A stretch of DNA of 31,219 bases from positions 1 through 31,219 of the IMG/VR virus record IMGVR_UViG_3300026263_000005. One strand, given 5' to 3'. The notes under the pieces are model-generated. The model saw nothing but the letters and a program-made list of their open reading frames with translations, did no database searches and had not been told where the DNA came from. This stretch comes from a virus (taxonomy: Duplodnaviria > Caudoviricetes). Positions 1 through 31,219 of this stretch are shown here, piece after piece. Each line of letters opens with the position of its first letter. The first letter of the stretch is position 1. The translations under genes and the position numbers were made by a program.

Positions 1-3
1 CCG

Positions 4-165
4 ATGAAGATTACTCAAAAGATTATTGATGACCTCACTGAGGCATTAGCACATACCAAGAAGGATGGTACTGAGAACTGGAAAGATGGAGATGAAATAG
101 ATGTCTGTCTTGCTGGTACATTTGCAGCAGATAAATTTATTACATTAATCAATAGATCTAAATGA
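4..165 (+). CDS. small hypothetical phage protein (53 aa, MKITQKIIDDLTEALAHTKKDGTENW...LINRSK); absent from the ORF track, may extend upstream of the window
   Basis: Manual translation: ATG at 4, open frame to TGA 163-165, which overlaps the next ATG (ATGA coupling). Confidence 0.7.
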   Translation: MKITQKIIDDLTEALAHTKKDGTENWKDGDEIDVCLAGTFAADKFITLINRSK

Positions 166-671
166 ACATAATCAGGGACTCTATCTCTAAGAAACTACAC
201 GATGAATTAAATACTGAGGTCAGATCTTTAGCAGGTCGTCAGGTTTGGTTGTCTAGTGCAGTAGACTGGTGTGATTCCATCAAGCAAGGTGTTCAGGGTA
301 GTACATTGACCACACCTATGCCTGCTGAGTTGGGTGATATGTTAACAGAAGAACTAAAGGATCACTTACCCCCTTACGATGAACTGAAGTACTCTTTTTA
401 TATTTGGCAAGCAAACTCTGGTATTGCCATGCATGATGATAATAACTATAAATTTAGTGGTACTCTCTATCTCAATGATGAGTGGTATCCACAATGGGGT
501 GGATTATATGTGTGGATAGATATGGATGCACCAGATGATGCTGTAGGGCATGCTTTATTACCTAAGGCTCGGACGTGTGTCCTAAATACTCAGAGTGAGT
601 ATCATATGGTAACCCCAGTGTCACCATATGCTCAAGCACCAAGATTTACAGTACAATTTAGAGCTCAATAG
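162..671 (+). CDS. 2OG-Fe(II) oxygenase (prolyl-4-hydroxylase-like)
   Basis: HxD (MHDD), TLYLNDEW..QWGG, distal His (YHMVTPV) and RxT (RFTVQ): facial-triad pattern of 2OG-Fe(II) dioxygenases. Confidence 0.85.
   Translation: MNIIRDSISKKLHDELNTEVRSLAGRQVWLSSAVDWCDSIKQGVQGSTLTTPMPAELGDMLTEELKDHLPPYDELKYSFYIWQANSGIAMHDDNNYKFSGTLYLNDEWYPQWGGLYVWIDMDAPDDAVGHALLPKARTCVLNTQSEYHMVTPVSPYAQAPRFTVQFRAQ
582..588 (+). promoter_or_regulatory. possible late promoter variant CTAAATA upstream of the large structural gene
   Basis: CTAAATA about 80 nt before GTG 671; resembles the T4 late TATAAATA core but lies in coding sequence. Confidence 0.3.
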
Positions 672-3600
672 TGTTAGGTCATACATGTTATAGTTCTGGT
701 CCGATTCCACTCCTACCAGACGGTGCAATACCTGGTCAGAATCCTGCTCAATCTCAGGGCACACCTCCACCAGTACCTGTCACGCAGCCTGGTGCAGAGA
801 TTAGAACCATAGTTGGTACATGTTATGGTCCTGCTTTACCTTTAACACCATCAATAGATATACCTCCTTATAGACAGGGAGAACAAGCACCTCCACCTAC
901 CATAGATCCTGGCGAAACTATAAGGACTATCGTAGCGAGATGTTATCCACCTATAACTCCTGATCCACCTGGTCCACCACCAGATGGTCCACCACCACCT
1001 ATTATAGAGATACCTAATTTCTGTGACATCATACCTTGGGCAGACTTGGGTTTAGATGTACCATCTTTCTGTGGTGAGTTAGATATTATAATTAAACCAC
1101 CTTTTCCATCACCTGAACTACCTCCATGGTGGGGAAAGGGTGCTGACTGTAAGCGTTTAGCACCACTGTTGGATATGGATCCACCTGCTGCACGTAAGCA
1201 TGAAGATTGGAACCAAGGTGCAGAGCAACCACCAGACGGTAAGAAGTATGTCTGGGTTGTGCTTAGAGACTATGGAGAAGGTGCATATGCAGTACGTAAG
1301 GGTGAAGAATTAGTATGTGACAACGAACAGCACCCACTAAACCCTCCATGGGGTAAGTGTGTAGAGGATGCTATCGAGTGTCTCTTTAAACCATATGTTA
1401 CTGGTACATGGAGACCACCTACTGCTAACTGTGAGACATATTACTTTAGAGGTCAGAACTCTACTACAGGTCAGATTTGTGTTAAGAACTGCTTCCCAAA
1501 TCGTATGCCTATCTATGAGTACAGAAAAGGTGCTCCAGTAGGTAACATACAGATCATGCCTTTTGGTAGAGGATTCCATAACCGTAGGTTTGTTACTACT
1601 AGAGCAGATGGTTCATGGAATGAAAGAAAGGTACGTTGTGAAGGTGGTAACGCAGTCTTTAATAGTACTAGTACACAGACACAAACTTTTACTGCCAATG
1701 GATTGACTATCACTGTCAAGGTCACACCTATAGATGATGGTGGTGAGTATGATAGTAGATGGTGGGTTGAGTCATGGTCAGGAACCATGCCTGCTATTGG
1801 TACTACATGGGAACACTCATGGAATGCTGGTAAAGGTACAGTATATGTAAAGGTCACTGTTGTTGATGGTGCTGACAGTGGACAAGATCATAGTTATGGT
1901 AGAGAGATGGTAGCACCTGCAGGGTATGATCGTGTTCATACTGGACCTGCTTTCCATATCTTACAGTACCCTGAGAGGGGCACAGTGCCTCTGTATAAGT
2001 TCTATAGTCCTACGACTGTAGATACTTTCCTTACGACCAATCCAGGTGCTCCAGACACCGAAGGTGCTGGTGAGAGAGCGACTATGAATGCTGCTGGCAT
2101 GTCACAAGGTGAGATATTAGGGTATGCCTTTAAGAATAAAGAGGATGCCATTGCATACTTGGGTGAAGACGAACAGATAGTGGAATTGCATAGGTATTTT
2201 GCTAACTCTGTTACTAACAGTGCATATAATGATCACATGTACTCCATTGTGGAGCAGGGCACTGAGACTCCTCCCAAGTATGGAAAGCGTCAGACATATA
2301 GACTACCCACTAACCCTAAGACTTCATACATCGTTTCATATAAGATGATGAAGCCTGCTGCTTCTTATAAGAACTCATGGGGTGTTGTTATACACAATAA
2401 AGAGTGTACTGAGATCTACTGGACTAAGACCATCGAGTCTAATGTTAACCAGAACAGTGAGTTCAGACAGTTTGAGGTTCCATTGTCTGTTCTTAAGACA
2501 CATCCTGGTCAGGAGATGGGATTCTATCTCATACCTGATGGGCATGACTATAGTGTAACTAATAACGATGCACCTCAGTTCTATGCGTCTGGTGATGGAT
2601 GGAAGAGGACAGGAGGTAGTGCTCAGAGTGATTGGGTGTTCTTCTCTGATCCTCAGATGAATCCAGGTAATAGAAATAAGACCAAGTGGGTAGGTAACAA
2701 CTGGCAGTGGTGGGAAGACTTACTTGCTGGTGATGATGACTACGATGACTTTAAGGTACACTATGAGGTATTAGCAGGAGGCGGTGCCTATTATTATGAG
2801 GGTGTACAGTGCTATGTCTTTGCAGATCCTGCACCAGAGAAGATAATGATTGATATAGTTGAGAAGGATAAGTGTTCTACTAATATATTTGATGGTACTT
2901 TTGATGATGTACTGTTGACCAGATCAGATTGTGGTCCACTAGCACCACCTACTACATGGACTGCAGAGAGTTCTATCATGGGATGTGGTACATGTACTGG
3001 TGACTATGTAATGGACATGCATAGGGAGCAGACACTGAAGGTACTGAAGGGTGCTAGTCTGCAACTGAAATCATTTGGTTGTCTTATCTCTGCACCTGAG
3101 CAAGAGTGTATGACCTTCAGGTTCCTTGTTAAGAAGAATGGTAGTAACGTAGTGGATGAGACCTATGAGTTAGCAACGTTCCCCTTTGTTGGTATGGATA
3201 TAGGTAACGCTTTTAGTGTTGCTAAGGATGACACTGTAACCTTTAGGTTGGAATCGATTGATTCTGGTCCTTACTTCGGCAATGCATCTGCTAACTTTAT
3301 ATTCCTGGCAAATGGTGCTGAGTTCAGTGGGTCATGGTCTGCTAGGTTGGGTACTATATCTGCTGATGATAAGATTGCTGGTCGTGCTGAGACCTATTCT
3401 AGTAACCCTTATGGTGGTGGATCTATTAAGAAGATGTCTGTTGAGGTATGGGATCATGAGAAGTCAGAGTGGAGTCCTGCTGTTACTGTCTGGGATAATG
3501 GACAACAGAATACTAATAATGCTAATGGTCAGACAGCAGATTGGTCTAATGTATACTTCAGTGGCAACACTTGGAACTGTTCTGGTTTAGACCCATGTCC

Positions 3601-4438
3601 TGCACCATACTATGAGAATGGTACGACAGATCGTAATGGTCATGTACTTACTACTCGTATCAATGCTAATGGTCAGACTACTACTGATGGTATCCAGTAT
3701 GACAAATTATTTGGACACTCACGTGGTCTGATTATGAAGGCTGCTGAACCTAATGTTAGGAACACCAGTGACCTAGGTAACATGACTGATTGGGTACATC
3801 ATTCTATAGGTGACGGTTATACCTCATGGTTTAATAACAAACAGTTACAGAAGGCAGGTAATGCACAAGATGCTATCAATGACATAGATGCTGTGTATTC
3901 AGCAGGTATACAGGCATGGAACGGTGGTGTCAGTGGGTCTGCATACAATGGATCCTATAGTAAGATGGCATTCTTCCATGACTACGTACTAGGTGCTGCA
4001 TTGGATGGTACATATAGAACCTTGGTACAACCAACAGGTAAGGTACGCATGGCATTCTGGCCCTATGCTGACGAGGGTGATGCAAGTGCAAGAGATAGGT
4101 GGGGTTGTGCTATAGAACTATTCGGTTTGGTTGATGCTGGCAATCACTATAGACAAGGAGACCAATTTGAGTTAGTATGGCCACCTAGGCAACCAAAAGA
4201 CACTGCTTATCAAGCACTGCCTGGTACTACTCCTTACTATCCTAAGGATGATCCCGCTTATTCTTTCCCTGACAGGTTAGAGTTATTGGTACGGGGAGAG
4301 AATAATCCAGAGCAGTTCACACCTAGAGAAGCATTCTATCAAGAGTCACATAACAGAGACTCTAACGTCTGGTTACTCTGTCAGCATAAGCTAGATAGAG
4401 TTAAGTTTAGAATCACCATTGATGAGATTACAACATGA
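671..4438 (+). CDS. large putative virion structural protein (1255 aa): Pro/Cys-rich N-terminus, DUF5648-like repeats, DUF4114-like motif
   Basis: Long ORF, GTG overlapping upstream TAG. Pro-rich first ~150 aa; VPLYKFYSPTTVDTFLT and LHRYF..DHMY segments; acidic WEDLLAGDDDYDDF motif; Gly/Asn/Thr-rich beta-type C-terminus. Confidence 0.65.
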   Translation: MLGHTCYSSGPIPLLPDGAIPGQNPAQSQGTPPPVPVTQPGAEIRTIVGTCYGPALPLTPSIDIPPYRQGEQAPPPTIDPGETIRTIVARCYPPITPDPPGPPPDGPPPPIIEIPNFCDIIPWADLGLDVPSFCGELDIIIKPPFPSPELPPWWGKGADCKRLAPLLDMDPPAARKHEDWNQGAEQPPDGKKYVWVVLRDYGEGAYAVRKGEELVCDNEQHPLNPPWGKCVEDAIECLFKPYVTGTWRPPTANCETYYFRGQNSTTGQICVKNCFPNRMPIYEYRKGAPVGNIQIMPFGRGFHNRRFVTTRADGSWNERKVRCEGGNAVFNSTSTQTQTFTANGLTITVKVTPIDDGGEYDSRWWVESWSGTMPAIGTTWEHSWNAGKGTVYVKVTVVDGADSGQDHSYGREMVAPAGYDRVHTGPAFHILQYPERGTVPLYKFYSPTTVDTFLTTNPGAPDTEGAGERATMNAAGMSQGEILGYAFKNKEDAIAYLGEDEQIVELHRYFANSVTNSAYNDHMYSIVEQGTETPPKYGKRQTYRLPTNPKTSYIVSYKMMKPAASYKNSWGVVIHNKECTEIYWTKTIESNVNQNSEFRQFEVPLSVLKTHPGQEMGFYLIPDGHDYSVTNNDAPQFYASGDGWKRTGGSAQSDWVFFSDPQMNPGNRNKTKWVGNNWQWWEDLLAGDDDYDDFKVHYEVLAGGGAYYYEGVQCYVFADPAPEKIMIDIVEKDKCSTNIFDGTFDDVLLTRSDCGPLAPPTTWTAESSIMGCGTCTGDYVMDMHREQTLKVLKGASLQLKSFGCLISAPEQECMTFRFLVKKNGSNVVDETYELATFPFVGMDIGNAFSVAKDDTVTFRLESIDSGPYFGNASANFIFLANGAEFSGSWSARLGTISADDKIAGRAETYSSNPYGGGSIKKMSVEVWDHEKSEWSPAVTVWDNGQQNTNNANGQTADWSNVYFSGNTWNCSGLDPCPAPYYENGTTDRNGHVLTTRINANGQTTTDGIQYDKLFGHSRGLIMKAAEPNVRNTSDLGNMTDWVHHSIGDGYTSWFNNKQLQKAGNAQDAINDIDAVYSAGIQAWNGGVSGSAYNGSYSKMAFFHDYVLGAALDGTYRTLVQPTGKVRMAFWPYADEGDASARDRWGCAIELFGLVDAGNHYRQGDQFELVWPPRQPKDTAYQALPGTTPYYPKDDPAYSFPDRLELLVRGENNPEQFTPREAFYQESHNRDSNVWLLCQHKLDRVKFRITIDEITT
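788..952 (+). repeat. two 15-codon peptide repeats PG(AE/ET)IRTIV(GT/AR)CY(G/P)P
   Basis: 788-832 encodes PGAEIRTIVGTCYGP and 908-952 encodes PGETIRTIVARCYPP, 120 nt apart. Confidence 0.85.
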
Positions 4439-4770
4439 GTAACGCTGAAGGATTTGGACCGAAGGCAACTAAGGCAGATAGAGATCTTTATAAGTCTGCT
4501 AGAGAGTTGTCTGCTATTCATAAGGTGCTTAGGAAGCATCCACAGGACAATGCTGGTCGTCGTAAGATGTTAAAGCAACTGAAGAGGTACTATCGTGGTC
4601 CTCTTGCTGAACTAGATCGTATTGATATGAAGGAACCTACCTTCCCCAAAGATGCTGAGTGGATGAAGACAGATGAGGAACTAGAAGAGATAGAGCAAGA
4701 ACAGAAGGTTCAGATTAATACAGATAAACTTCGTCAATCATTGGGTAAAGATGTTCCAGAAACTAATTAA
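4435..4770 (+). CDS. hypothetical protein, basic N-half and acidic C-half
   Basis: ATGA overlap with upstream gene; N-terminal GFG motif often seen in small cyanophage proteins. Confidence 0.75.
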   Translation: MSNAEGFGPKATKADRDLYKSARELSAIHKVLRKHPQDNAGRRKMLKQLKRYYRGPLAELDRIDMKEPTFPKDAEWMKTDEELEEIEQEQKVQINTDKLRQSLGKDVPETN

Positions 4771-5311
4771 TCCTAAGACTGAGACCTATAAGTTAGTTAA
4801 GGAGTTCACATTATCACCAGAGTTTCCATGGTTCTATGTGGAGAATGCTACACCACAGGATGTATCTAACGATGAGTTCCAGACTGTACCATTCTATAGT
4901 CATGTACTGATAGCAAGACCTAAGTGGCAGGGTATAGGTGGTAACTATATGTTCCCTGAACCTCAGTCAGAGCATTTAACACAGTTCTATCCTCTATTAG
5001 AGGAGATTATAGTTGCGAATGAGATACCAGTCACCACATTGCTCAGATATAATGTGAACTGTACTCATCCACAGGAAGATGATCGGTTATCCACACCACA
5101 CTTCGATCATCCCTATCCTCACAAGAATATAGTCGTATATCTCCAAGGCGAAGGTGACACAGTTTGTTTCCCAGATGGAGTTGACCCTTCATGGTCAAAT
5201 GCTGACAGTTTCAGTCCAGAAGAGGATGATGTGCTATTATTACAGGGACTACACTGCATGAGACCACCTGAAACAGGAAGGAGGATTATTCTAGTTGCTA
5301 CATTCCTTTAA
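4751..5311 (+). CDS. 2OG-Fe(II) oxygenase-like protein
   Basis: FPWFY N-terminal motif, PHFDH (HxD), VVYL..GDT, distal LHC and RIIL. Confidence 0.75.
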   Translation: MFQKLINPKTETYKLVKEFTLSPEFPWFYVENATPQDVSNDEFQTVPFYSHVLIARPKWQGIGGNYMFPEPQSEHLTQFYPLLEEIIVANEIPVTTLLRYNVNCTHPQEDDRLSTPHFDHPYPHKNIVVYLQGEGDTVCFPDGVDPSWSNADSFSPEEDDVLLLQGLHCMRPPETGRRIILVATFL

Positions 5312-5328
5312 AGTTTTCCCAAGTTCAC

Positions 5329-5349
5329 CCAGTTTCTCAACTGGCACAC
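5329..5349. promoter_or_regulatory. inverted repeat CCAGTT-N4-AACTGG(CACAC) abutting the -35 box
   Basis: ccagtt 5329-5334, tctc, aactgg 5339-5344, directly upstream of TTGACA. Confidence 0.55.
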
Positions 5350-5383
5350 TTGACAAGATTTTAAAAGTTTGCTACTATAAATA
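5350..5383 (+). promoter_or_regulatory. overlapping sigma70-like promoter (TTGACA-N17-TACTAT) and T4 late promoter (TATAAATA)
   Basis: TTGACA 5350-5355, TACTAT 5373-5378, TATAAATA 5376-5383, all intergenic. Confidence 0.85.
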
Positions 5384-5388
5384 ACTCA

Positions 5389-5516
5389 ACGTGAAGGACG
5401 CTTTACGTATCTTAACACTCCGAATGTCTCAATTACTCACGCTAGGTGTTGTCAAGGAAGCCTCAAACGGATCTAGTCGAAGATCCTAACATCCGTAGGT
5501 TAATCTCTACGAGACA
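5389..5516 (+). ncRNA. candidate structured cis-regulatory 5' leader RNA
   Basis: Stems 5389-5396/5401-5408, 5414-5419/5445-5450, 5469-5474/5481-5486, 5494-5498/5507-5511; long-range 5425-5430/5511-5516. About 145 nt leader in an otherwise gap-free region. Confidence 0.55.
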
Positions 5517-5529
5517 CTTAACTACTATT

Positions 5530-5916
5530 ATGTCTATTAAATCAACAATCGCTGCTATTGCAGCAAGCCCATTTCTACTCGCTGGAGCCGCTTTTGCTGG
5601 TCCTTATGTGAACGTAGAAAGCAACCTCTCTTATCCAGATGGAGACTACTCTGCAGCAACTACTGACGTTCACGTTGGGTATGAAGGTGGAGAAGGACAA
5701 CTAGGATATTATGTCCAAGCTGGTCCAGCATTCGTACATAGCGAAACTGATTCTGATACAGAAACAGAATTCTCTGGTAAAGTTGGTCTTAACGTAGCTG
5801 CTACTGAATCTCTTGGAGTATACGGCGAAATCGCTGGTATCTCTAATGGCGAAGACAGTGGTGGAGACACCATCATTGACTGGGGTGCTAAAGTTGGTGC
5901 TAAGTTCACTTTCTGA
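5530..5916 (+). CDS. small outer-membrane beta-barrel (porin-like) protein with signal peptide, 128 aa
   Basis: Signal peptide MSIKSTIAAIAASPFLLAGAAFA, alternating amphipathic strands, C-terminal GAKFTF ending in Phe. ATG 5530 preferred to GTG 5446. Confidence 0.8.
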   Translation: MSIKSTIAAIAASPFLLAGAAFAGPYVNVESNLSYPDGDYSAATTDVHVGYEGGEGQLGYYVQAGPAFVHSETDSDTETEFSGKVGLNVAATESLGVYGEIAGISNGEDSGGDTIIDWGAKVGAKFTF

Positions 5917-5940
5917 TCACTTATCAATATAAACTAAATA

Positions 5941-5964
5941 GGGTGTCTCATGACACCCTTTTTT
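5941..5964 (+). terminator. rho-independent terminator
   Basis: GGGTGTC-TCAT-GACACCC followed by T6. Confidence 0.85.
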
Positions 5965-5980
5965 ATTGGAGAACAAACAT

Positions 5981-6229
5981 ATGGCAAATCCTGGTGGTAC
6001 TGTAATCTACACCCGTGGTGGGTGTCCCTATTGCGTTAAGGTAAAAGAGGTGTATAATGCTAAGGGGTGGCCCTTTAGAGAGTACACTTTAGGTAATCAG
6101 TTCACACGTGAACAGTTTAAACAGGAGTTTGGTCAACAGGCAACCTTCCCACAGGTACTCATCAACGGTCAACGAATTGGTGGATGTACTGAGACAATCA
6201 AATTTTTAAGGGAGACAAAGCAACTCTGA
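5981..6229 (+). CDS. grx: glutaredoxin
   Basis: CPYC active site, TFPQV and IGGC motifs; GGAG at 5968-5971 before ATG 5981. Confidence 0.92.
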   Translation: MANPGGTVIYTRGGCPYCVKVKEVYNAKGWPFREYTLGNQFTREQFKQEFGQQATFPQVLINGQRIGGCTETIKFLRETKQL

Positions 6230-6606
6230 TGTCTAATTATGATCCTGATAATGAAGCCCTTTACTCTTTGTTAGATAAGGCGATTGATACTGCAATGATC
6301 CAACAGAAGTTTCTCTTTAACATGAGGAAATATTTGGAGGATCATTCTTATACTCGTAAACAGACGAAAGAATTGTTAGAATCTTCAGTTATGGAGGAGG
6401 TCGTTACTAATACTGGTGATCTCAATGGGTACCTAGATGGTGACAAGCAATGTAAAGAAGCATATGGTCATATAAAGAAGGTACAGGTGGTTAAGATTCG
6501 TAATTATCTTGCCAAGATAACAACGGATGTTCATGAGTACTATGCTCATCGAAAACCAGGCAGACCTAAAGGTTCTAAAAACAAGAAGAAGAAGGCATCT
6601 AAATAA
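6229..6606 (+). CDS. hypothetical protein with C-terminal AT-hook-like basic tail
   Basis: TGATG overlap with grx; ends RKPGRPKGSKNKKKKASK. Confidence 0.75.
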   Translation: MSNYDPDNEALYSLLDKAIDTAMIQQKFLFNMRKYLEDHSYTRKQTKELLESSVMEEVVTNTGDLNGYLDGDKQCKEAYGHIKKVQVVKIRNYLAKITTDVHEYYAHRKPGRPKGSKNKKKKASK

Positions 6607-6628
6607 AAAAAAGTAAGGGAGTATCCGT

Positions 6629-6871
6629 ATGGAACATTTAGATTTTTTATACATTTCCCTCTTTCTAACACTCGGAAGCTTCCTACTAGGGTTTCTAGTA
6701 GCATGGAACATCAGAGCAGTCTATGATTCATGGGTTGCTAGGGCAGATTATGCTGCTATGGTTATGCATCCTGAGATGTATGACGAACATGGCGCATTAA
6801 TTAATCCTGACGAGTTGATGTACTTGCGTATTGCTGACGATGATGATACAATTGATGATGACGATGAGTAA
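6629..6871 (+). CDS. small membrane protein, DUF2973-like
   Basis: One N-terminal hydrophobic helix, MHPEMYDEHG motif, acidic tail; GGGAG upstream. Confidence 0.6.
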   Translation: MEHLDFLYISLFLTLGSFLLGFLVAWNIRAVYDSWVARADYAAMVMHPEMYDEHGALINPDELMYLRIADDDDTIDDDDE

Positions 6872-6874
6872 ACT

Positions 6875-7306
6875 ATGAAATTATTGATTTCTGAGGTGCT
6901 CCAGAAGGCACACAATGCCAAGACAAAGGCAGAGAAGGTAAAGATTTTACGTGAGAATAAAACAGATGCATTGATGTCTGTCTTTATTATTAACTATGAT
7001 GAATCTGTTGTCTCTCTACTACCTGAAGGCAATGTACCTTTCCGAGAGAACGAAGCACCCGAAGGTACTGAACATACCAAACTGGAACATGAAGCGAGAC
7101 TTCTATTCCATTTCTTTAAAGGTGGGTCGAAATTACCTGGTCTTAAAAGAGAGACTATGTTTATCCAGATGCTAGAAGGTTTACATCCTTCTGAATCACA
7201 AGTTATTATCCTTGCTAAGGATAAGAAACTTAATACCAAGTATAAAGTAACCAAAGCCTGTGTAACGGAGGCATTCCCAGAGATTACATGGGGCGGCAGG
7301 TCATGA
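6875..7306 (+). CDS. conserved T4-like cyanophage protein (DUF6433-like)
   Basis: LISEVL, LPEG.VP and RE.MFIQMLEGLHP.E motifs recognised from cyanomyophage proteins. Confidence 0.65.
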   Translation: MKLLISEVLQKAHNAKTKAEKVKILRENKTDALMSVFIINYDESVVSLLPEGNVPFRENEAPEGTEHTKLEHEARLLFHFFKGGSKLPGLKRETMFIQMLEGLHPSESQVIILAKDKKLNTKYKVTKACVTEAFPEITWGGRS

Positions 7307-7584
7307 ACCTCAAGATACTAGTGCAAGAATGCACTGATGAGGACGTGGCAGATAAGAAACTACCAGTCCATTCATATGTGGTATCATATGTGAAGGAGGA
7401 TAAAGTTTGTCGTGACATTGTACTCGCTGGTAGTAAAGGAACGGTAGAGATTTTTGATCACTACTGGGACCTCTACAAGGAGGGGTTACAAGGTTGGCAA
7501 CAAACTAATGGTCGTGTACCAGTGAGTAGATGGAACAATCAACGCAAGGTGGATGAGAAACCAAAACCCAAAAGGAAAAAATGA
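7303..7584 (+). CDS. hypothetical protein
   Basis: ATG 7303 in ATGA overlap; IFDHYWDLY motif; basic C-terminus. Confidence 0.7.
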   Translation: MNLKILVQECTDEDVADKKLPVHSYVVSYVKEDKVCRDIVLAGSKGTVEIFDHYWDLYKEGLQGWQQTNGRVPVSRWNNQRKVDEKPKPKRKK

Positions 7585-7805
7585 CTGAGATGAATGACAA
7601 TTGGAAGGTGATGAGTGATCTAGAGGTTGCATTTTCTGAGATCACTACATTTAATTTTATGCTGGAACAACTACAGGAGGCAGTAGACAATAGTAGGACT
7701 AATGAAATTGTAGACCTTACACTTGCACTTAATGCTTTCATGCCTGTTTATACTGATAATTGGGACAGGAAATTTAGAGACGCATGGGATCAGGTAGTAA
7801 AATGA
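7581..7805 (+). CDS. hypothetical protein
   Basis: ATGA-coupled on both sides. Confidence 0.7.
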   Translation: MTEMNDNWKVMSDLEVAFSEITTFNFMLEQLQEAVDNSRTNEIVDLTLALNAFMPVYTDNWDRKFRDAWDQVVK

Positions 7806-8026
7806 ATTCGATATATGATTTTGCAAAAGGTAATAAGACCGATGAGATCGACAAGGAGTCCAAGATCCTTGGAGCACAAGCTGCTACTGCGATCTTGGGT
7901 ATAATATTTGGACCTTTTGTAGTGTGGGCAGCATGGAATGTAGTGATGCCAGCACTCTTCGGACTACCTACTATTGGGTACGTCTATTCTTTAGCACTTT
8001 ATGTACTTGTTAAGACCCTGAAATGA
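7802..8026 (+). CDS. small membrane protein (two predicted TM helices)
   Basis: ATG 7802 in ATGA overlap; hydrophobic segments flanking WNVVMPALFGLPTI. Confidence 0.7.
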   Translation: MNSIYDFAKGNKTDEIDKESKILGAQAATAILGIIFGPFVVWAAWNVVMPALFGLPTIGYVYSLALYVLVKTLK

Positions 8027-8730
8027 CAAATAAAGTATGTGTAATCTCCGTCACTCCAGATGCTGAGAGAACTATAGGATACATAGCACGTGTATCTAAC
8101 CCAAAGAACCAGGACAACGAGAAGGTCTCTGGTCTTTTAAAGTATTGCATTAAGCATGGACACTGGTCTGTCTTTGAGCAAGCACACATGACTGTTGAGA
8201 TTAATACAACACGTGGACTTGCTGCACAGATACTGAGACACAGGTCATTCACATACCAAGAGTTCAGTCAGAGGTATGCTGATTCATCTTTACTAGGTGA
8301 TGAGATACCACTACCAGAACTAAGAAGACAGGACACTAAGAACCGTCAGAATAGTATCAATGATCTTGACCCTAAGGTGGTCAACAAGTATGAGATACTC
8401 ATGGCAGATCACTTCAGACATGGTATGGATCTCTATCAGCAGATGCTTAATGATGGTATCGCTAAGGAGTGTGCTAGGTTTGTACTACCACTAGCGACAC
8501 CCACTAGGTTATACATGACAGGTAGTGTACGTAGTTGGATTCATTATATAAACTTACGCTCTGCTAATGGTACTCAGAAAGAGCACATGGACATTGCTAA
8601 TACTATTAAGAGACACTTTGTGTGTCAGTTTCCAGTAGTATCAGAAGCATTAGAGTGGTGTGATAATGAATGTGATTGTAAAGAAGATGATTACTGGGGT
8701 GATACACAACCCTGCCTACGTATAGATTGA
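8023..8730 (+). CDS. thyX: flavin-dependent thymidylate synthase
   Basis: RHRSFTYQEFSQRY ThyX motif, HWSVFE, KECARFVLP, TQKEH. Confidence 0.97.
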   Translation: MTNKVCVISVTPDAERTIGYIARVSNPKNQDNEKVSGLLKYCIKHGHWSVFEQAHMTVEINTTRGLAAQILRHRSFTYQEFSQRYADSSLLGDEIPLPELRRQDTKNRQNSINDLDPKVVNKYEILMADHFRHGMDLYQQMLNDGIAKECARFVLPLATPTRLYMTGSVRSWIHYINLRSANGTQKEHMDIANTIKRHFVCQFPVVSEALEWCDNECDCKEDDYWGDTQPCLRID

Positions 8731-9317
8731 TGGCAGAAGTAGTACCAGCATTTTCTTCACCCATCTATGTGACAGGTGAGGACAAAGACTTTCCATTGAT
8801 TAACTGGGAGTGTCTAGAGTTCACACCATATAATGTAGAGAGTGTAGGATACCGTACAGTTGATCAGCATGTGTTAGACTCATTCCCTGACTTAGAGGGG
8901 TGGGTCTTTCAGCATGTATTGGACTATGTTATTGGTGCAATGGGAGTTGATCCTGATCTACATTGGCCTGAGATAACATGCTCATGGATCAACAAGTATA
9001 AGAAGGGACAAGCATCAGTACCTCATCACCATGCTAACAGCATGTACTCAGGTAATATATTCTTGCAAGGAGACACAGGTAACTTAGTGTTTGAGAAACC
9101 TAAACATATGGTTGTAGAACCCACGCTCTCCCAACAGAACCTATATAATTCTACTAGCTTTACTTTACCACCAATAAAGTCAGTGCTATGTATGTTTCCG
9201 TCTGATCTTATGCATTACACCTTGCCAAATGAATCAGAATCGGATAGAATAACACTCTCCTTTAATGTAATGGTTAGAGGAACACCACGATGGATAGAAG
9301 ACAATGCCCACGTATGA
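8730..9317 (+). CDS. putative 2OG-Fe(II) oxygenase (TIGR02466-like)
   Basis: SWIN, HHHANSMYSG, FPSDLMH, RITLSFN. Confidence 0.85.
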   Translation: MAEVVPAFSSPIYVTGEDKDFPLINWECLEFTPYNVESVGYRTVDQHVLDSFPDLEGWVFQHVLDYVIGAMGVDPDLHWPEITCSWINKYKKGQASVPHHHANSMYSGNIFLQGDTGNLVFEKPKHMVVEPTLSQQNLYNSTSFTLPPIKSVLCMFPSDLMHYTLPNESESDRITLSFNVMVRGTPRWIEDNAHV

Positions 9318-9537
9318 TTTTAGAAACAAAGAGACAGGTGAGATCATCGAGAACGTAGTCATGTCTATGTGTGACCTCGATAAATATAAAGAGGAGCATC
9401 CAGAGTTAGAAAGATACTTTGGTAACCAAGCTCCAAAGGTTGCTTATGGATTACCTAAGCAGTCAGATGGATTTAAAGATGTGATGAGTAAGATACAATC
9501 TAATCATCCTGCCGCTGACTTATCAAGATTTACCTAA
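9304..9537 (+). CDS. small conserved phage protein (FmdB-like N-terminus, no Zn-ribbon cysteines)
   Basis: MPTYDFRNKETGE start and DGFKDVMSKI motif; position just before phoH. Confidence 0.65.
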   Translation: MPTYDFRNKETGEIIENVVMSMCDLDKYKEEHPELERYFGNQAPKVAYGLPKQSDGFKDVMSKIQSNHPAADLSRFT

Positions 9538-9540
9538 ATT

Positions 9541-10296
9541 ATGGCAGTAAAGAAGCGTAAGACAACCTCTCAAAACAACAGCAGAAGTGCTAAAGCAATG
9601 AGACGCAAGAAGCCTATAAGCATAGACCAACTTAAACAGATCGAACCGATAGGTGACAATCAGAAGTTGGTTTTTGATTCCTTTAAAGAGGGTAGGAATC
9701 TTGTGTTGCATGGTGCTGCTGGTACTGGTAAGACATTCATCAGTCTTTACCTAGCACTGGAGCAGGTACTTGACTTATCGTCACCATATGAGAAAATATA
9801 TATGGTTCGCTCTCTTGTACCTACGAGAGAGATTGGTTTCCTACCAGGAGATCACGAGGACAAGTCAAACTTATATCAGATACCTTATAAGAACATGGTG
9901 AAATACATGTTCGAGATGCCTGATGAACCTTCATTTGAGATGCTTTACGATGGTCTAAGAGTACAGCAGACCATATCTTTTTGGTCTACCTCTTTCATAC
10001 GTGGTACAACATTTGACAGGTCTATTATAATAGTAGATGAGTTCTCTAACTTAAACTTCCATGAGCTTGACTCTATTGTTACTCGTGTGGGGCAGGACTG
10101 TAGGATTATATTCTCAGGGGACTATTCACAATCTGACTTAATCAAAACAGGAGAACGTCAAGGTGTGCTAGACTTCATGAAGATCCTCCAATCTATGCCG
10201 TCCTTTGAGACTGTGGAGTTTGGTATCGGAGACATCGTACGTTCTGGGTTAGTACGTGAGTATTTACTCAGCAAAATCAATCTAGGGTTTCATTAA
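9541..10296 (+). CDS. phoH: PhoH-family ATPase
   Basis: Walker A GAAGTGKT, IGFLPG, FIRGTT, IIVDE, GDYSQ, DIVRSGLV. Confidence 0.97.
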   Translation: MAVKKRKTTSQNNSRSAKAMRRKKPISIDQLKQIEPIGDNQKLVFDSFKEGRNLVLHGAAGTGKTFISLYLALEQVLDLSSPYEKIYMVRSLVPTREIGFLPGDHEDKSNLYQIPYKNMVKYMFEMPDEPSFEMLYDGLRVQQTISFWSTSFIRGTTFDRSIIIVDEFSNLNFHELDSIVTRVGQDCRIIFSGDYSQSDLIKTGERQGVLDFMKILQSMPSFETVEFGIGDIVRSGLVREYLLSKINLGFH

Positions 10297-11000
10297 TGAA
10301 AGTGTTTAATCATGTGGGTCCTGCGAGGAAGTTGGATGAACTTCCCACCCAAAACGTTGAGGGCAGACGATTTTATAAGTCTCCCGAAGGTCATTGGTAC
10401 CCCTCTGTTACTACTGTGGTTGGTAAACAATCCATAGATGGTATAAAGAAATGGGAAGAGAGAATAGGTTGGGTTAAAGCAGAGAAGATTCGTAGAGAAT
10501 CCTCTTGGCGTGGTACTCAGTACCATACTATCGTGGAGTATTATCTTAACAATGACATTACGAAAGTTGAGAAGAGCGAGGGTCTTCCCTCGTACCTTTT
10601 TGGGTTTAGTCGTGAGATCCTTGATCGTATTGATAATATTCACCTTCTGGAAGCCCCTCTTTATTCTAACGATCTACGGATTGGTGGGCGTGTTGATTGT
10701 ATTGCTGAGTTTGATGGCGAACTTGCTATAATAGACTTTAAGACAACCAAGGACATCAAGAAGGTGGAATGGTTGGACAAGTATTTTGTACAAGAAGCAG
10801 CGTACGCTTACATGTACTACGAACGCACTGGTGTGGAGGTTAAGAAACTTGTGACCTTATCTGTTGCAGAGAATGGTCAGACTCAAGTCGAAGAACGCTA
10901 CGACAAGGCTCCTTACATAGACACACTGTGTGAGTGGATCAAAGAGTTTCAGATGGAGTTCCTAACTGAATCCATAACTAATGGAGTTATTACAGAATGA
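10296..11000 (+). CDS. PD-(D/E)XK (RecB/Cas4-like) exonuclease
   Basis: YPSVTTV, RGTQYH, GRVDCIAE..IIDFKT, QEAAY; no Fe-S cysteine cluster. Confidence 0.88.
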   Translation: MKVFNHVGPARKLDELPTQNVEGRRFYKSPEGHWYPSVTTVVGKQSIDGIKKWEERIGWVKAEKIRRESSWRGTQYHTIVEYYLNNDITKVEKSEGLPSYLFGFSREILDRIDNIHLLEAPLYSNDLRIGGRVDCIAEFDGELAIIDFKTTKDIKKVEWLDKYFVQEAAYAYMYYERTGVEVKKLVTLSVAENGQTQVEERYDKAPYIDTLCEWIKEFQMEFLTESITNGVITE

Positions 11001-11242
11001 AAGAGCTTGAGGAAAATTTTATGTCACAAAGTAAGTTTAGTACTTTGGTAGAACATACCGTACAGAATAGTAATGGTCTCATAAACTACATAGAGGCAGT
11101 CGCAGCAGTGTGTGACGAATATAATATTGAGATCGAAGTCGTTAACAAATTGATTTCTAAACCACTGAAGGATAAGATCAAAGCTAACGCACAACTTTTA
11201 AATTGTATCAAACGCACAAGTAGGGGGGTTTTACCATTATGA
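10997..11242 (+). CDS. 33: late transcription coactivator gp33
   Basis: FSTLVE, NYIEAV, KLISKPLKDKIKANAQLLN, terminal LPL; synteny with gp32. Confidence 0.88.
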   Translation: MKELEENFMSQSKFSTLVEHTVQNSNGLINYIEAVAAVCDEYNIEIEVVNKLISKPLKDKIKANAQLLNCIKRTSRGVLPL

Positions 11243-11613
11243 ATGAAGATTTCTTCCGTTCTGAAGTGATAGCAAAAGAACTAGATGATCTTCAGACAAC
11301 TTACAATGAGTTGTTAAAGATGTCTAGTAAATTAAACACACTAGACAAGGTGCAGCAGTTGGATCATATCAACAAGACGTTAGAGTTGGTTGCCAAGCAG
11401 AAAGTATTTTATGCTCGTCTTCAGTTGATGAGTACCTATGTCACAAACGAGGAAGATGATCAGTCGTCAGACGTTAAAGAGGTGAAGGAAAGGATCGATA
11501 TGGTCAGTAACCTATACTCTGGTGGCAACAGCAATCTTTTAGATATATTACAGGCGATGGAGGACAAACTCCTGTGTTGGAAGAAGGATTTAGAGGGGGT
11601 TGACAAGACCTAA
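11239..11613 (+). CDS. DUF1825-like protein (cyanobacterial family)
   Basis: FFRSEVI..EL and KQKVFYARLQL motifs; helical composition. Confidence 0.65.
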   Translation: MNEDFFRSEVIAKELDDLQTTYNELLKMSSKLNTLDKVQQLDHINKTLELVAKQKVFYARLQLMSTYVTNEEDDQSSDVKEVKERIDMVSNLYSGGNSNLLDILQAMEDKLLCWKKDLEGVDKT

Positions 11614-11635
11614 ATAGTATGCCATCATATGATGG
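11600..11635 (+). promoter_or_regulatory. gp32 promoter region: TTGACA, late-type CTAAATA and 14-bp palindrome
   Basis: TTGACA 11600-11605, CTAAATA 11610-11616, weak -10 (CATCAT 11623-11628), CCATCATATGATGG 11622-11635. Confidence 0.65.
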
Positions 11636-11671
11636 TAAACAAGCCAAATACAAAAACACACGGAGAATACA

Positions 11672-12574
11672 ATGTCATTTGCATCCCTTAAGAAGTCCTC
11701 TAGGTCTTCCATTGCTAGTTTAACAAAGGAACTAGAGAAACTGAACACTAAGGGCGGCGGTAACGGTCCTGACGAACGACTCTGGAAACCAGAAGTCGAT
11801 AAGGCAGGCAACGGTTATGCTGTCATTCGTTTCCTTCCTGCTCCAACAGGAGAGGAACTACCTTGGGCACAGGTATGGTCACATGCTTTCCAAGGACCAG
11901 GAGGTTGGTACATCGAGAACAGTCTGACTACATTAGGTCAGAATGATCCAGTTGGTGAACTCAACCGTATCCTATGGAACAGTGGTCTGGATACAGACAA
12001 GGACGTTGCACGTAAGCAGAAGCGTAAGCTTTCTTACTACAGTAACATCTTGGTCGTTAAAGATCCTCTACACCCAGAGAATGAAGGAAGAGTCTTCCTA
12101 TACAAGTATGGTAAGAAGATCCATGACAAGTTAGTTGAGGCAATGAAGCCACAGTTTGAGGATGAGCAACCCATCAACCCATTCGATTTTTGGAAGGGTG
12201 CTGACTTTAAGTTAAAGATTGTCAGGCAAGATGGATATTGGAACTATGATCGTTCCGAGTTCGCATCACTATCAGTCTTAGGTGACTATGATGATGCTAA
12301 ACTAGAGGAGATCTATAACCAAGAGTATAGTCTCGCAGCATTTACTAATGCTGAGAACTTTAAACCTTACGAGGCATTAGAGAAGAGATTAAACCTAGTT
12401 CTAGGTAAGAACAAGGCACGTGTACAGACACGTGACGAGGAACTGGAAGATCCTGTGCCAGTTGTAGAAGAGAACACTACGGTCACCGCAGGGTTCGGAA
12501 ACAGTGTAGAATCATTAAAGACAGATGAGGATCCTGATCTGTCATATTTTGCACGATTAGCCGAGGAAGGTTGA
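11672..12574 (+). CDS. 32: single-stranded DNA-binding protein gp32
   Basis: DERLWKP, GNGYAVIRFLP, WYIENSLTT, YKYGKKI, NYDRSEF; acidic tail ending LSYFARLAEE. Confidence 0.97.
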   Translation: MSFASLKKSSRSSIASLTKELEKLNTKGGGNGPDERLWKPEVDKAGNGYAVIRFLPAPTGEELPWAQVWSHAFQGPGGWYIENSLTTLGQNDPVGELNRILWNSGLDTDKDVARKQKRKLSYYSNILVVKDPLHPENEGRVFLYKYGKKIHDKLVEAMKPQFEDEQPINPFDFWKGADFKLKIVRQDGYWNYDRSEFASLSVLGDYDDAKLEEIYNQEYSLAAFTNAENFKPYEALEKRLNLVLGKNKARVQTRDEELEDPVPVVEENTTVTAGFGNSVESLKTDEDPDLSYFARLAEEG

Positions 12575-12870
12575 TGAAGAAATGGTTACTAGCATTACCT
12601 TTGGTCATGTTTGCAGCACCTGCTCAAGCAGTAACATGGGAACAACTAGTAGAGTGGGCAGAAACGCCCACTCATTACCATTCTCCACCATATCACCATC
12701 ACCATGGTCATTCACATTACCAGGAACGTCGTTGGTGTAATCAGATAGTATATAAGGAAGAGTACGTACCAGGCAGACCTGATTACCATGGTAATTGGAT
12801 GCCAGGACATGTTAACAAGTGGCAAGAGACAAATAGGATCCCATGTAGACGGAGGAGACATTATCACTGA
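12574..12870 (+). CDS. small secreted His-rich protein
   Basis: Signal peptide MKKWLLALPLVMFAAPAQA, His tract, C..EEYVPG..PG..PC motif. Confidence 0.75.
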   Translation: MKKWLLALPLVMFAAPAQAVTWEQLVEWAETPTHYHSPPYHHHHGHSHYQERRWCNQIVYKEEYVPGRPDYHGNWMPGHVNKWQETNRIPCRRRRHYH

Positions 12871-13421
12871 TGCTATATCAAACATATAATAATCCTGAAG
12901 CAAAGGAAATGAATCCTAAGCTTCATGAAAGTGTGAAGAAATACGTTGTTACTGACCTTGCTAAGGGTGGTGCATCAAGAACAGAATTTAACTTCCATGA
13001 GAAGAAAATAGACGACCTAAGTCGTCTTTTTAATTGGATAGAAAATGTGTTACCTCAAGCAGCATTTCATTTCGCTCAGGGTAGTGTTGATGATAAATAT
13101 GATCCAACTCTATTAGGGTTTGATCCAAAAAGATTTAAGATAGCAGAGTGTTGGGGTATAGAGTTTAACAAAGGAGATACTGTAGAAGCACACAACCATT
13201 TCCCATACTCCATGTCATTCTGTTACTATGTTAATGTACCAGACAAGGACACACCACTGGTTCTCTTTAATGAACTAGGAAATAGTAGTGACATGATGGG
13301 TGAAGCAGTTCCTGTTGAGGATGGTATGCTATGCTTCTTCCATTCTAAGACATTTCACTTCGTACCTCCGAGTCAGAGCGACGGACGTTGTACTATCGTA
13401 GGAAATATATTATATAATTGA
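12870..13421 (+). CDS. putative 2OG-Fe(II) oxygenase (TIGR02466-like)
   Basis: CWG, AHNHFP, SFCYYV, FHFVPP, RCTIVGN. Confidence 0.82.
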   Translation: MLYQTYNNPEAKEMNPKLHESVKKYVVTDLAKGGASRTEFNFHEKKIDDLSRLFNWIENVLPQAAFHFAQGSVDDKYDPTLLGFDPKRFKIAECWGIEFNKGDTVEAHNHFPYSMSFCYYVNVPDKDTPLVLFNELGNSSDMMGEAVPVEDGMLCFFHSKTFHFVPPSQSDGRCTIVGNILYN

Positions 13422-13428
13422 TATATTA

Positions 13429-13464
13429 TTTCGACTTTTGATTACAGATAAGTCGGAAAAAAAA
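13429..13464. other. inverted repeat plus A-tract at the convergent transcription junction
   Basis: TTTCGACTT (13429-13437) ... AAGTCGGAAA (13450-13459) running into A8; lies between convergent stop codons. Confidence 0.55.
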
Positions 13465-13476
13465 CTCAAGGTATTT

Positions 13477-14361
13477 TTAACTTCCAGAGGTTGAGCTAGC
13501 ATCTGTAGTACCAGAGATAACTCCAGATGAGTTAACAGTACCAGTATTTGATGTATCTACAGTTCTGACCTGTTCACCAGATGACAGTGTAGTCACTGTA
13601 ACGGTTCTATTGACTAATTCTTGATTAGACGCAAAAGCGACTGTAGCAGATTGACCATATACTGTGCTATATCCATTTTTCTCTGTAACGAAGATTTCCT
13701 CTACAGCACCCCAAGTCATTTTTACGTCACCAGAATCAACTTCTTCATGTGGCGAATATTGGCATAATCGTCTAAATTCCTCTGCAAAGGTTTCTACGTA
13801 TGCAGGCTTTAATAACCATATATTTGCCTTATAGTCATTTATCTGTTTTTCATGTTCATAGTTGGTAATAGGCACTGACGCATTTGTCACTGTGACTCCC
13901 TGAATCTTATAGGTGAAATTTTCGTTTACTTGTAATCCTGCAGGTACAACGATATCACCTCTATTGGATATTACCTCTTCATCTTGGTGATAGTCATTTG
14001 ATCTTATTTCGTTAGTTTCGTAATGGTGGATTTCATCGGTATTACCATATTTCTTCGTAATTACGTTATATAACTGATCTTCGGATAATGGCCATTCATC
14101 ATAAACGTTTATAATATTGTTACATAGCAAAACAATCCAATCATAGTCAGTAGATCCATAAAACCTTTGAGCGACCTGATCTGGTCTTTCGTTATTTTGT
14201 ATAGTTACTTGCTCAAATCCAAGAATTGCTTTTTGGATAGTATCAATAATTTTTGCTCTTCTAAAGATATTCGTAGCTACAACATATGGTTCGACGTTAT
14301 TGCGTCGTATACTAGTAACCCTTACTTTGACTTTAGGTAGATATTTAAAATAATTTGACAT
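13477..14361 (-). CDS. 53: baseplate wedge subunit gp53
   Basis: YFKYLP, NIFRR, ERPDQVA..FYG..YDWIVLL.NNI.NVYDEWP (LysM-like), IHHYET. Confidence 0.93.
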   Translation of the reverse strand: MSNYFKYLPKVKVRVTSIRRNNVEPYVVATNIFRRAKIIDTIQKAILGFEQVTIQNNERPDQVAQRFYGSTDYDWIVLLCNNIINVYDEWPLSEDQLYNVITKKYGNTDEIHHYETNEIRSNDYHQDEEVISNRGDIVVPAGLQVNENFTYKIQGVTVTNASVPITNYEHEKQINDYKANIWLLKPAYVETFAEEFRRLCQYSPHEEVDSGDVKMTWGAVEEIFVTEKNGYSTVYGQSATVAFASNQELVNRTVTVTTLSSGEQVRTVDTSNTGTVNSSGVISGTTDASSTSGS

Positions 14362-14365
14362 ATTC

Positions 14366-15532
14366 TTATTTATTTGCTAATTCTTTGAGGGCAGCTGCAG
14401 TTACAGGATCAAACTCATATCTAGGAGCTTCTTCACCGAATACTCCAGTACCCTTATTTTGATCATCATTAAGTTCACTCCATATAAGGTCGTTGGTGAG
14501 GAATGCAGTCTCATCAAATCTTAGGGTCATCTTATAAGAACCAGGACCATAATCCTCTGTCTGTGCTTCACCTTTTTCATTATAGGATCTAAGAGACGTG
14601 TTTTGACCATTAGGGGTCAAGTTTAACTGCATATCTGTCAATACCATTTTGACAGGGAATTGCATAATTTTGGTTAGTGTCTGTGGTCTTGATAACCTAT
14701 CCACTCCCTGTCCACTTTTTAGTTCTGCTGGTGTGAAACGGACAATATCAGTTTTAAAGAATTTAGGAATAGATAGCCATTCATCGTTACTACCCGTTTT
14801 TGTGGGTAGCATTGCAAATCTTAAAACATCAATAATATTCTGAATATTTCTCATTTCACTATAGTTTCTAGGTTGCATATCGAAGTTAAAGGAATGACTA
14901 CGATACCGAACACCTTTAAATGTAGTTTCTTCGTATGGGTTAAATACTCTCTTATTCTGTAATGCTGATAGTGCGTCTTTATCTGCTACAGAACCACCTG
15001 TAAATGCTGAAGCACCATTAAATGCACCTGTAATTGCTTGGAATATTGCCTGTTTTCCTCTAACCTTTGCACCTGCTTGTAGCAGTTCTGCCCCAAACCC
15101 ACCAGCGTCCATATTCCCGTCTTTATCTATTATATTATTTTCTGCCCATTCAGCAGCACCAAGTAATGAATTACCAAATGGTCCTAGAGCACTTCTATTG
15201 TAGTTAGTACTATATTGTTCGTTAAGTTGGTGGGGTAGATATAAATAAACAGTACGCCATATACCTTGGGTACTATCACCTTCTTTCCGTCCACCTTGGA
15301 ATCCAATACCTTTTTCTAGTGCACTGAAACTTTTCTCACCAGCACCTTGGGATTTTCGCTTTGATTTTATGTAATTGTATGGATTTGATTTCTCTGGGTC
15401 ATATATGGTGAACTTAAGGTAATCCATTACCTTAGTTCCAAATTTGGCTCTATGCTTTATCTCATCATTACTACTACCTGGACCTGCAGGAGGAATCTCT
15501 GGATAGATTAATTTATTCTTGGCGGCAGACAT
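14366..15532 (-). CDS. 48: baseplate tail-tube cap gp48
   Basis: LIYP, VYLYLP, FNPYEETTFKGVRYRSHSFNFDMQPRN, LRFDET; synteny with gp53 and gp4. Confidence 0.88.
   Translation of the reverse strand: MSAAKNKLIYPEIPPAGPGSSNDEIKHRAKFGTKVMDYLKFTIYDPEKSNPYNYIKSKRKSQGAGEKSFSALEKGIGFQGGRKEGDSTQGIWRTVYLYLPHQLNEQYSTNYNRSALGPFGNSLLGAAEWAENNIIDKDGNMDAGGFGAELLQAGAKVRGKQAIFQAITGAFNGASAFTGGSVADKDALSALQNKRVFNPYEETTFKGVRYRSHSFNFDMQPRNYSEMRNIQNIIDVLRFAMLPTKTGSNDEWLSIPKFFKTDIVRFTPAELKSGQGVDRLSRPQTLTKIMQFPVKMVLTDMQLNLTPNGQNTSLRSYNEKGEAQTEDYGPGSYKMTLRFDETAFLTNDLIWSELNDDQNKGTGVFGEEAPRYEFDPVTAAALKELANK
14367..14374 (-). promoter_or_regulatory. late promoter AATAAATA 5 nt upstream of the gp53 start
   Basis: Plus strand TATTTATT at 14367-14374, overlapping the gp48 stop codon. 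Confidence 0.5.
15240..15247 (+). promoter_or_regulatory. late promoter TATAAATA antisense within gp48, facing gp4
   Basis: Exact TATAAATA, 285 nt upstream of the gp4 ATG. Confidence 0.5.
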
Positions 15533-15973
15533 ATGAGTTATTCAGGAAAATTCAGACCATCACGAAGACATAAGTATAAAGGAGACCCTACAAACATTAT
15601 TTATAGAAGTTTGTGGGAACTTAAATTTATGAAGTGGTGTGACAAGAATGAAAACGTTTTGGAATGGGGAAGTGAAGAGATTATTATTCCATATGTCTCT
15701 CCCGTGGATAATCGTGTGCATCGTTATTTTCCCGATTTCTATGTTAAAGCAGTCACGAGAAATGGAAAATCCTCAAAAAGCATCATTGAGATCAAACCTT
15801 ATGCTCAGACTAAACAACCGAAACGTACAACCACTCGTAAGGTGAGTAGAAGGTATCTTAGTGAAGTCAAGACATATGCTGTTAACAATGCTAAGTGGAA
15901 AGCAGCAGATAGTTATTGTAAGGATCGTAGAATGACGTTTCGTATACTCACAGAAAAAGAACTCAAAGTATGA
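15533..15973 (+). CDS. 4: head completion nuclease gp4
   Basis: KYKGD..NIIYRSLWE, WGSEE, HRYFPDF, IEIKP, N.AKW, ILTEKEL. Confidence 0.95.
   Translation: MSYSGKFRPSRRHKYKGDPTNIIYRSLWELKFMKWCDKNENVLEWGSEEIIIPYVSPVDNRVHRYFPDFYVKAVTRNGKSSKSIIEIKPYAQTKQPKRTTTRKVSRRYLSEVKTYAVNNAKWKAADSYCKDRRMTFRILTEKELKV
15598..15605 (-). promoter_or_regulatory. late promoter TATAAATA antisense within gp4, facing gp48/gp53
   Basis: Plus strand TATTTATA at 15598-15605, 65 nt upstream of the gp48 start. Confidence 0.6.
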
Positions 15974-16440
15974 GCATCTTTAAGGACATCAAGGAACTTG
16001 CTGGTGGTAAACCTCAATCAAAAGATTGGTATCGCTCACAGTTATTTTATGGATTGCCAGATTTGCAGACAGATATAAAGGCAGGATTGGTATTATTTTA
16101 TAATTACAATGCTACTACTGAGGGATTACCATTCTTTGATCGTTATCCGATGACTCTGATTAGTGGGATTAATCCAGCTACAGGTCATTTTTATGGCGGT
16201 AATCTACACTATTTACGTCCAGAAGTACGACAGGGAGTGGCAAAAACATGGGGTAATGGTGGTACTACATATCCTCTTCGTTGCCATCATAAATACTTAA
16301 TGTCAAATGCTACAACTATAAAGGTGGTAGAACCTATAGAACTGCGTGATATGATCCCGTTACCGTTAGAAAAATTTGTTGTTAACGTTGCTGGTCAGAG
16401 ACTTGATATACCTAGTAGCTTCATTTGGAGTCGAGTCTAA
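15970..16440 (+). CDS. 2: DNA end protector protein gp2-like
   Basis: WYR, FYNYNA..LPFFDRYP, GGNLHYL, HKYL, LPLEKFV; follows gp4. Confidence 0.85.
   Translation: MSIFKDIKELAGGKPQSKDWYRSQLFYGLPDLQTDIKAGLVLFYNYNATTEGLPFFDRYPMTLISGINPATGHFYGGNLHYLRPEVRQGVAKTWGNGGTTYPLRCHHKYLMSNATTIKVVEPIELRDMIPLPLEKFVVNVAGQRLDIPSSFIWSRV
16288..16295 (+). promoter_or_regulatory. possible late promoter CATAAATA within gp2
   Basis: Near-consensus motif about 145 nt upstream of ATG 16440. Confidence 0.35.
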
Positions 16441-17231
16441 TGGCAATGAACACGCATCCCAATAATTATCAGGCTTTTACGGAAGCAGTAGCAACTGGAA
16501 AATTAGAACCATCCAGACAGAATTTATATGGTGTTTCGATAGCACCTCCTTTAACTTTACGAAAGATACTAAGTACTACTGCAGGAGACAAAGAAGGCAA
16601 GCTAGTGAATACGGGTGTATCGATGCATCAATTTGTGCATAATGTTAATTTATTTTCCTCTTCAGTTACTATTCCTAGTAGAGCAGTTACCACTGGTCAG
16701 GTTAATAACCATGGTATGATGCGTAGATTTGGTACTGGTCAGACTAGTTCACAGATCAGTATGAGTTTCTTATCTACTAAGGATAATTTTATTAGAGAAT
16801 GGTTTGAGATGTGGTTAAATGTTGTAAGCTCTGATTCGGACAATACTGTAGGATTTTATGATGATTATACAACATCAGCAGAAATAATAAAGTGGGAAGT
16901 AGGGTCTAATGTAGTACAGTCCTTTGATTTTTATAAGGTACAAGTACCTCAAGTTCCTAGGAAGTATACTGGTAAAGCAACGTTAAATCAGGCAACTGCT
17001 GTATACCAATTCTATAATCTATTTCCTTTTCATATAAGTACTCAAACTCTTGATAACGATCAAGCATCATTGATGCGAGTTGATATACAGTTCTACTATG
17101 AGCGTTATCGTTTTGATACTGTTAATGTAGATACTCTTAGGTGGTTAGGACCTAAGAGAAATAAGGGTATTTCTGAAGATGCTGTTGCTGAGAAGAACGC
17201 ACAAACTAAGTATTCTGCGTACGGAACCTAG
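16440..17231 (+). CDS. tail-tube-like / baseplate-tube initiator (gp54-like)
   Basis: SR.NLY.V, VTIPSR, FE.W.N, GFYDDY, NLFP, V.F.YE: gp19/gp54 fold motifs; TAATG overlap with gp2. Confidence 0.72.
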   Translation: MAMNTHPNNYQAFTEAVATGKLEPSRQNLYGVSIAPPLTLRKILSTTAGDKEGKLVNTGVSMHQFVHNVNLFSSSVTIPSRAVTTGQVNNHGMMRRFGTGQTSSQISMSFLSTKDNFIREWFEMWLNVVSSDSDNTVGFYDDYTTSAEIIKWEVGSNVVQSFDFYKVQVPQVPRKYTGKATLNQATAVYQFYNLFPFHISTQTLDNDQASLMRVDIQFYYERYRFDTVNVDTLRWLGPKRNKGISEDAVAEKNAQTKYSAYGT

Positions 17232-17239
17232 ATAAGGGG

Positions 17240-17247
17240 TATAAATA
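17240..17247 (+). promoter_or_regulatory. late promoter TATAAATA
   Basis: Exact consensus in the intergenic gap before gp26. Confidence 0.9.
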
Positions 17248-17269
17248 ATTTCATCGTTATAATCTAATT

Positions 17270-17971
17270 ATGCCTTTACCAAAGCTTGCGGTGCCAGAAT
17301 ATGAGTGTACCCTACCTGTTAGTGGGACAAAAGTCTCATATCGACCTTTTCTTGTAAAAGAAGAGAAACTGCTTTATATCGCTATGGAATCTCAAGATGA
17401 GAAAGAAATGATCAAAGCAGTGAAGAATATATTAAAAGCATGTACTAATGTCAAAAAAGTGGATGATCTCGCTACATTCGAGATTGAGTATCTGTTTTTA
17501 AGGATTCGTTCTAAGGCAGTTGGTGGTATTAGTGAGTTTAAAATAGTATGTGAAGATGATGGTGTGACATCTGCATCTGTCAAAATCGATTTGGAGGATA
17601 TTGAGGTAGTAGTACCCAAGACCCACAAAAAGATTCTTGATATAGGTGAAGATATCAAAGTTGAGATGAAATATCCTTCCCTCAATGCATTTGTTGACAG
17701 GAATATGAAGGATAAACCTACAATGGATGATATATTTGATCTTGCTGCAACATGTGTAGATAAGGTATATCAAGGTGATGAGATCTTTGACTCCTTTACT
17801 AAGAAGGAAGCATTAGATTTTCTTGGTGATATGAATAATTCTCAATTTGAGAAAGTTCAGGGCTTCTTTGAGTCGATGCCCAAATTAGAACATACCATAG
17901 ATGTTGTTAATCCTAAGACTAAAGTAGTGAATGAAACTAAACTTGAGGGTCTAGCGGCTTTTTTCGCATAG
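17270..17971 (+). CDS. 26: baseplate hub assembly protein gp26 (chaperone-like)
   Basis: MPLPK, YRPFLVKEEK, IEYLFLRIRSKAVG, MKYP, FFESMPKL, LEGLAAFF. Confidence 0.92.
   Translation: MPLPKLAVPEYECTLPVSGTKVSYRPFLVKEEKLLYIAMESQDEKEMIKAVKNILKACTNVKKVDDLATFEIEYLFLRIRSKAVGGISEFKIVCEDDGVTSASVKIDLEDIEVVVPKTHKKILDIGEDIKVEMKYPSLNAFVDRNMKDKPTMDDIFDLAATCVDKVYQGDEIFDSFTKKEALDFLGDMNNSQFEKVQGFFESMPKLEHTIDVVNPKTKVVNETKLEGLAAFFA
17959..17965 (+). other. candidate -1 programmed ribosomal frameshift site (T TTT TTC)
   Basis: X XXY YYZ heptamer in gp26 frame just before the stop; -1 frame reads TTT TTT CGC ATA GCG TTA ATG into the 'gp51' ORF with no stop. Confidence 0.65.
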
Positions 17972-17976
17972 CGTTA

Positions 17977-18165
17977 ATGCATGATAGTCTTGAGAATCAT
18001 TTTAAGACTAACTTTGCATTAATGCAGCACCACAAGTATAGTTTAACTGAATTAGATAATATGATGCCTTGGGAGAGGGATGTATACGTTAACCTATTGA
18101 TTGCTCATTTGCAGGAAGAGGAACGTAGACGTGATAAAGAAAATCAACAATCAAACGCCCTATAA
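17977..18165 (+). CDS. 51: short 'gp51' baseplate hub assembly catalyst ORF (possibly the C-terminal part of a gp26 frameshift fusion)
   Basis: TNFALMQHHKYSLTELDNMMPWERDVY motif; no SD upstream. Confidence 0.85.
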   Translation: MHDSLENHFKTNFALMQHHKYSLTELDNMMPWERDVYVNLLIAHLQEEERRRDKENQQSNAL

Positions 18166-20675
18166 TGGCAGAAGCCACCTTAAGAAAATTTATATCAGTA
18201 GTACCTGATGAAGAAGGTAAGACTACTGGTGCTTTTGCTGCGACTAAATCTGTTAACAGAATGGGTCATGCTATTACTGGCATAGGTAAGAGTTTTCTAC
18301 AGGTTAATGAACTCGTTAAGTTTCAGAATGAGTGGATTCTTGGTATTAAGGATAAAGAAATCGAAAGGATAGATGATCAATATAAAAAGGAGAAGGATGA
18401 TGAAGCAGAAGCAGAGAAGAAAAAGAGAAAGAGAGCAAACCTAGCTAAAGACATCGGTTCTGAGAAATTACAAGCAGATGGTAAGAAGTTAGGTGTAAAG
18501 TTATTTAAGAAGGATAAGAAGGATAAGAATAAATGGGGATGGGTAGAGAGACTTCTTAAAGCCATGTCTCCTATTTTTAATGCGATACAGTGGTTTGCAC
18601 AGACTGTTATCACCTATGTTGTCTTTAAATGGTTAGGTGATGAAAAGAATAAAGAGAATGTACAGAAATTTCTTAAGTTTATCTCATCATTAGCTAAGTT
18701 TGCATGGTGGTTGACTGAGAATAGTATTGGTTTATTGATGGATGGTGTTACTAAGACATTTAGTTGGGATCCGAATAAGAGTACTATAGAGAACACATTT
18801 GAGACTTTGTTTGGTGCTCTCCAAATACTTGGTGGATTGGCAGGTATCTGGGCAGTATCCAGACTTCTTATGCCATGGAAGATACTAAGTGATGTCAGAG
18901 CCATGGCAGCACTTGGTACAGCAGTCACTGCTGCTGAGGCATCTGGATGTGGACCTAGAGGAAGAAGATATAGAGGACCAAAAGGTCCTGATGGTAAACC
19001 TAAGTTTGACCCTACAGAGGTACAACGTAGAGCAAAGAATATACGACGTATTAGAAGAAATAAGAGGTTGGCAAAACTTTATAGGAGGTTATCTGCTTTA
19101 CAAGAAGCAGGTGCTAAACTTGTAAGGAAAACTGCTTCTAACACTAAGGCACTGATTGAGATATCTCAAGCAGCACTGAAATCAGAAATTACTAGATTAA
19201 CTGAACTTGTTGATGAGAAAGGTGCAAGGAAAGTAGGAACAGAGATAATCGAATCTGGTCTTAAGAAAGGACAGGAAGCTGTTAAACCATTTGTCGAAGT
19301 TGTCGAAAATATTGTTGAGGAAATAAGAATCAAACCAATAGACGGTCAAGCTCCTAAACCTAGTTATTGGGACAGTCTCTCTAAATGGGTACACGAGACT
19401 GCACTTCCAAGCACGAAAAATGCTTTAGTTTCTGCTAAAGATGCGACGATTGATGCTGGTAAGTTCATGTGGAGGGAGGTGATAGTACCCTCAATGAAGA
19501 ATCTTAATGAACTGGGTGCAGCCATGCTTAAGCATGGGGATCGACTTGCGGGATCCATTAAACATGCTGGTGGTAACCTGTATGAGATGGGTGCAGGTAT
19601 GGCTAAGGGGTTCCAGTCTACTGTAGAGATGCTTAAGGATCCTAAGAAATTGATGAAAGCGGTCCAATCAACGATTAAACCCAAGATTAAAAAAATTGTA
19701 AAGGAGAACCCATTAGTAAAAAATATTTTAGATCTTAGAAAAGATCCTGATGCTATCGGTACAGTTTTTAAGCAGATAAAGGGAAGTCAGATCCTTAAGG
19801 ATTGGAAGATGATGATGAAGGAGGGATATGGCACTAAGACTGGAAGAAAAGCTGCTGGTGCCATAGGTATGGGACCAATTGATCTGCTTATTGACATTGC
19901 TATGTCAATCTTTGATTATGCTTATCTAGGAGAATCACCTGTTAACGCTTTTATGAAAGCAGCAGGTAGTTTTGCGGGATATGGTGTTGGGTTTAGTTTA
20001 GTATCACTAATACCAGGAGCACAAGGTTGGGGATCATTACTTGGTGGTATTGCAGGTGCAATGTTGGGTGAGATGGCAGGAAATGCTCTTGCTCATGGCA
20101 TGGGAGCTATATCGGAGAAAATGGATTTCCCAGGTCCTGGTGGTTTCTATAATATGAGAGATCCACTTGCTAAAGCAATATTAGGTGATGAGACAGTAGC
20201 ACACAGAACTAGTGATGGAAATATATTCACAGCAGATTTCCAAGAGAGACCTTTTATACGTCATCCAAAAGCAGCAAATTTTGAGTTTGGTAATCCAAAC
20301 TTACAAGGTGATGCAAAGGGTAAACCTTATAGTGAAGGTGGTCATGTACCATTAGCAAGTTGGGCAAAGGGTAAGAATTATAAGAAACCAACAACTAAGA
20401 TGCCTGCTTATATGAGTCTAATGGATCATGTGGAAAAGCGTACACCTTATCAAATTGGGAAAGCAACAGAAAGGATTCGTGGATCTGAAATAAATACTAC
20501 ACCGATGATGTCTGAATTATCTTTACGTAAGGTGAGAAGGGTGAAAGAAATGCAAATGCATACTCATGTTGTTGCTGTCACTCAACCAGTTATAAAAACA
20601 AATCACATAAAAGCAACACCACCATCAATACATTATAGCTCATCAAATCCACATGTCTCCATGTTCTCTAAGTAA
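18165..20675 (+). CDS. tape-measure-like / baseplate hub (gp29-like) protein, 836 aa
   Basis: Long helical Lys/Ala/Gly-rich protein with hydrophobic segments and glycine-zipper C-terminal part; lies between gp26/51 and the gp27-like hub. Confidence 0.6.
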   Translation: MAEATLRKFISVVPDEEGKTTGAFAATKSVNRMGHAITGIGKSFLQVNELVKFQNEWILGIKDKEIERIDDQYKKEKDDEAEAEKKKRKRANLAKDIGSEKLQADGKKLGVKLFKKDKKDKNKWGWVERLLKAMSPIFNAIQWFAQTVITYVVFKWLGDEKNKENVQKFLKFISSLAKFAWWLTENSIGLLMDGVTKTFSWDPNKSTIENTFETLFGALQILGGLAGIWAVSRLLMPWKILSDVRAMAALGTAVTAAEASGCGPRGRRYRGPKGPDGKPKFDPTEVQRRAKNIRRIRRNKRLAKLYRRLSALQEAGAKLVRKTASNTKALIEISQAALKSEITRLTELVDEKGARKVGTEIIESGLKKGQEAVKPFVEVVENIVEEIRIKPIDGQAPKPSYWDSLSKWVHETALPSTKNALVSAKDATIDAGKFMWREVIVPSMKNLNELGAAMLKHGDRLAGSIKHAGGNLYEMGAGMAKGFQSTVEMLKDPKKLMKAVQSTIKPKIKKIVKENPLVKNILDLRKDPDAIGTVFKQIKGSQILKDWKMMMKEGYGTKTGRKAAGAIGMGPIDLLIDIAMSIFDYAYLGESPVNAFMKAAGSFAGYGVGFSLVSLIPGAQGWGSLLGGIAGAMLGEMAGNALAHGMGAISEKMDFPGPGGFYNMRDPLAKAILGDETVAHRTSDGNIFTADFQERPFIRHPKAANFEFGNPNLQGDAKGKPYSEGGHVPLASWAKGKNYKKPTTKMPAYMSLMDHVEKRTPYQIGKATERIRGSEINTTPMMSELSLRKVRRVKEMQMHTHVVAVTQPVIKTNHIKATPPSIHYSSSNPHVSMFSK

Positions 20676-22991
20676 ATGGCAACAATAGGTCAACCCACTC
20701 TTTATAAAATGGTCACTCCTCCTAAAGGTGAGGGTAGTGGCATGGGTTCTCTTGTCAAATCAATGAATAGTCTTGGCGCTACTATTAATAGTATTGCATT
20801 CATTGCTGCTGATATGAATAAGAATTTTGCTAAGGGTATCAAGCATCAAATCAGTAAGCAAGAAGATATATCTAAGAAGCATACTAATATAGAGAATAAG
20901 AAGTTAACAGATAAGAAGAAGAAGGAAGCTGCCCTTAGAAAGTTAATGAATAGGAGGCAGGATCAGGACGCAGAAGGTGATCAGAAGAGTATCATAGCTC
21001 AGTTTGGTGGCACTATGATTAAAGCTGCCAAGGGTGTTTTAGGATTCTTCGAAGGTTTGGCAGCAGCACTGGAAGCAATATTTGTAGGTTTTGTTTCTTA
21101 TGCTGTCTTTACTTGGTTAGGTAAGGCAGAGAATAAGAAGAAGGTTAAGAAGTTCCTTGATTTCATGTCAGCCCTTGGTAAGTTTATAGTCTGGGCAGTT
21201 ACTGGACTGGTTGACATGGGATTGAGTGGTATCACAGAGTTCTTAGAGAATCCAGTATCATTTGAGGGTCTGTTTGGTCTTGTGAAATTCCTGACAGCAT
21301 TGGGACTAGTATTTGCTCCAGGTGCTACAATATCTGTGGCGTTAGCTGGGGTCATGACCCTCTTTAAGGCAGGTAGACTGGTACCTTTACTGAAGGGATT
21401 CTTTACTGGTGTATGGGGTTTAGTCAAAGGTCTTTTGGCATTTCTTGCTAGACGACCTCTCGTTGCCGGACTTTTATTAGCTGCTGGTTGGGGTGCTTAC
21501 ATGATATTTGGTAATGATGATGAAGGTGAAGCAGATGCTGTTGACAACATTGAGGATAATCAAAAGGAAAGACCAACTCTCGAAAATAGTAGTGAGAAGG
21601 AAGTACTTAGTGCCATGGATGAGCGTATTATTGCTCTCCAAAATCAGATTGAGAGTATGACATGGTGGGAAAAACTTACTACAAATCAAGATGATCGATT
21701 AAGACAAGAAATAGTAGAGATTAAAAATGAGAGACAAACGGACACATCCGAGGATGTTACACCTAAAGTTGATGAGAAAAAAGATGAAAAATTACCTGAG
21801 AAGAAACAAGGTGGATCAGTCGTTATACCATCCAATCCTTTCATACCAAAAATGGACAATGGTGGGTGGATTACTGGTCCTCAGTCTGGCTACCCCGTCA
21901 GCCTCGATGGCGGTGGTTCCACCTCTTTTATTGGACATGGAACAGAGTGGGTCGGATTTCCTAAAGCATCAAGGGGGGGAGCATTTGTGGTGCCCTTCGA
22001 TACTCCCTCCACCCGAACTAATCCTAGCTTAACTAAAAAGAGACTTGGTGAAGCACAGAGAGGTGGGTTCACTATGCCTTCCTTTGATATGGGAGGATTC
22101 TATCCTCAAATGCAGGTAGGTGGTCTACTAGACTTCATTGCATCTGGTGAGGGTGGTTATAACTCTATGAACCAAGGAACCAAAGGTAATAGTATTGTTG
22201 GTTCTACTCATGATTCTGCTTCCATCGTTAAAAAGAAACTAACTGACATGTCAGTTGGTGAGATCATGGAACGTCAGGCATATCTGATGAACAAATCCAA
22301 TCCTCAGGAAAGTGATTACGGTCTCTTTGCTGTGGGTCGTTATCAAGTCATACCTGGCACTATGTCAAGTATTGTCAAGACTATGGGCATTGATCGAAAT
22401 GCTAAGTTTGATAAGCAGATGCAGGATAAGATTGGACTTGGATTGATTAAGCATAAGAGACCTTATGCTTGGAAGTATATCAATAAAGAACATAATGATA
22501 GAACTGGTGCAATGAAGGCACTTGCCGCTGAGTGGGCGTCACTTCCTGATCCTGCTACTGGAAGGTCTATGTATGGTGGTGGTAACGCTTCCTCCCATAG
22601 TGTCGAAGAAGTTGCTGCTGCACTAGATGCTGCTAGGGGTGGTGCTCCATTGGTGAGTGATGATGTGGTTGAGAAAATCCAACCTGCTAAGGCATGGTGG
22701 GATCCTTTAGGAGTCTTTAGTGGTAAAAAGAAGGAATTAACTACTGGTAATACTATAGGTGAATCTGCTTTAAATGAATTTGATAAGTACAAGTGGGGTA
22801 CTGGTGAAGAGAGCGTTAGTGTACAACCAATGCAGCTACCAGCAATAGATACAACACCACCAGTGGTTGATGAAGATATACCAGAACCTATCTTTATACC
22901 TAATGAATATGAACCACCTGCTCATCCATATATTACAGCAAGATTTGGAATGATGGCAGATGTTAATACTTGTCCTGATAGACTCTTCTAA
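20676..22991 (+). CDS. tape-measure-like protein with lambda-R-like lysozyme/lytic transglycosylase domain, 771 aa
   Basis: N-half paralogous to the upstream gene; LLDFIASGEGGYN, AVGRYQVIPGT, QDKIG, LAAEWASLP in C-half. Confidence 0.75.
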   Translation: MATIGQPTLYKMVTPPKGEGSGMGSLVKSMNSLGATINSIAFIAADMNKNFAKGIKHQISKQEDISKKHTNIENKKLTDKKKKEAALRKLMNRRQDQDAEGDQKSIIAQFGGTMIKAAKGVLGFFEGLAAALEAIFVGFVSYAVFTWLGKAENKKKVKKFLDFMSALGKFIVWAVTGLVDMGLSGITEFLENPVSFEGLFGLVKFLTALGLVFAPGATISVALAGVMTLFKAGRLVPLLKGFFTGVWGLVKGLLAFLARRPLVAGLLLAAGWGAYMIFGNDDEGEADAVDNIEDNQKERPTLENSSEKEVLSAMDERIIALQNQIESMTWWEKLTTNQDDRLRQEIVEIKNERQTDTSEDVTPKVDEKKDEKLPEKKQGGSVVIPSNPFIPKMDNGGWITGPQSGYPVSLDGGGSTSFIGHGTEWVGFPKASRGGAFVVPFDTPSTRTNPSLTKKRLGEAQRGGFTMPSFDMGGFYPQMQVGGLLDFIASGEGGYNSMNQGTKGNSIVGSTHDSASIVKKKLTDMSVGEIMERQAYLMNKSNPQESDYGLFAVGRYQVIPGTMSSIVKTMGIDRNAKFDKQMQDKIGLGLIKHKRPYAWKYINKEHNDRTGAMKALAAEWASLPDPATGRSMYGGGNASSHSVEEVAAALDAARGGAPLVSDDVVEKIQPAKAWWDPLGVFSGKKKELTTGNTIGESALNEFDKYKWGTGEESVSVQPMQLPAIDTTPPVVDEDIPEPIFIPNEYEPPAHPYITARFGMMADVNTCPDRLF

Positions 22992-24616
22992 TGACAGAAA
23001 CTGTTAACAATAGTAAATCATATAAACTGATTGACTTATACGTTCAGAGATCGGATGATTCTAAGGAGGATATTCGTGATCTTTGTGCTGAATTTGTATG
23101 GTATGAGTCTATTGACTCACCATTTGTACGTTTAGATATTACAATTCTTGACACTGTGAACTATGCTGAGTCATTATTGGGTGATGAGATGCTTCATATT
23201 GGTTTTAATACCTTTGCTTCTAAGATGGGTGGTAAAGAACCTGTCACCATCCACTATGATATGCAGATCTATAAGATCAGTAATGTTATTAAGGATGAAC
23301 GTGCTAAGGTATGTACTATCAATTGTATTTCACCACAAGCATATCTTAATGAAGCGAACAGAGCATTTGGATCCTTTGGTCCTTTGACTGGTAAGCATGA
23401 TATTGTCAAAGAGATGTGTAAGAAGTATCTCAAATGTGAGAATAAGATTAAACACGTTAATGCAATAGAAGAATGTACATCGATGAATATGATTTCTCCT
23501 AACTGGAGACCAATTGATGTTATATCATATATCTCAGATAAGGTTGTTAGAAAGAAGCAGGGTAAAGGTAGTAAAGTTAATAAGAGGAAGGGTAAAGGTA
23601 ATATTCAGTCTGGGTTCTTATTCTATGAGACTAGTCAAGGATTTAATTGGAGATCTATTGATGATATGTGTGAGCAAGATCCATTAGCAACTTTTAATTA
23701 TACTCAGAAGAATATATCTACACCCGATGCACATACACAATGGGCTAATATTGAGGAACTGGGATTTCCTGACAGGACTAACCATCTAGAGAAGATGAGG
23801 ACAGGTTTATATAAGACTGTTACTTATGGTATTGTTATGGATGCGTTGACAGAGAGTCAATCTATTAACCCAGCTTTAAGTAGTAGTGGTGTGTTTGATA
23901 GGTTCCAAGAGTTAGGTAATAAGTTTACTGCTACGTTACAGGGACAGTTTGGTTCCAAGTCCTTGTCTAAAGAACAGTTCTCTAAGTTTTTATCTGATAG
24001 TAAATCTGCTGCTAGTAGTACTTTCTTTAATTCTGGTGGTGATAGTAAATTTGATTGGTCAAAGTATGCTGCTAACCTTAATTTTGGTGCATCTCAGAGT
24101 CAAGCAGCTCTAGCAGAGAAGAAGAGTAAACCTGCAGGAACTGTATCAGGTCCTAGGATTATGCATATTGGAGAGATAACTGATCTTGCATCTACTTTGG
24201 AGAAAGGGTTTGCTTTTGATGAAAAGATTATTGATAAATTTAGTAAGGATTATCCCACTCGTACAAAGTTTAGAATCCTTCCTAAGTATAAGAACCAGAG
24301 TGCTAATGCACCTAATGGTGGTGCAGATGATGCTTCTGAGAACATAGTACTGGCTGGTGCATATGCTGCTGCTAGGTTTGCATTACTTAAGACACATGTA
24401 ATGAACATTACTATACCAGGTAACACAGCAGTGTATGCTGGTGCTGTTGTTAAGACTAGGATACCTGAGTCAGAGCAAAATCGTAGTGGTAGACTAGAGT
24501 TGGACAAAAAATTCTCTGGTAAATATTTGGTCTCAGGACTCAAGCACACTTATAACAAGACTGGTATTACTACTGAATTGTATCTATGTCGTGATTCCCT
24601 ACCCATAAACACTTGA
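22991..24616 (+). CDS. baseplate hub protein (gp27 / Mu gp44 / P2 gpD-like)
   Basis: YESIDSP, FLFYET..GFNWRSID, ITIPGN, FSGKYLVSGLKH, LCRDS. Confidence 0.75.
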   Translation: MTETVNNSKSYKLIDLYVQRSDDSKEDIRDLCAEFVWYESIDSPFVRLDITILDTVNYAESLLGDEMLHIGFNTFASKMGGKEPVTIHYDMQIYKISNVIKDERAKVCTINCISPQAYLNEANRAFGSFGPLTGKHDIVKEMCKKYLKCENKIKHVNAIEECTSMNMISPNWRPIDVISYISDKVVRKKQGKGSKVNKRKGKGNIQSGFLFYETSQGFNWRSIDDMCEQDPLATFNYTQKNISTPDAHTQWANIEELGFPDRTNHLEKMRTGLYKTVTYGIVMDALTESQSINPALSSSGVFDRFQELGNKFTATLQGQFGSKSLSKEQFSKFLSDSKSAASSTFFNSGGDSKFDWSKYAANLNFGASQSQAALAEKKSKPAGTVSGPRIMHIGEITDLASTLEKGFAFDEKIIDKFSKDYPTRTKFRILPKYKNQSANAPNGGADDASENIVLAGAYAAARFALLKTHVMNITIPGNTAVYAGAVVKTRIPESEQNRSGRLELDKKFSGKYLVSGLKHTYNKTGITTELYLCRDSLPINT

Positions 24617-24641
24617 CAATAGGTCAAAGAATAAATATAAT
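24613..24641 (+). promoter_or_regulatory. perfect sigma70 consensus TTGACA-N17-TATAAT with nested late motif AATAAATA
   Basis: TTGACA 24613-24618, TATAAT 24636-24641, AATAAATA 24630-24637. Confidence 0.9.
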
Positions 24642-24663
24642 TGTCGAATAAAGCGAGAGAACA

Positions 24664-24945
24664 ATGAGTGAATTCGGAGAAAATCCACAAGCTAAACGAA
24701 GTCACGATCTAGATCATGAAGTTTACATTGATCCAAAGGATCATAAGGAGCATACTAATCATGGTATGCATGAGTATTCTGAAGATGATCTCAAGAACGT
24801 AAGAGCTAACTACGAAGAGTATCATAAGGGAGATGAACCTGAAACTGGTATTAATGATTATCATATTAGACATCAGGATAAGCAGTTAGATCAATATTGT
24901 GACAACCATCCAGATGCATTTGAGTGTAGAGTATACGATGAATGA
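24664..24945 (+). CDS. cp12: CP12-like protein (C-terminal CP12 motif, His-rich N-terminus)
   Basis: C-terminal YCDNHPDAFECRVYDE matches the CP12 C-x8-C GAPDH-binding tail. Confidence 0.82.
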   Translation: MSEFGENPQAKRSHDLDHEVYIDPKDHKEHTNHGMHEYSEDDLKNVRANYEEYHKGDEPETGINDYHIRHQDKQLDQYCDNHPDAFECRVYDE

Positions 24946-25541
24946 TAGGTGAATACATTGATATTGATGCTGCCTACAGTTTTATAGGAGGTGGCATGAT
25001 CGACCCAAATGTGGTCGATGGCGTGATTGAGTTTTGGAATGATTGTGACTATCTTAATAAAGAAGATGGTCATGTAGGTGGTCAAACTTCAGGTGGTCTA
25101 GATAAAGAACTCAAAGAGTCAAAAGACCTGACTATTCCTAGGTACATTAAAGATCCTAGAATATGCAGGTATATTGATGAGCTTGCAGATGTTACCACAG
25201 CATACTGTGATAACTATCCAGCACTAAAGAATGTCAAGTGGGATTTGATGGAGGATTTTAATATCCAATGGTATCCCAAGGGTGGTGGGTTTCATGCATT
25301 ACATTGCGAAAGATCAGACGCACATCCACAATGCTGCAATCGTATGGTAGTATGGATGACATATCTCAATGATATAGAAGAAGGTGGAGAGACATACTTT
25401 AAACAACAGGAGTGTAAGGTAAAACCTAAGAAGGGATTGACTTTACTTTGGCCAGCAGACTGGACTCATTTTCATAAGGGAATACCAGCACCTAATGAAG
25501 AAAAAATGATTATTACAGGATGGTATGATCACGTCATTTGA
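24942..25541 (+). CDS. 2OG-Fe(II) oxygenase (prolyl-4-hydroxylase-like)
   Basis: FNIQWY, LHCE (HxE), WMTYLND.EEGGET.F, WPADWTHFHKG, KMIITGW. Confidence 0.9.
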   Translation: MIGEYIDIDAAYSFIGGGMIDPNVVDGVIEFWNDCDYLNKEDGHVGGQTSGGLDKELKESKDLTIPRYIKDPRICRYIDELADVTTAYCDNYPALKNVKWDLMEDFNIQWYPKGGGFHALHCERSDAHPQCCNRMVVWMTYLNDIEEGGETYFKQQECKVKPKKGLTLLWPADWTHFHKGIPAPNEEKMIITGWYDHVI

Positions 25542-26022
25542 CAATTTAATATTAGGTCATTATAATAACAAACAGCAGGCATATAGTAATCCTACTAAAT
25601 GGCCACAGGTACATATTCTATACTCCAAGATCAAATCAAATGTCTTGGAGTTAAAGCAGTGGTATAATTATGAAGGTGAAGATAAACCATATAGACATTA
25701 TCATATTACTATCAACTATATGACACATGACACTGCGTATACAAAAGCACATAACCTATTGACTGACACCCCAGGGTGTGAGATGCAGTGGGGATTCTTT
25801 GATACGTGGTGGTTTGGTAGTGTTCGGGGTGATTGTATCGTTCCTAAACCTGATGGTGATACATATGTTGTTAGCGACGTACAGTTTGATGGTGACATGT
25901 ATATGTCACGTGACACTGGATACTACGTCAAGGATGATAAATTTGCCTGGGGCAAGGAGGAGGGTGAAGGTATGTTTACTTTTACTAGACTAAATAATGG
26001 CAGGAAACTAGATTACACATAA
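25525..26022 (+). CDS. cpeT: CpeT/CpcT-like phycobiliprotein lyase
   Basis: GHYNNKQQA..P.KW, KQWY, PYR, SRDTGY, WG..G.FTFTR; adjacent to gp5. Confidence 0.85.
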   Translation: MITSFDNLILGHYNNKQQAYSNPTKWPQVHILYSKIKSNVLELKQWYNYEGEDKPYRHYHITINYMTHDTAYTKAHNLLTDTPGCEMQWGFFDTWWFGSVRGDCIVPKPDGDTYVVSDVQFDGDMYMSRDTGYYVKDDKFAWGKEEGEGMFTFTRLNNGRKLDYT

Positions 26023-28793
26023 TGTTAGGCAGTTCATCAAAAGCAGATTTCGCTGGAAGAGATGGTTTCGCCTGGTGGATCGGTGAAGTAGAAGACCATA
26101 TGGATCCATCACAGTTGGGTCGTGTAAAGGTTCGTATTGTAGGTTGGTATACTGGTACTAAGACCGATTCAGAAGGTAAGAACCAGTACTTAACCGAATT
26201 ACCTACTAAAGATTTACCGTGGGCAACCGTACTTCTACCAACTGATAGACCCCAGACCAAGAATGCTGGATCTACCACTGAGTTACAACCTGGCGCACAG
26301 GTTCTAGGTTTCTTCATGGATGGTGAAGAGGCACAACTTCCTTGTGTCTTGGGTGCATTCCGTGGTTTCCGTCACTCTGAGAATAGTAATCAGGCAGGTT
26401 CTAGTGGTAGAGAGCGTGGTGCTCCTAAAGAAATGGCAAGGACTGTCTTTGCAGATCCTACAGTTGCTGATCAGAATGCAACAGATACACCACAGCAGAA
26501 AGGACAAGATAATCAAGATTCACTAGGTGGAGCATCATTCGTTAAAGCACAAGGTCAACAAGGTGGTGGTGCTACTGGTGGAGAAGAAGCATCTAAGGGT
26601 GCAATCTCTAAGGGTGAAGCAGAAACACCATTTAATGTGTACACCAACCCCATAGGTCCACCATCTATGGAAGGTGGTATTGCTGATGGTACTACAGGAC
26701 CTGCTAATGCAGGATTCACCAAGGATCTTAAGCGTATGCTTACTGAGATTGGTGTTGAGGTTGGTGGGTTAGCACGTAATGCATCTAGTGGTGACTTTCT
26801 GTCCACTATTAGTGGTAGAGTTATAGAAGGTAAGAACATACTCAACCAATTATCTAACGTTACTAACTACCTGACTAATGCCATTAGTGGTATGCTTGCA
26901 CCTCTCAAGGAGATGGCAGCAAGAGTCATTCAGATGTTGATTGATAAGATTCTACAGGTTCTTTCTAACATCCTACCTGTTGTTGTTATCACCCTGATTG
27001 GTGAGATACTACAGTTAATATTTGCATTATTCTGTAAACCTACTCCAGAGTGGGTCAGTATAATGGGGAATATAATGGGGTACATATCGTCGTACCTGAA
27101 CTCCCTATTCGCTAAGGTAATGGATTTCATCGCTGAGATGGAAGCTAAGATCCTTGACACTGTTGAGAGGATGATGTCTGGTATTCAGAACAGCATCTGT
27201 AAAGCAATGTCGGCAATCAATAAGGTTGCTAACTTTATAATTACAGCAATTAACACTGTTAAAGCACTTAAGGAACTTGCTAACGGTATTCAGTCTATCT
27301 TCTCTATTGACTTTACTAAGTTAGACTTTACATCAGTTCTTAAGATCCTTAAGGCAATCCTCATGCTGATAGCGGGGATGAAAGATTGCGGTAGGAAGAG
27401 TCGAAAACCGAAAGCCACAGGGTGGCTCCCGTTATTAGGAACCACCCAGTGCGAGGATATAGATGAGGCTCTCCAAGGTCCAGGTGGAGGAGACTATAGT
27501 AGTTGTCCACCATCAGGTCAGGCAAATCCTAAGGGTACTTTCTTTGATGATTTCTTTAAGAACATAAATCCGTTCTTAATGGAAACCAAGATGTATCTCA
27601 ATGGTACCAAAGAGATCAATGACGCTACTCCTGGTAAGGAGAAACGAGTTATCCAAGGTCTTGGTGGTGTAAGTACTATTGAGGATAAGAGAGGTAATAA
27701 GCATACCAATAATCCTAACAATGAAACTGCAATTATTGGTCGTGACCAAGTAACAAACGTTAAGAATAATAAGGTTGTAACTGTTGAGGGTGACTACTAC
27801 CTCAAGGTTATGGGTGACTATCATATTGAGGTCTCTGGATCTATCAACCAGCATGAGTCTAATGGTCCAGGTGCCAAGGCAACAGATGCTAATGGTGGAT
27901 TTTCTAGTGGTCATAAGTGGGATGATCAAAAGGATCTACCAGATGCAGCAGGAGATTACCAGATCTACACATCACCAGATGTCACTCCAGAAGAGTACGA
28001 CAAGATGACTGATGATGAGAAGACACAATATTTTGCATCTAAGAGTGCGTCTGATGCTGCTTCATCAGCAACAGCACCATTAAAAGAAGATACTGCTAGT
28101 CAGACTGCTAAGAAGTTTAATGAATTGGCAGCAAAGAATGCTGCTGGTGATGGTAAGAAGAATCCAACTCCTAAGTTTAATACTGAGGTTGGAGAAAGAG
28201 AAGTTAAGTCAGTAAGAACCACTGCTGGTGACCATGACATGAACTTCCAAGGTGACTGGAAGGTACAAGCAGCACGTTTTAACTTCACTGCTATTGAGGC
28301 AATCAACCTTAAAGCACAGGAGATCAACCTATCTGCTGGTGGTATTACCAATGAAGCAACAGGTGAGATCATTAATGAAGCGAACTGGATCAGTTCATTC
28401 CTTAACTGTGGTAGATTTGATATTGTTGGTATTTTTCAGATGATGCCTGTCCTCACTGGTCAGTTCAGCATTGTTAAGGGATCTATTGTGGACGTGGCAA
28501 TGGACACTCCATTCCCAGGAGCAGCCCCACCTGCCCAGGTTAGGATGACTCTAGGTACATCCATGCCATCTGCTATGGCAGACATAATCGTAGGATCCAC
28601 CGCAGGTGCACACATAACTTTGGTCGGAACTCCTACAGGAGGTATCGGAGAGGTTGTCACAGGAGGAGCAGGTGCTATAATAAATCAGGTAACTACTGGT
28701 GTCGTAGCCATGAGTACTGGTGTGGGTGCCGCATGGTTTGGATGTGGACTCGGACCTACCTCAGTCTTCGGACTGCCCGTTATGCTTAATTAA
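26022..28793 (+). CDS. 5: baseplate central spike gp5 (OB-fold plus beta-helix, no recognisable lysozyme domain)
   Basis: WWIGEVED..DP..LGRVKVRI.G, LPWA, VLGFFMDGE.AQ.P.VLG; VEGDYYLKVMGDYHIEVSG beta-helix repeats. Confidence 0.92.
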   Translation: MLGSSSKADFAGRDGFAWWIGEVEDHMDPSQLGRVKVRIVGWYTGTKTDSEGKNQYLTELPTKDLPWATVLLPTDRPQTKNAGSTTELQPGAQVLGFFMDGEEAQLPCVLGAFRGFRHSENSNQAGSSGRERGAPKEMARTVFADPTVADQNATDTPQQKGQDNQDSLGGASFVKAQGQQGGGATGGEEASKGAISKGEAETPFNVYTNPIGPPSMEGGIADGTTGPANAGFTKDLKRMLTEIGVEVGGLARNASSGDFLSTISGRVIEGKNILNQLSNVTNYLTNAISGMLAPLKEMAARVIQMLIDKILQVLSNILPVVVITLIGEILQLIFALFCKPTPEWVSIMGNIMGYISSYLNSLFAKVMDFIAEMEAKILDTVERMMSGIQNSICKAMSAINKVANFIITAINTVKALKELANGIQSIFSIDFTKLDFTSVLKILKAILMLIAGMKDCGRKSRKPKATGWLPLLGTTQCEDIDEALQGPGGGDYSSCPPSGQANPKGTFFDDFFKNINPFLMETKMYLNGTKEINDATPGKEKRVIQGLGGVSTIEDKRGNKHTNNPNNETAIIGRDQVTNVKNNKVVTVEGDYYLKVMGDYHIEVSGSINQHESNGPGAKATDANGGFSSGHKWDDQKDLPDAAGDYQIYTSPDVTPEEYDKMTDDEKTQYFASKSASDAASSATAPLKEDTASQTAKKFNELAAKNAAGDGKKNPTPKFNTEVGEREVKSVRTTAGDHDMNFQGDWKVQAARFNFTAIEAINLKAQEINLSAGGITNEATGEIINEANWISSFLNCGRFDIVGIFQMMPVLTGQFSIVKGSIVDVAMDTPFPGAAPPAQVRMTLGTSMPSAMADIIVGSTAGAHITLVGTPTGGIGEVVTGGAGAIINQVTTGVVAMSTGVGAAWFGCGLGPTSVFGLPVMLN

Positions 28794-28795
28794 CT

Positions 28796-28993
28796 ATGGA
28801 AGAAACCGTCGATTATGTTGCACATGCCTTCATAAATTTTCCCAAGAGAAAAATCACTCTCAGGGATCAGGAAGGTTATGAAGCAGATGTACGATACAAA
28901 TTTGATTCTGATGGATCTCACAGTTTCGCAGAGACTGTGGATATTCTGAAAGAATTCCTCGATAATGAGGATGAACTTACCTTTATATACTAA
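28796..28993 (+). CDS. hypothetical protein
   Basis: Compact ORF between gp5 and the next gene (TAATG overlap downstream). Confidence 0.7.
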   Translation: MEETVDYVAHAFINFPKRKITLRDQEGYEADVRYKFDSDGSHSFAETVDILKEFLDNEDELTFIY

Positions 28994-29286
28994 TGACACT
29001 AGCCAATTTGATTGAGGTCTCTGTAGAAGAGATTAAGACAAATCTTGACTTCCTCTTGACATTATTGGAAAGAGGTCATACAATCAAGATAATTCAGGAA
29101 GGTAAACAGAGTATCATCATGTCTCCTCTACCAGAGTTCGTCAATAAGTACGAACAAGAGGAATTGCCTGATATACCTATGCCTGCCGATTGGAAACCTG
29201 ACCCAGTTGGAGTACAAACTTATGTCACAGAAACCCTCGGAGAGATGCAGAAAGAACTTGACGATGGACATCAAGATGCACTTTAG
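28993..29286 (+). CDS. Phd/YefM antitoxin-like protein
   Basis: VSVEEIKTNLDFLLTLLERGHTIKIIQEGKQSIIMSP resembles the Phd/YefM N-terminal domain; acidic Pro-rich C-terminus. Confidence 0.55.
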   Translation: MTLANLIEVSVEEIKTNLDFLLTLLERGHTIKIIQEGKQSIIMSPLPEFVNKYEQEELPDIPMPADWKPDPVGVQTYVTETLGEMQKELDDGHQDAL

Positions 29287-29434
29287 TGAACATGATCACT
29301 GTTGGCATTGGACACTCGTTGGGTACGAAAACGCAATACATAGTAGTAAATCTATGGACATCTCATCAGCAATGAAGGGGATCCAAGAGACAATTGCTAG
29401 ATTTATGGATGATGAAGCTAAGAATTACCGCTGA
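29264..29434 (+). CDS. small WxW-motif protein, paralogue of 29698-29925
   Basis: ATG 29264 preferred; aligns without gaps to the ORF at 29698. Confidence 0.65.
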   Translation: MDIKMHFSEHDHCWHWTLVGYENAIHSSKSMDISSAMKGIQETIARFMDDEAKNYR

Positions 29435-29690
29435 GTACTGCATCCTAGACTATATGGATGGTCATGAAGGAATAGTACTTCTCCATATGATTAATTGTAT
29501 ACCATTTACATTCGATGATGAGGGTTTCGACACGACTGACGAAGAGATTATAACTAAAGCAGTCAATAATCCGAAACTCACTATAGAAGACCTATATCGA
29601 TGGTCTTCCTATCTCATAGAAGAGGAATGCCACCCTATAATGTTCGAAATGGGTGAGTCGATTGAGAATTATCAAGACGTTCCAAACTAA
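29409..29690 (+). CDS. acidic hypothetical protein
   Basis: IPFTFD and SSYLIEEECHP motifs; start at 29409 or 29412. Confidence 0.7.
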   Translation: MMKLRITAEYCILDYMDGHEGIVLLHMINCIPFTFDDEGFDTTDEEIITKAVNNPKLTIEDLYRWSSYLIEEECHPIMFEMGESIENYQDVPN

Positions 29691-29697
29691 ATAGTAC

Positions 29698-29925
29698 ATG
29701 CAAATACGATTATGGTACAACAAGGATATGCGCCAATGGCGGTGGTCTTTGATGGACCACCAGTTACATCAGGAAACTGGACAACAACCTGATCTACGTG
29801 ATGCAATGGGTGATATTGCAAATACAGTGGAGTATTTAACAGAACGGTATGACGACACGGAGATGGCACATGAAATGGAGAGAGGACTACAAGAGTATGA
29901 AAGTACTCAGTGCATATCAGACTGA
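29698..29925 (+). CDS. small WxW-motif protein
   Basis: IRLWY..MRQWRWSL...DLRDAMGDIANTVEY; CTAAATA at 29687-29693 just upstream. Confidence 0.75.
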   Translation: MQIRLWYNKDMRQWRWSLMDHQLHQETGQQPDLRDAMGDIANTVEYLTERYDDTEMAHEMERGLQEYESTQCISD

Positions 29926-30115
29926 TCTCCTAGAAAATGGACCAAAGAGTCTAGCCCAATCATGGGTGCTACAGGCAATGTATGTTGACTGGAAGCGAAA
30001 AACTGGTAATATGGAACCTGAACCACCGAATTGCCAATCAAGTTATTCGGTACTAAACAAACGTATTGAGGAAGGTCTTTATGACGATGCAAACGACCCA
30101 TACGGGGGACATTGA
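29849..30115 (+). CDS. hypothetical protein
   Basis: WREDY, LLENGPKSLAQSW, EPPNCQSS; start may be 29870. Confidence 0.7.
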   Translation: MTTRRWHMKWREDYKSMKVLSAYQTDLLENGPKSLAQSWVLQAMYVDWKRKTGNMEPEPPNCQSSYSVLNKRIEEGLYDDANDPYGGH

Positions 30116-30374
30116 GGTGGCAGGAAACGATACTGAAATGTATCTGAAGAATTATTTGGAATCTCCTGGCAATCTTGTCGATAAGCGAGAAAGAATGAAT
30201 CGCTTGAGTGAAATTGTAGGAGATTATCTTACTGATGAATCAGTTGATGCACGTAATACATACGAAGAAATTCTCCAAGAAGTGAACTTTTGGATCAACT
30301 ACCATTCACAGCATATGACTAAAGCGAAAAAGCTACGTAGTCTCCTGATGGGAGAGAGTGATTTGACGTTATAA
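30081..30374 (+). CDS. hypothetical protein
   Basis: ATG 30081 (or 30087); helical, DYL and WINYH motifs. Confidence 0.7.
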   Translation: MTMQTTHTGDIEVAGNDTEMYLKNYLESPGNLVDKRERMNRLSEIVGDYLTDESVDARNTYEEILQEVNFWINYHSQHMTKAKKLRSLLMGESDLTL

Positions 30375-30377
30375 ATA
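30370..30377 (+). promoter_or_regulatory. late promoter TATAAATA
   Basis: Exact consensus overlapping the upstream stop, 26 nt before GTG 30404. Confidence 0.85.
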
Positions 30378-30403
30378 ACTTGGAATACCGTAGATAGTGA
30401 ATA

Positions 30404-31219
30404 GTGGGAACCAAGAGAATATCACAACTTGAGACTATTGCTGATGCATTGGTGACTGGAGAAGCAGTCCTTCCCATTGTTATCTCGGATCCACTGATCC
30501 CCAATAGAAAATCAAAAGTTAATCAACTGTTTAGGTCAGTTTCCGCAGGATCACAGAGTGCTCCAGGACTGGCTTTTGACTTAAACAGGAATACTGGAGT
30601 ATACCAGTCTGCTTCCGATGAAATCGGTCTGACTTTTGGTAGTGCATCGATCTATAATAGTCGTAATTTAAACAACGACGGGTCATCGACCTTACAGATA
30701 CGTGCAATTGATACAGCATCCGCTAACTCTAGTGTGGAGATAGTTCCACAGGGTAGTGGATATTTTACTGTTAATGGTACTACAGAGTTAACTGATACTA
30801 ATTTTTACATTTCTGGTGACCAGAACCCTGCTAAAAAGGTAGTATTTAACGTTGATACAGTTTCTACTGCTGGTGGTACTCGTAGATTTGATATGCCTAG
30901 TGTAGGTTCTAATACATCTACGACTATAGTTGCAACAGACACGTTCCAGACTCTAACTAATAAGTCTATTATCATTAAAGATAATGACCTACAGATTACT
31001 GGTTCTACTGACGTAGCTAAAATAGCAAAGTTTGAGACTGATGCATGGTCAGCACCAGGTCAACACATCTATCGTTTACCTGACTATGGTACTACGATTA
31101 CTCAGTCAACATTACTTGATGACTTGACTGAACAAGACTTATATAATAAGAATCACGTTAACCCTACATTCTCAAATACTCCCACAAATGATCCAAATAA
31201 CCCTACTAAGTATGTAATA
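30404..31219 (+). CDS. virion structural / tail-fibre-like protein, 3'-truncated by the window edge; absent from the ORF track
   Basis: GTG 30404, open to the window end: MGTKRISQL...GSQSAPGLAFD..NTGVYQ..DEIGL...QTLTNK, motifs typical of phage fibre/collar proteins; late promoter upstream. Confidence 0.8.
   Translation, partial: MGTKRISQLETIADALVTGEAVLPIVISDPLIPNRKSKVNQLFRSVSAGSQSAPGLAFDLNRNTGVYQSASDEIGLTFGSASIYNSRNLNNDGSSTLQIRAIDTASANSSVEIVPQGSGYFTVNGTTELTDTNFYISGDQNPAKKVVFNVDTVSTAGGTRRFDMPSVGSNTSTTIVATDTFQTLTNKSIIIKDNDLQITGSTDVAKIAKFETDAWSAPGQHIYRLPDYGTTITQSTLLDDLTEQDLYNKNHVNPTFSNTPTNDPNNPTKYVI

Follow-up and report, generated by a model that had tools for sequence, protein, structure and literature searches.

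The leader upstream of the Phage_OMP gene in the stretch of viral DNA analysed here (the window, 31,219 nucleotides, whose relatives are T4-like cyanophages) belongs to a real family of structured leaders without an Rfam entry and is an orphan cyanophage cis-regulatory RNA of new design. Its conserved core consists of two hairpins, P3 and P4, joined by a linker ending in CAUC, with invariant unpaired bases, narrow spacing to the start codon, a link to one gene family and an upstream slot in which modules are exchanged. Our favoured reading, held tentatively, is that the core is the binding site of a host or phage protein that sets translation of the predicted outer-membrane protein. A sequence-only reading of this DNA had already singled out the non-coding stretch before ATG 5530 (5384-5529), part of a gap at 5312-5529 (218 nt) that is indeed the longest non-coding gap in the window, and had placed the leader among the orphan cis-acting elements of cyanophages; its association with a single gene family at a narrow distance from the AUG agrees with that placement. 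The features of the locus, all on the plus strand, are:

5350-5378, plus strand: sigma-70-type promoter, TTGACA at 5350, 17-nt spacing, TG, and TACTAT at 5373-5378, matching the consensus at 10 of 12 positions.
5376-5383, plus strand: T4-type late promoter TATAAATA, overlapping the -10 box and present in most homologs.
5389-5408, plus strand: M1 (P1), an optional 5'-terminal hairpin with a GACG tetraloop at 5397-5400 and pair probabilities of 0.92-1.0.
5414-5450, plus strand: M2 (P2), an optional hairpin with the conserved 11-nt loop CUCAAUUACUC at 5428-5438.
5467-5486, plus strand: P3 of the core, ACG followed by a GGAUCU/AGAUCC stem, with a GUCG loop at 5476-5479.
5487-5493, plus strand: linker of the core, ending in the invariant CAUC at 5490-5493.
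5494-5516, plus strand: P4 of the core, CGUAGG/UCUACG, with unpaired A5512 and invariant A5516.
5514-5529, plus strand: spacer to the start codon, 16 nt, A/C/U-rich, with no Shine-Dalgarno (SD) sequence.
5530-5916, plus strand: Phage_OMP (DUF680, PhCOG173) gene, 128 aa, a predicted outer-membrane beta-barrel.
5940-5966, plus strand (called on both strands): intrinsic terminator-like hairpin downstream of the Phage_OMP gene.

The protein encoded at 5530-5916 matches PF24653 (Phage_OMP) with an E-value of 1.4e-42 and also phrog_417; DUF680 is the GenBank label of the family in relatives that include P-RSM4 and S-TIM4, and PhCOG173 is its name in papers. Members are described as six-stranded half barrels, modelled as dimers (10.64898/2026.10.24.761521), the gene is reported to be common in cyanomyophages (PMC6224464) and the protein is listed among the contents of S-SZBM1 virions (PMC9146016). 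Loss of function of ORF224, the Phage_OMP copy described for S-TIM4, swept all populations passaged in Synechococcus WH8102 (PMC6224464), which suggests that the dosage of Phage_OMP can matter. Upstream of the leader, the predicted dual promoter was recovered as a sigma-70-type promoter with an overlapping T4-type late box, together spanning 5350-5383; a sigma-70 arrangement like that of the window is seen in many homologous leaders, and TATAAAT is given as the T4 late consensus (PMC3037559). Transcription would then start near 5385, giving a leader of about 145 nt, and since a terminator-like hairpin follows the gene (5940-5966), the promoters and this hairpin together delimit a unit that is probably monocistronic. 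RNA contigs, which show neither starts nor levels, begin at 5396 in both run X1 and run X4 (one study); the X4 contig spans the leader into the gene (5396-5777) and a contig from run X2 crosses the promoter (5262-5462). Further upstream, the open reading frame at 4751-5311 matches phrog_274, labelled endonuclease V; this frame and that at 8727-9317 resemble 2OG-Fe(II) oxygenase-type genes, which are common in cyanomyophages.

All the strings named in the sequence-only reading are present and correctly placed, but the richness in pairings that it describes does not exceed chance in the single sequence (MFE z = -0.61): 54 of 200 shuffles give an equally stable fold, and 50, 6 and 59 of 200 shuffles reach the helix counts of the window leader. 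Single-sequence folding of this leader is uninformative. Homologous leaders were collected from 80 loci selected with the window protein and 80 selected with a divergent homolog, 156 of which had at least 110 nt upstream of the gene. All 156 protein-selected leaders could be parsed with the core, giving 122 unique cores. When parsed on the sequence anchors CATCY and CRAG, the second of which fixes part of two paired columns, the six columns of P4 were paired in 122, 121, 120, 122, 110 and 122 of the 122 cores, with exchanges between C-G and U-A (77/45), C-G and U-A (87/30) and A-U and G-C (75/45) pairs. GTCG is present in 118 of these cores, and an A three bases past the AG (AG-N-N-A) in every one of them; G5513 of the window core can pair with C5493. 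The arms of P3 form 6.5 bp on average in their true combinations versus 3.1 bp when swapped between leaders, and 54 distinct 3' arms occur. The distance from AG to AUG is 14-27 nt in all 122 cores and 15-21 nt in 108.

Conservation and compensatory change were both strong in an alignment of 34 out of 39 diverse representatives, in which CAUC is invariant and 99.2% of P4 cells are paired. The covariation score of this 34-sequence subset was 0.611 versus 0.280, reached in 0 of 500 shuffles under a null that ignores relatedness, and slid controls scored 0.11-0.25. RNAalifold recovers the same two helices, and variants of P4 are scattered over a quick protein tree covering 105 of 199 proteins. Frequent G-U pairs point to an element that acts as RNA on this strand. 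A promoter box lies so close to the core in 27 of 242 leaders, ending no more than 25 nt from GTCG, that the core alone would be the whole leader, and P4 is the dominant fold in 149 of the 156 leaders that are not of type A (described below). We also observed a divergent core at about 1230-1305 of locus L145, in which P4 is CUCGU/GCGAG with CAUC and AG-N-N-A intact, and a leader (L147) that keeps only a P3-like hairpin.

The absence of an SD from the window leader, noted earlier, was confirmed, and an SD-like word occurs in 40 of the 122 homologous leaders. No conserved helix covering the SD or the AUG was found: bases preceding CAUC pair with bases past the AUG in only 20-37 of 122 leaders. 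Nor did leaders of the window's type show a conserved expression platform in the form of an anti-SD helix or a terminator. Pairing of CAUC itself over the AUG was considered and rejected, showing no covariation. Translation from GTG 5446 was likewise rejected, as its frame is not conserved across leaders (39 of 122 keep it open over 28 codons, and 14 have a start located 19-28 codons upstream).

The core is closely tied to the Phage_OMP gene. A pattern scan of viral contigs made blind to genes, with a pattern estimated to occur in about 2,100 stretches, listed 120 matches, and among these listed matches 110 precede Phage_OMP. The corresponding metagenome scan returned 97 of 120 matches with neither the stems nor the gene and 22 that form both stems; of the latter, 20 lie before Phage_OMP, one is in a truncated leader and one is a GC-rich chance match. 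A covariance model of the core, R1, found one strong copy per complete phage in five of five genomes, always before a Phage_OMP gene. A search of 101 cyanobacterial genomes with R1 gave no true copy on host DNA, the matches being limited to a phage-sized contig in G001 and a 39-nt chance match. S-SCSM2R carries a second, tandem Phage_OMP paralog that adjoins pstS. Relatives of this paralog have no core directly upstream (42 of 56 loci searched) except L429 and L434, which are 27-35% identical to the query; other core matches at these loci lie about 530-690 nt upstream and presumably belong to the tandem copy, as in S-SCSM2R. In S-CAM1 (L083; W03:106028-106335) a wcaG RNA, a tRNA-Gly and the core stand in a row before the OMP gene, and many OMP and Som loci appear to be preceded by a tRNA gene. 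Three phage contigs (L008:3078-3387, L015:3163-3361 and L024:3164-3361) have permuted cyanobacterial-type tmRNA genes that lie downstream of the OMP gene at a distance of about 1.2 kb; L008 also has tRNAs close by.

Upstream of the core lies a slot whose content can be exchanged: a type A module, M2 (alone or preceded by M1), or just a plain hairpin at the 5' end. Across all scans, the 348 unique core leaders comprise 111 with type A (GG-ACU-CGA-A-rich loop-UCG-UAAC-CC), 116 with M2 and 121 with neither, and type A and M2 occur together in 0 of 249 leaders. The window leader is of the M2 type (type B), with M2 preceded by M1; most of its close relatives carry a different module. The S-TIM4 Phage_OMP leader is also of type B, the leaders of S-CAM1 and S-SCSM2R contain only the core, and L100, L113 and L118 are M2-only leaders. 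On a quick tree of 105 of 199 proteins, one row of which is mis-started (L155), the starred branches force at least six changes for type A and at least seven for M2. M1 comprises 12 distinct covarying stems around GACG and is present in 24 of the 348 core leaders, all 24 of which have M2.

Four hairpins had been proposed for this leader, and homologs back all of them (P1, M2, P3 and P4), although the register of M2 is not the AACACT/GGTGTT pairing then suggested. Its conserved register consists of 5425-5427/5439-5441 plus 5420-5421/5445-5446, so TGTCTC, which had been assigned to the second loop, is mostly the 5' stem strand of M2. The loop consensus is CKCAAYUAMUY, and a 9-nt loop variant also exists. 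Both closing pairs form in 49 of 49 cases using four pair types, with covariation at this level in 0 of 500 shuffles, and among 72 contexts retrieved by their loop sequence they are kept in 71; the M2 model, R2, matches the window at 5417-5449 (E 2.3e-6). ViennaRNA assigns the apical pairs a probability of only 0.02-0.05, and the support for M2 is therefore comparative. Two further pairings put forward for the window were not conserved. The TGTCTC/GAGACA pseudoknot can pair fully in 2 of 14 distinct type-B signatures and the mutually exclusive ACGGAT/ATCCGT helix in 1 of 14, that of the window itself, in neither case with compensatory change and in both with pair probabilities of at most 0.01. 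Neither pairing nor covariation was found between the M2 loop and the core (best mutual information 0.17).

Type A leaders offer an alternative pairing of their own. All 84 parsed contexts (93 leaders) retain CCUGYG, a strand with complementarity to P4, and the resulting anti-P4 helix is nearly isoenergetic with P4, winning 26 of 91 folds versus 65 of 91 for P4, with little compensatory change. This helix does not reach the start region and is absent from the window's type. Relatives with type A may thus have a two-state design.

M2 is found before a second, unrelated gene. In a gene-blind scan, 89 of 120 M2 matches lie before Phage_OMP, 2 are in cut leaders and 4 precede a different gene, which encodes an SLH/OprB Som-type porin unrelated to Phage_OMP; the remaining 25 are others, mostly lacking the longer stem. 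Among 53 unique leaders of phage Som genes, 17 have M2, in many cases as an extended hairpin directly past the promoter, and R2 matches 9 of 11 phage Som leaders tested. In contrast, M2 is present in none of 23 host som leaders, 21 of which have GTGTGAGGA before the AUG. This we take to be the target site of the small RNA Yfr1, and by eye no site of the GTGTGAGGA type was seen in phage Som leaders. Control of host som mRNAs by Yfr1 (PMC6778093, which gives only UCCU within the Yfr1 motif) is likewise a post-transcriptional input on porin mRNA leaders of picocyanobacteria. Searches of host genomes with the M2 pattern (61 genomes) and R2 (41 genomes) gave only weak, scattered matches, of which those listed lacked either the stems or a leader context. 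The phage Som leaders L615-L694 share a second conserved word, UGUC(C/G)U(A/U)UAG(U/A)AC, about 20-35 nt before the AUG, the start of which resembles the AUGUCG of the core loop. In P-RSM4, an M2-like hairpin (W01:119568-119600, L755; 20.6 bits, E 0.003) encodes MPQLIA within what reads to us like a major capsid gene; found in one of five genomes, it is probably a chance match.

Comparison with known RNA families left the leader without a counterpart. No Rfam family gives a gathering-level match in the window, and none matches the leaders in 40 loci; a minus-strand match to DUF2693 in the window scores 15.4 bits against a cut-off of 81.3 and was dismissed as chance. The manA model (RF01745) has no match in the window or the 40 leader loci at E-values up to 1-10 and finds manA elsewhere in three of the five same phages. 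Leader scans were also negative for wcaG (RF01761), found at separate places in two of five phages, and for PhotoRC-II (RF01717), a motif positioned before psbA and found at separate places in all five, which R1 does not match at E-values up to 0.5. Glutamine riboswitches (glnA, Glutamine-II) and the cobalamin riboswitch clan have no match on the leaders; the same searches detected Glutamine-II in L270 and RF00174 in L271 and L295. Kink-turns of the L10 leader type have a 3-nt bulge and tandem GA/AG pairs adjoining a stem, and the L10 leader (RF00557) was rejected, as the strand entering P4 is the invariant CAUC, not GA, and Rfam gives no match. Guanidine-II RNAs consist of two hairpins, each with an ACGR tetraloop; with loops of GACG (optional, in the 24 leaders with M1) and GUCG, and again no Rfam match, this family was set aside, as were Ocean-V and Ocean-VI, whose sequences differ. 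Like the leader described here, manA, wcaG and PhotoRC-II are covarying structured elements located in putative 5' UTRs of accessory genes in cyanomyophages (PMC2864571). They occur in the same phage genomes as the core, at other loci and with no sequence or model match to it, whereas the present leader is tied to outer-membrane-protein genes and has swappable modules; PhotoRC-II shares with the core, by eye only, a layout of hairpin, pyrimidine linker ending in AUC, and hairpin. The motif strings did not turn up in the supplementary files of PMC2864571, where gaps might conceal matches, and we found no description of this leader in the literature covered, a scope that excludes the alignments of PMC10690425 and the supplementary data of PMC5737381. 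It may correspond to a DNA-virus candidate listed without a name in PMC10690425.

As no conserved helix was found over the start, a protein-bound translational operator is our best guess, a little short of what we would call probable. The leaders of E. coli thrS and of ribosomal protein operons contain two stem-loops with conserved loop bases near an open ribosome-binding region. The core resembles them in placing two stem-loops at a narrow distance upstream of such a region, so that a structured site abuts an open ribosome-binding region at conserved spacing; it differs from them in having no recognised rRNA or tRNA mimicry and no Rfam leader match, and in being restricted to phages. Invariant loop and linker bases within freely covarying stems fit recognition by a factor. 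Against the operator, no host copy of the core or of M2 in the genomes searched points to a binding protein. With the start region apparently free of any conserved sequestering helix, a factor bound at the upstream edge of the 30S footprint would block or help ribosome loading in the manner of thrS. A factor with a general action on phage outer-membrane-protein mRNAs would recognise M2, making it an independent second site, and the 5'-most hairpin might also slow decay from the 5' end. A ligand pocket or a fixed tertiary fold would explain the conserved unpaired bases just as well, and the nearly isoenergetic anti-P4 strand of type A fits an RNA switch and counts against an operator.

The operator has to be weighed chiefly against a fixed scaffold without regulation, in which the hairpins shield the mRNA 5' end and the core favours ribosome loading for high constitutive output. 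The 5' UTR of E. coli ompA, the model for such a constitutive stability scaffold, is made of several hairpins, including a 5'-terminal stem, and heads the mRNA of an outer-membrane protein, as does the leader described here. In 202 of 214 leaders a hairpin begins no more than 12 nt from the late box, versus 1347 of 2140 mononucleotide shuffles, the dominance of P4 outside type A suits a static fold, and host som mRNA is reported to be among the longest-lived (PMC2897979). We nevertheless consider a scaffold rather unlikely: unlike ompA, this large family keeps its loop and linker bases invariant and swaps modules from one lineage to another, and stability alone needs neither some 12 invariant unpaired bases nor an M2 loop at two unrelated genes. 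A riboswitch, in which binding of a small ligand to the 55-nt core (or to M2) alters translation or nuclease access, the likeliest ligand being a nutrient metal or a cobalamin-type cofactor, would account for a compact 5' UTR fold with conserved covarying structure and invariant unpaired bases, and for the conserved two-state potential of type A. The surroundings of host-like and distant Phage_OMP relatives provide weak hints of metal or cofactor uptake: a cobalamin riboswitch (L271:1326-1472, G151:C1; 33.6 bits) lies directly upstream of the closest host-like Phage_OMP relative, a broken gene with two TAG stops, and a distant host barrel relative, a His-rich 322-aa protein, stands beside znuA (L277:22-1830). 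The location of the S-SCSM2R tandem paralog beside pstS also speaks for a riboswitch. The lack of any conserved helix found over the SD and AUG, the missing M2-core covariation, the non-conserved alternative pairings of the window, the absence of the core from host DNA in the 101 genomes and the lack of an Rfam riboswitch match all speak against a riboswitch, which we regard as unlikely. Two other loci were seen in these searches, a distant host barrel relative of 256 aa with two Phage_OMP-like halves (L280:369-2205) and a locus with a Glutamine-II riboswitch (L270:1934-1990, 56.2 bits), a strong Phage_OMP match and no R1 core.

The conserved loops might instead pair with a phage sRNA or, through the CAA of M2, with a tRNA anticodon. 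The 11-nt pyrimidine/A-rich loop on a variable stem and the replacement of a host sRNA-type site by M2 in phage Som leaders are in keeping with such a partner, but the 9-nt loop variant and a core loop of only 4-5 nt make it improbable. M2 could also be read as the start of a peptide, M-x-Q-L-L, whose translation remodels the leader; in the window this frame starts at 5424 (MSQLL...). An in-frame ATG, GTG or TTG lies within six codons before CAA in 51 of 64 cases versus 4 and 3 of 64 when the other frames are read, most changes within the loop are synonymous or Leu/Ile (in a search whose pattern limited the variation seen), and a 36-aa CDS is annotated over the leader of P-RSM4. This CDS (PRSM4_230, L081:1577-1687; ORF_223 in S-TIM4) is a non-conserved uORF and may be a misannotation. 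Moreover, 13 of 64 cases lack a start, UG doubles as a stem strand, a variant with a 2-nt deletion, CGCAAACUU (9 contexts), keeps the stem, and the reading frames range from 6 aa to fusion with the main gene, leaving the leader peptide only a slim chance. A DNA-level element, either an operator or a hairpin part of the promoter, would suit the adjoining strong promoters and the location of M2 sometimes upstream of a second promoter. It is very improbable, as the arms covary around fixed loops, G-U pairs are common and the element keeps its distance from the AUG, not from the promoter.

A broader reading, which we put forward as a speculation with few chances of being right, is a cyanomyophage post-transcriptional regulon for outer-membrane channels, in which the core is a new protein, metal or cofactor sensor and a phage-specific factor that recognises M2 co-controls two unrelated channel families, M2 replacing the host Yfr1-type site. 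If true, this phage regulon would tune the surface of the infected cell for nutrient uptake or superinfection exclusion. At 55 nt (5463-5517), the core is a small RNA target for which nature supplies hundreds of variants, and the identity of a ligand would hint at what DUF680 transports or blocks. The finding that M2 precedes two unrelated outer-membrane genes in phages, but none of the host genes examined, suggests a rewiring of envelope-protein expression by phages at the RNA level.
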